A DNA stretch of 64,000 nucleotides from Candidatus Parcubacteria bacterium (GTDB lineage: Bacteria; Patescibacteriota; Saccharimonadia; Saccharimonadales; 2-12-FULL-41-12): positions 771-64,770 of the forward strand of contig JAHWKM010000003.1 of the NCBI GenBank assembly GCA_019347895.1, in the 5' to 3' direction. The notes below the pieces were generated by a model that ran no database searches, was not told the origin of the DNA, and was given only the letters and a program-made list of their open reading frames with translations. This document shows, one piece after another, positions 1 through 64,000 of this stretch. The position numbers and the translations under genes were made by a program. Each line of letters opens with the position of its first letter. Within the stretch, counting starts at the first letter, position 1.

Positions 1-442
1 CGGCAAAAGGAGATTGTTGATATTGCTGAGGATTTTGCACGAAACCAAGTCTTTCGTAGAAAGCGAGTCTCTGTAATGAGACGGGGTCGCTTTGATCGGG
101 TGGATCTGACTCAAGTACCACAGTTTTACTTTGAGCACCCAAGAAATCACCAAGGATTTCGCTCCCCAGACCCTCACCTCTTCGGTCTGCCTCTATGGCC
201 AGATGTTCAATGTATATAAAGTCTCCTAGATCCCAGTAGGACAAGCAGCCAGCGACCTCCCCTTTACTCATTACTAGCTGTAAAGAAAAGCCTTCTTTGC
301 TTAAACATTCCTTTTGTGCGGCTTCAGGACGCCTTTGGTCTATGGGGAAAGCCTCAACATAGATTTTCCAGAATTCCTTAAACTCTTCGCTCTCTGAGTC
401 ACTGACACTGAGTAGTTTTATACTCTTCGGCTCTTTTTCCAT
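1..442 (-). CDS. GNAT family N-acetyltransferase (C-terminal part runs off window start)
   Basis: Manual minus-strand translation from ATG at 442: MEKEPKSIKLLSVSDSESEEFKEFWKIYVEAFPIDQRRPEAAQKECLSKEGFSLQLVMSKGEVAGCLSYWDLGDFIYIEHLAIEADRRGEGLGSEILGDFLG... The R-x-x-G-x-G acetyl-CoA motif is present. The frame stays open to position 1. Not in supplied track. Confidence 0.6.
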   Translation of the reverse strand, partial: MEKEPKSIKLLSVSDSESEEFKEFWKIYVEAFPIDQRRPEAAQKECLSKEGFSLQLVMSKGEVAGCLSYWDLGDFIYIEHLAIEADRRGEGLGSEILGDFLGAQSKTVVLESDPPDQSDPVSLQRLAFYERLGFVQNPQQYQQSPFA

Positions 443-527
443 ACCTCAATCATAACAAAAAAACACTCTCACGTCTTTTAAGCATAAGCGGCTTGGAGGG
501 CCATCTAGGACGTAATTGCAAACGAGA

Positions 528-755
528 TTAGAAGAAGTACAGTACGTATTTCGTATTGATTGTGCAGCCAGCACCAGGCGGATCTTTTCTATTTTTAACT
601 TCATTAATTGAGTCACCGTTAATCAAATGAAGTCGAGACGTTGGAGCTGTTTCAAGCTGACAGCCATAGCTAGTAGTATACGAGTCGAGTGGTATAAAAA
701 AGCCAGCCACAAACAAGACAATTAGTATAGTTACAGAAATTATTAGTTTTTTCAT
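528..755 (-). CDS. small secreted/membrane-anchored hypothetical protein
   Basis: 75-aa ORF with N-terminal hydrophobic signal/anchor (MKKLIISVTILIVLFVAGFF). No recognisable domain. Confidence 0.4.
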   Translation of the reverse strand: MKKLIISVTILIVLFVAGFFIPLDSYTTSYGCQLETAPTSRLHLINGDSINEVKNRKDPPGAGCTINTKYVLYFF

Positions 756-834
756 TTGACTTCAGTATAACAAAAGATCTCTCAGTTGAGAGATCAAAGT
801 GCTTACGGTTTGGAGGACGCTACCGCAACTAAAA

Positions 835-1152
835 TCAAGAACGCTGAGATTTATTCCCTACTTTACTAATTATAAAATTTCCTATCAATACAATTATCGC
901 CGAAGGCAACAATAACAACCCATAACCGAGTACAAACTTACCACCCATAAACCCCTCTTTTTCATTATAAAAGTCTAGAAATCCACGATTTTCAACCACA
1001 TTTTCACCGTGACAAGGTCGTGGTGAATCCTGGGGCTGAGAAGCTACAAATTCATCGCTGCATAATTGTGCAACATCTGTAAAATATGAAACTGCTATAA
1101 GAAAAAACGGAATAAAAAGTATTAACGCAAAAAGTAGGTATTTCTTGCTCAT
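835..1152 (-). CDS. hypothetical membrane protein
   Basis: ORF 835..1179. Preferred start is MSKKYLLFALILFIPFFLIAV at 1152. Two hydrophobic segments. Confidence 0.4.
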   Translation of the reverse strand: MSKKYLLFALILFIPFFLIAVSYFTDVAQLCSDEFVASQPQDSPRPCHGENVVENRGFLDFYNEKEGFMGGKFVLGYGLLLLPSAIIVLIGNFIISKVGNKSQRS

Positions 1153-1159
1153 GAAGCTA

Positions 1160-1188
1160 CTATAACAAAAAGTCTCCAAAGGAGACCC
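1160..1188 (-). terminator. rho-independent terminator downstream of the Lys satellite element
   Basis: Minus-strand GGGTCTCC-TTT-GGAGACT followed by TTTTGTTAT. Confidence 0.5.
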
Positions 1189-1201
1189 TAATGCTTATGC
1201 T

Positions 1202-1357
1202 TGGAGGGCCAGGAGGGACTCGCCCACATTCTGCGGGCCCAGAACTTTCATACTTACGGCATAGTCGCAAATCTGAAAGATTCTCTTGCGAAATGCCCCC
1301 GGCATTTCTCACCCCCGACACCCTTTTGGCGTGTTCGGGATTCGAGTCCATTCTCCA
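1202..1357 (-). ncRNA. class-1 tRNA-satellite element (Lys-CUU type): antisense T-arm copy + sense 3' third of tRNA-Lys with ~88-nt insert in the T-loop, ends in CCA
   Basis: Minus strand reads TGGAGAATGGACTCGAATCCCGAACACGCC-AAAA-GGGTGTCGGGGGT|GAGAAATGCCGGGGGCATTTCGCAAG...GGGCCCGCAGAATGTGGG|CGAGTCCCTCCTGGCCCTCCA. The flanks match tRNA-Lys at 1401..1477. The insert is conserved in 4 other copies. Confidence 0.5.
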
Positions 1358-1405
1358 ATGAAAAGGCCCCGCACAAAGCGAGAAAGCGAGGCTTTTTCAT
1401 TGGAG
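1353..1405 (-). terminator. palindromic (bidirectional) terminator hairpin joining tRNA-Lys CCA to the satellite element
   Basis: CTCCAATGAAAA / TTTTCATTGGAG 12-bp outer inverted repeat encloses the GC stem GCCTCGC...GCGGGGC. U-tracts on both strands. Confidence 0.5.
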
Positions 1406-1477
1406 GGCCAGCGGGGACTCGAACCCCGGACACCCTGCTTAAGAGGCAGGTGCTCTAACCAGCTGAGCTACTGGCCC
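1401..1477 (-). tRNA. tRNA-Lys (anticodon CTT), CCA encoded
   Basis: Reverse complement GGGCCAGTAGCTCAGCTGGTTAGAGCACCTGCCTCTTAAGCAGGGTGTCCGGGGTTCGAGTCCCCGCTGGCCCTCCA folds as a cloverleaf. Anticodon loop is CTCTTAA. Confidence 0.9.
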
Positions 1478-1480
1478 GGC

Positions 1481-1566
1481 TGTCTGCAAGACAGCCGGGC
1501 TGGCCCATCATTGCAAACATCTTGATTGATTTGTCTGCAAGACAGCCGGGCTGGCCCATCATTGCA
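1481..1566. repeat. 35-bp perfect direct repeat x2 upstream of tRNA-Lys (duplicated leader/promoter carrying a copy of the acceptor 5' strand)
   Basis: tgtctgcaagacagccgggctggcccatcattgca occurs at 1481-1515 and 1532-1566. On the minus strand each copy reads TGCAATGAT-GGGCCAG-CCCGGCTGTCTTGCAGACA, where GGGCCAG is the tRNA 5' acceptor strand followed by a hairpin. Confidence 0.8.
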
Positions 1567-1570
1567 GACA

Positions 1571-1810
1571 TTAAATTCTTTTGTGAAGGTTAGCTCTTAT
1601 TGCGCTGCTCCGCTTTACTTGTTTTTTACGGAATCTGGCATTTTGAAGGCCTTCATATGCTTTATAGTATATCAGTCGAAGCGGTCTTCGAAACTTTGTA
1701 GAAGTTACTTTTCCGTTGTTATGATCCGTGAAACGCTTTTTAAGATTACTTGTTGAACCGTAGTAATGCCGTCCATCTTCCCCGGAAACAAGTATATAAA
1801 AATAATACAT
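1571..1810 (-). CDS. GIY-YIG nuclease superfamily small protein
   Basis: 79 aa, MYYFYILVSGEDGRHYYGSTSNLKKRFTDHNNG, with the GIY...YIG spacing typical of the UPF0213/YhbQ-like family. Confidence 0.7.
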   Translation of the reverse strand: MYYFYILVSGEDGRHYYGSTSNLKKRFTDHNNGKVTSTKFRRPLRLIYYKAYEGLQNARFRKKQVKRSSAIRANLHKRI

Positions 1811-1938
1811 ACCTAAAAATTATCATACGGAGAAAGTATAACCACAAACTTTTTAGCAGGTTACCCCTGTTATGACAACGGTTTTTCTGAAATAAGTTGT
1901 CAATGTAAGTATGTTAAGCACAATGATAAAATTGAGTT

Positions 1939-2412
1939 ATGCATTCGGGGAAGCAGAAGCTGCGAAAAAAGCTGTTACTACGCCGGCAACTAATGGATGC
2001 TCAAGAAGTGGCAGCCAAAAGTAATAATATTACCCATACACTGATCGACAGCGTGGATTGGCGGTCAGTAAAATTCCTGCACATCTATACTCCACTCAGG
2101 AAATGGAACGAGATAGATACTGGTCTAATCAAGGCTACTGCAGCGCAGCGCTGGCCGCATATTGAAATTGTTTCGCCGGCTCCGGATAAAAACCAACCGT
2201 TCCCCGTCGAAAAATTTGACCTGATTATTGTGCCAGTTTTAGGGTTTGACAAGGATAAATATCGTCTAGGCTACGGCGGCGGCTGGTACGACCGTTTCTT
2301 GGCAGGCCAAAAACAGGCCCGAACTATCGGCTTGGCCTATAAGGACGCGCTCATAGAAAACTTGCCGCGCGAAAGCCACGATATTTCTCTGACTACTATA
2401 CTGACAGATTAA
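1939..2412 (+). CDS. 5-formyltetrahydrofolate cyclo-ligase
   Basis: C-terminal LIIVPVLGFDKDKYRLGYGGGWYDRFL signature of the 5-FCL family. Confidence 0.75.
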   Translation: MHSGKQKLRKKLLLRRQLMDAQEVAAKSNNITHTLIDSVDWRSVKFLHIYTPLRKWNEIDTGLIKATAAQRWPHIEIVSPAPDKNQPFPVEKFDLIIVPVLGFDKDKYRLGYGGGWYDRFLAGQKQARTIGLAYKDALIENLPRESHDISLTTILTD

Positions 2413-2475
2413 TATTATTAGTTACTTATATATTAATATTAATAATCTTTTGCTAACATTACCCTATGGGGCTCC

Positions 2476-3267
2476 ATGTTGCGGGGGCTCCATGTTGCGA
2501 TCTCTACGTCCGCTGTAGAAAGCGATCCTTTTAATGAGTCTGCTTTAGAAGCTTTTAATTCTATTGGCTGCAACCAGTCAGTTGTCCCTTATACTTTAGT
2601 ACCTGAAAGCGTAGAAATGCTCGAAGCTGCCGATAGTGTAACTGTTCTGGGAACGCCGCTTCACTATTCCAAAAAAACCGCCGAACTTCTCAGGCCATAT
2701 TTTGAACCTTTAAAAAACGCGAATATAAAACGCTGGCTGGGTATCTGTGCCGGTATGCAAGTAATGGGCCTATTATATGGAGCTGAAATGAAGCGGGGCG
2801 AAGAAGTAGAAATAGGGCGTTCTATTGTCAAAGCCGTTGACGGGCAAGAAACAGATCTGCTGTTATCCGGCTTGGGGAAATACTTTTTTATAAACAATCT
2901 ACATACGGCGTCTCTTGATATAAATGATGCGCCCGATGTGGTTCATGTTGCTAGCTCCTTGAAAACACCTGGAGTTACCGAAACTGGCTGCGAAGTCCAG
3001 ATTATGAGAGTCCTCGGAAAAAACAATTGGTACGGCATACAAGGACATCCAGAAAAAGGTTTTGATGGTCTTAAAATTCTCCGCAACTTTTTAGATTTGC
3101 CGCAGCCGGAGTATGTTGATTCTGATAACGCCTTTAATAATCATGAATATAGAACCAGGCAAAACAGGTCTGGATTATGGGTAGTTAATGGTCAAGATTC
3201 CTCTCCGCCTCACCCATCAATGCACCTACCTTCTGACCAAAGTATTAGAGAGTTGTTAGCCGCCTAA
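2476..3267 (+). CDS. class I glutamine amidotransferase-like protein
   Basis: Nucleophile elbow LGICAGMQVM and GIQGHPEK His-Glu motif. Sits between folate genes. Confidence 0.55.
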   Translation: MLRGLHVAISTSAVESDPFNESALEAFNSIGCNQSVVPYTLVPESVEMLEAADSVTVLGTPLHYSKKTAELLRPYFEPLKNANIKRWLGICAGMQVMGLLYGAEMKRGEEVEIGRSIVKAVDGQETDLLLSGLGKYFFINNLHTASLDINDAPDVVHVASSLKTPGVTETGCEVQIMRVLGKNNWYGIQGHPEKGFDGLKILRNFLDLPQPEYVDSDNAFNNHEYRTRQNRSGLWVVNGQDSSPPHPSMHLPSDQSIRELLAA

Positions 3268-4503
3268 CGATTTCAGGGTTTTTCGAAGCTTTGATGCAAG
3301 GTACAGCGAGCCCGTAATAAGTACTTTTGATTCGACCGATTTAAGCCCTTTTTTAAGTGCTTCTTCCGGATTGGGCGCCACTATGCAGTGGCTATTTTCA
3401 AAATATTCAGCGATGTAGGCTGGTTCAAGCGACTTTTGGTGATGATCTTGCTTAGTGTCAAATGAAGTTATAATGACCCGGCTGGCGATTTTTTGAACCA
3501 GCCTGGTCATCTGCAACAAATGGGGTTTTTTATTTTTGCCGACGGCTAAAATAACGCAAACTTTCTCCTCTCCAAGTTCTTGTTTTAAGCTGTCAATAAG
3601 AGCCTGCATTTTTTGGGTGTTATGAGCGCCGTCTAAAATAAGTTCTTTATCCTCAAATTTATATCTTTCAATTCTCCCGGGAATAGTTAATTTTAAAGTT
3701 TTTTCCAGGCTATCTGTTGGCAAAGGTTTTTTATTTTCAAGGTTAAAAATATGCTCGGCTACTTTATTTGCCAGCGTAAAATTGCGTTTTTGCAACATTG
3801 GCAGATCAATATTTTTATCGATTTGTCGATTTACTATCAAGTCAGCTTTTTTGGACTTTGCCTCAGACTTAATGATATCAATAATTTTACCGGCCTGATC
3901 GTTTGCGAATACGGTATTGCCCGGCTGCAATATGCCTGCTTTTTGCATTGTTATTTTCTGGATTGTGCTACCTAAAATATCGGTATGGTCAAGCCCTATA
4001 TCGGTTATTACGCATATTTTGTTTACACCGGCGACAATATTGGTAGCATCTAACTTCCCGCCCAGGCCTGTCTCAATAACCGCGTAGTCAACCTTAATTT
4101 TAGCGAAATACCAAAAAGCAAAAGCCGTGAATAATTCAAAATATGTCAGCTTAATACTTAACCTGTTAAGTATACTTAAGAAGTTAGAAAACTCTTTACA
4201 AAATAATGCTTCTTCAAGCGGTTTTAAGTCTATCTGTATCCGCTCATTAACTTGGTCAATATGCGGGGAGATACTCAGCCCGGTCTTAAGGCCATTTTGC
4301 CTGAGCAGCTCGGCAATATAATAACTAGTCGAGGTTTTGCCGCTGGTACCAGCTACGTGAATAACCTTGATTTTATCCTGGGGATCTCCCAGCCGGTTCA
4401 TCAAATTCTTAATTCTATCCAGGCTATAGCTGTCTTTATCGGGCAATTCCATAATGCTGCGCGGTAAAACAGTCTTCAGATCATCAAATGTGTTAATCCT
4501 CAT
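3256..4503 (-). CDS. folC: folylpolyglutamate synthase / dihydrofolate synthase
   Basis: Mur-ligase P-loop VIHVAGTSGKTSTSYY and overall FolC-like sequence. Start moved to MRINTF (4503) because the longer ORF overlaps the tRNA at 4513..4589. Confidence 0.8.
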   Translation of the reverse strand: MRINTFDDLKTVLPRSIMELPDKDSYSLDRIKNLMNRLGDPQDKIKVIHVAGTSGKTSTSYYIAELLRQNGLKTGLSISPHIDQVNERIQIDLKPLEEALFCKEFSNFLSILNRLSIKLTYFELFTAFAFWYFAKIKVDYAVIETGLGGKLDATNIVAGVNKICVITDIGLDHTDILGSTIQKITMQKAGILQPGNTVFANDQAGKIIDIIKSEAKSKKADLIVNRQIDKNIDLPMLQKRNFTLANKVAEHIFNLENKKPLPTDSLEKTLKLTIPGRIERYKFEDKELILDGAHNTQKMQALIDSLKQELGEEKVCVILAVGKNKKPHLLQMTRLVQKIASRVIITSFDTKQDHHQKSLEPAYIAEYFENSHCIVAPNPEEALKKGLKSVESKVLITGSLYLASKLRKTLKSLGG

Positions 4504-4512
4504 AGTTTTTAG

Positions 4513-4589
4513 TGGTACCCGTGGACGGATTCGAACCGCCGACACCTGGTTCCGAAGACCAGTGCTCTAATCCGCTGAGCTACACGGGC
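4513..4589 (-). tRNA. tRNA-Arg (anticodon TCG), CCA encoded
   Basis: Reverse complement GCCCGTGTAGCTCAGCGGATTAGAGCACTGGTCTTCGGAACCAGGTGTCGGCGGTTCGAATCCGTCCACGGGTACCA. Anticodon loop is CTTCGGA. Confidence 0.9.
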
Positions 4590-4690
4590 ATAATTAACAT
4601 TATAAGCCATATGTTCGAATCCTTGGCTTGACCTACCCGTCGTTTTCATAAATGAAAACGCGGTCAGGCCCAGTCTGTTAGCCCATAATC
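4590..4690 (-). other. degenerate class-1-like remnant plus TATAAT promoter directly upstream of tRNA-Arg(UCG)
   Basis: Minus strand reads ACTGGGCCTGACCGCG-[TTTTCAT TT ATGAAAA]-CGACGGGTAGGTC-AAGCCAAGGATTCGAACATATGGCTT-ATAATGTTAATTA. It resembles the GGGCCTGC..GGTAGGTCGAATCC end of the Arg class-1 element. Confidence 0.3.
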
Positions 4691-4700
4691 ATATTTTGAA

Positions 4701-5273
4701 CTATTTATCCGTCTTGTTTTCGTCGTTTTGCTTTTCGGTTTTTGGGGCGGATAATAGCTTGGTTTCTTGGGATTTGTCGTATTTTTCTAAGGTCGTCTTT
4801 ATAACTTTTAGCATTCTCTCGGCGTGTTCACGGCTCATACCAACCTGGCTAACAGATACCGGTTTGCCGTTTTGCGACTGCATAAACTGCAGCACCATGC
4901 CGTGTTTGTTAACAGTCGCGTTCATGCTGTCAGTGTATACCACGCGGTTGTCCACCGGCAGATACATAACAACTTGCTTCATCAGCATGTCCTCGATCCC
5001 ACCAGCCAGTAAACTTTCCGGAATTGCTGTATCTTTTGGCACTGTAGCCATGGCCCGCAGCTCCAAAGCCTGTTCTTCGCTCAGCAGGAAGTGGTTGATT
5101 ATCATATCGAGCAGATTGTCATTGGGCAGAATTTTCCCGGACTCGATTTGCTTCAATTCTTTTTCATCAATCTCTAAAGTCGTAGACACCTCGTCAACCG
5201 TTTGCTGCCACTTCTCTCTAAGGCTCTTAATTTTTTCGCCTAAAACCTTGTGCGGTTGTTCACTTTTACCCAT
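4701..5273 (-). CDS. helix-turn-helix (XRE-like) domain protein
   Basis: N-terminal LGEKIKSLREKWQQTVDEVSTTLEIDEKELKQIESGK HTH pattern. The rest is unassigned. Start at MGKSEQ preferred over the 5324 start. Confidence 0.4.
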   Translation of the reverse strand: MGKSEQPHKVLGEKIKSLREKWQQTVDEVSTTLEIDEKELKQIESGKILPNDNLLDMIINHFLLSEEQALELRAMATVPKDTAIPESLLAGGIEDMLMKQVVMYLPVDNRVVYTDSMNATVNKHGMVLQFMQSQNGKPVSVSQVGMSREHAERMLKVIKTTLEKYDKSQETKLLSAPKTEKQNDENKTDK

Positions 5274-5612
5274 ATTATTTATGTTATACCCCTCTTTTTT
5301 TATATGCAAGCCCCCCACATTCAACTGGTATACTTAAGCACGATGGATATCGATAAAATCACAAGCTACGCACTTGAGTGCCCAGTGTATTTTCTCAGTG
5401 ACACTAGGGGTCCCCAAGCTGAGAGGATTCAGCTTGGGGTAAAGCTCCGGAAAAAGCTGTACAAGTGGTACTGCTTTAGAGTAGCGCAGCTGAAAAATGT
5501 GCTGGGTGCTCGTTCGAGTCTGAGCCTGAGGGCTCTTCCCTCAGAGTCGAAGACCAAGAACGACTTGCAAGAACAAACTTGGTTTGGTCTGGAAAGGCGT
5601 TGTGGGTAGGTT

Positions 5613-6641
5613 GTGAAGATTGAACCTAAAGAAAATATACCGCTTAGCAGCTACTCTACCATGCGCCTCGGGGGCCCGGCCCGGTATTTGCTGGAAATAA
5701 CTTCACCCTTTGAAATCGAGCCGGCTTTGAAGTGGGCTGAGGAAAAAAATCTAGACGTAATGATGATCGGCCAAGGCAGTAATATTGTCTGGAACGACGC
5801 GGGTTTTGACGGATTGATTTTAGTTAACAAAATAATGGGGCTTGAGATGCAAGACAATGAATATCAAGCTTTTGCTGTTATTGGCGGCGGGGAGCCATGG
5901 GACAGCGTAGTAGCCCGGATTGTCGATGCTAATCTATCCGGGGTGGAACATTTGTCTTTGATTCCAGGCACAGCAGGCGCTACGCCAGTGCAAAATGTAG
6001 GGGCATACGGCCGGGAAATTGCCGATGTGCTAGTCTGCGTTCAAGCATACGACAGGCAGGCTAATAAAATGGTGATTTTATCCAAGACCGAGTGTGATTT
6101 CAGCTACCGGAAAAGCCGTTTTAACACTGTCGACAAAAACCGGTTTTTTATCACTTCGGTAACTCTGGCCTTATCCCACGATAATCCGATGCCACCCTTT
6201 TATCCGGCTTTGGAAGCCTTTCTAAAGTCTCATAACATCACCCAGCACACGGCAAAAAACATTCGCCAAGCGGTTATTGAAGTGCGCAACAGCAAACTTC
6301 CCGACCCGGCCAAAGTCGCCAACTGCGGCTCATTCTTCGCTAATCCGATCATTGATAATATGCAGCTTGATTCACTGGTAGAACAATACCCAGGGATTCC
6401 GCGCTGGGAAATCGACAGCGATAATACCAAAATTTCAGCCGCCTGGATGTTAGAACAGCTGAAGTTAAAGGGTTATCATGAGCCTAACACCGGCATGGCC
6501 ATCTGGGACAAGCACTCTTTGGTTTTGGTCAATGAAAACGCTCCCAACACCGCCTCGCTGCTGGCTTTTCGCGATGCAATTGTCAAAAAGGTCGAAGAAA
6601 AATTCGGCGTTACCCTGCAGCAGGAACCCGAACTGATTTAA
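5613..6641 (+). CDS. murB: UDP-N-acetylenolpyruvoylglucosamine reductase
   Basis: FAD-binding MurB pattern (STMRLGGPARY, MMIGQGSNIVW, LIPGTAGATPVQNVGAYG, CGSFFANP). GTG start. Confidence 0.85.
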   Translation: MKIEPKENIPLSSYSTMRLGGPARYLLEITSPFEIEPALKWAEEKNLDVMMIGQGSNIVWNDAGFDGLILVNKIMGLEMQDNEYQAFAVIGGGEPWDSVVARIVDANLSGVEHLSLIPGTAGATPVQNVGAYGREIADVLVCVQAYDRQANKMVILSKTECDFSYRKSRFNTVDKNRFFITSVTLALSHDNPMPPFYPALEAFLKSHNITQHTAKNIRQAVIEVRNSKLPDPAKVANCGSFFANPIIDNMQLDSLVEQYPGIPRWEIDSDNTKISAAWMLEQLKLKGYHEPNTGMAIWDKHSLVLVNENAPNTASLLAFRDAIVKKVEEKFGVTLQQEPELI

Positions 6642-6686
6642 TATGTGGCTTACCTTTGATCTTATTTTATAATATTATTAATATTA

Positions 6687-7175
6687 ATGACCGTTGAAGG
6701 AAGTTGCGAGGATATAGATTACGCTGCTCCTGTTGTTGACACCCTTATTCAAAGCGGTCTAGAACTAAATGATTGCGTAGTCATTGGAGGAGCAGCACTA
6801 GCTCTTAACTGTATCCGCCCCGCAGGTGATCTTGATCTAGTTTTGAACCCGTTTGTTTTTGATGAAATTGCTAACGCCGGACAAACGCCGGGAGGCTTAG
6901 CGGTTAAGGCAATGAAGTGGAGGGATAACCGGCTAATTGGTGAGACCCCTGAGGGGCCAATTACTGCCTTAGCGCTGGATCTCAATACATTTGATGGCAA
7001 AAGGAGAATTTTTACCTTTAGCGATTTTAAAAAGCGAGCCAATCAACAAGATTCATCACACGGAGAAATATACTGCGCAACTCTTGATGACATACTTGCT
7101 ATTAAGGCGCGCTCGTGGAGTCTAAAAGGGCGTCGTGACGCTAGAAGAATACGCCAATATTTAAAAGTTGGTTAA
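6687..7175 (+). CDS. putative nucleotidyltransferase-fold protein
   Basis: VVIGGAALALNCIRPAGDLDLVL resembles the G-G-x-A...D-x-D minimal NTase motif. Otherwise unassigned. Confidence 0.35.
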   Translation: MTVEGSCEDIDYAAPVVDTLIQSGLELNDCVVIGGAALALNCIRPAGDLDLVLNPFVFDEIANAGQTPGGLAVKAMKWRDNRLIGETPEGPITALALDLNTFDGKRRIFTFSDFKKRANQQDSSHGEIYCATLDDILAIKARSWSLKGRRDARRIRQYLKVG

Positions 7176-8449
7176 TTGTCGCTGGGCAGGGGGAACTGCA
7201 GGGCAAATTCTTTAACTTCATTATGAATTTGTACAAGTTTTTGATCGTCATTTCGAGCTTCAACTGCCTGCTTCATCCACTGCGCAATTTGCTCCATGTC
7301 GCCTTCTTTAAGCCCCCGGGTAGTTAGCGCTGGGGTGCCCAGACGGATTCCGCTTGGCCGAAATGGCGGGTTAGGATCATCGGGAATGGAATTTTTATTC
7401 AGGGTTAAACCTATTTTATCGAGTGTTTCTTCGGCAACCTTGCCGTTAATCCCAAAACTTGTCTGAACATCAACTAGCATAAGATGGTTGTCGGTTCCAT
7501 TAGTAATCAGTTTAAAACCGCGTTTCATCAGCTCTTCAGCCAGTTTCTTAGCATTATCAACCACCTGGCGGGCATATTTCTTAAACTCCGGCTGGGCAGC
7601 TTCGCCAAAAGCTACAGCCTTAGCTGCAATCGCATGCATATGCGGACCGCCCTGAAAACCCGGAAAAACTTCACGGTCTATCAAGGTCGGAAGGTTGTCG
7701 ACAGTTTTTTCTACCTTTTTTAGGGGGTTGCCAACTTTTCCATTACTTAAAATTAACCCTCCCCGCGGACCGCGCAGAGTTTTGTGAGTGGTAGAGGTAA
7801 TTATATGAAAGCCGAAATCAAAAGGATTAGGCGAAACTCCTCCGGCAATTAAGCCGGCAATGTGCGCCATATCGGCCACCAAAACGGCTCCCACCTCCTC
7901 GCCTATTTCCGCGAATTTTGCATAATCCAGATTGCGAGGATAACCGGAAAAACCGGCTAAAATAATTTTTGGTTTTTCTCTCTTAGCCACAGCCAGCATT
8001 TCATCATAATCAATCTCTCCGGTTTCAATGTCCTTCATGCCATAGCGCACAAAATTGTAAAGCTTGGCAGAACTTGTTACCGGGTGGCCATGCGTTAAAT
8101 GCCCGCCTTGATCCAGTTTCATTCCTAAGACAGTATCACCGGGCTCCAGCCAGGCTTGATAAACCGCAATATTTGCCGGCGCGCCGGAATGCGGCTGTAC
8201 ATTGGCGTGGTCGCAATCAAACAATGCTTTAACCCGATCAATTGCCAATTGCTCGACCTGGTCGGTAAAATCTTGCCCGCCATAATAGCGTTTTCCAGGG
8301 TAACCCTCTGAATATTTATTAGTAAAAACGCTGCCTAAAGCATTCAATACATCGCGGCTGACATAGTTCTCGCTGGGGATTAGCTCCAGGCCTTCGCGCT
8401 GACGCTTTTCCTCGCCTTTTATCAATTTAGCAATGACTTGGTCTTGCAT
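7172..8449 (-). CDS. glyA: serine hydroxymethyltransferase
   Basis: Full-length SHMT similarity including the TSTTHKTLRGPRGG PLP-lysine motif. Start at MQDQVI (8449) follows GAGGAA. The longer ORF would reach 8467. Confidence 0.9.
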   Translation of the reverse strand: MQDQVIAKLIKGEEKRQREGLELIPSENYVSRDVLNALGSVFTNKYSEGYPGKRYYGGQDFTDQVEQLAIDRVKALFDCDHANVQPHSGAPANIAVYQAWLEPGDTVLGMKLDQGGHLTHGHPVTSSAKLYNFVRYGMKDIETGEIDYDEMLAVAKREKPKIILAGFSGYPRNLDYAKFAEIGEEVGAVLVADMAHIAGLIAGGVSPNPFDFGFHIITSTTHKTLRGPRGGLILSNGKVGNPLKKVEKTVDNLPTLIDREVFPGFQGGPHMHAIAAKAVAFGEAAQPEFKKYARQVVDNAKKLAEELMKRGFKLITNGTDNHLMLVDVQTSFGINGKVAEETLDKIGLTLNKNSIPDDPNPPFRPSGIRLGTPALTTRGLKEGDMEQIAQWMKQAVEARNDDQKLVQIHNEVKEFALQFPLPSDN

Positions 8450-8647
8450 AATGCTCTTCCTCTTCATATCCCCTATTTATAGTCGCTCTTTACTTCTAAA
8501 TTATACGTGCAATAAAAATATAAACAAAACAGTACCAAATTATTGTCCGGCCGGACAGGTTTGTGGTACTGTTTGTTGTTTTTTTGTTTTGAGAATGGTT
8601 GAGGAATGGTTGTTTGGTGACATCACTTTTGATATCATATACCCCAA

Positions 8648-10168
8648 ATGGCAAATACAAACGAGAAAATCGGCTCCCTAATTTACCAGATCAGGCAAGA
8701 AAGAGGTTTGACGCAAGCTGAATTTGCCCGACGGCTGGGCACCAGCCAGAGCGCGGTAAACCGTATCGAAAAAGGCCGCCAAAATCTTAGTCTGGACACA
8801 CTTGGGCGCATTAGCGACGTACTTAACAAGCAGATTATTTCATTGGGCGGCGATACGGTTAACCTAAAAATTGAAGGCGGTCAAGAACTTTCCGGATCAA
8901 TAGAAACAAGGGTTGCCAAAAACTCTGCGGTTTGCCTGCTTTTTGCAGCTTTGTTAAACAAAGGTACCACCCGGCTAAAGAACATGCCGAGAATTGAGGA
9001 AGTTAATCGACTCATAGAGGTGTTGGTTAGCGTAGGCGTTAAAATCCGCCGGATGGCTGGAAACGATTTGGAAATACGGCCGCCTGAAAAATTCGACTTA
9101 TCCAAAATAGACAAGATCGCCGCCCGCAAAACCCGCAGCGTAATCATGATGCTGGGGCCTATGATGCATATGGAAAAACAATTCAGCATCCCCTATGCCG
9201 GCGGATGCAAGCTCGGCATTAGGACAGTTACGCCCCACCTCTACGCCCTGGAAGAATTCGGAGTACATATTGATACCAAAACCGGCCATTACCAGGTAGA
9301 TGTCAAGAAAAAAACGCCCAAGCAAGTGGTTATGTATGAGTCGGGCGATACTACGACAGAAAACGCCATTATGGCGGCGGCCTACCAAACCGATGAAGTC
9401 ATAATAAAAATGGCTAGCGCCAATTATCAAGTCCAGGATTTATGCTATTTTCTGAAAAAACTAGGCGTAAAGATCGAGGGCATCGGCACCAGCACGCTTA
9501 AAATCCGCGGCGTCCAGGAAGCCCATAAAAACATTACTTACTCTCCGATTGAAGACCCTATAGAATCAATGACATTTATAGCGGCAGCCGTCGCTACTAA
9601 TTCAAAAATTACCGTTAAAAGAGCGCCGATTGAGTTCTTGGAATTAGAGATTTTGAAACTTGAGAAGATGGGTCTTAGGGTTGATGTGGGCGAGCAATAC
9701 AAAGCCGACAATGGGCATAGCTGGCTAGCCGACATAACCGTGCACAAGCACAACGGTAAGTTGGTGGCGCTGGAAGAGAAAATTTATGCCCGGCCTTACC
9801 CGGGGTTAAACATAGACAACTTGCCCTATTTCGTGCCGATTGCCGCCGTAGCCAAAGGCCGCACCCTGATACATGACTGGGTTTACGAAGAGCGGGCGCT
9901 ATATTATACCGAGATGCGCAAACTTGGCGTGAATGTGACCTTAGCCGATCCGCACCGCGCTTATATTGACGGACCGACTAAATGGCATGTAGCGGATATC
10001 GTCTGCCCCCCGGCCTTGCGCCCGGCAGTTTTACTGCTGATAGGCATGCTGGCCGCCGACGATATTTCGATTTTACGCAATGTCTACTCTATTAACCGCG
10101 GCTATGAATATTTAGCGGAACGACTTAATTCCCTAGGCGCCAAGATAGAAATTCTCCACGACATATAA
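8648..10168 (+). CDS. murA: UDP-N-acetylglucosamine 1-carboxyvinyltransferase with N-terminal XRE-type HTH domain
   Basis: Residues ~1-65 are HTH (IRQERGLTQAEFARRLGTSQSAVNRIEKGRQN). The remainder is MurA/EPSP-fold with catalytic-Cys loop PYAGGCKLGIRTV and C-terminal INRGYEYLAERLNSLGAKIE. Confidence 0.8.
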   Translation: MANTNEKIGSLIYQIRQERGLTQAEFARRLGTSQSAVNRIEKGRQNLSLDTLGRISDVLNKQIISLGGDTVNLKIEGGQELSGSIETRVAKNSAVCLLFAALLNKGTTRLKNMPRIEEVNRLIEVLVSVGVKIRRMAGNDLEIRPPEKFDLSKIDKIAARKTRSVIMMLGPMMHMEKQFSIPYAGGCKLGIRTVTPHLYALEEFGVHIDTKTGHYQVDVKKKTPKQVVMYESGDTTTENAIMAAAYQTDEVIIKMASANYQVQDLCYFLKKLGVKIEGIGTSTLKIRGVQEAHKNITYSPIEDPIESMTFIAAAVATNSKITVKRAPIEFLELEILKLEKMGLRVDVGEQYKADNGHSWLADITVHKHNGKLVALEEKIYARPYPGLNIDNLPYFVPIAAVAKGRTLIHDWVYEERALYYTEMRKLGVNVTLADPHRAYIDGPTKWHVADIVCPPALRPAVLLLIGMLAADDISILRNVYSINRGYEYLAERLNSLGAKIEILHDI

Positions 10169-10172
10169 TTTT

Positions 10173-10247
10173 TGGTGCGGGCGGGGAGAATCGAACTCCC
10201 ATCTCTTGCTTGGAAGGCAGGTATATTAGCCGTTATACGACGCCCGC
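10173..10247 (-). tRNA. tRNA-Gly (anticodon TCC), CCA encoded
   Basis: Reverse complement GCGGGCGTCGTATAACGGCTAATATACCTGCCTTCCAAGCAAGAGATGGGAGTTCGATTCTCCCCGCCCGCACCA. Confidence 0.9.
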
Positions 10248-10264
10248 GTCAATGTTTAACTATA

Positions 10265-10930
10265 CTACACAGGCTCTAGCGCTCTATCAATCCAGCCGCT
10301 TATCCTTCTGTACAAGGTTACACCTTTCTCAGATTCGCCATTACAAACTACACTGATATGTGCTGTGCCGTGCGGCAGTTTGCTGCGGTTATTACGATTT
10401 TTATTTATTCGTTTATCGACCATGGTTTTTCGAAAGTTCTTGATCGGCAATTCCGTTATTGTCCGCCAGTATTTTTTGGCTTCTAGTTCATTATTGTCCG
10501 GATAAATGTGAAGTCTGACCGTTAAATTATCGTTTGTTAAATCACAAATTTCTTTAAGCCATCTAACAGCAATTGCAATAACAACCGGATCAGAATTCGA
10601 TATACGGATACCCTCTGTGGTCTTTGAACCTTCGCCGATGTATAGACCAAGACCAAGCATCCATAAATCTCGGCGTGACAGCTTTCCGATCTCTGCTTTG
10701 CCTAGCTTCCTATACTTGGCAATATCTTTTAATCTTTGCTCATGCCTTAAAGCGCCGGATTTAATAGGTCCATATTGAATTCTTTTTAACATTTCTGTGT
10801 TCGGTGAAAAAGGCCTGTCCTTAAACCAATAGCTCATTGTACTTTTAGAGATTCCCAGAGTATCACTAATCATATTGTAGGAGTATCCCTTGTCCCTTAA
10901 CGTGGTTGCTTCATGCCTAAGTGAATTCAT
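10265..10930 (-). CDS. LAGLIDADG-type homing-endonuclease-like protein with N-terminal HTH
   Basis: Single LAGLIDADG-like motif LWMLGLGLYIGEGSK. N-terminal GYSYNMISDTLGISKSTMSYWF HTH. Lies 18 bp from tRNA-Gly. Confidence 0.6.
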   Translation of the reverse strand: MNSLRHEATTLRDKGYSYNMISDTLGISKSTMSYWFKDRPFSPNTEMLKRIQYGPIKSGALRHEQRLKDIAKYRKLGKAEIGKLSRRDLWMLGLGLYIGEGSKTTEGIRISNSDPVVIAIAVRWLKEICDLTNDNLTVRLHIYPDNNELEAKKYWRTITELPIKNFRKTMVDKRINKNRNNRSKLPHGTAHISVVCNGESEKGVTLYRRISGWIDRALEPV

Positions 10931-10991
10931 ATCAGCAGTATATCAATATCAGTTAATGGGTTCAATAATTTTTTAACTGGTATACTTAAGG

Positions 10992-11789
10992 TTGATTATG
11001 TATGAGGAAGATTTAAAAAAAGCATTTAAGCTGGCTGATGTGGCTGATGAGATTGGTATGAAATATTTCATGTCGAGGGATCTGAAAGTCGAGACCAAAC
11101 CTGATGATACTCCCGTCACACAAGGCGACAAAGAAATTGAAGAAGCATTAACCAAAATTGTCGTGGAAGAATTTGGCGACAGTTACGTCGGTGAAGAAGG
11201 AGCTCGGGAAGGTAGCGGTACCCGGCGCTGGTTAATCGACCCGATAGACGGAACTAAAAATTTTCTGCGAGGCTTTCCGGTTTGGGGAAGCCTGATTTCA
11301 CTTAAAGAGGCCGATGAGGTTACTGTGGCTTGCATCTCCGCCCCCGCTCTTGGCCGCCGGTGGTGGGCTACCAAAAATGGCGGAGCTTTTACACACGACG
11401 TTAACGGTAAACAAAGGCAGATCCAAGTTTCAGATGTCAAGAATCTGTCCGATTCTTTCCTGCTACACAACGCCATGATGACATGGGACAAGCAACCGGA
11501 CGGGATTGATAAAGTCTTAAAGCTTCTTCGAAAAACCTGGCGACAGCGTCATGTCGGTGATTTTCTGGCCTTCATGTATGTGGCGGAGGGCGTGGCCGAC
11601 GGCTGCTTTGACAGCTTCCCCGCCCTCTGGGATATCGAAGCCGCCCAGCTAATAGTTGAGGAAGCCGGTGGCGCAGTCTGGACAAGCGCTAACGAGAATA
11701 CTCCAGTGGACGAAAGACGTAGCTGTGTCGCCTCAAATGGCAATTTTCAAGAAACCATATTAGAACACCTAGGATTAAGTAAGTCATAG
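10992..11789 (+). CDS. inositol monophosphatase family protein (IMPase/HisN-like)
   Basis: WLIDPIDGTKNF and WDIEAAQLIVEEAGG family motifs. Confidence 0.75.
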   Translation: MIMYEEDLKKAFKLADVADEIGMKYFMSRDLKVETKPDDTPVTQGDKEIEEALTKIVVEEFGDSYVGEEGAREGSGTRRWLIDPIDGTKNFLRGFPVWGSLISLKEADEVTVACISAPALGRRWWATKNGGAFTHDVNGKQRQIQVSDVKNLSDSFLLHNAMMTWDKQPDGIDKVLKLLRKTWRQRHVGDFLAFMYVAEGVADGCFDSFPALWDIEAAQLIVEEAGGAVWTSANENTPVDERRSCVASNGNFQETILEHLGLSKS

Positions 11790-11800
11790 CCCTGCCCTGT

Positions 11801-11806
11801 TATAAT
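11801..11806 (+). promoter_or_regulatory. -10 box (TATAAT) upstream of interrupted tRNA-Arg-like element
   Basis: TATAAT lies 12 nt upstream of the GCCCCGG acceptor start at 11819. Confidence 0.4.
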
Positions 11807-11818
11807 ATTTTGTACCGC

Positions 11819-11974
11819 GCCCCGGTAGCTCAGCTGGATAGAGCAGGAGACTTCTAAGCTCAAGGTCGTAGGTGAGAAATGCCTTGAATGGCATTTCGCA
11901 AGGTCGGAGCGCGACGGCGCGAGACATGCCGAAAAGAATTTTTAGCAGAAAATTACTTTTGGGCGAATCCTATC
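11819..11974 (+). ncRNA. tRNA-Arg(UCU)-like sequence interrupted in the T-loop by a ~90-nt class-2 module (pseudo-tRNA or novel tRNA-scaffold RNA)
   Basis: GCCCCGGTAGCTCAGCTGGATAGAGCAGGAGACTTCTAAGCTCAAGGTCGTAGGT|GAGAAATGCCTTGAATGGCATTTCGCAAGGTCGGAGCGCGACGGCGCGAGACATGCCGAAAAGAATTTTTAGCAGAAAATTACTTTTGGG|CGAATCCTATC. T-stem GTAGG/CCTAT pairs. There is no acceptor 3' strand and the anticodon stem is weak. Confidence 0.5.
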
Positions 11975-12002
11975 TTAAACCTTACAATATAAACCGGTAC
12001 CT

Positions 12003-12079
12003 GCCCCGGTAGCTCAGTGGATTAGAGCAAGACGGTTCTAACGTCAAGGTCGGGGGTTCGAATCCCTCCCGGGGTACCA
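12003..12079 (+). tRNA. tRNA-Arg (anticodon TCT), CCA encoded
   Basis: GCCCCGGTAGCTCAGTGGATTAGAGCAAGACGGTTCTAACGTCAAGGTCGGGGGTTCGAATCCCTCCCGGGGTACCA. TACAAT -10 lies at 11983-11988. Confidence 0.9.
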
Positions 12080-12117
12080 ATATAAAAGCTGGTCCTTGTG
12101 ACCGGTTTTTATATTGG
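12077..12117 (+). terminator. palindromic terminator hairpin after tRNA-Arg(UCU)
   Basis: CCAATATAAAA-GCTGGTC-CTTGT-GACCGGT-TTTTATATTGG. Confidence 0.5.
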
Positions 12118-12264
12118 ATATCTCGGGGAATCAAACCACCGACCAAAAGGTCGGGGTGAAAAATGCCTGTGGCATTTTGCAAGGAAACCTACTCTTCAAA
12201 ACTTGTTTTGAGAGACGTAGTTTCGGGCCTGCCGAAGGTAGGTCGAATCCCTCCCGGGGTACCA
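12115..12264 (+). ncRNA. class-1 tRNA-satellite element (Arg-UCU type), ends in CCA
   Basis: TGGATATCTCGGGGAATCAAACCACCGACC-AAAA-GGTCGGGGT|GAAAAATGCCTGTGGCATTTTGCAAGGAAACC...AGTTTCGGGCCTGCCGAAGGTAGG|TCGAATCCCTCCCGGGGTACCA. Confidence 0.5.
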
Positions 12265-12266
12265 AC

Positions 12267-12295
12267 TTGACAACTACTTAGCCTTATGCTATTAT
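12267..12295 (+). promoter_or_regulatory. strong sigma70-type promoter (TTGACA-17-TATTAT)
   Basis: TTGACA at 12267-12272, 17-nt spacer, TATTAT at 12290-12295. The predicted TSS coincides with the ATG at 12302. Confidence 0.6.
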
Positions 12296-12301
12296 GTAGT
12301 T

Positions 12302-12443
12302 ATGTTTGAACGAAAAGAAGATACGCATCTGCCCCTTTCTTGATCTTGAACCAAAAGTAGATACACCACCGCCCCCTCCTCTCCCGGAAAAAGAAGACAC
12401 GCCACCTTCAACACCTGGTACGCCTGAAGGAGTGTGGCTTTAG
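12302..12443 (+). pseudogene. leaderless proline-rich small ORF with tandem 33-39 nt repeats, broken by a 1-nt frame change in a C-run
   Basis: The ATG frame gives MFERKEDTHLPLS*. The shifted frame continues LDLEPKVDTPPPPPLPEKEDTPPSTPGTPEGVWL*. The repeat peptide E-x-K-x-D-T-P-P appears in both frames. Removing one C at ~12331-12334 yields one 50-aa ORF. Confidence 0.3.
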
Positions 12444-12448
12444 CCACG

Positions 12449-12469
12449 CGATATCCTACCCGGGTACCA
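12449..12469 (+). other. isolated tRNA-Arg-like 3' fragment (T-loop to CCA)
   Basis: CGATATCCTACCCGGGTACCA versus the genuine CGAATCCCTCCCGGGGTACCA. Preceded by hairpin GTGTGGC-TTTA-GCCACGC. Confidence 0.4.
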
Positions 12470-12574
12470 AATGATTACCTAGACTGCGCGTATTTGATAC
12501 TAATCCCTATCCTACCTTTGCCCATGAATAGCGAGATTTGTTACTGAATTTAAGGTTAGTTTTTATATAATTGC

Positions 12575-12772
12575 TTGACTAAATGTCGAGTAGGATTTAT
12601 GAACAATATTAATGGAAGTCTAAAGGGAGGTGATGACGATGCAGCTCCTGTCAAAAGGACTGTCTTCGGAATTGGCGCAATTTTATTCCTCCTAATCACT
12701 GGTTTGGTAGTGTTGTTTTGGATTTTTAGCAATTCTTTATCAAAATCAAACCGATCCAACCAATTCAGGTAG
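12575..12772 (+). CDS. N-terminal membrane-anchor fragment of a frame-disrupted gene (continues in 12801..13157 frame)
   Basis: The TM segment FGIGAILFLLITGLVVLF stops soon after a T-run. The frame of the next ORF is open back to 12711 and reads CCFGFLAILYQNQTDPTNSGSGVTNVSESIMFSL... Confidence 0.4.
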   Translation: MTKCRVGFMNNINGSLKGGDDDAAPVKRTVFGIGAILFLLITGLVVLFWIFSNSLSKSNRSNQFR

Positions 12773-12800
12773 CGGAGTCACGAACGTAAGCGAATCTATA

Positions 12801-13157
12801 ATGTTTAGTCTAACAAGTGACAAAGAAGGTTATGATTACGGCGACACAGCGGCTTTTCAGGCTACGGTTACAAATATATCTCCTGAAACTATCACAAAAG
12901 AAATTGATCAAGATTGCGCTGACCCGATTTTGCTTATAAATGATACCAAGCTTGAATCGCCGGAGTGCCAGAGAAATGAGTCGGAAATAGTTTTGGAACC
13001 CGGCAATTCCGTTTCCTGGCAATGGAGCTATAAAATACTTGAGCCAGATGCAGACGCTCGTTCAACCCAGGAAGTTGCATTGAAAGCCGGCAAGCATGAG
13101 CTATCCTCCCTCTGGCTTGGTGAGCCGCAAGAAAGCGTCGAATTTTCCGTAGATTAA
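12801..13157 (+). CDS. hypothetical extracytoplasmic domain protein (probable C-terminal part of the frame-disrupted gene)
   Basis: 118-aa ORF with no recognisable motif. The upstream in-frame extension joins the TM anchor. Confidence 0.5.
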   Translation: MFSLTSDKEGYDYGDTAAFQATVTNISPETITKEIDQDCADPILLINDTKLESPECQRNESEIVLEPGNSVSWQWSYKILEPDADARSTQEVALKAGKHELSSLWLGEPQESVEFSVD

Positions 13158-13186
13158 TTCCTCGCTAAAGAGGTATAATTGGGCCA

Positions 13187-13288
13187 ATGCCTGAAAAATT
13201 CTCTTCAAAAGAAAAGAAGCGACAGTTTTGGAAATGGGCGGCCATCGGCGGAGTGGCGCTGGTTGGAGCCGGGGTTTTAATAGGATGA
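13187..13288 (+). CDS. small single-TM protein (33 aa), apparently leaderless
   Basis: MPEKFSSKEKKRQFWKWAAIGGVALVGAGVLIG*. TATAAT at 13174-13179 lies 7 nt before the ATG. The stop overlaps the next ATG (ATGA). Confidence 0.35.
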   Translation: MPEKFSSKEKKRQFWKWAAIGGVALVGAGVLIG

Positions 13289-13860
13289 GAACTATTGCTC
13301 CTAAGAATGCTAAACTGCTTCCGCAAAAAGCTAAGCGGGTTTTCAAAGGCCAAATTTTTGATGTTTACCAATGGCGGCAAAAAATGTTTGACGGCAGCCT
13401 CGAGACTTTTGAGATGCTAAAACGGACGGATACAATCAAGATTATTGCTATCAAGGACGATGAAATAGTGGTGCTTGAAGAGGAACAGCCGCCTCACCCG
13501 CCCTTCATTGCCATTCCCGGCGGGCGGCATGATAAGGAAAATGAAACCGAGCTGGAGGCCGCAAAGCGCGAACTGCTAGAAGAAACCGGCATGAAATTTA
13601 AGAACTGGCGGCTGCTCAGCGTGGATCAACCGCATACCAAAATTGATTGGTTTGTTTATGTTTTCCTGGCCACCGAATTTGAATCCCAAACCGAACAAAA
13701 TCTCGACGCCGGCGAAAGAATCGAAGTGAAGCTTTATAGTTTTGAAGAAGTAAAAGATTTGTTAAGCGACCCAAAGAACCGCTACCTGCCCAAGAAAATA
13801 TTGGAAGAAGTCAATTCATTGCAAGAATTAAAAAATTACCCGGAATATTTAGCGAACTAA
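13285..13860 (+). CDS. NUDIX hydrolase
   Basis: Nudix box GGRHDKENETELEAAKRELLEETG. Start at MRTIAPKN preferred over 13228. Confidence 0.75.
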   Translation: MRTIAPKNAKLLPQKAKRVFKGQIFDVYQWRQKMFDGSLETFEMLKRTDTIKIIAIKDDEIVVLEEEQPPHPPFIAIPGGRHDKENETELEAAKRELLEETGMKFKNWRLLSVDQPHTKIDWFVYVFLATEFESQTEQNLDAGERIEVKLYSFEEVKDLLSDPKNRYLPKKILEEVNSLQELKNYPEYLAN

Positions 13861-13861
13861 T

Positions 13862-14326
13862 ATGGTTCATGCCTTGGCTTATGTTGTCTTCATTTTACCT
13901 TTTACAGCCTGGTTGGGCTGGGAATTAAACAAAAGATATTCGCTTAAAGCATATTGGTATTGGGTAGCTGCTGCTTTTATAACCGGGGTTGCCGGCAGTT
14001 TAATTTATGGCCAGTATACAGATAAATTCGGCAATTTCCTGCTGCACATGAGCGGCGGTATTTCGGCTACATTTTTGTTTGTTTACTTTACAAAAACTCT
14101 GAAGCTTAAATTTATTAACTGGCGAATAACATTGCTGGTGCTTTTCGGGTTTGTCTCAACGTTAGGCGTGCTAAACGAGCTGGCAGAATATATTTTGGAG
14201 ACACTAGGTTTTGGTATATTCAGCGATGATTCACATGATACCTGGCGGGATTTCGCGGCCAATATCTTCGGTATGCTGGTGGCTTGGGTTGCTTTAAATA
14301 TCCTTCAAGTATTTGACAAAAAGTAA
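13862..14326 (+). CDS. hypothetical integral membrane protein
   Basis: 154 aa with 4-5 hydrophobic helices. Confidence 0.5.
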   Translation: MVHALAYVVFILPFTAWLGWELNKRYSLKAYWYWVAAAFITGVAGSLIYGQYTDKFGNFLLHMSGGISATFLFVYFTKTLKLKFINWRITLLVLFGFVSTLGVLNELAEYILETLGFGIFSDDSHDTWRDFAANIFGMLVAWVALNILQVFDKK

Positions 14327-14350
14327 GCATAAATGCTATAATACAAATAT

Positions 14351-14467
14351 ATGGCCGAACGATACACACCTAAAGAAAACAAGAATAGCGAACTGTTGTG
14401 GGCATTTATATTGGGCGGATTTATCCTAGTGGCAGCCGGTCTCATACCTGATGGTTTCGAAGTCTAA
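14351..14467 (+). CDS. small single-TM protein (38 aa)
   Basis: MAERYTPKENKNSELLWAFILGGFILVAAGLIPDGFEV*. Preceded by TGCTATAAT extended -10. Confidence 0.35.
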   Translation: MAERYTPKENKNSELLWAFILGGFILVAAGLIPDGFEV

Positions 14468-14748
14468 ACAAGCGAACACCTATAACCCTTACACATATTT
14501 GTAAAATCTTAAACAAAAATTAAAAACAATTATACAGACTCAAAATAAGCCAACCCGCATCTTATAACTTAACAAATATGGACGATCGTCTCTATTTGTT
14601 TAGTTTTGGCTTATGGCTTTTTGGTATTTGTTTTAAATTCCCTAATTTTGTCAATGTAAGTTTAATGCTTGGTTTTAAAGCTTATATGGCTGTGTCATAA
14701 TTGTCATTACCTTGGTTCCTCATCATAAGAAGGATCTAAAGGATTTTT

Positions 14749-14824
14749 GGTGCCCGTAGTTTAACGGTTAAAGCGCCGCTTTGTGGAGGCGGATACGAGG
14801 GTTCAACTCCCTTCGGGCACCCCA
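14749..14824 (+). tRNA. tRNA-His (anticodon GTG) with encoded G-1 and CCA
   Basis: G-GTGCCCGTAGTTTAACGGTTAAAGCGCCGCTTTGTGGAGGCGGATACGAGGGTTCAACTCCCTTCGGGCACCCCA. G-1 lies opposite C73. Confidence 0.9.
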
Positions 14825-14875
14825 CAAAACTTATGGTTAAAGACTACTTCTTCAGCTTGCGATTGATATAAAGGT

Positions 14876-15553
14876 TTAAACACTTAATACAACTAAAAAT
14901 TTTCCGGACGTTATTTTTAGTTTGGCGGAGTCATCGACAAGCTCGTTGCTAATGCCGGAATTGGTTTGCATGCTCATTTTGTATTTTGAGGGGTCGTATT
15001 TCAGGCCGCTTGAGCTTTTTACTTTTACTTCTCCAAATAAAGGAATCAACGAAAGCTTTTGGCCAATGGTGCCCGTAATTTTTACTTCGTCGGACACTAT
15101 GAAAAGTTCTTGGTTTGGCTGGATTATTTTAATATTTTTGCCGGCGTATTTTGGTTTATGGAGCATAAAAATAATGCCTAAAACGTGATCTGTTTCATCG
15201 CCCAGGGCGTTGAGAATAATTATTTCATTCAGTCCTTTCTCTATGGCAAAGTCTATGGCCAGTTCCGTATCCAGATAGAATTTGTCGGTTGGGTATTTGC
15301 GGTAGATTATCCCGTCAATAATTTTTTGTGTTCCGCTTATTTTAGGTTTTAGTTTTTTGATTTTATCTGGAATATTTTGTATGGAATCAAAGTCGCCGAT
15401 GACAGCGTGCGGTTTGTAGCCGAGCTCATAAATTTTATCGGCTCCGCCATCCGCACCTATCAAATAGGTAGAAGCGTTGATCAAATTTTTAGTAAAATCC
15501 AATTTAGCCAGGTTGCCGTTTACAAAAATAACCGCTTCGGCAAATTTATGCAT
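14876..15553 (-). CDS. thiN: thiamine pyrophosphokinase
   Basis: LIGADGGADKIYELGYKPHAVIGDFDSI TPK catalytic motif. Last gene of the riboswitch-controlled operon. Confidence 0.75.
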   Translation of the reverse strand: MHKFAEAVIFVNGNLAKLDFTKNLINASTYLIGADGGADKIYELGYKPHAVIGDFDSIQNIPDKIKKLKPKISGTQKIIDGIIYRKYPTDKFYLDTELAIDFAIEKGLNEIIILNALGDETDHVLGIIFMLHKPKYAGKNIKIIQPNQELFIVSDEVKITGTIGQKLSLIPLFGEVKVKSSSGLKYDPSKYKMSMQTNSGISNELVDDSAKLKITSGKFLVVLSV

Positions 15554-16310
15554 TATTCGCTCGCTTCCAAGGCATTGTTAACTTTTGTACCAGAAAAACA
15601 CTGCCAAGCAGCATGAAGGCTATGGCCATAATTACTAATATTGTGGCGAAAACTTGGGCGGTAGCATATGAATATGCGGAACTTTGCAGGTAAACTCCCA
15701 GACCTTTGTAGGCTCCGACGAATTCGCCTACTACGGCGCCGGTGACAGCATAGACCGCGCCGATTTTTAGCCCGATAAAGAATTTGTCCAGGGCCGCCGG
15801 ATAGTTAACTAAGCGCAAAATTTGCCAGCGGGTAGCGCCCTGGCTTTTCATGTAATCGACTAAGTTTTTAGGCGTAGCGGACAAGCCGTCAACCAAAGCT
15901 ACCGCTACCGGGAAAAAGCTATAAATCACCACTACGATAATCTTGGGCACGATTCCAAAGCCGAACCAGATTAAGAGCAGCGGCGCCAGCGCTATTATCG
16001 GAATCGTTTGCGAAGCGACGAGCAAGGGGTACAGAGCTTTCTTAACTGGAGTCGACAAGAAAATGGCCGTCGCTGTAATCACCGCGAAACATACGGAAAT
16101 AATGAAGCCGGCCAATACTTCTACGAAGGTTACCAAGGCATGGTCGGCAATGATAGCCTTGGCGTCAAACAGCGCGCTCAGTATTAACGAGGGCGACGGC
16201 AAAATTCTCTGGCTGATCAGCCCGCTGGCCACGTATGCCTGCCAGCCTATTAAAATTGCCAGGGTTAAAAATAAAGCTGGCAGGTATTTTCTAAATTCTC
16301 TCATTGACAA
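15546..16310 (-). CDS. ABC transporter permease (NitT/TauT family; ThiX-like)
   Basis: Six-TM BPD-type permease. Operon context with NMT1/THI5-like binding protein. Confidence 0.75.
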   Translation of the reverse strand: MSMREFRKYLPALFLTLAILIGWQAYVASGLISQRILPSPSLILSALFDAKAIIADHALVTFVEVLAGFIISVCFAVITATAIFLSTPVKKALYPLLVASQTIPIIALAPLLLIWFGFGIVPKIIVVVIYSFFPVAVALVDGLSATPKNLVDYMKSQGATRWQILRLVNYPAALDKFFIGLKIGAVYAVTGAVVGEFVGAYKGLGVYLQSSAYSYATAQVFATILVIMAIAFMLLGSVFLVQKLTMPWKRANNA

Positions 16311-17046
16311 GCAGTTCCCTCAGTTCTTTTTGGGCATTTAGCAATCTTTTTGTACTTAGTTTATCGATATCCCTCGGCCGCCGGGCGTCTACTGTCATTT
16401 GGCGGATAATTTTGCCCGGACGGGAGCTTAGTACATAGATTTCATCGGCCAAAAACATAGATTCGTTAATATCGTGGGTCACGCAAATAACCGTGCATTT
16501 AAGCTTTCGCCAAAGCTCAACCAGCCAAACCTGCATCTGCAGTCTGGTGATGGCGTCGAGCGCTGAAAACGGCTCGTCCAGAATAATTAAATCCGGTGTA
16601 TAAAGAGCCGTCCTGATCAGAGCCACCTTTTGCTGCATACCGCCGGACAGCTCGGCCGGATAAAAACCTGCGAACTTGTCTAAGCCGAATTGTTTCAAAT
16701 TCCTGTCAATATTTTTTTCTAATTTATTGTCCAGCTGGTTTTTGATTTTAGCCGGCAGGCGCAGATTTTCGCGTACAGTCAGCCAGGGCATCAAGCTGCC
16801 TTGCTGCGGCAGATAAGCAATGTTATCAGGCGCGGTTACCTTGCCGGCGGATTGTTTTTCTATGCCGGCCAGGATCTTGAGTAAAGTGGTTTTGCCGCTG
16901 CCATTAGGCCCGATTAGGCAAACGAATTTGCCCGGATCAACCGTTAGGCTAATATCATCTACTACTTTTAGCCCGGCATTGTTAACCCTATAGCTTTTGC
17001 TGATATTTTCAAATACAACCCGGTCTGTTGCTAGTCTAGTGGTCAC
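16291..17046 (-). CDS. ABC transporter ATP-binding protein (ThiZ-like)
   Basis: Walker A GPNGSGKTT, signature LSGGMQQK, Walker B LIILDEP. Confidence 0.8.
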   Translation of the reverse strand: MTTRLATDRVVFENISKSYRVNNAGLKVVDDISLTVDPGKFVCLIGPNGSGKTTLLKILAGIEKQSAGKVTAPDNIAYLPQQGSLMPWLTVRENLRLPAKIKNQLDNKLEKNIDRNLKQFGLDKFAGFYPAELSGGMQQKVALIRTALYTPDLIILDEPFSALDAITRLQMQVWLVELWRKLKCTVICVTHDINESMFLADEIYVLSSRPGKIIRQMTVDARRPRDIDKLSTKRLLNAQKELRELLVNERI

Positions 17047-18081
17047 TTATTCTATAAATTTGTTAGTGTAGAGCGCGTCGAAATTGACAGTGTCAACCGG
17101 TTTGCCGCTAACGTCTAAAACCGCGTCATTGTCCAGCATGAACTGCGGGTAATTCCGCCAATAACTTTTTTCCTGGATTCCCCAGGTCTTGCCGGGTTTT
17201 TGATATTTGCCGCTCAAATACTCCTGGCTGGCATAAACCAAGCCCTCGTCATCAAAAGTACCTTCAGACGCTTCAGCTATTAAAATCCGGGCGGCTTCGT
17301 CTGGATTGTTGCGGGCGAATTCATAGCCGCGAACGGTTGCTTTCATAAAGCGTTTCAACAAATCCTCTTTTTTGGAAATAGTGTCAGGCGAACTGATAAT
17401 GTTTGGCGTGTAATAGTCCGGTATGCCGTGTTCTATGACGGGAAATGTATCTATGGCAAAACCGCTTCTCTCGGCTTGGATTTTTTCCCAGCCGTCAAAA
17501 ATCCAAACAAAATCTACCTTGCCGGATTCCAGCGCTTGAAGCGGCGCAGTAGAAACTGTTACATTTTTGAAATTGCCTTCGCCGCCGTCGTTTTTTATAG
17601 CGGCCTTCATGACCGGTTCCTCATAGGGCATACCGTAACCGCCGTAGATTTTGCCGTCCAGCTGGTCTAGCGAAGTTATGTTATCGCTTTTCCTGGTAGC
17701 GATGGATGAGGTGTTGGTGGTGATTATAGCCGCGATTGACGTCACCTGCGAATCACTGGCCGCGTTGGCTACCACCCCTTCCGTGAAACCAATACCCGTA
17801 TCGGCCTTGCCGGCGGATACTAAAGCATCAGAAGAAGCACTGGTGGAGTACGGCAAAAGCTTTAGCTCGACTCCTTCTTCTGCGTAATAACCTTGGTTTT
17901 TAGCCACATAAAGCCCGCTGTGGTTGGTATTCGGCGTCCAATCAAGCGCCAGCGTCACTTCCTCTAGCGGCTTTTTTGCTGTCTGTTCTTTATCATTATT
18001 AACATTCTTGGCTATTAAAAAAGCGCTTAGCCCAGCCACCAAGACCAGCGCGGCAATCGCAATTAATTTTATATTCTTCAC
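17047..18081 (-). CDS. NMT1/THI5-like substrate-binding protein (ThiY-like, HMP/thiamine precursor uptake)
   Basis: N-terminal anchor, then LALDWTPNTNHSGLYVAKNQGYYAEEG, typical of the NMT1/THI5 SBP family. First gene after the TPP riboswitch. Confidence 0.75.
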   Translation of the reverse strand: MKNIKLIAIAALVLVAGLSAFLIAKNVNNDKEQTAKKPLEEVTLALDWTPNTNHSGLYVAKNQGYYAEEGVELKLLPYSTSASSDALVSAGKADTGIGFTEGVVANAASDSQVTSIAAIITTNTSSIATRKSDNITSLDQLDGKIYGGYGMPYEEPVMKAAIKNDGGEGNFKNVTVSTAPLQALESGKVDFVWIFDGWEKIQAERSGFAIDTFPVIEHGIPDYYTPNIISSPDTISKKEDLLKRFMKATVRGYEFARNNPDEAARILIAEASEGTFDDEGLVYASQEYLSGKYQKPGKTWGIQEKSYWRNYPQFMLDNDAVLDVSGKPVDTVNFDALYTNKFIE

Positions 18082-18087
18082 GTTAAT

Positions 18088-18178
18088 TCTCCCTTCGACG
18101 GCATTACCCGTACAGGTTCATTGGGTTTATCCAGGTGTCAGCTGGAATTTCTCAGCCCGGCTATCCCGAGCTCCCCAT
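18088..18178 (-). promoter_or_regulatory. TPP (THI-box) riboswitch
   Basis: Minus strand reads GGGGAGCTCGGGATAGCCGGGCTGAGAAATTCCAGCTGACACCTGGATAAACCCAATGAACCTGTACGGGTAATGCCGTCGAAGGGAG. It contains the CTGAGA, ACCC..TGAACCTG and GGTAATGCC..GAAGGGA cores. TATAAT lies at 18197-18202 (minus). Confidence 0.8.
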
Positions 18179-18207
18179 TTATATTTGGTAACGATAATTA
18201 TAACAAC

Positions 18208-18864
18208 TTATATGTTTAGCACCAAAGTACCCGTAGGCAACCCGAAGGCAAACAACACGGCCAAAGGTATCAATACATTGTCAATCCCGTTACGAGAAAT
18301 GCTCTCGACTGCCGTGGCTAAAAACGGCGTCAACGCGAAAACGGCCAAGGAAGTTCCCGGCAGTCCGGGCAAAAGGACTATGTAAGCAAGAATACAAAGC
18401 GCAAGCGAAGTAATAAAAAAGGCCGCTGAGCCAAGCAAAGATTTAGTGTGCTGGCCAATCTGATAATGCCTTAATCCAAATCTATAGCCGACAATTGAAG
18501 CGAATCCGTCGGCTAATGACAGATGTAGAATGGCTATCGTAAAAATCCATGGCTGTGAAGTAAAGAGCGCCGCCAGGCCGATGCCTATCGGATACCATAA
18601 TTCACCGCTGCTTTGCTGTTTTATTTTATGAATCGCTCCAAAAACCCCCAGCTGGTATGACAATAATATGCCGATGAAGAGCAATCCGGCCAGAGTTTGG
18701 ATCGTTCCCCAGCTCATGTACAGCGGCCAAAAAGCAATGAAGGTCCCGACGGCGATATGAATAAATTTGCGCGTAGTCTCCGCTTCCAGCCTGTCTGTCC
18801 GCCACAAATATTCGGAGATTACAAGCAGGCCAAAAATTAACCCTAGAGAAATAATAGCTGCCAT
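18208..18864 (-). CDS. polyprenol (dolichol/phytol)-kinase / CdsA-like membrane protein
   Basis: Multi-TM protein with the RKFIHIAVG motif seen in CTP-dependent polyprenol kinases. Confidence 0.45.
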   Translation of the reverse strand: MAAIISLGLIFGLLVISEYLWRTDRLEAETTRKFIHIAVGTFIAFWPLYMSWGTIQTLAGLLFIGILLSYQLGVFGAIHKIKQQSSGELWYPIGIGLAALFTSQPWIFTIAILHLSLADGFASIVGYRFGLRHYQIGQHTKSLLGSAAFFITSLALCILAYIVLLPGLPGTSLAVFALTPFLATAVESISRNGIDNVLIPLAVLFAFGLPTGTLVLNI

Positions 18865-18866
18865 CG

Positions 18867-21251
18867 TTAGCTCTCGCCCAGCGCCTCAAAGTCCGCTACG
18901 TCCAGCTTTATACTGCTGCCGCTGTCCACGCTGCGTTCTAACAGCCGCCGCGCCAAAATATTTTCTACATATTTTTGCACTACGCGGCGCATCGGCCTGG
19001 CTCCCAGTTTGGCGTCATAACCTTTTTCTACCAGCCATTTTTTAGCCGGCTCGGATAGTTCAACTTGTACTTTTTGTTTGTCCAGCGTCCGGTTGATTCC
19101 GGCAATAATAAGGTCAATCACTTGGATTAATTCTTCCTGGGTTAGCGGCCTGAAGATTACCACCTCGTCAAAACGGTTGACGAATTCCGGCGTAAAAATC
19201 TGCTGCTCTATTATATGATCGACTAGCTGGCCCTGGAGGCCTACCAGGTCCTGCTTTTCGTCAATAGCTTTGCGTATACGGTCAGCCCCGGCATTAGAGG
19301 TGGCGATTATAATCGCGTCCTTGAAACTTACCGGTTTGTTGTCGACGTCGCGCATCACGCCTTCGTCCAGCATTTGCAGCAGCAGGTTAATCACGCTTTT
19401 ATGAGCTTTTTCTATTTCATCCAGCAAGATCACGCTGAACGGGCGGCGGCGGATTTGCCCGAGCAAGCCCAGCTGTTCGCCCAGTATTGGAGTGATCAAT
19501 CGTTTGATGTCTTCGGGACTCACAAACTGGTTCATATCGGCCCGAATGATAGACGTCTCATCGCCGAAGTAGACTTTGGCCAGCGCTTTAGACAATTCAG
19601 TTTTACCGACGCCGGTCGGGCCTAAAAACAAAAACGTACCGACCGGCCGTTCGGGATTTCCGACCCCGCTGCGCGAGCGGCGCAGGGCGTTGGCTATGAC
19701 GGACACGGCCTGCTTTTGGTTTATGACGTATTTGTGCAGTTCGTCTTCCAGATGAAGCAGGGTTTGGGATTCATCGCCCGAAGATTGCTGGATTTTTACG
19801 CCGAACGTAGATTCAATACTTTGCTGGACCACTTCCGGCGTTACGTAGCCGTCGCTGGCCACCGGCGCCGCGGCTTCCAGCACGTTCAAGGCAGCGCCGG
19901 GCATGGCTTGATTATCCACATAGCGGCTGCCTAAACGATAGGCTTCTTTTAAGGCTTGCTGGGTAAACAGCACGCCCCGCTTATGCTCGATAAATAAAAC
20001 CTGGTCCCGCAGTATATGGATCGTTTCAGGCTCGCCGGCGGCCGGTACTTGCAGCGGCTTAAGCTTGCTGGCAATAGCCGGATTATTGGCGCCAATCTGC
20101 TGCCACTGGCGGGGCGTGAGCGCGAAGATAATTTTTAGACTGCCTGAGTCCAGCACCTGCTGCAAAGTATTGGAAAGATCGACGCTACCGCTTCCCTGGC
20201 CGAAGAAAACATGGGCGTCGTCAAAAAACAGCATTATATTTTTAGCCCGCTGGGCTTCATTAATAATTTTAATCAGTAGACCTTCAAGTTCTCCCGGGGT
20301 TTTGGTTTGGGCCAGCAAAGAGGGCGCGTCCAAGGCTACTATCTGGCGAAATTTCATACTCTTGGAAACGTTTCTATCCTCGATTAAGCGATTAGCCAGG
20401 GCATGGATACAGGTGGTTTTACCAACGCCTATCTCCCCTACCAGCGTAATGGAGCTGGTACCGCTGCCCATGGCGTTAATCATCTGGTCGACTATTTGGT
20501 TATGCGGCTTAGTATCTATATAAAACCCTTGGAACTGGACTTCTTCGGTTATATTTCGGCCCAGGTAGCGCAGGATAGGCGTGTAGCCATAGGCCCAGTC
20601 GCGGGCCAGCCCGCCGTAGTGCTGTTTTTGCCGGGCCAGCTTGCGCTTGGACTCAATGCTGGATATCCAATTAATGCCTTCTTCAACTTCATTTAAATCC
20701 AATTTGATCCGGCGGAGCATATCGTCTACCCCAGGAATGGATTTTAAAAGCGCCACTAAAACTATCGAAGCTGGCAGATCCGGCCTCTGATATTGCTTTT
20801 GCAGATCATTGGCAATGTCCCAAATCTGCTCGGCTGTGCCTGGTTCCCGGCTTAAATATTCATCGAATATTACGGGGTGCAGCATGTAGCGGTTTTGGAA
20901 GAACCAGCGGGCAGGCGTATCCTTGGCGGCCTGCCATATGGCGTAAGCTGACTGGCTGTCGTTTTTAATACCGGCTAAGATTGCCGGATCCAGCTTGCCT
21001 TCCAGGCCAAACTCGTCTGTAAGCTCCTCCAGCCGGGAAAGTTCTCCCTTGTCCCATATATAAGCCATCATGGTAAAAATTGCAGGCACTAAAACAATAC
21101 CGGCCAGTTTATTTTCCAAGTATAAAAGAGCTAACCCGCCGAACAAAGACAATAAACCTGCACCGTAAAAGCCAAGGCTAAATTTCTTATTGTTAATCTT
21201 TTTGGCGTAACGGGATTTTATAGCCCGGGCGCTGTTAATATTAACTTTCAT
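18867..21251 (-). CDS. Clp/Hsp100-family double AAA+ ATPase with N-terminal transmembrane region
   Basis: Walker A motifs GEIGVGKTT and GPTGVGKTELSKALA, plus C-terminal GARPMRRVVQKYVE. The N-terminal ~70 aa carry two hydrophobic helices instead of a Clp_N domain. Confidence 0.7.
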   Translation of the reverse strand: MKVNINSARAIKSRYAKKINNKKFSLGFYGAGLLSLFGGLALLYLENKLAGIVLVPAIFTMMAYIWDKGELSRLEELTDEFGLEGKLDPAILAGIKNDSQSAYAIWQAAKDTPARWFFQNRYMLHPVIFDEYLSREPGTAEQIWDIANDLQKQYQRPDLPASIVLVALLKSIPGVDDMLRRIKLDLNEVEEGINWISSIESKRKLARQKQHYGGLARDWAYGYTPILRYLGRNITEEVQFQGFYIDTKPHNQIVDQMINAMGSGTSSITLVGEIGVGKTTCIHALANRLIEDRNVSKSMKFRQIVALDAPSLLAQTKTPGELEGLLIKIINEAQRAKNIMLFFDDAHVFFGQGSGSVDLSNTLQQVLDSGSLKIIFALTPRQWQQIGANNPAIASKLKPLQVPAAGEPETIHILRDQVLFIEHKRGVLFTQQALKEAYRLGSRYVDNQAMPGAALNVLEAAAPVASDGYVTPEVVQQSIESTFGVKIQQSSGDESQTLLHLEDELHKYVINQKQAVSVIANALRRSRSGVGNPERPVGTFLFLGPTGVGKTELSKALAKVYFGDETSIIRADMNQFVSPEDIKRLITPILGEQLGLLGQIRRRPFSVILLDEIEKAHKSVINLLLQMLDEGVMRDVDNKPVSFKDAIIIATSNAGADRIRKAIDEKQDLVGLQGQLVDHIIEQQIFTPEFVNRFDEVVIFRPLTQEELIQVIDLIIAGINRTLDKQKVQVELSEPAKKWLVEKGYDAKLGARPMRRVVQKYVENILARRLLERSVDSGSSIKLDVADFEALGES

Positions 21252-21613
21252 GCCCCGCCCATCTTTATAGAAATTACCGGCAAAGCCACCAGCAGCAGAG
21301 GAATCAGCGGCCAGATAATTGCCACGATTAACCCCAAAAACACCACCAACAAACTTAAGACTAAGGCCGTCAGCAGCATGCCCAGGCGGACGGTAGCGCC
21401 AATAAAACGCGAAATAAAATTGTCGATGCTGGACTGGATAAAATTCTGAAAAGTTGTGGCTGATTGGATCTGTTTCCAGGGAGCGAACAGAGTTTTCAGC
21501 AAAGTGGCCACCGAGAAAACTTCATCGATAGTTTTTAAATAATTTACGGACTGCCGGTTAACCCATAGCCAGCCCCGGCCGTACCACCAGCTAAGTAAAA
21601 GAAGCGCAAACAT
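21248..21613 (-). CDS. hypothetical membrane protein, translationally coupled to the Clp-like ATPase
   Basis: 121 aa with TM helices at both ends. 4-nt overlap with the downstream gene. Confidence 0.45.
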   Translation of the reverse strand: MFALLLLSWWYGRGWLWVNRQSVNYLKTIDEVFSVATLLKTLFAPWKQIQSATTFQNFIQSSIDNFISRFIGATVRLGMLLTALVLSLLVVFLGLIVAIIWPLIPLLLVALPVISIKMGGA

Positions 21614-21687
21614 AGTAGTAATTGTAGCGAGAATAACCTGCTATAGCCAGGCTGTTCAAATATGGGCGTTAAGCTGTAAAATAAGCT

Positions 21688-23271
21688 ATGGTAAGTTTGA
21701 TGAATTTACATACTCCCGGCGAGCAAGCCGATTGGGATTTGATTAGGCCAAGCGAACGCAATGGCTGGCAAAAATTAGCTTCGGCTACCGGTGGGTTGGT
21801 AACAGCCAGCAATATTTTATCCGCTGTTGGCTTGATTTTGGTTGTATTTGGATTATTTGAAATAACTTCCGCGAATTATATTAACGGGTCTTTGCTAATT
21901 GCCGCCGGACGGGCTTTTGATTTATTAGATGGATATGTTGCGGAAATAACCAAAACCAAAAGTTCTCTTGGCGAAATGATTGACGCTACTGTTGATAAAT
22001 TTGAAATTTTTGCAGCCTTAGCAGCCATAGCAATCGCCGGCATATTGCCGCCGCTTGTAATAGCCGTCATGATTTTTATTAGTGCGTGGGCTAGCGTAGC
22101 AGCATTAGTTGCCCGCATTCGCAGCATCGAGATACACCCTAGCCTGATTGGAAAACAAGCTACCGCAGCCATATGGTTAAGTATAATTTTGTTTTTGTTC
22201 ACTAATGCATTTGACGAGCTAAGCGGTCTTATATCGGTGTTGGCTTACACCTCCTTCGCTTTATTTGCCATACTTGGGTATTTATCCGCGGCCCAATACT
22301 CGAAGGAAGCCTTTCGCTCCGGGTCCCCTGTCAGCCGGCTGGTTAAAGGATTTGATAATTTTTTAATCGTCTTAAATTCCAAAAGCAGCAATGCCCGGCG
22401 TACATCGGAGCGTATGGATAGTCTAAAAGAACTTCTGCCCACCACACCGGATATAATCCACGCGTATAGGAATCGTGAAAAGCTGCACAATGAAATTCAT
22501 AAGTATTTGGCGAATAAGCCTGGTAAAACTCTGATTTTTGTGGGCGGCGGCGACGGTACGGTTCATGAAGTGGTAAATGCTTTGATGGAATCAGAAAAAT
22601 TAAATTCCGCGGCAGTGCTGCCGACATGGAGCGGCAATGCTAATGATTTCGCCTACATGCTCAACGGCATCTCCTATAGAAGAAAGCTTGCCAAAGTGTT
22701 AAAAGAAGGCAGGATAGTAAAAATAAAACCGCTGAAAATCAGCACCACCCATAAAAATAAAACTTCGGTCCGCTACGCCGCTTGCTATGCCAGTTTCGGT
22801 GCCACCGCATTTGCAGCCCATCAGTTAGGTAAACGCTTGCCTGTTAAGAAAAACTGGTTGTTTTCTACCCCTGCGGCTTTGATTCTTCAAGAGATTTGGG
22901 GCGTAACCGATGCCTTTAGAAAAGCGCCAGTGTTTAGCGCAGAGATTAACGGCGAAAAAATTACGATTTTCGAAGAGTCTTTTATGAACGGGTCCAGAAT
23001 CGCTAAAATATTTACTGTCCCGCTGAAACTAACGGACAATGCCTATTATCATGCGCATCAGCCGGACAAACATCCATTTTTATCCCGCCGGGTTATACAA
23101 GCATTGACCGGCAGGAAATTCGGCAACGTTATCAGCGAACCGACCAGCCTTACGTTTAACGAGCCTGCAATCAGCCAGTTTGACGGCGAAGTCAGTAGTA
23201 TCGAAAAAAATTCGAAGATTACAGTGAGCTTAGCCTCCCGCTCAATCCAAGCCGTCAGCATAAAATTATAG
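21688..23271 (+). CDS. CDP-alcohol phosphatidyltransferase / diacylglycerol-kinase-catalytic-domain fusion protein
   Basis: N-terminal DLLDGYVAE...GEMIDATVDK (D-x2-D-G-x2-A...G-x3-D-x3-D) in a multi-TM region. C-terminal half has the DAGK_cat motif LIFVGGGDGTVHEVVNAL. Confidence 0.6.
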   Translation: MVSLMNLHTPGEQADWDLIRPSERNGWQKLASATGGLVTASNILSAVGLILVVFGLFEITSANYINGSLLIAAGRAFDLLDGYVAEITKTKSSLGEMIDATVDKFEIFAALAAIAIAGILPPLVIAVMIFISAWASVAALVARIRSIEIHPSLIGKQATAAIWLSIILFLFTNAFDELSGLISVLAYTSFALFAILGYLSAAQYSKEAFRSGSPVSRLVKGFDNFLIVLNSKSSNARRTSERMDSLKELLPTTPDIIHAYRNREKLHNEIHKYLANKPGKTLIFVGGGDGTVHEVVNALMESEKLNSAAVLPTWSGNANDFAYMLNGISYRRKLAKVLKEGRIVKIKPLKISTTHKNKTSVRYAACYASFGATAFAAHQLGKRLPVKKNWLFSTPAALILQEIWGVTDAFRKAPVFSAEINGEKITIFEESFMNGSRIAKIFTVPLKLTDNAYYHAHQPDKHPFLSRRVIQALTGRKFGNVISEPTSLTFNEPAISQFDGEVSSIEKNSKITVSLASRSIQAVSIKL

Positions 23272-23364
23272 ATTACTGGACAGTGCAGGGTAACTTTTAT
23301 TACAGAACCCTTTTGTTCGAGTCCCTATACTATTTATTGTCAGAAAGAAAAGCGAGGAGGACCT

Positions 23365-23469
23365 ATGAGAGGAAAGAGCTGGAAAAAAGTAGCCGACGAA
23401 CAATACCAGCGAATGCCGAAAAATTGGCAGGATGATTGGCGGGATTTGCGCAGCACGGTTTATAGGTAA
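23365..23469 (+). CDS. small basic protein (34 aa)
   Basis: MRGKSWKKVADEQYQRMPKNWQDDWRDLRSTVYR*. Strong SD GAGGAGG 5 nt upstream. Terminator follows. Confidence 0.4.
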   Translation: MRGKSWKKVADEQYQRMPKNWQDDWRDLRSTVYR

Positions 23470-23493
23470 TAGATAGTAGAAAGATTTTTAATT

Positions 23494-23529
23494 AAAGGGC
23501 TTCTTGCAAAAGAGCCCTTTTATCTTTGT
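23494..23529 (+). terminator. rho-independent terminator
   Basis: AAAGGGCT-TCTTGCAAAAG-AGCCCTTT followed by TATCTTTG. Confidence 0.5.
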
Positions 23530-23592
23530 CTTTTTCTATGACGCTACAATCTAGGTTGACAAGTATCTGAAATATTGTAGTATATACTCCTT

Positions 23593-24171
23593 ATGTCGCT
23601 TACAGGTGAATTGATGGCTATAGATGATAAGCAGGTTGATGCAGCTATAAAGTCAGTTTTTCCATCGGGTTACAGTACTAATGGAGCTGATGAACGATTG
23701 TCCGACGAGCCATATAAGGTCTTAGCTTCATTAGGTCAGGAGGTGATAGATAGAGGCCTTGAGGAAAATCAGGTGGTATCTGAAGAAGAGGGAATGGTGC
23801 GATTGGGTGGGCGGCTCGGTCTAGCCATACTTATAGAATGCGGTGAAAATTCAGCATCCACCCGTTCTGATACATCGCTCAGAGACGAGTTAAGGGATAT
23901 CGGAGATGGGCAAGTTGGCACCGCTATAGATGCAGTATTCAAAAAGATCAGTGACACTGATGAATGGAGCGAACTTGAAAATACATTGGATAGAAATTAC
24001 GATGCATTAGTTAAACTAGGCCGTAAAATTATAGAAGTGACATTGGAGAGAGGTTCATTTTTTAACCTAGATATCATAAATAGCATGGAATGGGGTTGGT
24101 GGCTCAATCTGGCCATACTTAAAGAAATCGGCGAACGGCAACTGTTCAAATCCGCCGATTTACTAGAATAA
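23593..24171 (+). CDS. hypothetical protein with two ~90-aa internal repeats
   Basis: Repeat 1 is ...IDDKQVDAAIKSVF...LGLAILIECGE. Repeat 2 is ...IGDGQVGTAIDAVF...LNLAILKEIGE. TTGACA promoter upstream. Confidence 0.5.
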   Translation: MSLTGELMAIDDKQVDAAIKSVFPSGYSTNGADERLSDEPYKVLASLGQEVIDRGLEENQVVSEEEGMVRLGGRLGLAILIECGENSASTRSDTSLRDELRDIGDGQVGTAIDAVFKKISDTDEWSELENTLDRNYDALVKLGRKIIEVTLERGSFFNLDIINSMEWGWWLNLAILKEIGERQLFKSADLLE

Positions 24172-24349
24172 TGTGTACATGAAACTTGAGGACTTGAACT
24201 TCCCTATCAAGTTTATTTTTTGCAAGCATGAGCGAAAAAGTGCCTAGCTTTTTACCTTCAGAAGGCATATATAATTTTATTTGCATATATGGCGATAAGG
24301 TGTAAAACTGTATATAAGAATATGTTTGGAGAGATAAAAATCTAAGGTT

Positions 24350-25333
24350 ATGCGAGAACGAAAGGTTAGTTTCTATAGCGAAGGCCACAAACTCACCGGT
24401 ACGGTATACCTGCCGGATGATTACCAGCCTGGCGAGAAACGGCCGGTTATCATCCCGAGTTCCGGCTATCAAGGCTTTAATGAGTTTTATCCCAAGTTGT
24501 TTAGCCGTTACCTTACGGCAGCCGGTTATGTGTGCCTGGGGTTTGATTACCGCGGTTTTGCCGAGAGCGGCGGCCGCAAAGGCCGGGTGATACTCGATGA
24601 GCAAATCCAGGATATCAAAAACGCACTGACGTTTGCTCAGATCCAGGAAGAGACGGATCCCGAACGCATCGGCCTGTTGGGCTGGGGTATGGGCGCCTTT
24701 AACGTCGTCCAGGTCGCCGCGGCCGACAAACGCGTCAAGGCTGTCGCGGCGCTCAACGGTTTTTACAACGGCGAGCGTTGGCTCAAATCAATCCATTCCT
24801 ATCTGCAATGGCACGACATCTTAGAAATGATCGAAGCCGATCGAGTGCGGCGTGTCACAACCGGTAAATCACTACGTACCGACCCTTTTATTCACTATCC
24901 GCTCGACCCGGCCACCAACCGCTACGTCCAAAAAGAGCTGGCTCCTTTGTCTCCGTTTGGCAAAAAAATCGACTTGCAGTTTACCGATTCAATAATGGCC
25001 ATGGACGCCGAGCAAGTGGCGGCGTCTATAGCTCCGAGGCCGCTCTTTATCGGGCACGGCCGGCAGAATTTGCTGCATCCTTGGGAAGAAGCCGCCGCGC
25101 TGTACGAGTCAGCCGCGCAGCCAAAAGAGCTGTATTGGATTGACGGCAAGCACAATGATTTTATGTACTCCGACCACCCGGTCTTCAATGATCTTATCCT
25201 GCGGATGATCGAGTTTTTCCGGATTTTGCAGCAACAGCCGGATGTCCGCAACAAAACGCGCCCCACTCCGTTGCCAGACGAACTATACGCCGGCAACACC
25301 CGGCTGGAGGAGGCTCGCTCAGCCAATCAATGA
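24350..25333 (+). CDS. alpha/beta hydrolase fold protein (nucleophile Ser replaced by Gly)
   Basis: Fold-typical order (VIIPSSGYQG, nucleophile elbow, C-terminal GKHNDF His). The elbow reads GWGMG, not G-x-S-x-G. Confidence 0.65.
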   Translation: MRERKVSFYSEGHKLTGTVYLPDDYQPGEKRPVIIPSSGYQGFNEFYPKLFSRYLTAAGYVCLGFDYRGFAESGGRKGRVILDEQIQDIKNALTFAQIQEETDPERIGLLGWGMGAFNVVQVAAADKRVKAVAALNGFYNGERWLKSIHSYLQWHDILEMIEADRVRRVTTGKSLRTDPFIHYPLDPATNRYVQKELAPLSPFGKKIDLQFTDSIMAMDAEQVAASIAPRPLFIGHGRQNLLHPWEEAAALYESAAQPKELYWIDGKHNDFMYSDHPVFNDLILRMIEFFRILQQQPDVRNKTRPTPLPDELYAGNTRLEEARSANQ

Positions 25334-25372
25334 CCTTAGTATTATTTGCCAAATATCCGACATAAACTATAA

Positions 25373-26053
25373 CTACTTATAATTTAAAATGTGCTCTGAA
25401 ACGATATTAAGGGTAATGTCATTCTTCTCATCTACCTTAAGTTTTGACGGAGAAGCAACGTAATATGACCCATTATATCCAGAGTACGAACAGAGTTTTT
25501 TAAACTTCGCCACGCAAGGAACGCACAATTTGAAGTCAGCTTGCTTGATTAACGGGCTATAGAACTTCTTTGCTCTGCCACAAGAATTGCATTTATCATC
25601 AGCTTTGTTTGCGCGAGCGTTTTCTACAAAGTTATTGGCAGATTCGATCTGCCTTCTAAACTCTACAGCTATTTTGTCGCGTTCAGTTTCTGGCTCACCT
25701 AGAAGCTCATTTTTTAGCTGCTCAAACTCCTCAGAGTCAATCTTGCCCGTAACATACCGTTCAGCAAGCTTTACGCCTGCGCCACGGCCAAAAATCATCA
25801 AGTCGACGGTTATTTCAGCGTCGCGCTTAGCCAGCTTGTCATACGTTGTCTTATCAATCTTTCCTGCTGCGTATTGCTCACTCAGCTTCTGAATCGGTTT
25901 AGAGCGCCGCTCTTCGGCTAAACTTACTTTACGATTAAACTTCTCCTGCAACTCCTGAACTTGTCTCTGCTGTCTTTTCTGCTCGCGTTCGGATGCGCGT
26001 ATTGAGCGATTTACGCTTCCTCTGACCGATCTTAGCGTTCCTTTGTAGCCCAT
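25373..26053 (-). CDS. hypothetical protein with two SHOCT-like motifs and C-terminal Cys4 zinc ribbon
   Basis: YAAGKIDKTTYDKLAKR and YVTGKIDSEEFEQLKNELL. CNSCGRA...CVPC. Confidence 0.45.
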   Translation of the reverse strand: MGYKGTLRSVRGSVNRSIRASEREQKRQQRQVQELQEKFNRKVSLAEERRSKPIQKLSEQYAAGKIDKTTYDKLAKRDAEITVDLMIFGRGAGVKLAERYVTGKIDSEEFEQLKNELLGEPETERDKIAVEFRRQIESANNFVENARANKADDKCNSCGRAKKFYSPLIKQADFKLCVPCVAKFKKLCSYSGYNGSYYVASPSKLKVDEKNDITLNIVSEHILNYK

Positions 26054-26093
26054 TACTTCCTCCTAACGTTCTTAGACATACTATACTTAGTAT

Positions 26094-26852
26094 ATGTCAA
26101 GAATCGAGAGAACTGAAAAGTCAAAACCTATCTCAAGATATGACCGCAAAGATTCTATACGGCTAGCTTGCTACTTATGTGGTTCATCTGACAACTTAGA
26201 TCGTGAGCACGTTTTTCCCAGGGTATTATTCAGGCCGAATGATCTGGAAGATCCTTTGATCCTTAGCGCCTGTAGAAGTTGCAATTCCGCAAAAGCAAGT
26301 AACGAAGAGTATGTATCAGAGCATTTTATGTGGACTACTGAGACTCCGGAGGCGGAAGTCTCCGGAAAGAAGTTTATCGAGGGCGTAAAAAAACGAGTTC
26401 CGCTCGTTATTGGCAAGGAAAAGATCCTTCGTAACGCACGTGCTGCGCGCTTAGCTAAGCTGACTGAAAATATGACAGATGTAACTATAAGGAGTCCGTC
26501 GGGAATAATTTTAGGTGAAGGTGGTCAAATAAAGATTGATTCGAAAAAGTTTAGTGATTTTTATTCAGATATAGCCAAGGGACTATTCGTTGCTGCATCA
26601 GGCTCACATAAAGACTGGTCAGAATACACAATCCACCAGCAATTCGATAGCTTCACTTACGGAAAACACTGGAATAAAGATACTTACCTTCTTCCTTTTC
26701 AGCATTCAGATTTTCGCGAAGAGTGGGACAGACATTTAATCTTCTCGGGATTTGTCCGTACTTTTCCTAGTGGAGTCTCAGCTAGTATGTGGTCGGTAGC
26801 GATTTATAATGAACAGCTCGGCATCGTTGTGTTCAGAACAAAAACTGACTAA
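26094..26852 (+). CDS. HNH endonuclease domain protein with unknown C-terminal domain
   Basis: CYLCGSSDNLDREHVFPRVLF...CRSCNSAKASNEEY (HNH_5-like pattern). Confidence 0.55.
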   Translation: MSRIERTEKSKPISRYDRKDSIRLACYLCGSSDNLDREHVFPRVLFRPNDLEDPLILSACRSCNSAKASNEEYVSEHFMWTTETPEAEVSGKKFIEGVKKRVPLVIGKEKILRNARAARLAKLTENMTDVTIRSPSGIILGEGGQIKIDSKKFSDFYSDIAKGLFVAASGSHKDWSEYTIHQQFDSFTYGKHWNKDTYLLPFQHSDFREEWDRHLIFSGFVRTFPSGVSASMWSVAIYNEQLGIVVFRTKTD

Positions 26853-26980
26853 GCGACACGGGCACAGTTATACTGCGAAAAAACATTAATTCTTGTACCA
26901 ACAGGTTTATAGAACCCCGAGCAAATACTAGACAAATTAAGGTTCTTATGCTACTATTTAAATAGTAATCAAAAACAAAT

Positions 26981-27799
26981 ATGACCAGTGAAACTGATTT
27001 ACCAACACAAAGCACCCCTAGTCTAGTAGAGCAATTAGGCACGAGCCAAGTTATGTTAGTAAATACAAAACATAATGCGCCTTGGCCGTTTGCGGAGTAT
27101 AACCCACGTTTAAATGAGCAAAGTAACATTATGGCCAGAGCAATGGGTAGTGAAGCTATAAAAGCGTTTAAATTACACGAGGAACCTACTGACCCAAACG
27201 TAGTGAACACTTTTAACGCGCTTGCACAAGATAGACCTGCCTACGTACCTGTTGAAGCTGAAGAATTAACCCAAAAGCTACAAGACGCAAGTGAAGCATT
27301 TGGCGCAGATAGTGCGGGTATGATTGTAAAAACTAATGCACTACGTAGACCTATGTTTGGTACGGAGTTCAGCTATTTTAATACTTTTGCAGCCTTACAA
27401 ATTAAAAGTAAACCATATAGATTATTAGCTAAAGAAGGCACTGCTGACATAGAGACGATTGAAAGAGCATTTAGTTTGCTTGCACCGCCCTCGTCAGTAG
27501 CAACGGCTAACGGTAACACTTATGCAGCGGTAGAATTTGTAGAAAAAGCAGAACACCCTACTAGCCTTACAGAGGATGAGTTAGCTGATTGGACAAACAG
27601 ATTTAAGCAAGCTAACGTTGATATTGGTTTAGATATTGGTGATGACGATGTAATCCTGGATAATTTTGTGCGACATAATGGCAAGCTATACTGGTGTGAT
27701 GGTAACCTAATGGGTGCCAAACAACTTGCGCTTGAAAAAGCAGCTGATTACTTTGCCCAATGGCAAGCAAAGTTAGAAAAATTTGTTGAAACTATATAA
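26981..27799 (+). CDS. hypothetical protein
   Basis: 272-aa ORF with no motif I can assign. C-terminal VILDNFVRHNGKLYWCDGN is vaguely kinase-like. Confidence 0.45.
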   Translation: MTSETDLPTQSTPSLVEQLGTSQVMLVNTKHNAPWPFAEYNPRLNEQSNIMARAMGSEAIKAFKLHEEPTDPNVVNTFNALAQDRPAYVPVEAEELTQKLQDASEAFGADSAGMIVKTNALRRPMFGTEFSYFNTFAALQIKSKPYRLLAKEGTADIETIERAFSLLAPPSSVATANGNTYAAVEFVEKAEHPTSLTEDELADWTNRFKQANVDIGLDIGDDDVILDNFVRHNGKLYWCDGNLMGAKQLALEKAADYFAQWQAKLEKFVETI

Positions 27800-27829
27800 A
27801 AAAAGCCTGGAAAAATCTAGGCCTTTTTC
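27800..27829. terminator. bidirectional terminator
   Basis: AAAAAA-GCCTGG-AAAAAT-CTAGGC-CTTTTT. It terminates the plus-strand CDS and the minus-strand Pro satellite element. Confidence 0.5.
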
Positions 27830-27830
27830 A

Positions 27831-27976
27831 TGGTCGGGGTGAGAGGACTTGCCCACGTTCCGCGGGCCCGAAACTTCATCTTTGAAAACAAGTTTTCAAG
27901 AGAAGATTTCCTTGCGACCCGCCCTGGCGGGTCTCACCTCCGACCTTTTTAGCGTCGGAGATTCAAATCTCGACCA
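27831..27976 (-). ncRNA. class-1 tRNA-satellite element (Pro-UGG type), ends in CCA
   Basis: Minus strand reads TGGTCGAGATTTGAATCTCCGACGCT-AAAA-AGGTCGGAGGT|GAGACCCGCCAGGGCGGGTCGCAAGGAAATC...AGTTTCGGGCCCGCGGAACGTGGG|CAAGTCCTCTCACCCCGACCA. Confidence 0.5.
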
Positions 27977-28009
27977 AAATAAAAACTGCCGAAAAGGCAG
28001 TTCATATTT
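27977..28009 (-). terminator. palindromic terminator hairpin after tRNA-Pro
   Basis: Minus strand reads (GACC)AAAATATGAA-CTGCC-TTTTC-GGCAG-TTTTTATTTT(GGTC). Confidence 0.5.
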
Positions 28010-28086
28010 TGGTCGGGGTGAGAGGACTTGAACCTCCGACCTTGCGGTCCCAAACCGCACGCGCTAGCCAACTGCGCCACACCCCG
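28010..28086 (-). tRNA. tRNA-Pro (anticodon TGG), CCA encoded
   Basis: Reverse complement CGGGGTGTGGCGCAGTTGGCTAGCGCGTGCGGTTTGGGACCGCAAGGTCGGAGGTTCAAGTCCTCTCACCCCGACCA. TACAAT -10 lies ~16 nt upstream. Confidence 0.9.
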
Positions 28087-28218
28087 ATAAACAAGTTTTA
28101 TTGTAAAGGTTCTAGCCAGGACTTGGTCACCTCCGGCCGCGACATCAAAACTTAAAATACCTAACAGGGGTAATTCTACCATGAATTATTTGAGGCGAGA
28201 AGACTTGCGCTAATCGAT

Positions 28219-29016
28219 TTATTTTATTATACGTTGAATATGCTCGATTGAGCGGGCCAAACCGGTTGTTTCATCGATATCTAACAGCACGGCGTTGAAC
28301 TGGAGAGGACCGGATTGCTCGATTTCATTGCGGCTGGACTTGCCGAATTTCCAGCGCTCGGCAATAACCGGTGTTTTAACCCCAAGAGAGGAGTGCAGCG
28401 TACCGCACATGCCTACATCAGTAATGTGCGCCGTGCCGCCCGGCAATACCATGGCGTCGGCCGTCGGCACATGCCAATGGTCGCCGATAACGGCCGAAGC
28501 CCGGCTGTCAAGGTAGTAGCCGAAAACTCGCTTTTCACTGGAAAAGTCTCCGTGAAAATTTATAATGCTCGCCGCTAGCTGTTGGTTGCTTAACACGTTA
28601 AGTATTTTATCGATTGTTTTTAGAGGATTATCAATTTCAGCCGGATTGCTGCTTACGGTTTGACCTAGTATGCTAGCAAACAAAATATTGCCATGCTTTG
28701 TCTCGACAACCTTCCAACCGCTGCCGATTTCTGTTTTCAGGTTCGCCGGGCGGATGGCCGGCACGTTCGGCTCGGCAAACAACTTCTCAGACTCTTTGCC
28801 CAGCAGGCTATGGTTGCCACCGGTAAAAAAATCTACCCCCGCTTCCTGCAGCTCCCGAATCTCCTTAGGCCCAGCACCCTTGCCCGCATCATCAGCGTTT
28901 TCTACCTGAGCTATTACAAAATCAGGCCCGGGCCGATTTTTGGCATCACCTAAATACTGTATGACGGCCCGTCGGCCCGGCTCCGCCATAACATCTCCGA
29001 TGTAGAGAATTTTCAT
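28219..29016 (-). CDS. ymdB: YmdB-like metallophosphoesterase (2',3'-cyclic-nucleotide phosphodiesterase family)
   Basis: MKILYIGDVMAEPGRRAV N-terminus plus GNH and GDHWH metal motifs. Confidence 0.8.
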   Translation of the reverse strand: MKILYIGDVMAEPGRRAVIQYLGDAKNRPGPDFVIAQVENADDAGKGAGPKEIRELQEAGVDFFTGGNHSLLGKESEKLFAEPNVPAIRPANLKTEIGSGWKVVETKHGNILFASILGQTVSSNPAEIDNPLKTIDKILNVLSNQQLAASIINFHGDFSSEKRVFGYYLDSRASAVIGDHWHVPTADAMVLPGGTAHITDVGMCGTLHSSLGVKTPVIAERWKFGKSSRNEIEQSGPLQFNAVLLDIDETTGLARSIEHIQRIIK

Positions 29017-29050
29017 ATTAAAATTCCCGGTAGTGCGAGAGTAGAAGGCA

Positions 29051-29626
29051 TTACTGCCATTGTAGAATTTTTTTATTAATTATTTCAAGTAGCTCTGGAA
29101 ACTTATCAAATCGCGCATCCAGCCGGAGCTTAAAATGGCCCATTCCTTGCAGTTCAATAAACTCGCCCTGAAGATTTTCGGCTAAATATCGGGCTTGTTC
29201 AATCGGACAGTACGGATCATCCCCGGAATGTACAAAGATAAATTGCTTGGACTTTTTCTTGATCGCCTTAAAATCAAACGGCTCCTCAAACAGCTCCTTA
29301 AGCATTTCCCAGCTTGGGCTCTCAACCAGCCTTTCAGTGAATGCGCCAACAAGGATGGCTGTATTGATCTTTGCCCCCTCCGGCAGAGCTTGCAGCAAGC
29401 CCAAAATTGCCACAGCGCCTGAGGAATGTCCTATAATTACCGAATCGTTAAAATCCCAGCCTTGATTTAAAAGTAAATTATTATATTTTTGAATATTGGG
29501 CCGATGCGCGTCGGGCAAATCCGGTATCCAAACCTCGTGGCCTGATTTTTTCAGCTCTGATCCGAGCCATGGGAACCAATTGCCTTGGCTGCTGGAACTT
29601 GTACCGTGCAAAATCAAAAACTGCAT
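29051..29626 (-). CDS. YdeN/RBBP9-type serine hydrolase
   Basis: ILHGTSSSSQGNWFPWL and nucleophile elbow IIGHSSGA. Confidence 0.6.
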   Translation of the reverse strand: MQFLILHGTSSSSQGNWFPWLGSELKKSGHEVWIPDLPDAHRPNIQKYNNLLLNQGWDFNDSVIIGHSSGAVAILGLLQALPEGAKINTAILVGAFTERLVESPSWEMLKELFEEPFDFKAIKKKSKQFIFVHSGDDPYCPIEQARYLAENLQGEFIELQGMGHFKLRLDARFDKFPELLEIINKKILQWQ

Positions 29627-29631
29627 TAGCG

Positions 29632-29787
29632 CTTAGCGGCCACTGTCTAATATTTTTTGTTCAATCTCGGGATTAATCACCCGTTCGCTTCGCTCGCTAA
29701 AGTCTCTGATAAATATATAGAGTGTACCTGCACAGAATAGCAGCAGGAAAATTCCTATTATTATTTTAAAGTTAGTGCTTGGTTTCA
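29632..29787 (-). CDS. small single-TM protein (51 aa)
   Basis: MKPSTNFKIIIGIFLLLFCAGTLYIFIRDFSERSERVINPEIEQKILDSGR*. Fills the gap between rny and the hydrolase gene. Confidence 0.4.
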
Positions 29788-29812
29788 TGAGTGTTTGGCG
29801 AACCGGGCTCGG

Positions 29813-31327
29813 CTACTTGGCGAATTCAATGGCGCGCGTTTCGCGAATTACGTTGACCTTGATCGTTCCCGGGTATTGCATGGTCGACTCGATTTTGTTG
29901 GCAACGTCGCGGGCCAGTTTGATAGAGCCCAAATCGTCCAGATCAGTTGGCTTTACGAACACCCGTACTTCCCGGCCGGCGCTGATAGCGTAAGCCTTCT
30001 CGACCCCCTTAAATCCGGTAGCCACATTTTCTAAATCTTTCATACGCTCGACGAAGTTTTCCTGGCTGATGTTGCGGGCCCCCGGACGGGCGGCGCTGAT
30101 GGCGTCCACAACTCTCACAACCAGAGCTTCAGTCGTAGTGGCTTCCATGTCATCATGGTGCGCCTCGGCGGCGTGGGCGACTTCTTCTGCTACGCCGTAC
30201 TTGCGGGCAATTTCGCCGGTTATATGATGATGCTTGCCTTCGATTTTATGTGTCAGGGCTTTGCCCATATCATGAATCAAGGCGGCATACTTGGCGGTTT
30301 TTACATCGGCACCAATTTGCTCGGCCAAGACACCGGCCAGATGAGCCATTTCCGTACTGTGTTTTAACACGTTTTGGCCATAACTGGTTCTGAATTTAAG
30401 CTCGCCCAAATACTGCAAAATCTCCTTGGGAATACCGATAATACCTACTTCCCTGGCGGCGTCTTCTCCGGCCCGGACCACTTCCTTTTGAACTTGCTTT
30501 TGAGCTTTTTCGACAACTTCCTCAATCCGGCCCGGATGTACCCGGCCGTCTTTAAGCAGCATTTCCATGGTAATTCTGGCCACTTCGCGGCGCACCGGGT
30601 CAAAAGAACTGAAAACTATCATGCCCGGGGTGTCGTCAACCATGATATCGACGCCGGTAGCCCGTTGCAGCGCCTGGATATTACGGCCCTCTTTGCCTAT
30701 AATCCGGCCTTTCATTTCCTCGTCTTCCAGTTTCATGGCCGTAACGGTGCGCTCGGCCGTAACTTCGCTGGCCATCCGCTCCATAGTCTGGATTAATATA
30801 GTGCCTGAAAGTTCTTCGGCATTTTCTTTGGCATCATTTTGAAGCTTATTGATCAAGCTTTTGAGATCCTGCTTTATATCGCGTTCCGTCATTTCCATTA
30901 ATTTTCCGGCGGCTTCTTGCTTAGTCAGCTTGGCAATCTTTTCCAATTTATCCTGCTGCCGGCCGCGGATTTCGCGAATTTCATTCTTGAGTTTATCCAG
31001 TTCGTCTTCCGCCTTGCGCAAAGATTCGGAGCGCTTATCAAGGACGTCTAATTTTTTATCTAGGGATTCCTCGCGGTCGAGCAAGCGCTTTTCAATATCT
31101 TTGAATTCCCGGCGTCTTGATTGGTCTTCCTTGCGAGCTTCATCAACTAATCCTGCCGCATCTTCCTTGGCTTGGCTGACTAATTTTTCAGCTTCCGCCT
31201 TAGCTTTTTTTAACTCCTTTTGAGCGTTTTCCTCCGCGCTGCCTAATTTCTTTTTGTTTAAGTAGGTACTGACTCCAAAGCCTATCCCAATGCCGGCAAT
31301 AGCCAACAAAATGGTTATCGGATCCAT
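29813..31327 (-). CDS. rny: ribonuclease Y
   Basis: N-terminal TM, coiled coil, KH (GRIIGKEGRNI) and HD domain (LIHDMGK...HH). Start at MDPITILL. Confidence 0.85.
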   Translation of the reverse strand: MDPITILLAIAGIGIGFGVSTYLNKKKLGSAEENAQKELKKAKAEAEKLVSQAKEDAAGLVDEARKEDQSRRREFKDIEKRLLDREESLDKKLDVLDKRSESLRKAEDELDKLKNEIREIRGRQQDKLEKIAKLTKQEAAGKLMEMTERDIKQDLKSLINKLQNDAKENAEELSGTILIQTMERMASEVTAERTVTAMKLEDEEMKGRIIGKEGRNIQALQRATGVDIMVDDTPGMIVFSSFDPVRREVARITMEMLLKDGRVHPGRIEEVVEKAQKQVQKEVVRAGEDAAREVGIIGIPKEILQYLGELKFRTSYGQNVLKHSTEMAHLAGVLAEQIGADVKTAKYAALIHDMGKALTHKIEGKHHHITGEIARKYGVAEEVAHAAEAHHDDMEATTTEALVVRVVDAISAARPGARNISQENFVERMKDLENVATGFKGVEKAYAISAGREVRVFVKPTDLDDLGSIKLARDVANKIESTMQYPGTIKVNVIRETRAIEFAK

Positions 31328-31560
31328 ATAAAACCTTTCCATCGTTTCAGATTAGTGGTTTGACTGTTTGTCGAGCACCCTTTGTTTTATATAACTCGGG
31401 GGTAATCACTTTCACTTCATTAGCTGGCAAATCAGACAAATTCCCAGAAAACTGTTATTTCGATTGATCGTTACAAATTTACTAAACTTAAGGATCATCT
31501 CTTACAATCCCTTAAATTTAATTATAGCTTTTTTTTGCCAGCTAACAAACCGAACCTTAT

Positions 31561-31950
31561 TTATTTTCTAGGAGACGTGACTTTAACTGCCTGGCCATAG
31601 AAGGGCACGTCCATAGGCTTGCCCTTTCCCCGCGCCAGCACTTCAATCGTCCGGTCCGTCCAGTCGTCGCCACTAGCTGCGGAGACGGGAATTTTTAAAC
31701 CGTAAGCCAGAGCGTTAGCCACGCTCACGCCAATCCTAAGACCGGTAAAGCTGCCTGGACCTTGAAATACAATTATTCCTTTTATATCTTGGTATTTTTG
31801 GCCGTTTTTGTTTAATAAATCTTCTATTTTTTGATGTATTTGGCTTGATAAGTTTCTGTGCGCTTCCCAGATATAATAATCAACTTGTTTTTGGCCGTCG
31901 AACAAACCTATCTCGGCTTGCGGTTTATCGGTTCTAATACTTAAGATCAT
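31561..31950 (-). CDS. tsaB: tRNA t6A37 biosynthesis protein TsaB (short form)
   Basis: VFQGPGSFTGLRIGVSVANALAY motif. Confidence 0.7.
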   Translation of the reverse strand: MILSIRTDKPQAEIGLFDGQKQVDYYIWEAHRNLSSQIHQKIEDLLNKNGQKYQDIKGIIVFQGPGSFTGLRIGVSVANALAYGLKIPVSAASGDDWTDRTIEVLARGKGKPMDVPFYGQAVKVTSPRK

Positions 31951-31969
31951 TGCCGTCTACGCGCCGTAA

Positions 31970-32410
31970 TCATTTAGGGTCTCCTGATGGCGGGTCGATT
32001 ATTATGCGCCTGGATTCATCGGGATTGGTTACAATTTTTATTTTGTAACGTTTCCGCGGTAATACATATTCTACAATATCGCTCCACTCAATAACCACGG
32101 CGGCATCCGGCTCCTCCAGTGCTTCTTTAATCTGATGATCTATCAAGCCGGGCTCGTCCAAACGAAACAGATCCATATGATGCAGTTTTATCCGGCCCCT
32201 GTAAGTTTGGAGAATATTAAATGTCGGGCTGGTAGCCGGCCGGTCGCTTTTAATACCGTCCGCCATCCCCCTGACGAAGGTAGTTTTACCCGCGCCGATA
32301 TCACCGGTTATTTCTACCAAATCACGGGGCTTTAAAATCTCGCCAAGTTTTTGTCCGACCATCCGTGTGTCGAATTCGCTTCGGCAGGTTACTTGAATTT
32401 TTTTAATCAT
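31970..32410 (-). CDS. tsaE: tRNA t6A37 biosynthesis ATPase TsaE
   Basis: P-loop GDIGAGKTTFVRG, SPTFNILQTY, HMDLFRL. Confidence 0.75.
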   Translation of the reverse strand: MIKKIQVTCRSEFDTRMVGQKLGEILKPRDLVEITGDIGAGKTTFVRGMADGIKSDRPATSPTFNILQTYRGRIKLHHMDLFRLDEPGLIDHQIKEALEEPDAAVVIEWSDIVEYVLPRKRYKIKIVTNPDESRRIIIDPPSGDPK

Positions 32411-32455
32411 CTTAATTATTATACCCTCCGGGGAAACTTGGTTATAATATTGATA

Positions 32456-32980
32456 ATGCTTAAATTATCAAACGCAATGACTAACATAAGTGTAATGTCG
32501 CTTAGGACCGGCGGCCAGGTTGGGACAGCCGTTCAAATGATAATCAACCCTAACAATTTAAAAATAGAAGGCTGGTACGTGGACGACAGGTTTAGCGGCC
32601 AGCGGCGGATTTTATTAGCGAACGACGTGCGCGACATAGTGCCACAAGGAATAGCCGTAAATGATCAAGAGGTGCTGAGCGAACCGGACGAACTTGTGCG
32701 GCTTAAACCTATTTTGGAGATTAATTTTCAGCTAACGGGCAAGCAAGTTCGCAGTCAAGGCGGAAAAAAATATGGAAAGGTCACGGATTTTGCCGTAGAA
32801 ACATCCGGTTTAATTATCAAGAAAATTTATGCCAGCCAAGCGATTGTCAAAAGCTTGTCCGATGGCAATCTTAGCATTGATAGAACCCAGATTGTCGAAA
32901 TTACAAACACCAGCATAATCATCGAAGACCCGACGGTAGAAGACAGAGTCCCGGCAACCGCGGTGGTCACTGCCCCTTAA
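32456..32980 (+). CDS. PRC-barrel-like domain protein (two repeats), apparently leaderless
   Basis: Start at MLKLSNAM. TATAAT at 32442-32447 lies 8 nt upstream. Pattern SLRTGGQVGTAVQMIINPNNLKIEGWYVDD. Confidence 0.4.
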   Translation: MLKLSNAMTNISVMSLRTGGQVGTAVQMIINPNNLKIEGWYVDDRFSGQRRILLANDVRDIVPQGIAVNDQEVLSEPDELVRLKPILEINFQLTGKQVRSQGGKKYGKVTDFAVETSGLIIKKIYASQAIVKSLSDGNLSIDRTQIVEITNTSIIIEDPTVEDRVPATAVVTAP

Positions 32981-33599
32981 TTGCGGCCAGCGCCGATTTA
33001 ATGTCTCCGTAGTTGTAGCCTTGGCGGGACAGGTAGGCAATGAGTTTTTGGTCGTCTTGGTAGCGCGTTTGGCGGCGTTTTTTGTTTATCTCGGCTTTTA
33101 TGACCTCGATTTCATCGGTTTTGTCGGCGGCCAGAACTTCGTCGACTATCTCATCAACGACTCTTTTTTGCTTAAGTTCTAGCCGTAATTTGCGCTGGCT
33201 GATGTTTTTTAGCAGCCGCCGGCTTTCTACCCAGCGCCGTGCGAAATCAGCATCATTAACAAATCCCTTATCACTTAAGGTATTAATTATTTCCTCAACC
33301 ACATCCTTTGATTTCCAAGGACTGTCCTTGGAAATAGGAATTTTATTGTATAAATAGCTTTCTATTTCCCAGCGGCTTCGGGGCCGGCGGGCTATTAGAG
33401 AGAGAACTTGGTTATAAATCTTGTCGGTTTTGGCTTGTTCTTTCAGTTTTTCTAAGTCAACCTTTGAAATTTCCTGTCCTATTCTCAAGCCAGAATTTAT
33501 AAGCCCCAGCTCGCTAATCCCAAAAGCAAACTTCTCGTCAACAAAAACCGAATACCGTCCCTTTCTCTTAACCTGCGCCTCAATCCTAGTAATCTTCAT
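32967..33599 (-). CDS. recX: RecA regulator RecX
   Basis: Three-repeat helical RecX pattern (VLSLIARRPRSRWEIESYL..., DADFARRWVESR, LIAYLSRQGYNYGDI). Confidence 0.7.
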   Translation of the reverse strand: MKITRIEAQVKRKGRYSVFVDEKFAFGISELGLINSGLRIGQEISKVDLEKLKEQAKTDKIYNQVLSLIARRPRSRWEIESYLYNKIPISKDSPWKSKDVVEEIINTLSDKGFVNDADFARRWVESRRLLKNISQRKLRLELKQKRVVDEIVDEVLAADKTDEIEVIKAEINKKRRQTRYQDDQKLIAYLSRQGYNYGDIKSALAAIKGQ

Positions 33600-33665
33600 A
33601 ACGGTTCGCAATCATTAAGAGATATCATAACACCCGCCAGTAAGTCAGTTTACAGATTGATAGAT

Positions 33666-34238
33666 TTAGGCTGATAGCCAGTAATGGTAGATGTCCAGCT
33701 CGGCGCTGAGTTCGGGGTGGAAGGTGGCGCACAAGATTTTATTTTGCTGAACCAAGACCGGTTCGTTTTTATGGACGGCTAGGATATTTACGTCCGGGCC
33801 GGTTGATTTAATGCGCGGAGCTCTTATGAAGGTCATGTTAAGTTTGGCCGGGAGCGGCTTTTTTCCTTCGCCGATTGACTCAAAACTATCGAGCTGGCGG
33901 CCGTAAGCGTTTCTTTTGATTTCAATATCTATTAAGCTTAAGCTTCTTTGATGGGGGTTAATTACCTTTTTAGCCAGTAAAATCGCGCCGGCGCAGGTAC
34001 CGAAAACCCGTCCGCCATTTTTTGCGAATTCGCTGATCGTACTTAGCAAGTCAAAACTTTCGGCCAGATAAAATAGGGTTGTACTCTCGCCGCCGGGGAT
34101 AATTAAGCCGTCTAAGTTATTAAAATCACCCGGTTTTTTTATCAATTTTGCCGATACTCGCAACTTGGCTAAAGCTCTAGAGTGCAGTGACGTGTCACCC
34201 TGAAGCGCTAAAATTCCAATTGTTTGTTTAGCGGCCAC
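33666..34238 (-). CDS. pdxT: pyridoxal 5'-phosphate synthase glutaminase subunit
   Basis: GVLALQGD-like IGILALQGD, catalytic [15 protein letters not shown]. Confidence 0.85.
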
Positions 34239-35106
34239 GATTTTGCAGAAGTTCGCTGTCGCTCAAATCATCCATGTTGATTCCGGTCATAGGCGCGCCC
34301 AAGTCTTCTGATAGTTTGGCCAGCATGTCCGCGTCGTCATAAAAAGTGGTGGCTTTGACAATGGCAGAAGCCCGTTTGGCCGGGTCGGCGGATTTGAAGA
34401 TGCCGCTGCCGACAAACACGGCCTGCGCGCCCAGGCCCATCATTAAGGCCGCATCGGCTGGGATGGCTATGCCGCCGGCCGCGAAGTTTGGCACAGGCAG
34501 CTGGCCGCTGCTAGCCACTTGCTTTACTAAATCAAGCGAGACTCGATATTCTTTGGCGATCTTTGCCAATCCCGCTGGTTTTAGCTTATCCAAAGCTTTT
34601 AGCTGCTCGTTCATGGCCCGCATGTGTTTGACCGCCTCTACGATATTACCGGTACCGGCCTCGCCCTTGGTGCGGATCAAAGCCGCGCCTTCTTCAACCC
34701 GACGCAGGGCTTCGCCCAGATCTCGCGCCCCGCAGACAAATGGCACCTTAAAGTCTGATTTTTCGATGTGATGGAAATCATCAGCCGGAGTAAGCACTTC
34801 GCTTTCGTCTATATAATCCACGCCCAGCGCCTGCAGAATTTGGGCTTCGGCGATATGACCTATTCTCACCTTGGCCATTACCGGAATGCTAACGGACTTC
34901 ATGATGTCTTTGATAATTTTCGGATCAGCCATGCGCGCCACCCCGCCGCTTGCTCTAATGTCTGCCGGCACTCTCTCTAGCGCCATAACCGCTACAGCGC
35001 CGGATTTTTCGGCAATTACAGCCTGCTCGGCATTTATCACGTCCATGATAACGCCGCCCTTTAGCATCTCGGCTAAGCCGGTTTTCAGCTTCAAACTTCC
35101 GCTCAT
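34228..35106 (-). CDS. pdxS: pyridoxal 5'-phosphate synthase lyase subunit
   Basis: [32 protein letters not shown]. Highly conserved PdxS. Confidence 0.9.
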
Positions 35107-35150
35107 TAACTATATTATAACACTAGTAATGTAATATTCTCTGTGCCAAA

Positions 35151-35663
35151 CTATCTGTTATAAAAATTTTCTACGGCGTACTTTAATCCACCCGTAACCT
35201 TATCTGGATTCTGTTTAACCAGCAGTCTTACGTGGTCAACCGGCAGCCATTTCACCTCGGCTACTTCAACAGAGTCAAATATTATTTTTTGCCTTGGGAC
35301 GACAGCTCGGTAAAGTTTATAAAATCGGTTTAGTTTTTTGCCTTCAAATTCTTCTTCTCTATATAGTTTGTCTAAAAATTCCAGCTTTAAACCTGTCAAA
35401 TTAATTTCTTCCATGGCTTCGCGAGCAGCCGCTTGCTCATAGTTTTCTCCGGCGTCGACGTGGCCACCAGACGATACATCCCAGCGATCCGGCCAAAGCG
35501 GCTTAGTTTTAGTGCGTTTTTGTAACAGAATATTTCCCTTGCCGTCCTCAATAATTACCCAAACGATCCGATGCCGCTCCCCGGTTTGCCAAACTTCTTC
35601 CACACTAGCGGCCCTTGTAGGCTGATCATTCTCGTCAACAACTTGAATTTTCGGCTTATTCAT
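35151..35663 (-). CDS. NUDIX hydrolase
   Basis: Nudix box SGGHVDAGENYEQAAAREAMEEINL. Confidence 0.7.
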   Translation of the reverse strand: MNKPKIQVVDENDQPTRAASVEEVWQTGERHRIVWVIIEDGKGNILLQKRTKTKPLWPDRWDVSSGGHVDAGENYEQAAAREAMEEINLTGLKLEFLDKLYREEEFEGKKLNRFYKLYRAVVPRQKIIFDSVEVAEVKWLPVDHVRLLVKQNPDKVTGGLKYAVENFYNR

Positions 35664-35729
35664 TTGTAAATTATAGCAATAATAAAAATGGTGTTGCCAA
35701 GATATAAGAAATAGTGTATAGTATAATAT

Positions 35730-36479
35730 ATGATAGCTTTAGGTGGAGCAGAAATTGCTGAAGTACGTCCTGAGATGGCTAGCCTTCTATTTGAAAATAT
35801 TCAGCAGGCCGCTAACATGGTGTTTCCTGGTAGTGATTCCCATCCTCGTTACGAGGACCCTTCTAAGCCAGTTGGTCTCGCCGTTGTGGTTGCACGTGAG
35901 GCGGAAGCCATAAAAACTCTAGATGTATTTGACCCTTCATCTTATGAACTTACGTCCGGGGGACTTACCTTTCATAAAAACAACCGTTCAGAACGTACAG
36001 AAAAAGCTTGGGTACCAGCCCAAAGACACAAGGAGCTTTTAGATGGTGAAGTTAATGATGGAATTGGCGTATTTTCTATGTTCGCTTTGGCAAAAGTTAT
36101 TCACCTTATGCAAGATCCCGGAAGATTAACAAGCTTCGAGCCAGATAGAGCAAATATTGCTAGAGGTGTATCGGGCTTAGCTGGCGGATATAGGTTCAGG
36201 AACGCTGCGGATTCTGGTACTTTGGTGGCGGTAAGCGGGCTTTGGGAAGTACATGATCATGTGACTACAGCAATGTTTTATAGAGAATTAACCAAAAAAG
36301 GAGTTGCCGCTACGCACGTTCCCAGCCCAGACAAGTTGGCTGAAGAAATAAAAGATCAAGTTGGCAAAATTACAAAAGTGCACGAAGGCGAAGATGCAAA
36401 AGATCTGGACCAGGATCGTAAAAAATTAAAAGGTCTTCTTCAAATGATAACTCCTGTGTTGACCCGTCAAACGATGTAA
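35730..36479 (+). CDS. hypothetical protein
   Basis: 249-aa ORF with no assignable motif. -10-like TATAGT/TATAAT lies immediately upstream of the ATG. Confidence 0.45.
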   Translation: MIALGGAEIAEVRPEMASLLFENIQQAANMVFPGSDSHPRYEDPSKPVGLAVVVAREAEAIKTLDVFDPSSYELTSGGLTFHKNNRSERTEKAWVPAQRHKELLDGEVNDGIGVFSMFALAKVIHLMQDPGRLTSFEPDRANIARGVSGLAGGYRFRNAADSGTLVAVSGLWEVHDHVTTAMFYRELTKKGVAATHVPSPDKLAEEIKDQVGKITKVHEGEDAKDLDQDRKKLKGLLQMITPVLTRQTM

Positions 36480-36498
36480 GCCGAGTCAAATTTTTTGC

Positions 36499-37527
36499 TT
36501 AAATTTCTTGGTCGGCTAGGTCGCGGAGCTGTTTTTCCAGTTCGGTTAGAATTTTCGGATTGGCCTCCAGGTATTTTTTGGCGGCTTCGCGGCCTTGGGC
36601 GATTTTCTCGCCCTTGTAAGCAAACCAAGCGCCGGATTTTTCCACTAGCTCTTTGTCCGCGGCCAGGTCCAGCACGTCGCCGCTTTTGGAAATTCCCTTG
36701 TTGTACATAATGTCGAACTCGGCTTGGCGGAAAGGCGCCGCTACTTTGTTCTTTACGACTTTTACGCGAGTCCGGTTGCCGACGATTTCCTCGCCTTGCT
36801 TGATCTGTGAAATGCGCCGGATATCCATGCGCACGCTGGAGTAAAATTTCAGCGCGTTGCCGCCGGTGGTAGTTTCCGGGTTGCCGAACATCACGCCGAT
36901 CTTCATGCGGATTTGGTTAATAAAAATCACGGTGGTGTTGGAACGGTTTATTACGCCGGTAAGTTTGCGCAGCGCCTGGCTCATCAGCCGGGCTTGAAGC
37001 CCCATATGCGAGTCACCCATATCGCCTTCGATTTCAGCCCGCGGAACCAGGGCCGCTACGGAGTCAATTACCACCAAGTCCACGGCGCTTGATCGAACTA
37101 ACGTCTCGGCTATCTCCAGCGCCTGTTCGCCGTTGTCGGGCTGGGAAATGAGCAGGTTTTCGACATCGACGCCGACTCTTTTGGCGTAAGCCGGGTCAAG
37201 GGCATGCTCAGCGTCCACGAAGGCCGCCGTACCTCCGTTTTTTTGAATTTCCGCGATGGCATGCAGCGTTAAGGTGGTTTTGCCGGAACTTTCCGGGCCG
37301 TAGACTTCAATAATCCGGCCTTTGGGTATGCCGCCGCCCAACGCAATATCCAGGCTTAAGCTGCCGGTGGAAACGGTTTCGACATTGGTCTTATGAGCAT
37401 CGCCGAGTTTCATGATCGAGCCTTTGCCGAACTGTTTTTCGATAGTTTCCAGAGCTAACCCTAAGGCCTTGCTCTTACCTTCTTTTTCACTGGTTTTTAT
37501 CTTATTTTCAGTGTCCGCTTTTGACAT
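36499..37527 (-). CDS. recA: recombinase A
   Basis: Canonical RecA ([31 protein letters not shown]). Confidence 0.95.
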
Positions 37528-37592
37528 CCTATCCTCCGTTTAATCCACCCATAGGGTATTTAGTATACACGATATTACATCAAGACTTAGCG

Positions 37593-37690
37593 GTTAAAAG
37601 CCATTTTAATTTAGAAGAGCTCTTTACAGGTTTCGCTTTGCTCCGCTTGCGAGCGTTTGCGACGCTTCTAAATTAAAATGGCTTTTTAAC
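37593..37690. repeat. ~25-bp inverted repeat with 47-nt spacer between recA and pilB
   Basis: GTTAAAAGCCATTTTAATTTAGAAG (37593-37617) pairs with CTTCTAAATTAAAATGGCTTTTTAAC (37665-37690). Confidence 0.7.
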
Positions 37691-37743
37691 CTAATTTTGT
37701 CGGTTTTAGCCTTAAGCTTTATAATGGTTATAAGCAAAGAATT

Positions 37744-39558
37744 ATGAGAATATCAGATAAATTGGTGGAGAAACTTTTGATTGACGCCGGCAAGCTTACC
37801 GCGCGCCAGCTTGATCCTCTGCGCGAACAAGAAAAAACTGAAAAACTGCCGCTGCAACAGATCGCCATCAACAACAATCTAATTGACGAAAAAGAACTGG
37901 CTGAACTCTACGCCAAAGAGATTGATGTACCTTTTATTGAACTGAATGCCAAAGAATTGCAGCGCGAGATACTGCGCTTGGTACCGGAGCGGATTGCCCG
38001 CCAATACCATGTCGTACTATTCGGCGTGGAAAATGACGGCCACAAGCTGCTGGCCATGGAAGACCCTGATGATATCCAGGCGTTGAGCTTTTTGCAAAAA
38101 CAACTGGGTACCGACATCAAAGTCCATATCGCTACGCCCAGCAACATAGAAGCGGCACTGGACCAATACCGGGGCAATGACTCATCCGAGCTGACCAAGG
38201 TTTTAACCACCGAACAAGAAGTCGAAGAGGCCTTGGACGAAGTAGACGAAGAAGACTTGGCGGAGGATTCGCCGATAGCCCAAACCGTTAATTTGATAAT
38301 TGAATACGCTATAAAAGCCGGCGCCAGCGACATTCACGTCGAGCCGAGAGACGCCCATGTTTTAGTCCGCTACCGCGTCGACGGCATTTTGAGAGAGGCT
38401 AATAAGCTGCCTAAAAAAGTCCACGGCCCGCTGGTTTCACGCATAAAAATTTTGAGTAATTTGAAAATCGACGAAAAACGGGTGCCCCAAGACGGCCGGT
38501 TTAAAATCCAGGTTGGCAGCGGCGTGTTCGCTCTGCGGGTATCTACCCTACCGATCAGCGAAGGCGAGAAAGTGGTTATGAGAATTTTGAGCGAGTCCAG
38601 CAAGCCGGTGACTCTAGAGGAACTGGGCTATTGGGGCACCTCTCTTAAAACTGTCAACCACTCTATAACCCAGCCGCACGGCATGATTTTAGTTACCGGT
38701 CCGACCGGCTCCGGCAAGTCAACAAGCTTGTTTAGTATTTTGAGCCTGCTTAATAAGCCGTCTGTAAATATATCGACTATAGAGGACCCGGTGGAGTACA
38801 AAATTCCCGGCGCCAACCAGACCCAGATAAACCCCAAGGCCGGCATGAACTTTGCCAGCGGTCTGCGCTCGCTGCTCAGACAAGACCCTAATATAATAAT
38901 GGTAGGCGAGATCCGCGATTCGGAAACGGCCGATCTGGGAATCCAGGCGGCTTTAACCGGCCATTTGGTTTTTGCAACGCTTCACACCAACAACGCGGCC
39001 ACCACTCTGCCCCGGCTGCTAGACATGGGTGTGGAGCCGTTTTTAATCGCCAGTACAATCCGCGCCGTAGTCGGTCAGAGACTGGTCCGCCGGCTTTGCG
39101 TTGATTGCCGCGAATCATATGAGCCGGACGATAACGAGCTAAAGCAAATCGCCGATACTTTCTACACCGACAATCCACAGCAAATGAAACTGATTCACCT
39201 AAAAGAAAAGGACGCGCTGGATAACGGCATCGGCAAGGCAAATATCAATAAAGGCACTGGTCCGTCAACTAACGAGCTGTCGACAAATCCCGCCAAAATA
39301 AACCGCTTGTGGCGGGCCCCGAGCAATGGCTGCGCTAGCTGCGGGCACACCGGCTATAAGGGTCGGATGGGCATTTATGAAGCTTTAGGCAGTTCGCCTG
39401 AGCTGCAAAAATTGATAGTAGGCAACGGAACCAGCGACATGATTCAAAATCAAGGTATAAAAGATGGTATGGTTACAATGCAGATCGACGGCTTTATAAA
39501 AGCCTTGCGCGGACAAACTTCCGTAGAAGAAATATTAAGGGTTACTTCCGAAGCATGA
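37744..39558 (+). CDS. pilB: type IV pilus assembly ATPase (GspE/PilB family)
   Basis: Walker A GPTGSGKST, Asp box, His box, tetracysteine motif CVDC...CASCGHTGY. Confidence 0.85.
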   Translation: MRISDKLVEKLLIDAGKLTARQLDPLREQEKTEKLPLQQIAINNNLIDEKELAELYAKEIDVPFIELNAKELQREILRLVPERIARQYHVVLFGVENDGHKLLAMEDPDDIQALSFLQKQLGTDIKVHIATPSNIEAALDQYRGNDSSELTKVLTTEQEVEEALDEVDEEDLAEDSPIAQTVNLIIEYAIKAGASDIHVEPRDAHVLVRYRVDGILREANKLPKKVHGPLVSRIKILSNLKIDEKRVPQDGRFKIQVGSGVFALRVSTLPISEGEKVVMRILSESSKPVTLEELGYWGTSLKTVNHSITQPHGMILVTGPTGSGKSTSLFSILSLLNKPSVNISTIEDPVEYKIPGANQTQINPKAGMNFASGLRSLLRQDPNIIMVGEIRDSETADLGIQAALTGHLVFATLHTNNAATTLPRLLDMGVEPFLIASTIRAVVGQRLVRRLCVDCRESYEPDDNELKQIADTFYTDNPQQMKLIHLKEKDALDNGIGKANINKGTGPSTNELSTNPAKINRLWRAPSNGCASCGHTGYKGRMGIYEALGSSPELQKLIVGNGTSDMIQNQGIKDGMVTMQIDGFIKALRGQTSVEEILRVTSEA

Positions 39559-39600
39559 AAACAAGCAATTTAGAAATGAGCAATCAAGCCGGAGGCGCAC

Positions 39601-40818
39601 GTGGCTAAATTTTCATATACCTCGACTAAGGACGGCAAAGCTATAAGCGGCGTGGTAGAAGCCTCGTCCAAACAAGCGGCTTTATTTACCTTATCGCAAC
39701 AAAAAATACACACATTATCTATTAAGCAGGTAAAAAAACGCAGCAATTTTTTGTCTCTAGGCTTTGGCAATAAAGTAAAACTAAAAGACCTAGTCGTTTT
39801 TACCCGACAGCTTTCCACCATGATATCGGCCGGCGTGCCCCTGAACAGATCATTGACCACACTGCAAAATCAAACCGGCAACAAATATTTTAACCAAATA
39901 ATCGGACAGGTCGCCAAAGATATTGAAGGTGGCGGATCTTTGGCCAGTGCCTTTGCAAAACACCCTAATGTTTTCAATGACATTTACGTCAATATGGTAC
40001 GGGCCGGCGAGGCCGGCGGGATTTTAGACGATATTTTAAAAAAACTGGCCTCCCAAGTAGAAAAGGATGCTTCCATGCGCAAAAAAATTAAAAGCGCCAT
40101 GGCCTACCCTATTGTTATTTTTACTATCACTATCGCCGCGTTTTTCGGGATCATGATTTTTATTATTCCCAAAATCGGCGCTATTATTCTTGATCTGGGC
40201 GGCCCGGACGCCGAGCTGCCGGTCTATACGCAGGCCATGCTCTCCATCAGCGACTTTATGCGGGCTAACGCGGTTATCATTCTGATAGCAGGTTTCGCCG
40301 GGGTATTTTTGATAAAGCGCTACATAAAAACGCCCAAAGGCAAATACCGGTTCCATTACCTGCTGCTTAAAATTCCCATAATAAAAACTATCATTGCCAA
40401 AATTGCCTTGGCGCGGTTCGCGCGGACTTTTGCCTCGCTAATGTCTGCCGGCGTGGCTGTTTTGGACGCTCTGGAAGTAACCGGCAGCGCCATAGGCAAC
40501 AAGGTGATAGAAGCCGAGCTCAAGGAAGCCGCCAAGGCCGTCAAAAACGGCCGCCAGCTTAGCGAACCGCTAAGCAACAGCGTTTATTTTCCGCCGATTG
40601 TCAGCCAGATGCTGGCGGTGGGCGAGGAAACCGGCCAAATCGACACTATATTGGTCAAGGTAGCGGACTTTTACGAAGAAGAGGTTGACGCCGTAATAGA
40701 GGGAATCAGTTCTTTGATAGAGCCGGTTATGATAATTATTTTGGGCAGCATGGTCGGTGTTATAGCAGCCAGCGTGATGGGACCGATCGCCTCTCTTAGC
40801 CAGAACATCGACGGCTAG
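39601..40818 (+). CDS. pilC: type IV pilus platform protein (GspF/PilC family)
   Basis: Two GspF repeats (FTRQLSTMISAGVPL... and FARTFASLMSAGVAVL...) with 3 TM segments. Confidence 0.85.
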   Translation: MAKFSYTSTKDGKAISGVVEASSKQAALFTLSQQKIHTLSIKQVKKRSNFLSLGFGNKVKLKDLVVFTRQLSTMISAGVPLNRSLTTLQNQTGNKYFNQIIGQVAKDIEGGGSLASAFAKHPNVFNDIYVNMVRAGEAGGILDDILKKLASQVEKDASMRKKIKSAMAYPIVIFTITIAAFFGIMIFIIPKIGAIILDLGGPDAELPVYTQAMLSISDFMRANAVIILIAGFAGVFLIKRYIKTPKGKYRFHYLLLKIPIIKTIIAKIALARFARTFASLMSAGVAVLDALEVTGSAIGNKVIEAELKEAAKAVKNGRQLSEPLSNSVYFPPIVSQMLAVGEETGQIDTILVKVADFYEEEVDAVIEGISSLIEPVMIIILGSMVGVIAASVMGPIASLSQNIDG

Positions 40819-40919
40819 CGGCAAAAGGCACTTGACCCTGTAGTGAGCTTTTTATAGCATTTTCAGAGAAAAATGCTCAGCTTCAACGAAGTTGAAGTGA
40901 TAAAAAATCTACTACGGGG

Positions 40920-40948
40920 TTGACCTGATTGTACTAATGCTTAATAAT
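40920..40948 (+). promoter_or_regulatory. putative pilin promoter (TTGACC-17-AATAAT)
   Basis: TTGACC at 40920-40925 and AATAAT at 40943-48. SD AAGGAGGGTG lies before the ATG at 41032. Confidence 0.5.
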
Positions 40949-41031
40949 CATTGCCTAGATGCCTAATTCAAATTTCCTGGATTAGCTCATAACAATAAAA
41001 GAACAAATTAAAAAAAGGAGGGTGGGTCCTC

Positions 41032-41544
41032 ATGATCTCACTTAAAAGAAAACAAACCGGCATGGCCCTGAGCCAGTCGAAGGGTTTCACGATTGTGGAA
41101 CTTTTGATAGTAATTGTCGTTATCGGCATATTAGCAGCGATAGTAATAACAACCTTCGTAGGGGTTCAAAAGCGAGCTCGCGACAGCGAAAGGAAGTCTG
41201 ACCTGCAAGCTATGGCCAGCCAGATCGAAGTGTACTTTGCTGATAACGGAAAGTATCCGACGCTTGATAATATGAATAATGTTAGTCCAACAGATTTCCG
41301 TACAAAGAACCTAAAAGGCTTGAAGGCAGAAGCTTTGGCTGACCCCAGTAATGCTGCCACTCAAACCCTAACCGCTACAGTTCCAGGAGCTAGTTCGACA
41401 GTACGTCAGTACTCATATGTTGTTTTGCCATCTCTTTGCGACAACACAGCGGGCAATGAATGTACCAGCTTTACCTTAGAAGCTAACTTGGAAAACGACG
41501 CCTCTCCAGCGGTTAATCACATAATAACCGGCGCGAACAACTAA
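41032..41544 (+). CDS. pilA: type IV major pilin
   Basis: Prepilin leader ending G|FTIVELLIVIVVIGILAAI. Followed by a strong terminator. Confidence 0.75.
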   Translation: MISLKRKQTGMALSQSKGFTIVELLIVIVVIGILAAIVITTFVGVQKRARDSERKSDLQAMASQIEVYFADNGKYPTLDNMNNVSPTDFRTKNLKGLKAEALADPSNAATQTLTATVPGASSTVRQYSYVVLPSLCDNTAGNECTSFTLEANLENDASPAVNHIITGANN

Positions 41545-41564
41545 AATATAGTTGTAGCTAATTT

Positions 41565-41597
41565 AAAACCCTGGCATTAACCGCCAGGGTTTTTTAT
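41565..41597 (+). terminator. rho-independent terminator after pilin gene
   Basis: AAAACCCTGGC-ATTAACC-GCCAGGGTTTTTT. Confidence 0.7.
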
Positions 41598-41611
41598 ACT
41601 TAAACATAAGC

Positions 41612-42010
41612 ATGAGGACAATAAAAAACACAGATGGTTTTACTCTTGTAGAGCTTATGGTCGCCATAGTAATAAGCGCTATATTCGCAGCTAGCATTTC
41701 AGGACTGATTACCACTAATGCCAGGCTAGCCCAGCGCGGCCGGGATTTAGCCGCGTCAAATTCTTTCGCGGAAGATAAAATTGAATCATTTAGAAGCTTA
41801 GGTTACTTGGGGCTAGGCTTAGGCACGTCTAATATTACCAGTGAACTGCCCAGCGAGTTAAATACGCCACGTAGCGCCTCGGTCGACATTACCCAGCATT
41901 CTACGTCTGTAAAGAAAGTTTATCTGACAATTGATTATTCTGACCAGGGACAAACACGGACCCTTAACTACACTACTTTAGTGGGGGAACTAGGTGTTGG
42001 CCAATATTAA
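41612..42010 (+). CDS. minor pilin (prepilin-type N-terminal cleavage/methylation domain)
   Basis: G|FTLVELMVAIVISAIF. Confidence 0.6.
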   Translation: MRTIKNTDGFTLVELMVAIVISAIFAASISGLITTNARLAQRGRDLAASNSFAEDKIESFRSLGYLGLGLGTSNITSELPSELNTPRSASVDITQHSTSVKKVYLTIDYSDQGQTRTLNYTTLVGELGVGQY

Positions 42011-42023
42011 AAGCGCTTCGCTT

Positions 42024-42788
42024 ATGAGAAAACCCAGGTTTTCTCATCGGACTTGGCGAAATAAATTCGCCTCCCGGCTTACCGCCGGGACCAGTCCTGC
42101 TCTTTCCTGCAAAAAAAAGCGAGCTCTTAGATTAGCGGAGGGAGGCTTTAATCTCGTTGAATTGAATATTGCTATGGGAGTGGCGGCAGTTTTGTCCGTA
42201 GCCTTTTTAACCATATTTACAACTTTTTTAGTAACTGCGACGCGTACTAACGATTCCATCGATATGACCGCCAAATCCCAGATTTTGCTGCGTTCACTGG
42301 TAGAAGAACTTCGCTACGGAGCTGGCGTTAGGGACACTAATTCTATTGACGATCCTAATCTCGCTGGAACAACCGGGGAATGGACCACCAGCAATGCCGA
42401 TACGGTTCTTATTACGGCAGTTCCGGCAGAAGATTCATCAGGTGCATATATAATCGACCCTGACACTGGAAGCCCTTATTACAATGAGTACGTTTATTAT
42501 AAGGAAGGCAGCATCTTGTATAAAAGAACCCTCGCCAATGCTTCGGCTACCGGTAACACAGCCAAGACCTCCTGTGGGACTGAGACACCAACCTGTCCGG
42601 CCGACAGAAAACTGATTGAAACCTTAGACAGCATGGTTTTTGCGCTTTATGACCAAGACGATGCTTTAACAACCGTATCCACAGAAGCCAGATCAATAAA
42701 AATTGATTTATCGTTAAATAAGAATTCTTACGGAAAAGCCTTAACGTTCGATAACAGCATAAGGATAACACTTAGAAATGTATTTTAA
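42024..42788 (+). CDS. minor pilin, PilW-like
   Basis: AEGG|FNLVELNIAMGVAAVL. Start at MRKPRF; the longer ORF starts at 41994. Confidence 0.5.
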   Translation: MRKPRFSHRTWRNKFASRLTAGTSPALSCKKKRALRLAEGGFNLVELNIAMGVAAVLSVAFLTIFTTFLVTATRTNDSIDMTAKSQILLRSLVEELRYGAGVRDTNSIDDPNLAGTTGEWTTSNADTVLITAVPAEDSSGAYIIDPDTGSPYYNEYVYYKEGSILYKRTLANASATGNTAKTSCGTETPTCPADRKLIETLDSMVFALYDQDDALTTVSTEARSIKIDLSLNKNSYGKALTFDNSIRITLRNVF

Positions 42789-44208
42789 TCTAACGGCTCG
42801 AGCAAAAATCTGCAAAACCGAGCAAACGGGATCGGTAATGTTGGCGATTGTCATAATGTTTCCGTTTTTTTTGTTAGTAATCGCCTCATACATGCAGCTA
42901 GCCGTATCAAATTTCCAGGTGTCCAGGAAAGACATGCACAGGACGCACGCCCAGTTCGCGGCCGATGCCGGAGCTGACAAGGCCTTGGAATTTATTAACA
43001 CTATCGATAACTGGGGGGGTACCGGCGGTCAGATAAATTTGCACGACGACGACGTTAAGACAACGTACGAAGCGAGCGTAGCAACACCTGATGCCGACAA
43101 CAAAATTGTAACTGTTACCGGCCGGGCCTTTCATCCTAATGTGCTGGCCAATACTACTCCTGAAGCTAGTGTAAAAATAGAAATCAAATTGCGTCCCGTA
43201 AGAGCCGGTAACTTTAGTATTGTGACAGGCGTCGGCGGGTTATATATGCAAAATAGCGCTAAGGTTCTAGGCGGAGACGTTTTTGTAAATGGTGAGCTTA
43301 ACATGCAAAATTCGGCCCAAATCGGCCAGGAAACTAAATCTGTTAATTTAAGCGTAGCTCATCATAACTGTCCGGATCCTCCCGATGGAACTTACCCGAG
43401 CGCTTGCGCCGCCATTGATGGGGAGCCTATAACCATCACTAACCCGGCTCACATATACGGCGACGTAAAGGCTAACAATCAAGTCAGTACGGCTGGAATG
43501 AGCAACCCCGGTTTGGATCCAGCTAATCCGGTCGTAGATCCCGAACCTTTGCCTCCTCATGAGCGCGATGACCAAATAGCAAACGTCACTAGTATTAAGA
43601 GCGGCGACCCTTACTACAATGATTGTGATGCCAATGCTACAACCAGAACCTGGGCAGGAAGAATAAAAATTGAAGGCGATGTTTATATTAAAAAATCCTG
43701 CAAGGTAATTATCGAAGGAGACGTTTGGATAACCGGCCGCTTAACACTGCAAAACTCCGCCCAGCTGGTTATTAAAGACGGCATTGCTTTAGGCAGTCCA
43801 AATACGGTGGATCCGAACCGTCCAACGGTAATGGTGGACGGAAGCGAAGGCATATCTTTGCAACAATCAGCTAGTATTGTTGGTAATGCCGGTGATGTAG
43901 GTGCTCAAATGATTACTTATTGGAGCCGAGCTACTTGCTCGCCGGACTGCCCTGACGTGACTGGACAAGATTTATATGATACTCGCGGAGACCGGACGAT
44001 TTACCTGCAAAATAGCGCTAGTGCACCGGAATCTATCTTGTATGCCCGCTGGAGCCAGGCAGAACTAAGCAACGGCGGCAATATCGGCGCGATTGTAGGC
44101 CAAACCGTGCGCTTGAGCAACTCAGCAGCCATAACTTTCGGAGCCTCTGCCGGCGGAAGCAGTACGGAAAGCTGGATTATTGACTCAATGAGAAGGACAT
44201 TCAACTAG
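42778..44208 (+). CDS. PilX-N-like pilus-associated protein with predicted beta-helical repeats
   Basis: N-terminal GSVMLAIVIMFPFFLLVIASY...AQFAADAGADKALEFI. Recurrent MQNSA/LQNSA repeats. Confidence 0.5.
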   Translation: MYFNLTARAKICKTEQTGSVMLAIVIMFPFFLLVIASYMQLAVSNFQVSRKDMHRTHAQFAADAGADKALEFINTIDNWGGTGGQINLHDDDVKTTYEASVATPDADNKIVTVTGRAFHPNVLANTTPEASVKIEIKLRPVRAGNFSIVTGVGGLYMQNSAKVLGGDVFVNGELNMQNSAQIGQETKSVNLSVAHHNCPDPPDGTYPSACAAIDGEPITITNPAHIYGDVKANNQVSTAGMSNPGLDPANPVVDPEPLPPHERDDQIANVTSIKSGDPYYNDCDANATTRTWAGRIKIEGDVYIKKSCKVIIEGDVWITGRLTLQNSAQLVIKDGIALGSPNTVDPNRPTVMVDGSEGISLQQSASIVGNAGDVGAQMITYWSRATCSPDCPDVTGQDLYDTRGDRTIYLQNSASAPESILYARWSQAELSNGGNIGAIVGQTVRLSNSAAITFGASAGGSSTESWIIDSMRRTFN

Positions 44209-44336
44209 TATTTGGCGAGTGCATCCCTTCAAATCATGGTACAATTACCTAAGACGCTAATGATATATATGCTTAAGTGGGCGAGCATGAAATACAAAAA
44301 AATAACTCACCCAATATACCAGTCAGGTCGACATAA

Positions 44337-45404
44337 ATGAGTTCTTACGGCTATTTTTATAAAGACAAACCGATTTTCGGCCTTGATATTGGATTTAATA
44401 CCATCAAGGTTATGCAGCTGGAAGAACATTCCCGGCAGTACAGGGTGATAGGCTACGGCATCGGCGGGTTTAAAAGCGAAGCTATAAAAGACGGCGTAAT
44501 CGTCGACTATGAGCATTTAGCCCAAGCAATTTTAAATTTGTTCAAAAACAACATTGTCGGCGAGATAACCACCAAACGCGTCGCAGTTAGCATCCCGGCA
44601 ACTCGTACTTTTCCGCACGCTATAAGTTTGCCGGTTCTTTCCGGCAAAGCCTTGGACGAAGCCGTTATGCTGGAGTCTGAGCAGACCATTCCATTGCCGA
44701 TGTCCGACCTTTATATTGATTATGAAACTATTGGCAAGACCGCTGATTCTATAGAAATCCAAACTGTCGCGGTGCCTCGTAAAATTGTCGACTCGTATTT
44801 GGATCTGATGAAAATTATAGGGCTGGAACCGGTAGTTTTTGACAGCAGCATCAAAGCCGCCGGGCGCTTGTTTAACCGCCAAGAAGAAAATAGCGACATA
44901 CCTGCCGTATTAATTGATTTCGGGTCAGTATCGGCCGACATCGCCATCCAGGATAAAACCAGCATAATTACCGGTACGATACCGGCCGGCAGCGATATAT
45001 TTACCGATTTGCTGGCTAAAGGACTTAAAATAAGCCGGGAAGAAGCCTTGGTAATAAAGACCAAATACGGAATCGGCAAGAGTAAAAAACAAGCTGAAAT
45101 AATCGACTTATTAAAACCTGAACTAGAGCAGATTGTTCGCGAAGTGCGCCGGGTAATCCGCTACTACGAGGAAAGGTCCACTACGGGGAATAAGGTCGGC
45201 CAAATAATTACCATGGGCGGAGGCGCTAATTTGCCGGGACTTTCCGGTTATTTGACGGATTTGCTCCGGCTGCCGGTGCGGACTAGCGAGCCCTGGCAAG
45301 ATTTTAAATTGAAGAAACTCAAAGCTCCGAGTCAAAATGAAAAAACAGTTTTCGTGACAGTTTCCGGGCTGTGTATGATCAAACCTGGGGAAATCTTCGC
45401 ATGA
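44337..45404 (+). CDS. pilM: type IV pilus assembly protein PilM (actin-like ATPase fold)
   Basis: GLDIGFNTIKVMQL...LIDFGSVSADIAI...ITMGGGANLPGL pattern. Confidence 0.8.
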   Translation: MSSYGYFYKDKPIFGLDIGFNTIKVMQLEEHSRQYRVIGYGIGGFKSEAIKDGVIVDYEHLAQAILNLFKNNIVGEITTKRVAVSIPATRTFPHAISLPVLSGKALDEAVMLESEQTIPLPMSDLYIDYETIGKTADSIEIQTVAVPRKIVDSYLDLMKIIGLEPVVFDSSIKAAGRLFNRQEENSDIPAVLIDFGSVSADIAIQDKTSIITGTIPAGSDIFTDLLAKGLKISREEALVIKTKYGIGKSKKQAEIIDLLKPELEQIVREVRRVIRYYEERSTTGNKVGQIITMGGGANLPGLSGYLTDLLRLPVRTSEPWQDFKLKKLKAPSQNEKTVFVTVSGLCMIKPGEIFA

Positions 45405-46006
45405 TAAATTTACTACCTTCAGATTATAAAACTAATATAATTTATGCCCGCCGCAACTGGTTGTTTAGAAAATGGATTTTTACCCTTATAATCGCCCTGT
45501 TTGGCAGCTTGGCTATTATCGCGGGCGGCTATATCTTTATGGACCAATCGATTAAGGACCAAACCAGGGGCATGGAAGCCGCCCGCGCTGATTTAGAGGC
45601 TGATAATATCGAGGGCACCAGAAAAGAACTAAGCGAAATATCAACTAATACCAAACTGATCTTGCAGGTCCTCTCCAAAGAAGTGCTCTTTTCTAAACTC
45701 ATAAGACAGCTGGGCGCTTCCTTGCCGGCTAACACCGCCCTTGAGGAAGTCAAAATTGATGACCTGGACGGCAGCGTAAATTTGCGGGCTGTAGCCACTA
45801 GTGTGGATTCCGCCACACAGATCCAGGTAAATCTTAATGACCCGGGCAATAAAATTTTTGAGAAGGCCGATATAGAAAATATTACCTGCGAAAAGGGCGA
45901 AGAAAGCAGCCCCTACCCCTGCATCGTCCAACTGAAAGCTTTGTTCTCCAAAAATAACCCCTACACTTACGTTCCGGCAACGACGGGGACGGAGAAAAGC
46001 CCATGA
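45401..46006 (+). CDS. pilN: PilN-like pilus assembly protein
   Basis: MINLLPSDYK start overlapping the pilM stop (ATGA). Single TM. Confidence 0.65.
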   Translation: MINLLPSDYKTNIIYARRNWLFRKWIFTLIIALFGSLAIIAGGYIFMDQSIKDQTRGMEAARADLEADNIEGTRKELSEISTNTKLILQVLSKEVLFSKLIRQLGASLPANTALEEVKIDDLDGSVNLRAVATSVDSATQIQVNLNDPGNKIFEKADIENITCEKGEESSPYPCIVQLKALFSKNNPYTYVPATTGTEKSP

Positions 46007-46608
46007 CGCCTAAACGCTTATATTTTCTGATTCTTGGCCTGTCGGCGCTTATTTTTATTGCGCTAATAGCTTCGGTTTTTGCCGGCAACTATCTGCTGAA
46101 GCAGCAATCGGAAAAATTAAGCCAGGCCAAGGCTGAAGCCCAGGCTATAGATAACCAGAAGGTATCGCTGGCCCAGGCTAAAAATGATCTTGAGCAGTAC
46201 GCCGAACTAAACGAAATCGCCAAGTCGGTGGTGCCGCAAGACAAAGACCAGGCCAAAACCGTTCGGGAGATTAATAAAATTGCCGGCGCCAGCGGCATCG
46301 AACTAAGCCAAATCTCATTCCAAAGTTCTACACTGGGCCAAAGAGCACCGACTTCTTCCGATACGCAATCTAAATTGCCGGCCATAACCCAGGTCCAGCC
46401 GGTCCCGGGAATCAACGGAGTTTACGCACTTGAAATCACCATAGTGTCCAGCAAAGACCCGATCCCTTATTATAAGTTCCTGGAATTTTTGGAAGGGCTG
46501 GAAAATAACCGCCGTACCGCCCACGTGAAGAGCATCTCGGTAAGCCCGGTAGCCGCTGGCGCCAACGTGACCTTTTTATTAAAACTTAACGCCTATTTAA
46601 AGCCATAA
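46003..46608 (+). CDS. pilO: PilO-like pilus assembly protein
   Basis: N-terminal TM plus coiled coil. ATGA overlap with pilN. Confidence 0.6.
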   Translation: MTPKRLYFLILGLSALIFIALIASVFAGNYLLKQQSEKLSQAKAEAQAIDNQKVSLAQAKNDLEQYAELNEIAKSVVPQDKDQAKTVREINKIAGASGIELSQISFQSSTLGQRAPTSSDTQSKLPAITQVQPVPGINGVYALEITIVSSKDPIPYYKFLEFLEGLENNRRTAHVKSISVSPVAAGANVTFLLKLNAYLKP

Positions 46609-46610
46609 TT

Positions 46611-46925
46611 ATGAGTACTAACGCCAACCTTGACATCAAACAATTTTCAGCCGGTTTTAAAAAACTAGGCGCGTTTTTAAAAAAACACGCTCCGATTATT
46701 TTTATAGTCACGGTGTTCGTCATTTACGGTTTTTTGATATTTCAGATTAACCGCCTGTCAACCGCCGAGCCGTCCCAAGAGCAAATCGCCGAGCAGCAAA
46801 ACCTCATTCAGAGGCTTAAGATCGACCAAGAAACCGTTGACAGGATTGAACGGCTGCAAGACCAAAACGTCAGCATTCAGTCCTTGTTCAAAGCTGCCCG
46901 GGACAACCCTTTCCGCGATAATTAG
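46611..46925 (+). CDS. small membrane protein, last gene of pilus cluster
   Basis: 104 aa with one TM (IIFIVTVFVIYGFLIF). Confidence 0.4.
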   Translation: MSTNANLDIKQFSAGFKKLGAFLKKHAPIIFIVTVFVIYGFLIFQINRLSTAEPSQEQIAEQQNLIQRLKIDQETVDRIERLQDQNVSIQSLFKAARDNPFRDN

Positions 46926-46927
46926 GT

Positions 46928-47611
46928 TTAGATATTGCCGGGCTGGCGGTTGCCGCTGTGCTTTTTAAAGTAGGCCGCGCGGGCGTCCTGCAGGGCCTTG
47001 GCATAGGCGTTCGGGTTGGGACAGTATTTAAAAATAAAGTTGTTTTGCTCGCCGGCGGTTTCGACCTTTAAGGTTCCGTAGTTAAAAAGTGTAGGGAAAA
47101 TACCATGTTGCTCGGCAGTTACGTCCTCGACGTTTTCCATGGTCAGTTCGGAAACCTTGCGGCTAAATAAACCAATTTGCAAAACCTGGGTTACGTTGAT
47201 ATCGGTAATTATTAGCTGGTTGGAATTGTAGATTTTGGTGACCAGCACCAAAAATAAGGCGCCCAGCGTAATTACTATAAGACTCAGCAGCATTACCGCG
47301 GATTTAGCGGTTCCGCCGTTTCCAAACACGCTTGGAGTCAGGAAAATAATCAGCCCTAAAGCCAGCCCGATAGCTAAAATAGTTTCCAGATATTTAATAA
47401 ACAGGCCAAAAAAGTGCCGGCGGATGTCAGCAATTTTTACTTCTTCCTGGTTAATATCCTCTACCCGTCCTAGCGGATTAAAAACGTGCTGGCGATCTGA
47501 AAATGCTGACTCGGTTATCGGATGCCGGGCCGGCTTTTTTTCTTTGATAGTATCGGTGGCAATTTTACCCAGATAGGTTCCAAAGGGTTCGGGGCGCTGG
47601 TTTTTATTCAT
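46928..47611 (-). CDS. membrane protein with bacterial PH (YdbT/bPH_2-like) domain
   Basis: Two TM helices, then QLIITDINVTQVLQIGLFSRKVSELTMENVEDV...GTLKVETAG. Confidence 0.45.
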   Translation of the reverse strand: MNKNQRPEPFGTYLGKIATDTIKEKKPARHPITESAFSDRQHVFNPLGRVEDINQEEVKIADIRRHFFGLFIKYLETILAIGLALGLIIFLTPSVFGNGGTAKSAVMLLSLIVITLGALFLVLVTKIYNSNQLIITDINVTQVLQIGLFSRKVSELTMENVEDVTAEQHGIFPTLFNYGTLKVETAGEQNNFIFKYCPNPNAYAKALQDARAAYFKKHSGNRQPGNI

Positions 47612-47621
47612 TTGCCGATAA

Positions 47622-48653
47622 TTATACCAGTTTAGTTTGATCTGGCGGCTTATGAGATTTTTTGCCTAGGTGAGTATATGCCTTATCCGTAATCTTACGG
47701 CCGCGCGGCGTTCGTTCCAGCAGCCCGATCTGCATGAGGTAGGGCTCAAAAAAATCTTCAATGGTGCTGCGTTCGTCGCCGGTTAGCGCGGCGATAGTCT
47801 CCACGCCCACCGGGCCGCCGCGGTGATGTTCGATAATAGTTTCCAGCATGCGCCTGTCGGCCGGATCCAAGCCCAGCTCGTCCACCTCCATCATTATCAT
47901 AGCCTTCTCGGCAGTCTTGGTATCTACTATGCCGTCACCGTTTACGTCCGCATAATCGCGTACCCGCTTCAGCAGACGATTGGCTATACGAGGGGTTAGG
48001 CGAGCCCGGGCGGCTAAATGTTCAGCCGCCCCTTTGTCGATTGGAACGCCTAAAATATTGGCTGCGCGGGCAATAATCTGTGCGACTTCCAGGGTTGTAT
48101 AAAATTCCAGCCGCTGCTGCAATCCAAAGCGGTCGCGAAGAGGCGCGGCCAATGCGCCGGTTCTGGTAGTGGCGCCTATTATCGTAAATTTGGGCAGGTC
48201 AAGCCGCAAACTGCGCGCACTCGGACCTTTGCCGAGCATAATATCCAGTTTGAAATCTTCCATGGCGGCATACAGCACTTCCTCAATGCTGCGATGCAAG
48301 CGATGTATTTCGTCAATAAATAAAATATCGCCGTCCTGCAAATTTGTAAGCAAACTGGCCAAATCGCCCGCCCTCTCTATCGCCGGACCGCTGGTAACGC
48401 GTATCTGGGCGCCCATTTCGTTGGCTATTACGCTGGCCATTGTAGTTTTTCCCAGGCCCGGCGGACCGTAAAGCAGCACGTGGTCAATCGGCTCGCCCCG
48501 CTTTTTGGCGGCGGCGATGGCCAGCTGCAGAGCCTTTTTCATCCGCTCCTGGCCGATATAATTGTCAAAATCAGCCGGCCGCAGCGTTAGCTCGATCTTT
48601 TCTTCCTGTTCGTTTTCCGGCTGGTTAGCCGATACGATTCTCTCTACCGTCAT
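47622..48653 (-). CDS. ruvB: Holliday junction branch migration helicase RuvB
   Basis: [22 protein letters not shown]. Canonical RuvB. Confidence 0.95.
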
Positions 48654-49234
48654 TGCAAGTTCCTTGTTAAGGCCATCTTAATGCGTTCTTCGGTTGAGAG
48701 GGTTTTCTCGACCTTATCCAAAGCTGTCTGGGCGTCTGCCTCGGTGTAGCCCAGCGCTATCAAGGCTTGGACAGCTTCATCGCTTGCGTCCACACCTCCT
48801 CGATTAACGATTTCCTCCGCCGTCTCGCTAGCCGCCAAGCCGACTTTATCGCGCAGTTCAACCACGATCTGTTCGGCCGCCCGTTTGCCAACCCCTTTAG
48901 CGCTCTTTATAAGCTTAACATCGCCGCCGGCAATGGAGCTTCTGACCCGGCTCTCGGGACCGAGGTTCATCACTGCCATGGCCACTTTCGGACCGACATT
49001 TTTAGCCGTCAACAGCTGCTGGAAAAGCTGCTTGCCGGTTATTTCTATAAATCCGAACAGTTCATAGGCGTCTTCCCGTATATGTTCATAAATGTAGAAT
49101 TTGACATTATCGCCCGTGGTTAGCCTGGCGGCATCGTTAGAGCTTATCTTTATACCGTAACCTACACCGTTTACATCAATTACCGCACTCTCCAAACCTT
49201 TGTCGGCCACATCACCTTTTAAATACGCAATCAT
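48650..49234 (-). CDS. ruvA: Holliday junction DNA-binding protein RuvA
   Basis: MIAYLKGDV start, HhH motifs ([28 protein letters not shown]). Confidence 0.85.
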
Positions 49235-49263
49235 TAGCCACAATTATACCTATAAATAGGCAC

Positions 49264-49740
49264 TTAGGCGAAACGAGCTGTCATGCTATGGCAGATGGCA
49301 GTTGCTAACGCGTCGGCGCAGTCGTCTGGTTTGGGTATATCTTTGAGTTTTAAAACTACCCGGACCATTTCCTGAATTTGTTTTTTTTCGGCCCGGCCAT
49401 AACCGGTTAATGCCTGTTTAATTTGCAGCGGCGTGTATTCGAAAACCGACAGGCCGTTTTGCTGGCCACAGAGTAAAACTACGCCACGGGCTTGAGCGAC
49501 CGTCATCGCCGTTGTCACATTTTGGGCAAAAAATAGTTTTTCTACCGCCATTACTTCCGGCTTGTGCTGTTTTATAATTTCGGTCAGTTCGTCAAAAATC
49601 GTCTTCAGTCGGACGCTGCTTTCTTGGTTGACCGGTGTCTTGATTACCCCGCCATCCAGCAAACTAGCCCGATTGCCATCAGCTTCAATCACTCCAAAAC
49701 CTAAGATTCCTGTCCCCGGATCAATCCCTAATATTTTCAT
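49264..49740 (-). CDS. ruvC: crossover junction endodeoxyribonuclease RuvC
   Basis: MKILGIDPGT...AVEKLFF...DCADALATAICH. Confidence 0.9.
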   Translation of the reverse strand: MKILGIDPGTGILGFGVIEADGNRASLLDGGVIKTPVNQESSVRLKTIFDELTEIIKQHKPEVMAVEKLFFAQNVTTAMTVAQARGVVLLCGQQNGLSVFEYTPLQIKQALTGYGRAEKKQIQEMVRVVLKLKDIPKPDDCADALATAICHSMTARFA

Positions 49741-50462
49741 ACCAAATTATCGGAAACGTCGAAATTTACATGGGTTTTAGTGACGTCATCCAGATTTTCC
49801 AGCGCGTCCATTAGGCGCTCGATTTTACCGGCGGTGGAAGCGTCGCTAATTTCAATGATATTCTTCGGAAGGTAGCTGAGCTGTGCTTCGGTTATTTCTA
49901 TGTTTTTGGTTTTTAAGCTGTCTCTGACTTCGGCTAATTTTTTCGGCTCGGTATAAACTATAATTTCGCCGTCGTCTTCTTCGGCGTCTTCCGCGCCGGC
50001 ATCCAGAATTTCCAGCAGCAGCTCTTCGCCGCCGCCCTTAACTCTTATTACGCCTTTTGAATCGAATTGAAAGGCCACGGCGCCTTTTTCGGCTATGCCG
50101 CCGCCGTGCTTGCTAAAGACGTTGCGAACATCAGGATAAGTCCGGTTAATGTTGTCGGTAGCGCACTCCACAAGGATAGCCGCTCCTCCAGGTCCGTAGC
50201 CTTCATACATAACTTCTTGTATTTGTTCGCCGCCTAGTTTTCCGCTGCCGCGGTCAATCGCCCGCTGAATATTATTGGCCGGCATATTGGCTTGCTTGGC
50301 CTTGTCTATCGCCAAACGGAGCGAAAAGTTCATTTCCGGATCATCGCCTGCCCTAGCCGCTATGGCGATAGCGTTGCCCAGCTTTGTAAAAACCGCTCCA
50401 CGCTTAGCATCCTCTATTGCCTTGCCGCGGTGAATCTTAGCCCATTTGCTGTGTCCTGACAT
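49737..50462 (-). CDS. yebC: YebC/PmpR family DNA-binding regulator
   Basis: MSGHSKWAKIHRGKA... Confidence 0.9.
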   Translation of the reverse strand: MSGHSKWAKIHRGKAIEDAKRGAVFTKLGNAIAIAARAGDDPEMNFSLRLAIDKAKQANMPANNIQRAIDRGSGKLGGEQIQEVMYEGYGPGGAAILVECATDNINRTYPDVRNVFSKHGGGIAEKGAVAFQFDSKGVIRVKGGGEELLLEILDAGAEDAEEDDGEIIVYTEPKKLAEVRDSLKTKNIEITEAQLSYLPKNIIEISDASTAGKIERLMDALENLDDVTKTHVNFDVSDNLV

Positions 50463-50608
50463 ATAGGGTTATTATAACATTTTTAACCATAATTAACTTT
50501 ATAAAAATTCGAGGCCTACTTGCTTGCAGCACGGAGATATTTACACTATAAGTTGATAAAATGCTTATGTTTTGTGGCATAATGTAGGCTGTAATAAAGG
50601 ACAGATAG

Positions 50609-50785
50609 ATGGCAAAACGCAAAAAACGCGAGAGGGATTACGAAAGCGGCGGAGTCGGCTTTGTTGGCTCGGCTTTGCTCGGCGCCGGAGCCGGCTTATT
50701 ATTCGGCGAGCTGTTAGCTGGTCTATTCATAGGTGTAGGCGCCGGCTTCATCGTCCTCGCCCATTTTACCCGAATACAAGAGTAA
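50609..50785 (+). CDS. small glycine-zipper membrane protein (58 aa)
   Basis: MAKRKKRERDYESGGVGFVGSALLGAGAGLLFGELLAGLFIGVGAGFIVLAHFTRIQE*. SD AAGGA upstream. Replaces the overlapping track ORF 50572..50808, which is Arg-rich and in a different frame. Confidence 0.45.
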   Translation: MAKRKKRERDYESGGVGFVGSALLGAGAGLLFGELLAGLFIGVGAGFIVLAHFTRIQE

Positions 50786-50872
50786 ATCAGACTTTTTATA
50801 AAATCTAGCAAACATAATTTATTAGAAATACATTCCCTTCCCTAAAAGTTTATGCCTTATTAACACAAATAT

Positions 50873-51997
50873 TTAGGGATGGCCGCTGATAAAGTGACGG
50901 GGATCTGCCGCTTTGCCATTTACTCGAATTTCAAAATGCACGTGCGGACCCGTCGAAACGCCTGTTGAGCCTACGAGACCGAGCGTAGTGTTCTTATCAA
51001 CTGTTTCCCCGGCGTGGACAGAAATTGAGGCGAGATGAGCGTATACTGAAGTCACACCGCTTCCGTGATCTATTACCACATGATTACCCAGTCCTTTGCT
51101 TGACTTTACTGTTTCGATAACGCGCCCGGGCTTAAAGGGCTTCACAGCCGTGACCCCTGAAGACTTCCCATCACTAATATCTATTCCGGTATGTGTGGCT
51201 TGATACGGCCAGTGATTTACGCCAAAGTGGGTAGTAATTTTGCCATGAATCGGCCATGCCGGCGTTGAATCAGTCTGAGATGCATGGCTGGGATTTGTAT
51301 TCATTGCGAGTCGTGCCTCTTTCAGCGCAGGCGAGTTCGGATCAATTATCGGCACAGGCGAGTGATCGGCCGGCCTTATGACAGCAGTGACAATAGCCGA
51401 ATTGGAAATGAATTCTAACGCAGCGCCAGGAAGAGAAAGAACGTACCCCGCACCGCTGGCGATAGCACCGGCGGCAGACCCAAAGCCATTGCTGATAGCA
51501 CCTGCGGCGGATCCAAAACCATTACCTAGAGCACCTGCGGCAGACCCTACCCCACTGCCGACACCGTTAACCGTAAATTTAAGACCGTTGCCAAGAGTAG
51601 GTGTTACAGACCCTAAAAGGTTTCCTGTTTTGCGTCCTATGGCTACTGTCCCGGAAGCTGCATTATCTGCAAGAGATCTGGTGCTCTGAGCAGCAAAATC
51701 ACCGCTTTGGCTGACAGTTCCACCAACGGATTGTAAAAGATTGCTAGCAGTATTTTCTGTAGCAATTATGGTTTTTTCCGTTTCATTTGCGGCCGTAAGC
51801 ATACCGGCAGTTATAACATTTGGATCGTCAGAAACGCTTATGGCCTGCTCGTCATCAGAAAAATTCTTTTGTTCAGCCTGTGCGCTGCTGTCTTCTATGG
51901 TCGAAAAAAGAAATGCTAACAGCAGTAAGATCGCAACAATAAGCACACTGAAGTATAAAAATTGCAATTTGTGTAGTAAATTTACGTTCCCAATCAT
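50873..51997 (-). CDS. M23 family peptidase with N-terminal anchor and Gly/Ser/Ala-rich repeats
   Basis: HTGIDI...GSTGVSTGPHVHFEI LytM motifs. Repeats GNGFGSAAGAISNGFGSAAGA. Confidence 0.75.
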   Translation of the reverse strand: MIGNVNLLHKLQFLYFSVLIVAILLLLAFLFSTIEDSSAQAEQKNFSDDEQAISVSDDPNVITAGMLTAANETEKTIIATENTASNLLQSVGGTVSQSGDFAAQSTRSLADNAASGTVAIGRKTGNLLGSVTPTLGNGLKFTVNGVGSGVGSAAGALGNGFGSAAGAISNGFGSAAGAIASGAGYVLSLPGAALEFISNSAIVTAVIRPADHSPVPIIDPNSPALKEARLAMNTNPSHASQTDSTPAWPIHGKITTHFGVNHWPYQATHTGIDISDGKSSGVTAVKPFKPGRVIETVKSSKGLGNHVVIDHGSGVTSVYAHLASISVHAGETVDKNTTLGLVGSTGVSTGPHVHFEIRVNGKAADPRHFISGHP

Positions 51998-52316
51998 AGT
52001 GCCTGCACTTACATACCCCGTTTAGTACGAATAGTATACTATACACTATATTAGTACTTTTAGCACGTTCTTGTTAGTTTTAAGCTCATACTTATAGCAT
52101 ACTAAGGGAAATACTGCGGGGGCGAGGTATTATTGGCAGCAGCTTACCAATATCCGATATACAAAGACGGGCTCAATTGCTATTCCTAGATGTGTTGCAC
52201 TACCTAGTGACTAGGTGCTTGTGGACGACCTACTCGTCGAATAGCAGCAATACAGACCCCACTAGCAAGGGTTATATTGAGGTGGCCATTCCTAGATTGT
52301 TTACAGGTACTAATAA

Positions 52317-53405
52317 CTAAGTGTTAGCAGGTAATTCAACAGGTGGTCGCAAGTGGCTACGGTCATAGCGCGGTTCAGCATCCGTAAGGCCAGCGCCGCC
52401 GCTAGCAAAGAAATTAGCAATGGCTATTTCGCCTGCAATAGCAGCAGCCTCGCGCTTATAAAAACGCCTTTCCCTGAAGTGAGATGAGCGTGCAAGTACC
52501 CTATAACCATCCATCACTGTCTGTTGAGGAGCACCATAATCATCAAGGTCATATACAGCAGCTTTAAGTAGCTCTTTTTCAGGCCCCTTAACTTTATCTT
52601 TCTGAGGTAAAATTCTTAATATTCCCGACTGAGCCTCTACAATGTGTTTAGCTAATTCATCAACCTCGGCTGTATGGCGGCTTGGCTCGCCTTGCGCCAT
52701 AACACTTTTGAGACGTGTTTTTAGTAAGTCACTAGCAGCCTTAAAAGTTACCACTGCATTATCTGGTTCACCTTTACGTTCATAGGCAGCCCCTAGCTCA
52801 ATTGCGCCCACACCTGCGGCGTGAAGATCACCACGTTCACCAAGGGAATTTACAGCGGTAGTCCATGCGCTTACTTCATTCCCTTCAATAGCTTCGCGAC
52901 CTTTTTGAGCTATGCTTTCTAAATCTTGCTTATCGTCATAAGGATTATCAAATGCTGCTTGCATAGCAAGATGCATTTGTCTCAGACTACCCTTTAACGC
53001 ATCCATGGCAACATCACGCTCAGTTTCATCACCTTGCGGTATGCGTTTCGGCTGCTCAAGTGGGTCTTTCATGCTCATAGCTCTCACCACACAGCCCTGG
53101 TTATACATAAAAGCTCCGCCACGCCATGGTATATCAAGCGCCATCCTAGCTGATATGACCGCCTCGGCTGACTTTTCATCGACAAGTGAACGGGCGGCAT
53201 CAATTCTTGGCTCCTGAAATGCCTTACGCCCAGCATCATATTCTCGGACCCATTGTTCCTCTGCCCTAGGATTATGGTTAATCTCAACGTGTGCGATGTG
53301 AGGAGTGGCACCCTTGCCGGTCAGCCAATGACCTGGATTGCCCCGCTCAATCCAGCTTTCTACATTTAATGGTGGTCCAAAATATGGTGACGGCTCGGCT
53401 GCCAT
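52317..53405 (-). CDS. hypothetical protein
   Basis: 362-aa ORF with no motif assignable by eye. Confidence 0.45.
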   Translation of the reverse strand: MAAEPSPYFGPPLNVESWIERGNPGHWLTGKGATPHIAHVEINHNPRAEEQWVREYDAGRKAFQEPRIDAARSLVDEKSAEAVISARMALDIPWRGGAFMYNQGCVVRAMSMKDPLEQPKRIPQGDETERDVAMDALKGSLRQMHLAMQAAFDNPYDDKQDLESIAQKGREAIEGNEVSAWTTAVNSLGERGDLHAAGVGAIELGAAYERKGEPDNAVVTFKAASDLLKTRLKSVMAQGEPSRHTAEVDELAKHIVEAQSGILRILPQKDKVKGPEKELLKAAVYDLDDYGAPQQTVMDGYRVLARSSHFRERRFYKREAAAIAGEIAIANFFASGGAGLTDAEPRYDRSHLRPPVELPANT

Positions 53406-53590
53406 AATAACTCCTAGTTAGTTGTCATTACTGTAAAACTTAGTTTTACTACAAGCAAGCATGAGCAAAATTAAAACGACGTTATCTAGCATATCTAAAG
53501 TCGGAGTTGAGGATGATAATGATTCCTAGTAACACTTATACACTTGTTAAACAAATACCATTAAGAAGTTAGTGCTCGAGGTGTTTTCAT

Positions 53591-53881
53591 TGGAGGGTCC
53601 GGTGGGACTCGGCCACATCCTGCGGTCACTTTTCGCGACCCCGCTAGTTACATACTTTGAACGAGTTCAAAATCTGAAACGTAGCCTTACAAAAAGTCCC
53701 CAACTTTTCTCAACTGGAACTTTCATACTTACAGCATGCTGAAAATCTGAAAGGTTCCCTTGAGAACGTCCACTGGACGTTCTCACCCCCGACACCCTTT
53801 TGGCGTGCCGTGTTTTCAAATCTCACCAGTGAGATTCTCCAAACAAAAAACCCAGCTCTAAGCTGAGTTCTTTGTTTGGAG
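53591..53881 (-). ncRNA. class-1 tRNA-satellite element, long variant (Lys type) with duplicated middle module, ends in CCA
   Basis: Minus strand reads ...CGGCACGCC-AAAA-GGGTGTCGGGGGT|GAGAACGTCCAGTGGACGTTCTCAAGGGAACC-TTTCAGATTTTCAGCATGCTGTAAGTATGAAAG...GTTTCAGATTTTGAACTCGTTCAAAGTATG...GACCGCAGGATGTGGC|CGAGTCCCACCGGACCCTCCA. Confidence 0.45.
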
Positions 53882-54114
53882 TGTCCGGTGGGACTCGCCT
53901 CGCAAGAAAAAGAAAAAATACTTTTTCTAATGCGACCCCAAAGGCCTCTGGCCTTTCTGGGGCAAGGGGCCGGGTGAGAACTGCCCGGTGGCAGTTCGCA
54001 GAGCCGGAAGCGCGACGGCGCGCTGAGGCGGGCTCGCGAAATCCGCCAGCAGGCGGATATTTGTGAGTTGCCGAGTAGGCAATCCCGTTCGAGTCCCAAC
54101 GGAAACATCCTCCA
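53877..54114 (+). ncRNA. class-2-like tRNA-satellite element on the plus strand, ends in T-arm-like hairpin and CCA
   Basis: TGGAGTGTCCGGTGGGACTCG (antisense Lys 3' end)...CCCCAAAGGCC-TCT-GGCCTTTCTGGGG...GGGT|GAGAACTGCCCGGTGGCAGTTCGCAGAGCCGGAAGCGCGACGGCGCGCT...CCGTTCGAGTCCCAACGGAAACATCCTCCA. Palindromic hairpins flank it at 53837-53881 and 54110-54151. Confidence 0.35.
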
Positions 54115-54210
54115 AACGAAAAACTCCCATTCGGGAGTTCATAGTTTGGAGAAGCAAGGTGCAAACTATTGCAACTGAACTACAAAAGAACCACAATCTT
54201 TTTATTGCAA

Positions 54211-54732
54211 CTAGGGGTTGACTTTGTAAACCAGTCTGACCCGTCCCAAGCTAAGTTGCTTCACACTGAGCAGCGCCATACCGAACTCAAAATTATCAAA
54301 AGCTAAAAATGGTCTACCTTTACCAATAATATAGGGTGTTACCGTAAGTTGAACTTGATTGACGAGCTTTCGTTTCGCAAAAGATGAATTGAGTATTCCA
54401 CCACCAATAAGGAACAGTGTTTTAACGCCAACCTTTTCCAAAAACTCAATGGCTTCTTCTGGACTATGCACGAGAGTGTAGCCTTTTGGTGTTTGAGAAT
54501 CATTGTTGCGAGTGACAATGAGCTTGTGGTCTACCTGCACATTATCAAAGTTCTCGTTCTCATATTTTTCAGTGACTTGTTCGTATGTTTCACGACCCAT
54601 AACGATATTGTTGTGCTCTTTTGCTTCCGCAACAAAGTCGTCCCAGCCGTCACTTGGCAACCAGTCTTCATCACCATTCTCACGAGCAATAAAGCCGTTT
54701 GGCGAAATAACCATATCCAAAATTACTTTCAT
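54211..54732 (-). CDS. dihydrofolate reductase-like protein (RibD C-terminal domain family)
   Basis: MKVILDMVISPNGFIA...NIVMGRETYE...LFLIGGGILNSSF pattern. Start at 54732 preferred over 54795. Confidence 0.7.
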   Translation of the reverse strand: MKVILDMVISPNGFIARENGDEDWLPSDGWDDFVAEAKEHNNIVMGRETYEQVTEKYENENFDNVQVDHKLIVTRNNDSQTPKGYTLVHSPEEAIEFLEKVGVKTLFLIGGGILNSSFAKRKLVNQVQLTVTPYIIGKGRPFLAFDNFEFGMALLSVKQLSLGRVRLVYKVNP

Positions 54733-54809
54733 GTGTGTATCATAACAAAAAGAGCCATTGCTGACTCTTAGTTCAGACTTTCCCGCTAGGGTCATCTGTA
54801 AGGTCGAAT

Positions 54810-54976
54810 TGGAGGGTCCGGTGGGACTCGGCCTACCTCCGGCAGGCCCGGAAGTTCACTATTGCAAGCACAGCTTGCATCGGAACGTTCCCTTACGACA
54901 TGCCACTGGCATGTCTCACCCCGACACCCTTTTGGCGTGTCGCAGATTCGAGAACCACAAAACATTAATCCTCCAT
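54810..54976 (-). ncRNA. class-1 tRNA-satellite element (Lys-UUU type), ends in CCA
   Basis: Minus strand reads ATGGAGGATTAATGTTTTGTGGTTCTCGAATCTGCGACACGCC-AAAA-GGGTGTCGGGGT|GAGACATGCCAGTGGCATGTCGTAAGGGAACG...TGCAAGC-TGT-GCTTGCA...CGGGCCTGCCGGAGGTAGGC|CGAGTCCCACCGGACCCTCCA. Confidence 0.5.
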
Positions 54977-55011
54977 AGCTCCGCAAAAAGCGGAGCGACG
55001 GAGAATGGAGG
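54970..55011 (-). terminator. palindromic terminator hairpin after tRNA-Lys(UUU)
   Basis: Minus strand reads CCTCCAT-TCTCCGTC-GCTCCGC-TTTTT-GCGGAGC-T-ATGGAGG. Confidence 0.5.
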
Positions 55012-55082
55012 GTCCGGTGGGACTCGAACCCACGACACCCTGCTTAAAAGGCAGGTGCTCTAACCGGCTGAGCTACGGACCC
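55006..55082 (-). tRNA. tRNA-Lys (anticodon TTT), CCA encoded
   Basis: Reverse complement GGGTCCGTAGCTCAGCCGGTTAGAGCACCTGCCTTTTAAGCAGGGTGTCGTGGGTTCGAGTCCCACCGGACCCTCCA. Confidence 0.9.
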
Positions 55083-55089
55083 TTGTTTA

Positions 55090-55321
55090 ATATTGTAAAT
55101 GATCACGGGTAAATCCACGACCCAAAGATAATTTTCTGGTGAAAATTTCTTTCGGCATGCCTCGCTCCGTCGCGCTCCGGCCTTGCGAACTGCCATCAGG
55201 CAGTTCTCACCCTGCTTAAAAGGCAGGTGCTCCCATGTCATCCGACATGGCCGTATCGTATGATACGGTAACCGGCTGACCTGTCCGCCGAAGCCTTGGC
55301 GTAGGCGGGAGCTACGGACCC
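55090..55321 (-). ncRNA. hairpin-decorated tRNA-Lys(UUU)-like RNA: three perfect hairpins inserted in the D-arm plus a class-2 module after the anticodon arm
   Basis: Minus strand reads GGGTCCGTAGCT[CCCGCCTACGCCAAGGCTTCGGCGGACAGGT]CAGCCGGTTA[CCGTATCATACGATACGGCCATGTCGGATGACATGG]GAGCACCTGCCTTTTAAGCAGGGT|GAGAACTGCCTGATGGCAGTTCGCAAGGCCGGAGCGCGACGGAGCGAGGCATGCCGAAAGAAATTTTCACCAGAAAATTATCTTTGGG|TCGTGGATTTACCCGTGATC. The non-inserted 47 nt are identical to the 5' 47 nt of the adjacent tRNA-Lys. Confidence 0.5.
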
Positions 55322-55500
55322 GCGTCGGAACTTACGGCAAAGTCTCGTTTTGCCTTTCGGCAAAAGCTTCGACCTACGCCTATGTTCCTCCTTTCAAAAT
55401 CACAAACAGTCGCTTCACTCCTTGGTTTGTGATTTTGTAGCAAAAACCTTGTGGTTTTTGCAGGATTGCTTCTTTTCACTGAAAATCAGAGAAATTAACT
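55322..55500 (-). ncRNA. hairpin-rich leader upstream of the decorated tRNA-Lys-like RNA
   Basis: Minus-strand hairpins: GCAAAAACC-ACAA-GGTTTTTGC (55440-55461), a 13-bp stem CAAAATCACAAAC/GTTTGTGATTTTG (55395-55437) and TTTTGCC-GAAA-GGCAAAA (~55347-55365). It also has GACTTTGCCGTAAGT and GGCGTAGGTCGAAGC, related to class-1 motifs. Confidence 0.35.
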
Positions 55501-55506
55501 TCTTAA

Positions 55507-55534
55507 ATTATCGTTATTTTAGCTAAAAAGTCAA
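55507..55534 (-). promoter_or_regulatory. putative promoter (TTGACT-16-GATAAT) for the Lys satellite/tRNA transcription unit
   Basis: Minus strand reads TTGACTttttagctaaaataacGATAAT. Confidence 0.4.
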
Positions 55535-55610
55535 TCGCGCTTAATATAAGATTTGCAAGATATAAGCAAAAGCTTTACTCTATTTACAGAGTAAGACAAA
55601 AGGATAGTTC

Positions 55611-56096
55611 ATGTTTAAAAAATTGTTTAGTATTTTCAAAAGTAAAAAAAATAAGGAAAATTCAGGCGAGCCAGCCTCTGTAAAACCCGCTGCTACAGGC
55701 GCGGCAGTAGGTGCTGCTCAGCCTGGGGTAAATCCGGCTGAACCCTCAACTCCTGCACAAGGCATCACGCCGGAGGATATATCCGATTCCAGCCCCAGCC
55801 AGACAAACGCCTATTCTGCGCCTGCGCAATCCGCGGCCCCGCCGGCACAAGAACAACCGGCGCCGTCAGCCACAGTTGCACAAGCTCCAAGTTCCCCGAC
55901 AGCTGATGATTTTAGCCAGCAGCCGTCCCCTCCTCCGCCAGCCGGCCCCGACACAGAAGAGCCTTTCAACGAATCGCCCGCTCCCACTCCCGCGCCTGGA
56001 GAAAGTGTTAGTCCGGACACCACTCAACAGACAGAGCAGCCGTCAGCTGAGAACGAACAACCCAAGCCGGAAGACAATACCCCGAACTTCGGCTAG
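55611..56096 (+). CDS. Pro/Ala/Ser/Gln-rich low-complexity protein
   Basis: 161-aa ORF with basic N-terminus MFKKLFSIFKSKKNKE, then a P/A/S/Q-rich tract. Coding status uncertain. Confidence 0.4.
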   Translation: MFKKLFSIFKSKKNKENSGEPASVKPAATGAAVGAAQPGVNPAEPSTPAQGITPEDISDSSPSQTNAYSAPAQSAAPPAQEQPAPSATVAQAPSSPTADDFSQQPSPPPPAGPDTEEPFNESPAPTPAPGESVSPDTTQQTEQPSAENEQPKPEDNTPNFG

Positions 56097-56097
56097 A

Positions 56098-56574
56098 TTA
56101 TTTGTGTTTGCTCCCGTGTTTAGCCGGATGTTTTAAGCGTGGCAACCAGGCGCTTAGAAGTATCAAAGCGCCGGATAATGAGACAATGTAGCTCTGATTA
56201 GCAGTCAAAATTATCTGCTGGCTGGCGTCAAGCCGGCTTACCACGTCAAAATAGGGGTTAATGAATATGCCCAGCGTAACCAGGCACAACAGCAGCGGCA
56301 AAACGTTGAGCAGCGTTCCAGATTTTGCTACGGAACCTTTTAAGAAAATTATTGTTAAAACTGCCGGCAGAACCAACAGTATTATTTGAAGTAATGTAGG
56401 GTTCAGTCCGGGCACAATGCCGGCGATAAAATCATAAACTTCCAGGGACAGTTCCTCGGCAAATAACTTGCCGGTCAATATACTCAAAAATAAAATGGCC
56501 GCCGGCACCCGCAGGTAAGCTATGGCAATCCATAGCACTAAAATAATAATACCAAGCATGTGCGTTTCGTTCAT
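56098..56574 (-). CDS. hypothetical integral membrane protein
   Basis: 158 aa with 4-5 TM helices. Confidence 0.5.
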   Translation of the reverse strand: MNETHMLGIIILVLWIAIAYLRVPAAILFLSILTGKLFAEELSLEVYDFIAGIVPGLNPTLLQIILLVLPAVLTIIFLKGSVAKSGTLLNVLPLLLCLVTLGIFINPYFDVVSRLDASQQIILTANQSYIVSLSGALILLSAWLPRLKHPAKHGSKHK

Positions 56575-56631
56575 CGCCTTAGAGCCCTCTTTGACCTATT
56601 AAACTTTTGATAAGCTCTAGCGGTATTCATC

Positions 56632-57060
56632 CTAGAATTTTAACCTTGTTCCGGTTTTTAATCCATATTCTTCGGCAAAACCCCCGTCAAATTCCAAAAC
56701 GTATTTTGTGTCTTCGGCGCAAAAAGACTTAGGGTACGAGTCCGGCGAGACGGCTTTTTCGATTTTTATTATCTGTTTTGCCTGGTTGGTCCATATTATA
56801 TCAATGTCAAAGCGCATATCCTTCATCCAAAAACATTGTTCGGCCGGGGCTTCAAAAACAAACAGCATACCTGTATTATCCGGCAAACCCTCTCTATCGG
56901 ACAGTCCTTTTACTCTAGCTTGGTTGGTTTCTACGCGCTCCAGCGCCAGACAGCTGTTTTTGATTTCCAGCCCTTCGCAGGAAACATTTGCAGGGGATTG
57001 CGATGTGTTATCCGACGGCTTCTTGTCCGGTTGGTTAGCTAAAAATAATATAGCAGCCAA
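56632..57060 (-). CDS. DUF192-like protein (N-terminus unresolved)
   Basis: GLSDREGLPDNTGMLFVF...FWMKDMRFDIDIIW pattern. In-frame upstream sequence encodes a signal anchor, but the ATG at 57161 is out of frame by one A in an A7 run. Confidence 0.6.
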   Translation of the reverse strand: MAAILFLANQPDKKPSDNTSQSPANVSCEGLEIKNSCLALERVETNQARVKGLSDREGLPDNTGMLFVFEAPAEQCFWMKDMRFDIDIIWTNQAKQIIKIEKAVSPDSYPKSFCAEDTKYVLEFDGGFAEEYGLKTGTRLKF

Positions 57061-57193
57061 AAATAAGCCTAAAATAATGCCTGAAGCTAAAGTAAGCTCG
57101 GGAAATATAAGCTTGGCCAGTTTTTTATCAGATAGTTTCGAGTTTTTCTTTTTTTAGCCATGTATTAATTTTACCGCTTATATTTTTTGCAAG

Positions 57194-58489
57194 CTATTTT
57201 TTTGATTCTACAATTTTGGCGTTGCGCTGCGGCTGTTTGATTTGGATATTGACAGTTTTTTCAACCCGTCGTACATCGGCCAGCAATTTAGAGCGATCTG
57301 AATTGAATAAAACCATATAAAATATCGGGTCGTCGCCGTTGCTTGCAAAATCGCACAGGTCGCCAACTTGTTTAATGGGGTTGAGCCGGGAAAATGACTC
57401 TAGGCGCTGAATTTTCTTGATGCCTTCCAGTTTTTCCAGGCGGCCTTTTTTAGGCGGATAAAACTTCAGTATCATGGTAAATCCCTTGGATTTTTTGGTA
57501 AGAATGGGTTTTTTAGGTATACGGATTAAAATATCATTGAGGTTGTGGTCTATGCCGTAAGACTTTTCGTACACTTCATCGCGGAATCCGCCCACCCGGG
57601 GGCCGACTTCAATAACTTTCCAGCCGTCTTCGCTCCTAATCAATTCTATGTGGCAGGTCGTACTGCGTAAATTCAGTGCCTCTATAGCTTTTTCAGCAGT
57701 CCTGTGAGCCTTTTCTATACGATGAGGCAGTAATTTCACCGGCGTTAACTGGGCATAGCCAAAAAAATCGTCAAAGCCAACCGAACGGCCTGTCCGCACG
57801 TGCACCATAGGCGCGTGGTAAACCACGCCGCGCTGGTTTACATAAGTGTCAATAGAATACATGGATCCTTCCATGAACCCTTCGACCAATATTTGCGGCT
57901 CGCCTCTTCCGCCTTCGCGTTTATAAATTTTGTTTATTTTTTTAACGGTATTTTTTAAATTAGCTTCTAATTCTTCCTGGTGAAAACACAGCGTTACCAG
58001 CAAGCTTCTGGCCAACCCGGCAGGTTTAATGATCAAGGGAAAGCCAATTTGCTTTTCTATCTGCTGCATCGTCTCCTTCGTGTCATCGTGAACCACCATA
58101 AACTTCGGCGAAATCGATTTGTCGAAATTACGCAGCAGCTGGCGCTGGCGTATTTTATTGGTTGTCCATTCTAAGGATACGGCTGTCGGGGTGTGGATGT
58201 ATGGGATGTGAGGAATAATTTTTTTGAACAATACGACGTTCCTGTCTTTGTGGGCGGTAGCTGCCAAAAACCGGTGCTTGTAAGGTTTTAATACATTTTC
58301 CATAGCCAGCGAAGAAGAAAAGTCACAGTCTAAAACTACCGCCCGGCTGTCGGCAGCTACCTTCTTTTGATCCGGCGGCAGCGTAGTGTCAACTAAAACG
58401 CAAGCTGACATGTCTTTTCCCAAAAGCTTGCTTAGCTTGCGCATTGACTCGCTCTGGGCTGAGGTATAGGTACCTATGAAAAGAATCAT
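57194..58489 (-). CDS. ATP-grasp domain protein
   Basis: GFPLIIKPAGLARS...ILVEGFMEGSMYSIDTYV...CHIELIRSEDGWKVIEVGPRVGG. Start at MILFIGT; the longer ORF runs to 58522. Confidence 0.6.
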   Translation of the reverse strand: MILFIGTYTSAQSESMRKLSKLLGKDMSACVLVDTTLPPDQKKVAADSRAVVLDCDFSSSLAMENVLKPYKHRFLAATAHKDRNVVLFKKIIPHIPYIHTPTAVSLEWTTNKIRQRQLLRNFDKSISPKFMVVHDDTKETMQQIEKQIGFPLIIKPAGLARSLLVTLCFHQEELEANLKNTVKKINKIYKREGGRGEPQILVEGFMEGSMYSIDTYVNQRGVVYHAPMVHVRTGRSVGFDDFFGYAQLTPVKLLPHRIEKAHRTAEKAIEALNLRSTTCHIELIRSEDGWKVIEVGPRVGGFRDEVYEKSYGIDHNLNDILIRIPKKPILTKKSKGFTMILKFYPPKKGRLEKLEGIKKIQRLESFSRLNPIKQVGDLCDFASNGDDPIFYMVLFNSDRSKLLADVRRVEKTVNIQIKQPQRNAKIVESKK

Positions 58490-58673
58490 GTTTCTTTCTT
58501 GTGCTGCTTCAAATGTCGGCATTAAAAGGCTCCATAAAATTCTATAATGGTTTTATAATCTTTATTAAAGGTAGTGGCAAATCTTAACATGACACTTTTA
58601 AAAAATCAATACTGCTTTACTTTGGACGGTCGCCAACCTTTAGAATAATACTCTGCGCTTAAATTATCTACTG

Positions 58674-58790
58674 CTACGGCTGCTGGGAAGCAACGCGCTG
58701 GAAGGCAAAAAATATAACGGCCACTATAATAAAAAGCAAAAAGAGAAGCATCGGGATAAAACCCTGGTCATTACGGTAAAGCTTTTTCAT
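58674..58790 (-). CDS. small single-TM protein (38 aa)
   Basis: MKKLYRNDQGFIPMLLFLLFIIVAVIFFAFQRVASQQP*. Confidence 0.3.
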   Translation of the reverse strand: MKKLYRNDQGFIPMLLFLLFIIVAVIFFAFQRVASQQP

Positions 58791-58829
58791 TATTCTAATT
58801 GTAATCCAGGAATTAACAAATATAAAGGT

Positions 58830-59954
58830 CTATAGCCCGAAAATCCCCTTTTTAGGGGTCTGCTTAAAGTCCTCTAAGACCTTGGTTTGTTCCTTCGACA
58901 GTTTAGTCGGCGTATCTACTATAACTGTCACAATATGAGCGCCGCGCTGAGAGCTTTTAAGATTGGGGACACCGTGGCCGGATAGTCTGAAATCCGTACC
59001 GCTTTGGGTGCCGGCCGGAATCTTCATTCTTACCGGCCCGTCTACAGTCTCTACGTCTATTTCGGTACCGAGAGCGGCATCCACCATGCTTATATGTTCT
59101 TCGCTCAAGATCAACTCGCCTTCGCGCGTAAAGCGCTTATGCGGCTTAACCCTGATGTTAATGTATAGGTCGCCTTTGGCGCCATTGGCTATGGCTTCGC
59201 CGTGCTCCCGAAGGCGTATAGTCGCTCCGTCGTCTATGCCGGGCGGTACTTTTAATTTGACGGTTTGGCTTTGCTTTTGAGTACCTGAACCTCTACATAC
59301 CGTGCATGTTTTTTTCGGAATACGGCCCGAACCCCTGCAGGTTTCGCAGACCGCAGCTTGCCGTATATTGCCGAAAACAGTCCGTATAGCTTTTATTACT
59401 TGGCCTGAACCTTTGCAGGTTTCGCAAGTTTTTAGCTCATAACCGGGTTCCGCCGTGGATCCTTTGCAATGCGGGCAAGTATCCGTCAAGTTCATTTTGA
59501 GCTCGCGCTCCACACCAAAAACCGCTTCTTCGAAATCAAGCTCTATTAAGGTTTCAACGTCGTTGCCGCGAGCTTTGCTGGATCCGCGCTGGCTGGGCCC
59601 TCCGCCGCCGAAAAAACTGCTGAAGATATCGCCCAACCCCAAGTCTTCAAAATCAAAATGCACCTCCTGCCGGCCGCCGCCAAAGCCGCTGAAGCCTTCA
59701 AACGGACTGCCTCCGCCACCTGGCGTGGCGCCAACTCCGGCATGGCCGAACTGATCGTAGCGCTGGCGTTTTGAAGGATCTTTGAGCACCTCGTAGGCTT
59801 CGTTAATTTCCTTGAATTTAGTTTCGTCGCCGCCCTCTTTATCGGGGTGATGTCTGACCGCTTCCCGCCGGAATGCCTTTTTGATCTCATCGGCGCTGGC
59901 GTCCTTGCCAATTCCCAATACTTCGTAATAGTCCCGTTTATTCATAGTACTCAT
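58830..59954 (-). CDS. dnaJ: chaperone DnaJ
   Basis: J domain with HPDK, G/F region, four CxxCxGxG zinc motifs. Confidence 0.95.
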   Translation of the reverse strand: MSTMNKRDYYEVLGIGKDASADEIKKAFRREAVRHHPDKEGGDETKFKEINEAYEVLKDPSKRQRYDQFGHAGVGATPGGGGSPFEGFSGFGGGRQEVHFDFEDLGLGDIFSSFFGGGGPSQRGSSKARGNDVETLIELDFEEAVFGVERELKMNLTDTCPHCKGSTAEPGYELKTCETCKGSGQVIKAIRTVFGNIRQAAVCETCRGSGRIPKKTCTVCRGSGTQKQSQTVKLKVPPGIDDGATIRLREHGEAIANGAKGDLYINIRVKPHKRFTREGELILSEEHISMVDAALGTEIDVETVDGPVRMKIPAGTQSGTDFRLSGHGVPNLKSSQRGAHIVTVIVDTPTKLSKEQTKVLEDFKQTPKKGIFGL

Positions 59955-59960
59955 ACTATT

Positions 59961-60281
59961 CTAACCTTTAACTAAACTCTTTTTCAGCCATTTTTCGGCC
60001 TTTTTAGAAATTTTAGTGACCGGGGTGGCGGTTAAGACTGGTGTGTCGTAACTGTGAACTCGAGCAACTTCTTTTTCAATTTCATCAAACAAATCTTCCC
60101 GGCTTTCCATCACAAGCATCACCTCATCTTCATTTTCCACTTCATTCTTCCATATAAATTGCGACTTTGTCGCAAATTCTCTGACGCACGCTACCAACTT
60201 CTTCCCCAGCAATACCTTTGAAATTTTATCTGCCTCCGTGCTGTCGGCACAGGTTAGCAACAGCTGGCACAGATTCGGCAT
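59961..60281 (-). CDS. cutA: CutA1 divalent-cation tolerance protein
   Basis: 106 aa with the LVACV...IWKNEVE...EDEVMLVMES...HSYDTPVL CutA pattern. Inserted between dnaK and dnaJ. Confidence 0.7.
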   Translation of the reverse strand: MPNLCQLLLTCADSTEADKISKVLLGKKLVACVREFATKSQFIWKNEVENEDEVMLVMESREDLFDEIEKEVARVHSYDTPVLTATPVTKISKKAEKWLKKSLVKG

Positions 60282-62233
60282 TATTTTTCTTTCTTGTCAG
60301 CCTGTCCGCCCTCTGGCGGATCGACTACTTCGCCTTCTACCGGTTCTTCTTTTTTGCCTTTTTTGGCTTTTTTGTCTTCCTTCGTATCCTCCTTCGCTGA
60401 AGCTTCGGAAGGATTCTCGTCCGCTTTGGCGGACTCGTACATTTTGGCGCCTATTGGCATAGTTTTTTCAGACAGTTCTTTGCCAGCGGCTTCCAGCGCG
60501 TCTTTGTCGGCTTTCTCATCGCTCTGGACCTTTTTAGCCGCGTCTATTGCTTCGTTCAGAGTCTTTACATCAGCATCTGCCAGCTTATCCTTGTGCTCGG
60601 TCTTCATTTTTTCCGCCTGATAAATGGTGTTTTCTAAGGTGTTTCGAGCTTCTACTGCGGCCCGCTTTTGTTTATCTTCCTCGGCGTGGGCTTCGGCTTC
60701 CTTGGCGGCTTTTTCGACTTCTTCCTTATCCAGGTTTCCGCTGTTTTGGATGGTAATGCTCTGCTCTTTGCCGGAGCCTTTGTCCTTGGCCGTGACATTC
60801 AATATACCGTTGGCATCAAGGTTGAAGGTAACTTCAATTTGCGGAACGCCGCGCGGCGCCGATGGTATACCGTCAAGAACAAAGCGCCCGAGCGACTTGT
60901 TGTCAGCCACCATTTCCCGCTCGCCCTGCACTACATGGATTTCCACCTGCGGCTGGTTGTCGGCCGCGGTCGAGAATGTCTCGCTTTTGCTAGTAGGAAT
61001 GGTTGTATTTCGCTCAATCAGCTTGGTTGCCACACCGCCTAAGGTTTCAATTCCCAGAGATAGCGGAGTCACATCCAGCAATAGTACGTCTTTGACGTCG
61101 CCTTGCAATACACCGCCTTGGATGGCAGCACCGACAGCCACAACTTCATCGGGATTGACGCCTTGCTTTGGATCTTTGCCGAATATACCTTTTACTTTCT
61201 CTATAACAGCCGGCATGCGAGTCATGCCGCCAACCAAAATAACTTCGCTGATGTCGCTAGCTTTTAGTTTGGCATCTTTTAGTGCCTTCTCAGAAGGGCC
61301 GGCGGTCTTGTCTATTAGGTCAGACACTAGATCAATTAGCTTGGAGCGAGTTAATTTGTACTCAAAGTGCTTCGGACCTTCAGCATCGGCGGTTAAAAAC
61401 GGAAGGTTAATATCGGCTACTTCGGTGGTGGACAGTTCTTTTTTAGCCTTTTCAGCTTCTTCCTTCAGCCGCTGCATAGCCGCCTTGTCTTCTTTAATGC
61501 TAATACCGGTTTCCTTTTTGAATTCATCTACAAAATGATTGACCAGCCGCATGTCGAAGTCTTCGCCGCCCAAGTGTGTGTCGCCGTTGGTAGCCAGCAC
61601 CTCAAACACCCCGTCGCCAAGCTGCAAGATAGATACGTCGAAGGTCCCGCCGCCGAGGTCAAAGACTACTATTTTTTCCTCCTTGCCCTTGTCCAGGCCG
61701 TAAGCTAGGGCGGCTGCCGTCGGTTCGTTGATAATTCTTTTTACTTCCAGGCCGGCGATCTTGCCGGCGTCTTTGGTGGCCTGGCGCTGGGAATCGTCGA
61801 AATAGGCCGGAACGGTGATGACGGCTTCAGTTACCGGTTCGCCTAAATAAGCCTCGGCGTCGGTTTTAAGCTTGCCTAAAATCATTGCGCTGACTTCTTC
61901 AGGGCTGTAGTCCTTGTCAGCCATGGTCACCTTGACATGCGAGTTGGATTTTTTAATTTTGTAAGGCATCAGCTCAATGTCTTTTTGGACTTCCTTGTCA
62001 GAAATTTTGCGGCCAATCAGCCTCTTGACTCCAAAAATAGTATTGGTCGGGTTGGTAACCCTTTGACGGTTGGCTACTTGGCCGACAAGCCGCTCACCGT
62101 TTTTGTTGATGGCTACTACAGACGGGGTTGTCCGGTTGCCTTCGGAATTAGCAATAATTTCCGGCTTGCCGGATTGCATAACGGCCATTGCCGAGTTAGT
62201 AGTTCCTAAATCAATCCCAATTATTTTCCCCAT
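60281..62233 (-). CDS. dnaK: chaperone DnaK (Hsp70)
   Basis: [27 protein letters not shown]. Canonical Hsp70. Confidence 0.97.
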
Positions 62234-62307
62234 ATGAATGCTCCCTTTGAAAGAACAGTAGCAAGCAGCCTGCGACTCGCTCTGCTCGTTAAATCTTTAA
62301 ATTTTAT

Positions 62308-62334
62308 TGGCAGTCTTGATTGCATAGTGCCAGT
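62308..62334 (-). promoter_or_regulatory. degenerate second CIRCE-like inverted repeat
   Basis: TTGGCAGTC-N9-TAGTGCCAG. Confidence 0.35.
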
Positions 62335-62342
62335 ATAAAAAA

Positions 62343-62369
62343 CTAGCACTCAGGTGTCAAGAGTGCCAA
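62343..62369 (-). promoter_or_regulatory. CIRCE operator (HrcA site) upstream of dnaK
   Basis: CTAGCACTC-aggtgtcaa-GAGTGCCAA versus consensus TTAGCACTC-N9-GAGTGCTAA. Confidence 0.75.
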
Positions 62370-62412
62370 TTCATTTTATTGACAGGATTTTTGGGATTTT
62401 TAAATTCTTTCG

Positions 62413-62901
62413 TTATTGCTTCTGGGTTTTGACTTTGACTATGGCGTGGCGCAAAACTTCGTCGTTTAGCGTGTAGCCGGGCTGGAGTTCTTCGCTGACT
62501 ATTTCTTCGCTGGACAGTGAATTACCCTCGCCTTCCATGCTAACCGCTTCGTGCAGTTTCGGATCAAATGGTTCGCCGACGGCTTTTATTTTGGCTACGT
62601 CCATGTCTTGCAAGGTTTTTTCAAATTGTTTTACTACTCCTTGGACACCTTTGACGTAATTATGGTGCTTGAGATCTTTAGGTGTGTGACTAAGTGCCCG
62701 CTCCAGATTGTCAATAGCCGGCAAAATATCTTGTACCACTTGGGCTTTAACAATATTTTTTAGACTGGCTATCTGCTCGTCATACCGACGGCGAATGTTA
62801 ATTACGTCGGCGCGTTCACGCTTTAAGGCATCGGTTAATTCCGCAATTTGCTGTATTAGCTGTTCACTGTCAACTGTTTTGTGTTTACCTTTTTTAGGCA
62901 T
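62413..62901 (-). CDS. grpE: nucleotide exchange factor GrpE
   Basis: Coiled-coil N-terminus, FDPKLHEAV, GYTLNDEVLRHAIVKV. Confidence 0.9.
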   Translation of the reverse strand: MPKKGKHKTVDSEQLIQQIAELTDALKRERADVINIRRRYDEQIASLKNIVKAQVVQDILPAIDNLERALSHTPKDLKHHNYVKGVQGVVKQFEKTLQDMDVAKIKAVGEPFDPKLHEAVSMEGEGNSLSSEEIVSEELQPGYTLNDEVLRHAIVKVKTQKQ

Positions 62902-63598
62902 ATAAAATTGACTCCAGTGATTTTCCGGCGTGCTGAACTAAATGCATTGTATCGCGATAGCTTTGGCGGGTGGGTCCAAGTACGCCGACGTAGCTTCGGT
63001 CAGAGTATGAGCTGCGGAATTTGCTGATTATCAAGCTGCAACCCGCTCCGCGGCCAATTGGATTTTCGCCGCCTATAAAGACATTCAGAGGTTTATTGGG
63101 GGCTGTCTCATGAAGCCATGGTTCAAGATTGTCCAGCAAACGCGCGACTTCACGAACTTGGCCGGGATGCATAAATTCAGGCTGGCCGAAAAGATTGGAA
63201 AGACCGCTCATATAAAGCCGGTCGCCGATAGTTGCCAAACCTAAATTGTGCGTCAATTCAACTAGCGTATCCACGGCATTGCGAATGGTTTGTTCGGGCC
63301 TTCCCCCATGGCTTACCCTGGAGGTAAGAGCTCTTTCACCGGAAGAAATTTGCCTTGGCTCGGGAGCTTCGGAGACTATATTAACGTAGTGCCTATAGCC
63401 TTTGTCTGTCGGTACCCGTCCGGCGCTAGTATGCGGCTGCGAAATAAAGCCCAGTTGTTCCAGCTCGGACATTTCGGAGCGGATAGTAGCGCTTGAGACA
63501 TTGAAAACCTTGGCTAGCAGACTGCTGCCTACAGGGACCGCTACTTCGGCATACTGCTCAACAATAGCTTTTAGAATCTCTTGCTGGCGCTCTGTCAT
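62894..63598 (-). CDS. hrcA: heat-inducible transcription repressor HrcA (short form)
   Basis: N-terminal wHTH LTERQQEILKAIVEQY...PVGS..L......SSATIRSEMSELEQLGFI.QPHTSAGRVPTDKGYRHYV. Confidence 0.8.
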   Translation of the reverse strand: MTERQQEILKAIVEQYAEVAVPVGSSLLAKVFNVSSATIRSEMSELEQLGFISQPHTSAGRVPTDKGYRHYVNIVSEAPEPRQISSGERALTSRVSHGGRPEQTIRNAVDTLVELTHNLGLATIGDRLYMSGLSNLFGQPEFMHPGQVREVARLLDNLEPWLHETAPNKPLNVFIGGENPIGRGAGCSLIISKFRSSYSDRSYVGVLGPTRQSYRDTMHLVQHAGKSLESILYA

Positions 63599-63616
63599 AC
63601 CGGCAAGTATATAAAA

Positions 63617-63643
63617 TTAGCACTCAAGGGTCAAGAGCGCCAA
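63617..63643 (-). promoter_or_regulatory. CIRCE operator upstream of hrcA
   Basis: TTAGCACTC-aagggtcaa-GAGCGCCAA. Confidence 0.75.
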
Positions 63644-63655
63644 CCTATATTGATT

Positions 63656-64000
63656 TTATTCTAAATTTACTTTTACGGCTCTCATGTGCCTGGCAATACG
63701 AACTAAATCTAAATCTCCGAGCTCATCAACCCTTCCTTCAATTGACTGGGGCTGGTTTTCGACATCAAGCCTGATGAGAATACTGCCCATACCATGCTCA
63801 ATTCTGGCACGGCTTTCAAATCTTCTGAAAGGTTTAAACGAACTTAAATAAGTATCTGTAGTCTCGCTATCATAACTAACCCTAACAGTATCCTTTAAAT
63901 CCTCTCTGTAATTCCTGTATGTTCCGGCGGAAGGCTGATCTGCTAATCTGCTTTTGGCAATACCCCGTATAGAAGCTTCATTGCGCTTAATACTTCTTGT
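63656..64000 (-). CDS. hypothetical protein, C-terminal 114 aa (5' part beyond window end)
   Basis: Manual minus-strand translation is open from 64000 to TAA at 63656-63658: TRSIKRNEASIRGIAKSRLADQPSAGTYRNYREDLKDTVRVSYDSETTDTYLSSFKPFRRFESRARIEHGMGSILIRLDVENQPQSIEGRVDELGDLDLVRIARHMRAVKVNLE*. Not in supplied track. Confidence 0.5.
   Translation of the reverse strand, partial: TRSIKRNEASIRGIAKSRLADQPSAGTYRNYREDLKDTVRVSYDSETTDTYLSSFKPFRRFESRARIEHGMGSILIRLDVENQPQSIEGRVDELGDLDLVRIARHMRAVKVNLE

What the first reader, a model, noticed from the sequence alone, without database searches (positions are those of the whole stretch)
53591..54165. Back-to-back Lys-type satellite elements on opposite strands sharing a palindromic hairpin, flanking a DHFR-like gene
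A long class-1 copy (minus, 53591-53881) has its middle module TTTCAGATTT-hairpin-AGTATG duplicated in tandem. It abuts a class-2-like copy on the plus strand (53877-54114).

Both start from the same palindromic hairpin, CTCCAAACAAA...TTTGTTTGGAG (53837-53881). On either strand that hairpin reads as CCA-hairpin-TGG. Both elements end in a tRNA-like ...TCCA. The plus copy ends CCGTTCGAGTCCCAACGG...CCTCCA and is followed by a second such hairpin (54110-54151).

Together with 54810-55534, these elements bracket the RibD_C/DHFR-like gene (54211-54732). About 1.4 kb of a 1.95-kb stretch is therefore tRNA-derived structured sequence. Four track ORFs across this region are almost certainly artefacts.
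Basis: seen in the sequence. Interest (0 to 1): 0.7.

Follow-up and report, generated by a model that had tools for sequence, protein, structure and literature searches.

The report
New structured insertion modules beside tRNA genes
The flagged stretch holds two diverged copies of an apparently undescribed family of ~100-base, three-hairpin modules that candidate-phyla-radiation (CPR) bacteria carry inside partial copies of tRNA and 5S rRNA genes, next to the intact genes, and that behave like small mobile elements.

Summary
53591-53881(-) is a variant "class-1" element with an internally duplicated hairpin. 53877-54114(+) contains a "class-2" module (53972-54069; 71.9 bits, E 3e-18, against a model trained without it). 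The two share the palindrome 53837-53881.

They are not simply tRNA-derived. Each is a chimera: a conserved, non-tRNA, three-hairpin module (~95-100 nt) sits in the T arm of a partial tRNA-Lys(UUU) copy. The window has eight such modules beside Lys, Arg and Pro tRNAs.

Class 1 was found almost only in Saccharibacteria (66 copies in 49 loci). It lies 63-83 nt after, or 30-46 nt before, a same-strand tRNA. Class 2 is abundant in CPR-rich metagenomes. It sits at T-loop, D-loop and position-26 sites of partial tRNA copies, in a partial 5S copy, nested in other modules, and in non-tRNA repeats.

Both folds show strong covariation. No Rfam family, literature, phage or plasmid match was found.

Best reading: a structure-dependent, non-autonomous, mobile or duplicative element that folds on the sense strand, probably as RNA. 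The plus-strand copy is a unit inverted between two CCA-hairpin-TGG palindromes. The RibD_C gene occupies a variable slot, which holds NUDIX in a syntenic relative. Function and mobility mechanism are unknown.

The parts
53591..53836 (-). Element C: a variant class-1 unit. Reading 5' to 3' on the minus strand: small hairpin 53836-53819; P1 hairpin ~53810-53790 (antisense/sense T-stem with a GCCAAAAGG loop); P2 53787-53759; P3 ~53758-53717; a second P3-like copy 53688-53648; variant P4 GGGGTCGCG-AAAA-GTGACC 53644-53622; copy of the tRNA-Lys(UUU) T-loop, acceptor 3' strand and CCA 53614-53591.
   Evidence: R1 covariance model 40.3 bits, E 7e-8, over 53675-53790. Tandem repeat D3. Fold z-score -4.35. 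The 3' 20 nt are identical to the tRNA.
53837..53881 (.). Palindrome CTCCAAACAAAAAACCCAGCT-CTA-AGCTGAGTTCTTTGTTTGGAG. It reads CCA-hairpin-TGG on both strands. On the minus strand the hairpin is followed by TTTTTTG, like a terminator. It is the junction shared by C and D.
   Evidence: Inverted repeat I3, 21-nt arms, 90% complementary. Weak plus-strand terminator call at 53853-53865.
53877..54114 (+). Element D: a class-2 unit on the plus strand. Antisense tRNA-Lys 3' end 53877-53897; A/T-rich hairpin ~53900-53934; hairpin 53936-53963; class-2 module 53972-54069; hairpin ~54066-54085; diverged T-loop/acceptor-like tail ending CCTCCA 54088-54114.
   Evidence: R2 model 71.9 bits, E 2.8e-18; this copy was not in the training set. 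The opposite strand scores at most 7.6 bits with R1. 88% identical over 40 nt to the class-2 copy at 55176-55215 (I1). Fold z-score -6.93.
54110..54151 (.). Second CTCCAAAC...GTTTGGAG palindrome. It is the intrinsic terminator of the RibD_C gene on the minus strand and the proposed partner of 53837-53881 in the inversion of D.
   Evidence: Terminator-like site 54140-54121(-). I12 arms 53835-53851 and 54137-54153, 82% complementary.
54211..54732 (-). RibD_C / DHFR-like gene, lying in a slot between units.
   Evidence: Pfam RibD_C E 9.9e-17, DHFR_1 E 1.9e-7. The syntenic locus L058 has a NUDIX gene in this slot.
54810..55005 (-). Element B: a canonical downstream-type class-1 unit directly after tRNA-Lys(UUU). 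Hairpin 55005-54969; degenerate antisense T arm; P1; module 54923-54824; tRNA 3' end copy 54833-54810.
   Evidence: R1 106.2 bits, E 2e-23. Tail matches the tRNA 20/20.
55006..55082 (-). Intact tRNA-Lys(UUU), the gene whose parts are copied in A, B, C and D.
   Evidence: ARAGORN. Rfam tRNA 73.9 bits.
55083..55335 (-). Element A: an upstream-type class-2 unit. Partial tRNA-Lys copy 55335-55215 (acceptor 5' strand, D arm with three extra hairpins, anticodon arm); class-2 module 55212-55119; then a TACAAT-containing spacer before the real tRNA.
   Evidence: R2 89.6 bits. D7 and D12 repeats shared with the tRNA. Sigma-70-like promoter 55534-55507(-), 10 of 12 matches, upstream.
1202..1400 (-). Canonical downstream-type class-1 unit after tRNA-Lys(CUU); module 1216-1316.
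   Evidence: R1 74.2 bits; sequence.
11826..12002 (+). Upstream-type class-2 unit before tRNA-Arg(UCU). Partial tRNA-Arg copy followed by module 11870-11965.
   Evidence: R2 92.6 bits; sequence.
12080..12264 (+). Canonical downstream-type class-1 unit after tRNA-Arg(UCU); module 12152-12250.
   Evidence: R1 106.5 bits; tail matches the tRNA 20/20.
27831..28009 (-). Canonical downstream-type class-1 unit after tRNA-Pro(UGG); module 27845-27941.
   Evidence: R1 93.3 bits; tail matches the tRNA 20/20.

Best explanation
**What it is.** The stretch holds two members of one superfamily of small structured insertion modules found in CPR/Patescibacteria.

- A module is about 95-100 nt. It starts (G)GUGAGA and forms three consecutive hairpins.
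- Class 1: P2, then CGCAAGG, then a long variable P3, then P4 (GGCCYGCN-GRA-N'GURGGUC).
- Class 2: P2, then CGCAAGG, then an almost invariant CC-GGA-GCGC-GACG-GCGC-GA-GG hairpin, then a long P4' that ends GUGAC.
- The module always lies in sense orientation at a loop-coding position of a partial copy of a stable-RNA gene. Here that position is between the T-stem 5' strand and the T-loop of tRNA-Lys(UUU).
- The partial copy lies next to the intact gene, in one of two forms. The downstream form reads: tRNA, terminator hairpin, antisense 3' end, P1, module, T-loop, acceptor 3' strand with CCA, own terminator. The upstream form reads: 5' two-thirds of the tRNA, module, T-loop, antisense T-loop, -10 box, tRNA.

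**Shown**
- The folds are conserved through many compensatory changes, and only on the tRNA-sense strand.
- Module lineages are decoupled from tRNA identity and from upstream/downstream type.
- Copies are tandem, nested, and present or absent at equivalent tRNA sites.
- No recombinase, reverse transcriptase or TnpB-type gene is consistently linked.

**Inferred**
- The family is a non-autonomous mobile or duplicative element. Its spread or retention depends on its sense-strand fold, most likely as RNA co-transcribed with the tRNA; folded sense-strand DNA is the less likely alternative.
- It survives only where an intact gene copy remains.
- The palindromic junctions are fold-back or recombination scars. 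These junctions are the CCA-hairpin-TGG, the antisense-T-stem/sense-T-stem pair, and the T-loop joined to an antisense T-loop.

**This locus.** Reading the minus strand: upstream-type unit A, the tRNA, unit B, the RibD_C slot, unit D, unit C. D was flipped by recombination between the two CTCCAAAC...GTTTGGAG palindromes. That flip produces the back-to-back arrangement.
For: **Class-1 fold**
- 48 sequences gave 35 predicted pairs, 27 of them with compensatory changes.
- 96.6% of cells are paired, against 80.1% in shuffles (0 of 500 shuffles reach the observed value) and 27-44% with slid partners.

**Class-2 fold.** 48 sequences gave 25 pairs, 18 with compensatory changes.

**Strand.** The sense strand scores 74-106 bits and the antisense strand 10-17 bits. 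Two G.U pairs in P4 are conserved, one of them invariant.

**Assignment of the two elements.** D scores 71.9 bits against a model that excluded it. C scores 40.3 bits.

**Geometry.** 66 class-1 hits in 49 loci. Thirty start 47-83 nt after a same-strand tRNA (all but one at 63-83 nt). Fifteen end 30-63 nt before one (all but one at 30-46 nt). In 22 of 34 downstream units the tail copies the last 20 nt of the adjacent tRNA exactly.

**Signs of mobility**
- Nearest-neighbour modules usually sit at a different tRNA type, in a different genome, or in the other configuration.
- Tandem arrays occur in L036, L056 and L024.
- Nested copies occur in L099 and L104.
- Class 2 sits at T-loop, D-loop and position-26 sites and in a partial 5S copy, each time upstream of the intact gene and replacing 2 nt.
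- tRNA-Val has an empty site in L053, filled sites in seven other loci, and a third variant in L031.

**Distribution.** Class 1 is found in 48 genuine loci, 45 labelled Saccharibacteria.

**Inversion.** D is flanked by inverted copies of the Lys 3' end (I10) and by two similar palindromes (I3, I12). In L058 the homologous A/T-rich segment lies on the tRNA strand.

**Transcription hints.** There is a promoter-like site upstream of A. Canonical terminators follow both the tRNA and most downstream units.
Against: - There is no expression data, so RNA and sense-strand single-stranded DNA cannot be told apart.
- A strong terminator separates most tRNAs from the downstream unit, and no conserved promoter was seen in front of it.
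- No mobilising enzyme was identified. IS110 transposases are the commonest neighbour, but only in 5 of 120 loci and in both orientations.
- High sequence conservation across very diverse CPR would also fit a host function.
- The nearest-neighbour analysis is weakened by overall similarity of 75-90%.
- P4 covariation is partly shaped by the search pattern (Y and R were required at the two covarying positions). P2 and P3 were unconstrained.
- The inversion is inferred from one metagenome-assembled contig. An assembly flip between 45-nt palindromes cannot be excluded.
Confidence: 0.55

Rival explanations
1. Host-beneficial non-coding RNA, not a mobile element. The module, together with the tRNA-derived closing helix, T-loop and NCCA end, is a stable small RNA released from tRNA transcripts. 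It would act by mimicking a tRNA end, for example as a decoy or platform for RNase P, the CCA-adding enzyme, T-arm modification enzymes or tRNA-targeting toxins, or it would bind a protein through the invariant class-2 hairpin. Copies at different tRNAs would arise by ordinary duplication and be kept by selection.
For: - Strong covariation and invariant junction nucleotides.
- Always sense to, and tightly spaced from, highly transcribed tRNA genes.
- Exact copies of the tRNA 3' end with CCA in 22 of 34 units, each followed by its own terminator.
- Predicted closing helix between the 5' antisense segment and the 3' tail.
- The partial tRNA portions decay, gaining extra hairpins in A and in L070, while the module stays intact.
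Against: - Copy number and position vary between related genomes.
- Modules are nested in modules and arranged in tandem arrays.
- Class 2 occurs in many non-tRNA contexts, about two thirds of the loci sampled.
- Upstream-type units lack the acceptor 3' strand and CCA altogether.
- The 5' antisense segment is poorly conserved.
Confidence: 0.22
2. Scars of tRNA-targeting integrative elements. The repeated tRNA 3' ends are attL/attR duplications left by integrase-mediated insertion of small islands or cassettes (RibD_C, NUDIX, cupin, GNAT). The module is the conserved arm of the attachment site, or an attC-like folded recombination site of a tRNA-anchored cassette array.
For: - Direct repeats of the tRNA 3' end bracket single genes: 53589-53614 and 54808-54833 around RibD_C, NUDIX in L058, cupin in L055.
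- In the window, 2-1179 holds a GNAT gene and two small ORFs, each followed by a degenerate module tail plus ..CCTCCA.
- Cargo differs at a syntenic site.
- Two large serine recombinases occur among 110 neighbouring ORFs.
Against: - Most units carry no cargo and sit in conserved housekeeping neighbourhoods without any integrase.
- Upstream-type units, D-loop and position-26 insertions and the 5S case do not fit integration at a tRNA 3' end.
- Covariation with G.U pairs on one strand is not expected of double-stranded arm sites. Integron attC sites fold on the bottom strand, whereas here the gene-sense strand folds.
- No hits in viral contigs, phages or plasmids.
Confidence: 0.12
3. True introns or split tRNA genes. 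The module would be spliced out of a functional tRNA, or the upstream- and downstream-type halves would be joined in trans.
For: - Insertion at loop positions of the RNA fold, which is intron-like target choice.
- At tRNA-Arg(UCU) and tRNA-Lys(UUU) in the window, an upstream 5' part and a downstream 3' part flank the real gene.
Against: - In-silico removal of 130 modules, with 0-2 nt added back, restores a complete tRNA in only one doubtful case.
- An intact tRNA of the same identity sits next to every tRNA-linked unit examined, where the flank was available.
- The partial copies are degenerate.
- There is no group I or group II intron signature.
Confidence: 0.03
4. Nothing special: chance hairpins, real small ORFs, or a misassembled repeat region.
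For: The source is a metagenome-assembled contig. ORFs of 50-132 aa overlap the region.
Against: - Hundreds of homologous copies exist in independent assemblies, with covariation.
- Fold z-scores are -4.4 to -7.
- The ORFs have no Pfam match and overlap structured elements on both strands.
Confidence: 0.03

Closest known systems
Archaeal tRNA introns at non-canonical positions and their transposition between tRNA genes, together with split or permuted tRNA genes (from my own knowledge, e.g. in Thermoproteales and Nanoarchaeum; no paper was read for this)
   Same: Short related insertions found at D-loop, T-loop and other loop positions of many different tRNA genes. This implies movement between tRNA genes and target choice set by the RNA fold.
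   Different: The archaeal introns interrupt complete, functional genes and are removed at bulge-helix-bulge motifs. Here the host copy is always partial, an intact gene lies alongside, removing the module does not restore a tRNA, and the organisms are bacteria.
Group I introns in Patescibacteria tRNA genes (PMC13011429)
   Same: The same phylum, the same kind of host gene, and a structured insertion missed by standard annotation.
   Different: Group I introns are over 200 nt, match Rfam Intron_gpI, sit in the anticodon loop of intact genes and self-splice. These modules are ~100 nt, have no Rfam match and sit in partial copies.
REP/REPIN elements, MITEs and palindrome-associated IS200/IS605 derivatives
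   Same: Short, abundant, non-autonomous intergenic repeats whose hairpins are maintained by compensatory change. They are often at gene 3' ends and often serve as targets of IS110-family elements.
   Different: There are no fixed terminal inverted repeats or target-site duplications. The flanks are copies of the local RNA gene. The core is a three-hairpin junction with invariant linkers. Orientation is always sense to the host RNA gene. No RAYT, TnpA or TnpB is linked.
Integron gene cassettes with attC sites, and tRNA-linked genomic islands such as tycheposons
   Same: Single-gene slots (DHFR-like, GNAT, NUDIX, cupin) separated by structured sites. The tRNA 3' end is repeated at slot borders. 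Content varies at a fixed chromosomal anchor.
   Different: No integron-type or other integrase lies nearby. Most units are empty. The folded strand is the gene-sense strand. Upstream-type and non-tRNA copies do not fit.
tRNA-like domains in bacterial small RNAs (YrlA/Y RNA, tmRNA) and sRNAs derived from tRNA 3' external transcribed spacers
   Same: A T-loop, acceptor strand and CCA are fused to unrelated structured RNA. The units lie in tRNA transcription units.
   Different: YrlA scores 21 bits against a gathering threshold of 69, and the match covers the real tRNA rather than the module. There is no Ro/Rsr or SmpB context. There are many copies per genome, with tRNA-specific ends.

Membership tests
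Any Rfam 15 family | The covariance model reaches its gathering score over the element | tested here: not met
   At gathering threshold the window yields only tRNAs and a TPP riboswitch. A search of 53300-55700 at E<=10 gives nothing credible over A, B, C or D. Ten class-2 loci yield only tRNA, rRNA and one group I intron elsewhere.
Functional tRNA gene | Complete cloverleaf: acceptor stem, D arm, anticodon arm and T arm | tested here: not met
   ARAGORN calls only 55006-55082 in this region. C and D lack the 5' two-thirds of a tRNA. A lacks the T-stem 3' strand and the acceptor 3' strand.
tRNA intron (group I, group II or bulge-helix-bulge type) | The insertion interrupts an otherwise complete gene, so that removing it restores the tRNA | tested here: not met
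   129 of 130 modules fail to restore a tRNA after in-silico removal with 0-2 nt added back.
tRNA intron (group I, group II or bulge-helix-bulge type) | Insertion at loop or junction positions of the RNA fold, with related copies in different tRNA genes | tested here: met
   Insertions are seen in the T-loop, the D-loop and at position ~26, across many tRNA identities.
Integrase-mediated island at a tRNA gene | Direct repeat of the tRNA 3' end at both borders of the inserted DNA | tested here: met
   Identical 26-nt repeats at 53589-53614 and 54808-54833, and 88% identity to the tRNA.
Integrase-mediated island at a tRNA gene | An integrase or recombinase gene inside or next to the island | tested here: not met
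   None lies between 50.8 and 58.5 kb. Only 2 of 110 and 0 of 149 neighbouring ORFs are serine recombinases, and no tyrosine recombinase appears among the 25 most frequent families listed in either scan.
Integron cassette array / attC | Array of single promoter-less ORFs, each followed by a folded recombination site, beside intI and attI; the bottom strand folds | tested here: inconclusive
   Single-gene slots with degenerate module tails exist. However, no intI is present, the slots carry -10-like boxes, and it is the gene-sense strand that folds.
MITE | Family-wide terminal inverted repeats plus a short target-site duplication | tested here: not met
   The inverted ends are copies of the local tRNA 3' end and differ between copies. 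No target-site duplication is seen; instead 2 nt of the host gene are replaced.
IS110/IS1111 bridge RNA | Non-coding RNA encoded at a fixed end of an element that carries a DEDD/Tnp recombinase | tested here: not met
   An IS110 transposase lies next to the module in only 5 of 120 class-2 loci, on either side and in either orientation. There is none in the window region.
IS200/IS605 derivative or TnpB/IscB omega RNA | Linked TnpA, TnpB or IscB in at least some copies | tested here: not met
   These families are not among the 25 most frequent families listed for the 259 neighbouring ORFs scanned. Rarer single occurrences would not have been displayed.
Intrinsic terminator (the two palindromes) | G+C-rich stem followed by a T run on the transcribed strand | tested here: met
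   54140-54121(-) is called by the scan. 53881-53837(-) is followed by TTTTTTG. Equivalent hairpins follow most tRNAs and most downstream units.

The most novel reading that the evidence does not exclude
The modules are a new class of small, RNA-level mobile elements. They would be intron-like or ribozyme-like RNAs that invade exposed loops of stable RNAs (tRNA T-loop, D-loop and position 26; 5S rRNA; and one another). They would become fixed in DNA as partial, fold-back-scarred retro-copies or repair copies beside the intact gene. A variant of the same idea treats the module plus the CCA-hairpin-TGG palindrome as the recombination site of a tRNA-anchored, integron-like cassette system.
Probability: 0.2. 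Interest if true: 0.9.

Novelty: categorically new. Interest (0 to 1): 0.8.

Why it matters
CPR/Patescibacteria have very small genomes, yet this 64-kb window spends well over a kilobase on eight copies of these modules, and metagenomes hold at least hundreds more.

- A conserved ~100-nt RNA or DNA fold that repeatedly lands at loop positions of tRNA and 5S genes and is retained only beside an intact copy resembles no mobile element, intron or ncRNA class that I could match.
- It could reveal a new mobility mechanism, or a new tRNA-linked RNA function, in a phylum where almost no RNA biology is known.
- It explains spurious ORF calls and contig breaks next to CPR tRNA genes. Several modules lie at contig ends.
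- It gives two ready covariance models for annotation.
- It marks tRNA-proximal slots where accessory genes (DHFR-like, NUDIX, GNAT, cupin) are exchanged.

Tried and rejected
- **Rfam.** Gathering and E<=10 searches gave no family. The weak YrlA, SprD, sbcD and RAGATH-32 hits are noise or reflect the real tRNA.
- **First viral-contig pattern** (AAAAGG..GGTGARA..YNYAAGRRAA). All 17 hits are chance matches in coding DNA.
- **Module 3' motif in viral contigs:** 0 hits. **blastn against INPHARED phages and PLSDB plasmids:** no match. A phage or plasmid origin is therefore not supported.
- **Synteny through the 362-aa ORF at 52317-53405.** Its homologues (43-58% identity) lie in unrelated contexts with no tRNA-Lys or module nearby, so they were of no use for an empty-site comparison. 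An exact look-up of the RibD_C protein found nothing.
- **Linked-enzyme search.** Pfam scans of 110 and 149 neighbouring ORFs showed no recurrent recombinase, reverse transcriptase or TnpB. IS110 was followed up and judged a co-target rather than a partner. The small GIY-YIG ORF recurs only once, in L038.
- **Intron or split-tRNA idea:** rejected by in-silico removal.
- **Hammerhead-like reading of GUGAGA...GCAAG.** Considered by eye and dropped because the core does not fit.
- **Conserved promoter between the tRNA terminator and downstream units:** none found by eye.
- **GC skew as a test of replication-linked orientation:** uninformative.
- **Literature.** Six full-text searches found no description. 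One search failed on syntax.
Full report
**1. The observation**

The region was read on both strands. The only real tRNA here is tRNA-Lys(UUU) at 55006-55082(-).

- Its 3' end recurs. TCCGGTGGGACTCG occurs five times between 53.6 and 55.0 kb, against 0.25 expected by chance.
- A 26-nt block is identical at 53589-53614 and 54808-54833 (D1).
- The minus-strand element 53591-53881 ends in the last 20 nt of the tRNA. It carries a 41-nt segment twice, at 53648-53688 and 53721-53761 (D3).
- The palindrome 53837-53881 (I3) and a similar one at 54110-54151 read CCA-hairpin-TGG on either strand.
- The gene between the element groups is RibD_C/DHFR-like.
- Five ORFs overlapping the elements have no Pfam family.

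Fold z-scores are -4.35 and -6.93.

**2. The same architecture elsewhere in the window**

After tRNA-Lys(CUU), tRNA-Arg(UCU), tRNA-Pro(UGG) and tRNA-Lys(UUU) comes the same series:
- a terminator-like palindrome that includes the CCA;
- a degenerate antisense copy of the tRNA 3' end;
- a hairpin (P1) made of the antisense and sense T-stem 5' strand;
- GGUGAGA, a hairpin, CGCAAGG, a long hairpin, then GGGCCYGCNGAANGURGG;
- a sense copy of that tRNA's own T-loop, acceptor 3' strand and CCA.

Upstream of tRNA-Arg(UCU) and tRNA-Lys(UUU) lies a second kind of unit. It has the 5' two-thirds of the tRNA, then GGUGAGA-hairpin-CGCAAGG-YCGGAGCGCGACGGNGCGAG..., then a -10-like box and the real tRNA.

**3. 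Class 1 is a conserved structured module of Saccharibacteria**

- A gap-free pattern from the 3' part of the module (about 2 chance hits expected, by my own estimate) found 58 loci in 185,579 species genomes. Ten were chance hits in coding DNA. Of the 48 genuine loci, 45 are labelled Saccharibacteria, Saccharimonadia or Saccharimonadales.
- Forty-eight modules of 97-113 nt (mostly 99-102), plus one 83-nt copy with a shortened P3, were aligned.
- They fold into three hairpins with 35 pairs, 27 of which show compensatory changes.
- 96.6% of cells are paired, against 80.1% in shuffles (0 of 500 reach this) and 27-44% with slid partners.
- P2 and P3 were not constrained by the search pattern. P4 was partly constrained.
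- A covariance model (R1) scores the four canonical window copies at 74-106 bits and their antisense strands at 10-17 bits. Element C scores 40 bits.
- In the 49 loci searched, R1 finds 66 copies. Thirty start 47-83 nt after a same-strand tRNA (all but one at 63-83 nt). Fifteen end 30-63 nt before one (all but one at 30-46 nt). Some tRNAs have both.
- In 22 of 34 downstream units the tail equals the last 20 nt of the adjacent tRNA.
- Both the tRNA and the unit are usually followed by a canonical terminator hairpin.

**4. Class 2 is much wider, and it shows what the family does**

Judging by the contig names I recognise, these are mostly groundwater, lake and sediment samples.

- The ~95-nt module folds into a variable P2, an almost invariant CC-GGA-GCGC-GACG-GCGC-GA-GG hairpin and a long P4'. 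Eighteen of 25 pairs show compensatory changes.
- The variant P4 of element C (GGGGUCGCG...GUGACC) is the base of the class-2 P4', so the two classes are related.
- A model built from these sequences plus the two obvious window copies (R2) scores the plus-strand element D (53972-54069), which was not in the training set, at 71.9 bits, E 2.8e-18.

Reading the metagenome copies shows the module in several settings:
- in the T-loop (L162, L173);
- in the D-loop (L111, L178, L197);
- at the D-stem/anticodon-stem junction (L080, L092, L097, L107) of partial tRNA copies just upstream of the intact tRNA;
- in a partial 5S rRNA copy upstream of the intact 5S gene (L164);
- nested in other modules (L099, L104);
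- in tandem (L081, L167, L177, L184).

In every case that I mapped, two host nucleotides are replaced. About one third of 60 loci have a same-strand tRNA within about 270 nt (most within 200). The rest lie in other hairpin-rich repeats.

**5. What it is not**

- It matches no Rfam family.
- It is absent from viral contigs, phage records and plasmids.
- It is not an intron of a working gene. Removing 130 modules in silico restores a tRNA only once, and that case is doubtful.
- No recombinase, reverse transcriptase, TnpA or TnpB is consistently nearby.
- IS110 transposases flank the module in 5 of 120 loci, on either side and in either orientation. This looks like shared targeting of repeats rather than partnership.
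- Six literature searches found nothing. The nearest paper describes group I introns in the anticodon loops of Patescibacteria tRNA genes (PMC13011429).

**6. Behaviour**

Module lineages do not follow tRNA identity, genome, or upstream/downstream type. For example, the best matches pair Glu with Val (86%), Ala with Arg (89%), and upstream units with downstream units. Distinct P3 sequence subtypes recur at different tRNAs.

Equivalent sites differ between genomes:
- tRNA-Val is followed directly by terminator, promoter and gene in L053;
- it is followed by a class-1 unit in seven other loci;
- it is followed by a third variant in L031.

Within the Gly-Arg-His tRNA cluster, the module sits before Gly, before Arg, after Arg or after His, depending on the genome. 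The partial tRNA parts decay and gain extra hairpins, while the module stays intact.

Tandem, nested, polymorphic copies, conserved by structure and lacking a gene of their own, are the signature of a non-autonomous mobile or duplicative element.

Three features point to action as RNA, or less likely as folded sense-strand DNA:
- the orientation is always sense to the host RNA gene;
- the targets are loop positions of the RNA fold;
- the G.U pairs are strand-specific.

The junctions are near-perfect palindromes: CCA-hairpin-TGG, antisense/sense T-stem, and T-loop joined to antisense T-loop with zero spacer, as in TCGATTCC|GGAATCGA. I interpret these, by inference only, as fold-back or recombination scars.

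**7. This locus**

Read on the minus strand, the order is:
1. promoter-like site 55534-55507;
2. upstream-type class-2 unit A;
3. tRNA-Lys(UUU);
4. class-1 unit B;
5. terminator, TTTTGTTATGAT box and the RibD_C gene;
6. palindrome 54151-54110;
7. unit D, in reverse orientation;
8. palindrome 53881-53837;
9. unit C.

D is bounded by inverted copies of the Lys 3' end (I10) and by the two similar palindromes (I12). Flipping it would give an ordinary head-to-tail array. In L058 the segment homologous to D's 5' part lies on the tRNA strand. I therefore read the back-to-back arrangement as an inversion between the palindromes. An assembly flip cannot be excluded.

L058 is syntenic with the window on the tRNA's upstream side, sharing a DUF192 homologue (tblastn) and a similarly placed membrane-protein ORF. 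After tRNA-Lys(UUU) plus module, however, it carries a NUDIX gene followed by half a module and the Lys 3' end.

Similar single-gene slots occur in L055 (cupin) and in the window at 2-1179 (a GNAT gene and two small ORFs). Each ends in a degenerate module tail plus ..CCTCCA. So the "cargo" idea is reasonable, although most units elsewhere are empty.

**8. Verdict**

The finding is real. It is the local, rearranged face of a large, apparently undescribed family.

- Firmly shown: the folds, their distribution, their geometry, and the assignment of both elements.
- Inferred: mobility, RNA-level action, the inversion, and the status of RibD_C as cargo.
- Unknown: the function and the enzyme or chemistry behind the insertions.

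Noticed in passing
window 1478-1810 (-): A 79-aa GIY-YIG ORF (1574-1810) lies directly upstream of tRNA-Lys(CUU). It is separated from the tRNA by two tandem ~50-nt hairpin repeats (GTCTGCAATGATGGGCCAGCCCGGCTGTCTTGCAGAC) that contain the tRNA's acceptor 5' strand. A 44%-identical GIY-YIG ORF sits in the same position before a module-bearing tRNA-Ala in L038 (3782-3937).
   Followed up: partly
window 2-1201 (-): Three single-gene slots lie downstream of the tRNA-Lys(CUU) unit: a 114-aa membrane ORF, a 75-aa secreted-looking ORF and a GNAT acetyltransferase. Each is preceded by a terminator plus TTTTGTTAT(A/G). The first two ORFs are each followed by a degenerate module tail plus ..CCTCCA (at about 815 and 497); the GNAT gene runs off the window start. 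A motif AGCATAAGC / GCTTATGCT follows the CCA in several loci (window 1201 and 489, L035, L055).
   Followed up: partly
window 12265-12470 (+): After the tRNA-Arg(UCU) class-1 unit there is a short stretch that may hold a small ORF (read by eye, not checked). It is followed by another fragment of the tRNA-Arg 3' end (ATCCTACCCGGGTACCAA, about 12452-12469), suggesting the same slot structure.
   Followed up: no
window 4630-4710 (-): A weak class-2 model hit (17 bits, E 0.007) lies immediately upstream of tRNA-Arg(UCG) at 4513-4589. It may be a decayed upstream-type unit.
   Followed up: no
L164 551-644 and 683-788; also L168: A class-2 module lies inside a partial 5S rRNA copy just upstream of the intact 5S gene, at the end of an rRNA operon. 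The family is therefore not restricted to tRNA genes.
   Followed up: partly
L099 71-300; L104 2152-2339; L081; L167: Modules are nested within modules (class 1 inside the P4' of class 2 in L099). Class-2 and class-1 modules also occur in direct tandem.
   Followed up: partly
L120 449-1531, L170 396-1391, L143, L172, L199: IS110-family (DEDD) transposase genes lie within about 90-250 nt of class-2 modules, on either side and in either orientation. These insertion sequences may target the same repeat.
   Followed up: partly
L026, L035, L060 (units after tRNA-Leu(CAA)): These class-1 units end in ..GGCCYGCGGYACCA, which is not the 3' end of the adjacent tRNA-Leu. That tail pairs with GUGCUG just upstream of the module and is conserved in three genomes.
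   Followed up: no
L031 7680-7860 (+): A third element type lies after tRNA-Val. It has the same overall layout and the CCAGUGG hairpin loop but lacks the GUGAGA and CGCAAGG motifs. Its GGACTCGAACGGGATTGCC segment also occurs in the window at 54085-54109 (reverse complement) and in L021.
   Followed up: no
window 55611-56096 (+): A 161-aa ORF rich in Pro, Ala, Ser and Gln, with no Pfam match, lies between the tRNA-Lys(UUU) cluster and the conserved membrane-protein/DUF192 genes. It is absent from the syntenic L058. It could be real or spurious.
   Followed up: no
whole window: The source protein KY385_01225 is deposited as "Candidatus Parcubacteria bacterium". However, the class-1 modules and the synteny with L058 and L021 point to Saccharibacteria. 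Three module-bearing contigs in the genome collection are also labelled otherwise (L018 Nevskiaceae, L044 Limnocylindria, L031 "bacterium") and may be misbinned.
   Followed up: no
window 18071-18187 (-): A TPP riboswitch scores just above the Rfam gathering threshold (56.2 bits against 54.3).
   Followed up: no

Follow-up and report, generated by a model that had tools for sequence, protein, structure and literature searches.

A hairpin-interrupted partial tRNA-Lys(UUU) copy ahead of the intact gene and related structured modules beside Saccharibacteria tRNAs

Short, non-coding, hairpin-forming elements such as REP/BIME (RAYT), the Rickettsia palindromic elements, the Correia elements and the IS200/IS605-derived PATEs occur in many copies in a genome, keep their structure by compensatory changes and are sometimes found inside RNA genes; they are dispersed over intergenic or coding DNA. 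Elements of the IS200/IS605 or REP/RAYT type employ a Y1/HUH transposase, possess subterminal hairpins and insert 3' of a fixed short target. The modules described here share with the small palindromic repeats the short length, the hairpins and a structure kept by compensatory change, but are, in contrast to them, restricted to loops of tRNA origin next to the cognate tRNA and lack the usual terminal inverted repeats or target duplications. Their hairpins at both ends and constant left flank (GGT) would, by analogy, be compatible with an element of the IS200/IS605 or REP/RAYT type.

A different precedent is offered by the tycheposons of Prochlorococcus, where partial tRNAs accumulate at integration hot spots (bioRxiv 10.1101/2020.12.28.424599). 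The loci described here resemble tycheposons and classical genomic islands in that an intact tRNA is located at one end and fragments of the same tRNA further out, with cargo and recombinase genes in between and older elements pushed outward by newer ones. Unlike in these islands, the fragments are cut exactly at T54/T55 by a covarying three-hairpin module, most units comprise only about 170 nt without cargo, inverted arm copies are present and upstream units duplicate the 5' part of the tRNA together with the promoter.

Interrupted tRNA genes proper are the third point of comparison. The multi-intron, split and permuted tRNAs of archaea (Nanoarchaeum, Caldivirga) equally show non-canonical interruptions, including in the D arm and T loop, and 5' and 3' parts encoded apart, whereas here the host is bacterial, a bulge-helix-bulge is absent, a tRNA does not result from removing the inserts, and the copy adjoins an intact gene for that tRNA in every case. 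Within the Patescibacteria, self-splicing group I introns of at least 200 nt reside in the anticodon loop of otherwise complete tRNA genes (PMC13011429). The phylum and the insertion of a structured RNA into a tRNA loop are the same, but the present modules are 30-90 nt long, lie in the D and T loops of tRNA copies that are incomplete and have no group I match in Rfam.

The partial tRNA-Lys(UUU) copy and its inserts

The window, as the whole analysed stretch of 64,000 nt is called here, contains a functional tRNA-Lys(UUU) gene on the minus strand (55082..55006; ARAGORN call, Rfam tRNA 73.9 bits), which is located 126 nt downstream of a pseudo-tRNA on the same strand. The pseudo-tRNA repeats positions 1-47 of the gene in three segments, namely GGGTCCGTAGCT with the acceptor 5' strand and GCT of the D stem (55321..55310, 12/12 identical), CAGCCGGTTA of the D loop (55278..55269, 10/10) and GAGCACCTGCCTTTTAAGCAGGGTG with the D stem 3' strand, the intact anticodon arm and GGGTG (55232..55208, 25/25; repeat family D8). 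The 47/47 identity across three interruptions, which an earlier note on this DNA had claimed, is thus confirmed, and three collinear exact matches of 12, 10 and 25 nt rule out chance. Equally borne out are the intact anticodon arm, the lack of a 3' acceptor strand and the degenerate T-arm-like hairpin TCGTGG-ATTTAC-CCGTGA, seen in sequence and MFE structure (55120..55103, minus strand). In the predicted fold, ACCCGUG of this hairpin could pair with CGCGGGU at the pseudo-tRNA 5' end, a pairing that is not kept in a second locus with a pseudo-tRNA-Lys (L078) or in the unit before tRNA-Arg(TCT).

The three inserts, all on the minus strand, are located where they had been described. Insert 1 (55309..55279), a hairpin of 31 nt, separates positions 12 and 13 of the D stem and is found in the window only, with no further copy in 1.2 Mb of related loci. 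Insert 2 consists of 36 nt with two perfect 7-bp hairpins after GGTTA of the D loop (55268..55233). The third is a module of ~90 nt with three hairpins (Pa, P2, P3) after GCAGGGT (55211..55120; three-copy alignment A4), which has the GGUGAGA-hairpin-UCGCAAGG element in common with the class-1 T-loop modules described below. As the class-1 model R1 matches it partially (55211..55159, 26.2 bits, E = 2e-4), covering the first hairpin and a weak third one only, it is considered a related 'class 2' module and not a full class-1 member.

The same architecture is present in L078, an independent assembly, which excludes an assembly artefact and disposes of the chimera that the earlier note had considered. 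L078 has kept inserts but lost the anticodon arm of the pseudo-copy; its insert 2 is at the same D-loop position with 33/36 nt and all 28 stem bases identical, although the neighbouring DUF192 protein is only 42% identical to that of the window. Among the causes proposed earlier for the perfect identity, gene conversion that keeps the pseudo-copy uniform with the functional one gains support, as does local duplication on independent occasions, since every pseudo-copy in the window, L078 and the relative L202 matches the tRNA of its own genome. For the double hairpin, shared as it is at one site by two so distant loci, an insertion of very recent date is not tenable. The identity would stem from recent local duplication or gene conversion.

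The perfectly kept 47 nt and anticodon arm would fit a tRNA-Lys gene with several non-canonical introns, spliced in archaeal style or in trans with a downstream 3' fragment to provide a second functional tRNA-Lys. If the 5' pseudo-part is joined in silico to that downstream fragment, ARAGORN does call a tRNA-Lys, as expected of two parts that both copy the gene. In cis, where the 3' acceptor strand is absent, ARAGORN detects no tRNA after deletion of the three inserts, and of 125 family members only 2 regain a tRNA when the T-loop module is deleted, so that in-silico splicing rules out tRNAs with T-loop or D-loop introns. In the predicted MFE fold, by inspection of which the junctions were assessed, the inserts appear as self-contained hairpins flush with the junctions and thus leave no bulge-helix-bulge, i.e. 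no 3-nt bulge pair separated by a 4-bp helix. Neither the retention of inserts without the anticodon arm in L078 nor the intact tRNA-Lys(UUU) close downstream fits a spliced gene. The known Patescibacteria tRNA introns are of group I and in the anticodon loop (PMC13011429), whereas the insert sites here are the D stem, the D loop and T54/T55 and Rfam searches, both with the gathering score and with E up to 10, give no Intron_gpI match. The multi-intron reading is largely refuted, and we consider it extremely improbable that the locus yields a second functional tRNA-Lys.

The native promoter and the long structured leader

The promoter TTGACT-16-GATAAT claimed earlier is present with 10/12 positions matching (55534..55507, minus strand). 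A TTGACTTTT...RATAAT promoter is found upstream of tRNA-Lys(UUU) in 17 of 22 loci, in 8 of them 21-41 nt from the tRNA, with distances between -10 box and tRNA of 21, 22, 24, 25, 34, 36, 41, 41, 72 and further up to 253, 418 (L078) and 424 nt (window). Judged by this conservation, TTGACT/GATAAT is the native promoter of tRNA-Lys(UUU), which favours the proposed transcription unit running into the real tRNA, and the leader between the two is, by the same comparison, an insertion hot spot. As the native promoter is near the tRNA in these 8 loci but here 424 nt away, the pseudo-tRNA is most likely the original 5' part of the gene in displaced form.

The leader itself is highly structured, with a predicted folding energy of the locus region of -167.5 versus -117.8 kcal/mol for shuffled sequence (z = -8.35). 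Ahead of the pseudo-tRNA lies a conserved structured motif of ~120 nt, termed L-module (55441..55322, minus strand; 8 copies by nhmmer), the 3' end of which abuts tRNA position +1, in the window that of the pseudo-tRNA, and in L108, L066, L002 and L089 adjoins real tRNAs. Its alignment (A5) comprises 34 pairs with compensatory changes in 22; by nhmmer it is absent from 80 DUF192-anchored metagenome loci. A -10-like box, TACAAT, is located upstream of the real tRNA (55097..55089, minus strand) and ends 9 nt before the tRNA start, and a TATAAT-like box is present at the equivalent place in other upstream-type units.

A comparison with orthologous loci, as the earlier note had proposed, reveals a patchy presence of modules across tRNA-Lys(UUU) loci. 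None of the 16 orthologous DUF192-linked loci displays an upstream pseudo-tRNA, while about 7 of the 16 have a tRNA 3'-end repeat downstream with other insert types; some contigs of the closest relatives, which have 83% identity in the ATP-grasp protein, end before the tRNA. In L202, a relative with 69% identity, a 5' fragment of 19 nt, truncated in the D loop, and an inverted D-arm copy are located between promoter and tRNA. An exact look-up of the window protein encoded at 56098-56574 retrieved no record.

The explanation that we favour, and to which we give about an even chance, is that the pseudo-tRNA is the displaced original 5' part of tRNA-Lys(UUU), still on the native promoter, in a leader of ~430 nt built by insertions of loop-targeting modules that survive in redundant fragments, with the intact tRNA regenerated downstream. 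The variable promoter spacing, the absence of an upstream pseudo-tRNA from the orthologous loci and the failure to obtain a tRNA by insert removal all point to a displaced 5' part. The leader would have grown by successive insertion of small hairpin modules, i.e. the L-module 5' of +1, insert 1, insert 2 and the T54/T55 module, and an intact copy with its own -10 box would have been regenerated directly downstream. Insertion into the sole functional tRNA copy would be lethal and only insertions into redundant fragments would survive; local duplication, or the att repeats of islands that have integrated, may supply such fragments. Transcription from the native promoter may cover the whole leader, with RNase P cutting it off where the real tRNA starts.

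A family of structured modules at tRNA loops

The locus, which the earlier note had handled as a one-off, is one member of a family with at least 113 loci (at least 117 stretches), nearly all labelled Saccharibacteria. Class 1 (model R1) is defined by its position, between T54 and C56 in a tRNA-like flank, and by three elements, GGUGAGA-hairpin-UCGCAAGG, one long hairpin and GGGCCYGC-N-GAA-N'-GURGG; the T-loop module is always located at this site in a partial copy of the neighbouring tRNA. Together with the T stem that closes it, the module is predicted to form a four-way junction. Among 125 module copies, 61 are in downstream and 30 in upstream units, and the adjoining tRNAs represent at least 22 anticodon types. 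The modules belong to Saccharibacteria-wide families residing in GGTT-containing loops of partial tRNA copies beside an intact gene of the same tRNA.

In Rfam the modules have no counterpart. With Rfam 15 (gathering score; E up to 10), the window yields tRNAs and a TPP riboswitch only, and at E up to 10 nothing credible, tmRNA, YrlA, ROOL, GOLLD and ribozymes included, is found at 54600-55700, where a weak YrlA match (E = 0.12) merely reflects the real tRNA. The literature searched contains no description of tRNA-fragment insert modules. While tRNA genes are among the best annotated and most conserved bacterial loci, most sampled Saccharibacteria tRNAs are yet flanked by unannotated tRNA-derived structured sequence. 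At least three conserved RNA motifs missing from Rfam (class-1 T-loop, L-module and class-2) are now open to modelling and search, and the tRNA fragments are liable to mislead tRNA annotation and the prediction of att sites and islands in Patescibacteria.

That the modules spread as insertion elements targeting tRNA loops, as the favoured explanation would have it, is suggested by the breadth of the family at T54-C56, by nested, serial, tandem and decayed copies and by the diverged pseudo-copy of tRNA-Arg(TCT). The match of pseudo-copies to their own tRNA, the same site of insert 2 in two distant genomes, the fragment in L202 and the recombinase islands point in the same direction. A recombinase could be the agent, e.g. 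one of the large serine recombinases found here, and so could an intermediate of single-strand DNA or RNA. If mobile, the modules would constitute a loop-specific insertion element restricted to tRNA genes, none of which is described in bacteria in the literature searched, and would provide a view of how essential single-copy genes survive targeting.

Several observations count against such an insertion. No transposase or integrase is encoded at the tRNA-Lys locus or linked to the modules, and the module pattern has 0 matches in the viral contigs of IMG/VR, which also dismisses a viral origin. Mean module identity (125 modules) is 0.80 inside one genome, 0.76 between genomes at the same tRNA and 0.74 in the remaining pairs, a difference between genome copies and background too small to indicate a recent burst; nearest neighbours (same tRNA type 7/91, same genome 7/91) are uninformative. 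T55 is sometimes missing, thus the junctions are not those of clean conservative recombination, and neither a serine-recombinase crossover at a GG or TT dinucleotide nor IS91 or IS200-type target models fit cleanly, being off by one T. Inverted tRNA-arm copies beside the modules are not explained by simple insertion either. An exact inverted copy of the tRNA 3' end could not be upheld for the downstream units, as an exact 6-mer in merely 7 of 61 (2.2 expected) shows this copy to be degenerate; their robust features are a hairpin pairing the variable/T-stem strand (48/61) and an inverted T-loop 7-mer (22/61 versus 6.3 expected).

On the other hand, the modules could be functional non-coding RNAs linked to tRNAs, with the L-module, the class-1 and class-2 modules and the double hairpin as RNA domains expressed from tRNA transcription units of Saccharibacteria, the tRNA-like flanks as scaffold or processing signals, e.g. 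for RNase P release at the real tRNA, and the pseudo-tRNA as a working part of the ~430-nt leader RNA and not a scar. In the module alignment, the seed set of which was gathered by sequence pattern, 97% of the cells are paired versus 75% in shuffles, and the covariation score is 0.562 versus 0.151 for shuffles and 0.06-0.10 for slid structures. In class 1, compensatory changes are seen in 25 of 32 pairs, and a single G.U pair is invariant (113/113 copies); the frequency of G.U and the scarcity of A.C pairs identify the tRNA-sense strand as the structured one. Together with the constant orientation and a stand-alone copy in L109 with a 13-bp closing stem and terminator, these features fit a functional RNA as well as an insertion element.

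The conserved pairs of the L-module and its exact junction with tRNA +1, the separate TATAAT box of upstream units, the stem bases of insert 2 unchanged between loci with diverged DUF192 proteins and the predicted stability of the leader argue for an RNA role as well. Patchy presence at orthologous tRNA-Lys loci, occupation of one architecture by different insert classes, the decayed, nested and tandem copies and the retention in L078 of the other parts without the anticodon arm speak against it, as does the position of downstream units behind intrinsic terminators. We therefore regard an RNA function as a possible but less probable account; if it applies, reduced epibiont genomes would use tRNA transcription units for a small-RNA family. 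Equally tentative is the idea that class-1, class-2, L-module and double hairpin form a new class of small structured RNA elements that home to tRNA GGTT loops and the 5' edge and are expressed and released from tRNA precursors. In that case, tRNA genes would be integration target and expression/processing platform at once, and partial tRNA duplication with inverted arm copies would be an intrinsic product of tRNA-templated insertion.

Downstream repeats, cargo and further tRNAs of the window

The downstream unit of tRNA-Lys(UUU) (55005..54810, minus strand) consists of a hairpin (54996..54978), the tRNA 3' part as an inverted and degenerate copy (54976..54937), a second hairpin in which the variable/T-stem 5' strand is paired (54943..54918) and a class-1 module (54920..54832; R1 93.0 bits, E = 4.5e-20) that displays all features of this class. 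It ends with an exact 20-nt repeat of the tRNA-Lys 3' end (54829..54810), which recurs on the minus strand exactly at 53610..53591 and with 1 mismatch at 53897..53876. These direct repeats flank, in the manner of att sites, an ORF of the RibD_C/DHFR type (54211..54795, minus strand; PF01872, 1.6e-16), which can be considered cassette-like cargo and resembles a cupin ORF bracketed by tRNA 3'-end copies in L108. Beyond it, a class-2-like module on the plus strand (53973..54067; inverted repeat I1, 30.8 bits) precedes a T-arm and 3' end that resemble those of tRNA-Lys in diverged form and extend to about 54110, and older downstream units (53897..53591, minus strand) comprise the repeat with the mismatch, two class-1-like modules in series (53787..53715 and 53714..53625; 45.7 and 51.2 bits) and the exact repeat. 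Stretch 53591-55006 of the window contains no integrase or recombinase gene.

Such bracketed cargo would be expected if partial tRNA copies and inserts were pure recombination scars, left by integration, excision and deletion of tRNA-targeting islands with large serine or tyrosine recombinases, and if the modules were conserved arm sequences of attachment sites without independent mobility or RNA role. In L039, a 4.2-kb island with a large serine recombinase is located between tRNA-Gln and a distal module plus repeat, and a large serine recombinase island is found next to tRNA-Lys in L202; recombinase islands and/or small cargo ORFs between tRNAs and module-bearing repeats are thus seen in L039, L202, L108 and the window, and the accretion of partial tRNAs by tycheposons provides a precedent. 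A recombinase is, however, located within 8 kb at only 4 of 117 module loci, the uniform ~77-nt spacing of downstream units, the repeat of which is exact in 37/61 and decayed in others, speaks against random deletion remnants, and upstream-type units hold 5' and not 3' tRNA parts. Protein-binding arms on double-stranded DNA give no reason to expect helices that are specific to one strand and show compensatory changes and G.U pairs. Modules nested in modules and a module in a D loop also count against scars. Scars alone are accordingly an improbable explanation, clearly behind an RNA function.

Related elements flank 4 of the 7 tRNAs of the window; like the 3'-end repeats of tRNA-Lys and the conserved leader motif, they had been overlooked in the earlier note. 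The GIY-YIG (1571-1810) and HTH (10265-10930) ORFs near other tRNAs give no evidence of a link to homing endonucleases. Ahead of tRNA-Arg(TCT), an upstream-type unit (11819..11985, plus strand) combines a 5' pseudo-tRNA with a class-2 module in the T loop, CGAATCC and TACAAT, its pseudo-tRNA being diverged to about 76% identity by manual comparison. Class-1 T-loop modules are located downstream of tRNA-Arg(TCT) (12155..12242, plus strand, 101.2 bits), tRNA-Pro(TGG) (27852..27938, minus strand, 99.4 bits) and tRNA-Lys(CTT) (1223..1313, minus strand, 77.7 bits).

A composite leader around a truncated tRNA-Lys copy

Upstream of the intact tRNA-Lys(UUU) gene (55082..55006, minus strand; Rfam tRNA, 73.9 bits), positions 1-47 of the tRNA are matched exactly by three collinear blocks on the same strand, GGGTCCGTAGCT (55321..55310), CAGCCGGTTA (55278..55269) and GAGCACCTGCCTTTTAAGCAGGGTG (55232..55208), which are separated by the 31-nt insert 1 (55309..55279, minus) and the 36-nt insert 2 consisting of two perfect 7-bp hairpins (55268..55233, minus). 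A third interruption, a ~90-nt module (55211..55120, minus), follows GCAGGGT, and a degenerate hairpin (55120..55103, minus) is the sole element after it; the anticodon arm of this pseudo-tRNA is whole, while the 3' acceptor strand is absent. The split blocks, inserts, anticodon arm and the promoter TTGACT-16-GATAAT (55534..55507, minus) had been accurately described in the earlier note and were all re-located by coordinates. Together these elements make up a composite 5' leader with a truncated tRNA-Lys copy at its core.

The 418-nt leader from 55500 to 55083 has a fold of -167.5 kcal/mol versus -117.8 in shuffles (z = -8.35). It includes the L-module, a leader motif of ~120 nt (55441..55322, minus) with eight homologues, in which 16 nt (55380..55365) are complementary to block 1 and insert 1 (55313..55298), forming an inverted repeat. 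In related loci of other genomes, the 3' end of the L-module abuts position +1 of tRNA-Lys(CTT) (L108, 4007-4127), tRNA-His (L066, with copies at 1435-1559 and 2254-2370), tRNA-Gly(CCC) (L002, 5485-5607, minus) and tRNA-Glu(TTC) (L089, 7362-7474, minus). Compensation is seen at 22 of 34 pairs of the alignment, the conserved blocks are CCAAGGAG, CGACUG, AAGGAGGA and GUCGAAGCUUUUGCC..GGCAAAACGAGAC, and the motif has no match in Rfam. Another short motif, GATGAGAAAAACCGTAGGTTYGTCTCATTAT, recurs directly 5' of tRNAs (L133, ~1410-1439; L074, upstream of a pseudo-tRNA-Ala).

The reading of the locus as a tRNA interrupted by introns is scarcely credible, as deletion of the three inserts in silico does not yield a tRNA. 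The inserts are predicted to form self-contained folds that end right at the junctions, which would leave no bulge-helix-bulge, and known tRNA introns of Patescibacteria are group I introns located in the anticodon loop (PMC13011429). Deletion of the T-loop insert from 125 members of the wider family, among the matches listed, restored a tRNA in only two.

The native promoter and the orthologous loci

Synteny of DUF192 and tRNA-Lys(UUU) holds across Saccharibacteria, and 17 of 22 tRNA-Lys(UUU) loci have the promoter TTGACTTTT-N-RATAAT, in many cases with TAAGGAGTTA after it. The distance from the -10 box to the tRNA is 21, 22, 24, 25, 34, 36, 41, 41, 72, 95, 102, 153, 158, 167, 200, 253, 418 (locus L078) and 424 nt (window). 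As the same promoter recurs with variable spacing, the window promoter is the native tRNA-Lys promoter with ~400 nt interposed, and its attachment to the pseudo-tRNA suggests, from the sequence arrangement, that the pseudo-tRNA represents the original 5' portion of the gene.

Presence at orthologous loci is patchy. Of 16 orthologous metagenome loci none has an upstream pseudo-tRNA and ~7 possess a downstream repeat, with different insert types that are unmatched by R1, the model of the class-1 (three-hairpin T-loop) module. At L078 the composite has, after the promoter and the L-module, 22 nt from the 5' end of that genome's tRNA-Lys, then the double hairpin known from the window and finally nested modules; insert 1 and the anticodon arm are missing. 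Its insert 2 is identical to that of the window at 33 of 36 positions including every stem base, the DUF192 proteins sharing 42% identity, and each pseudo-copy matches the tRNA of its own genome (GGGTCCG..CAGCCGG in the window, GGGCCCG..CAGTTGG in L078). In L202, a 1.19-Mb relative with an ATP-grasp protein 69% identical to that of the window, the promoter-to-tRNA interval harbours a 19-nt fragment from the tRNA 5' end that breaks off in the D loop, together with ~100 nt of other sequence and a D-arm copy in inverted orientation.

Structured module families in tRNA-derived loops

Four of the seven window tRNAs (Lys-CTT, Arg-TCT, Pro-TGG and Lys-TTT) are followed by a ~170-nt downstream unit, in which a hairpin or terminator comes first and the 3' part of the tRNA then recurs in degenerate, inverted form; after this, the variable region and T-stem 5' strand are copied directly as far as T54, and a conserved insert of ~88 nt separates them from the remaining T loop, T-stem 3' strand, acceptor 3' strand and CCA, all of the same tRNA. 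The last 20 nt of tRNA-Lys(UUU) are repeated exactly at 54829..54810 and 53610..53591, and with one mismatch at 53897..53876. R1 finds two serial copies at 53787..53625 and matches three class-2 (related) modules weakly. At 53973-54110, the plus strand carries a class-2-like module and, after it, TTCGAGTCCCAACGG...CCTCCA, which resembles the T arm and 3' end of tRNA-Lys in diverged form; the tRNA-Lys 3' end also recurs as an inverted copy flanking the module, and the nest thus holds units in both orientations. tRNA-Arg(TCT) has in addition an upstream unit, which resembles the tRNA-Lys composite in simpler form, with a diverged 5' pseudo-tRNA and a class-2 module in the T loop.

A search pattern derived from the four downstream inserts matched at least 117 stretches among the GTDB species genomes, including four chance matches that were dropped, and nearly all were labelled Candidatus Saccharibacteria or Saccharimonadia; the syntenic relatives of the window, itself recorded as 'Candidatus Parcubacteria bacterium', are all Saccharibacteria. 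Among the matches listed, 61 of 125 copies follow an intact tRNA on the same strand at a distance of ~77 nt and 30 precede one by 30-70 nt; in every case the insert interrupts a copy of the neighbouring tRNA between T54 and C56, sometimes with T55 missing at the junction. At least 22 anticodon types adjoin module copies, and R1 adds ~25 copies in the same loci. In the listed downstream units, the 3' flank reproduces the 3'-terminal 20 nt of the cognate tRNA exactly in 37 of 61 cases and with at most two mismatches in 46. Upstream units run from a TATAAT box through the 5' pseudo-tRNA, insert, T-loop remainder with its inverted repeat and a second -10 box to the real tRNA; overall, their pseudo-tRNA part shares 80% identity with the real gene (at least 92% in 12 of the 30 listed), against just 45% for the 30-nt leaders. 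Both unit types are accompanied by inverted arm copies. The parts of the locus are members of conserved structured module families lodged in tRNA-derived loops beside intact tRNAs. In nested composites (L014, L044, L057, L078, L082, L094) a second GGUGAGAU... module resides inside the Pc 5' strand of the outer module, the outer 3' strand being altered to GUGACC.

The alignment of 113 class-1 inserts (A2) shows three hairpins: Pa (U-G-(A)-GAA..GCC / GGC..UUC-(G)-CA), the long Pb, and Pc (GCCYGCN-GAA-N'GURGG). Compensatory changes affect 25 of 32 pairs; as the search pattern fixed GGTGARA, AAG and most of Pc, the evidence for the structure comes from Pa, Pb and the free Pc positions. Paired cells amount to 97.0% versus 75.3% in shuffles, and the covariation score is 0.562 versus 0.151 in shuffles and 0.06-0.10 in slid structures. 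One G.U pair is invariant (113/113) and the Y-R pair of Pc is U-A in 61, C-G in 47, U-G in five and C-A in no copies; the abundance of G.U pairs and the scarcity of A.C pairs mark the tRNA-sense strand as the structured one. Class 2 has Pa in common with class 1 and differs in the two further hairpins (A4, alignment of three copies); neither class matches Rfam. Such strand-specific helices fit poorly with modules as pure att-site scars, an improbable origin.

At locus L109 (280-420), a class-1 module stands alone: its closing helix of 13 bp bears no relation to any tRNA, an intrinsic terminator comes after it, and the whole has the look of a small RNA gene in its own right. This copy, the covariation of the modules and the conservation of insert 2 lend some weight to the main rival, in which tRNA units would serve to express the modules as functional RNAs, and which we nevertheless consider rather unlikely. 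The best joint explanation, to which we would give about an even chance, combines several processes: modules would spread as insertion elements aimed at loops and persist only within redundant tRNA fragments, the leader would be co-transcribed and then removed by RNase P, and sequence identity would stem from local duplication or gene conversion.

Recombinases and cargo at the tRNA loci

L039 has a 4.2-kb island, bordered by tRNA-Gln on one side and by a distal module plus repeat on the other, that encodes a large serine recombinase. Perfect 165-bp inverted repeats (1987-2151 and 3714-3878), starting with the final 5 nt of tRNA-Gln(TTG), flank the recombinase gene (569 aa), and its ORF passes antisense through this tRNA. 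A similar arrangement of ~150-bp inverted repeats occurs after tRNA-Ser in L087. Directly 3' of the orthologous tRNA-Lys(UUU), L202 carries genes for a large serine recombinase of 558 aa and a second resolvase, along with several small ORFs (8115-10283, minus).

Between the tRNA-Lys 3'-end repeats of the window lies a RibD_C/DHFR-like ORF (54211-54795, minus), and in parallel two downstream units bracket a cupin ORF in L108 (~4458-4820); the bracketing units have the same tRNA 3' repeat at their end, a similar TTTGTTATGAT box precedes both ORFs, and the arrangement resembles a gene cassette. Partial tRNAs accrete at such hot spots in tycheposons (bioRxiv 10.1101/2020.12.28.424599).

Also in the window, a 79-aa GIY-YIG protein (1571-1810, minus) and a 221-aa HTH protein (10265-10930, minus) are encoded 5' of tRNA-Lys(CTT) and tRNA-Gly(TCC), respectively, with no link to the modules established for either. 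A TPP riboswitch (18071-18187, minus) scores 56.2 bits, barely over the gathering score. Directly 5' of tRNA-Lys(CTT), a 35-nt repeat (TGCAATGATGGGCCAGCCCGGCTGTCTTGCAGACA) is present in two copies (1481-1566, minus), each containing GGGCCAG, the acceptor 5' strand of this tRNA.
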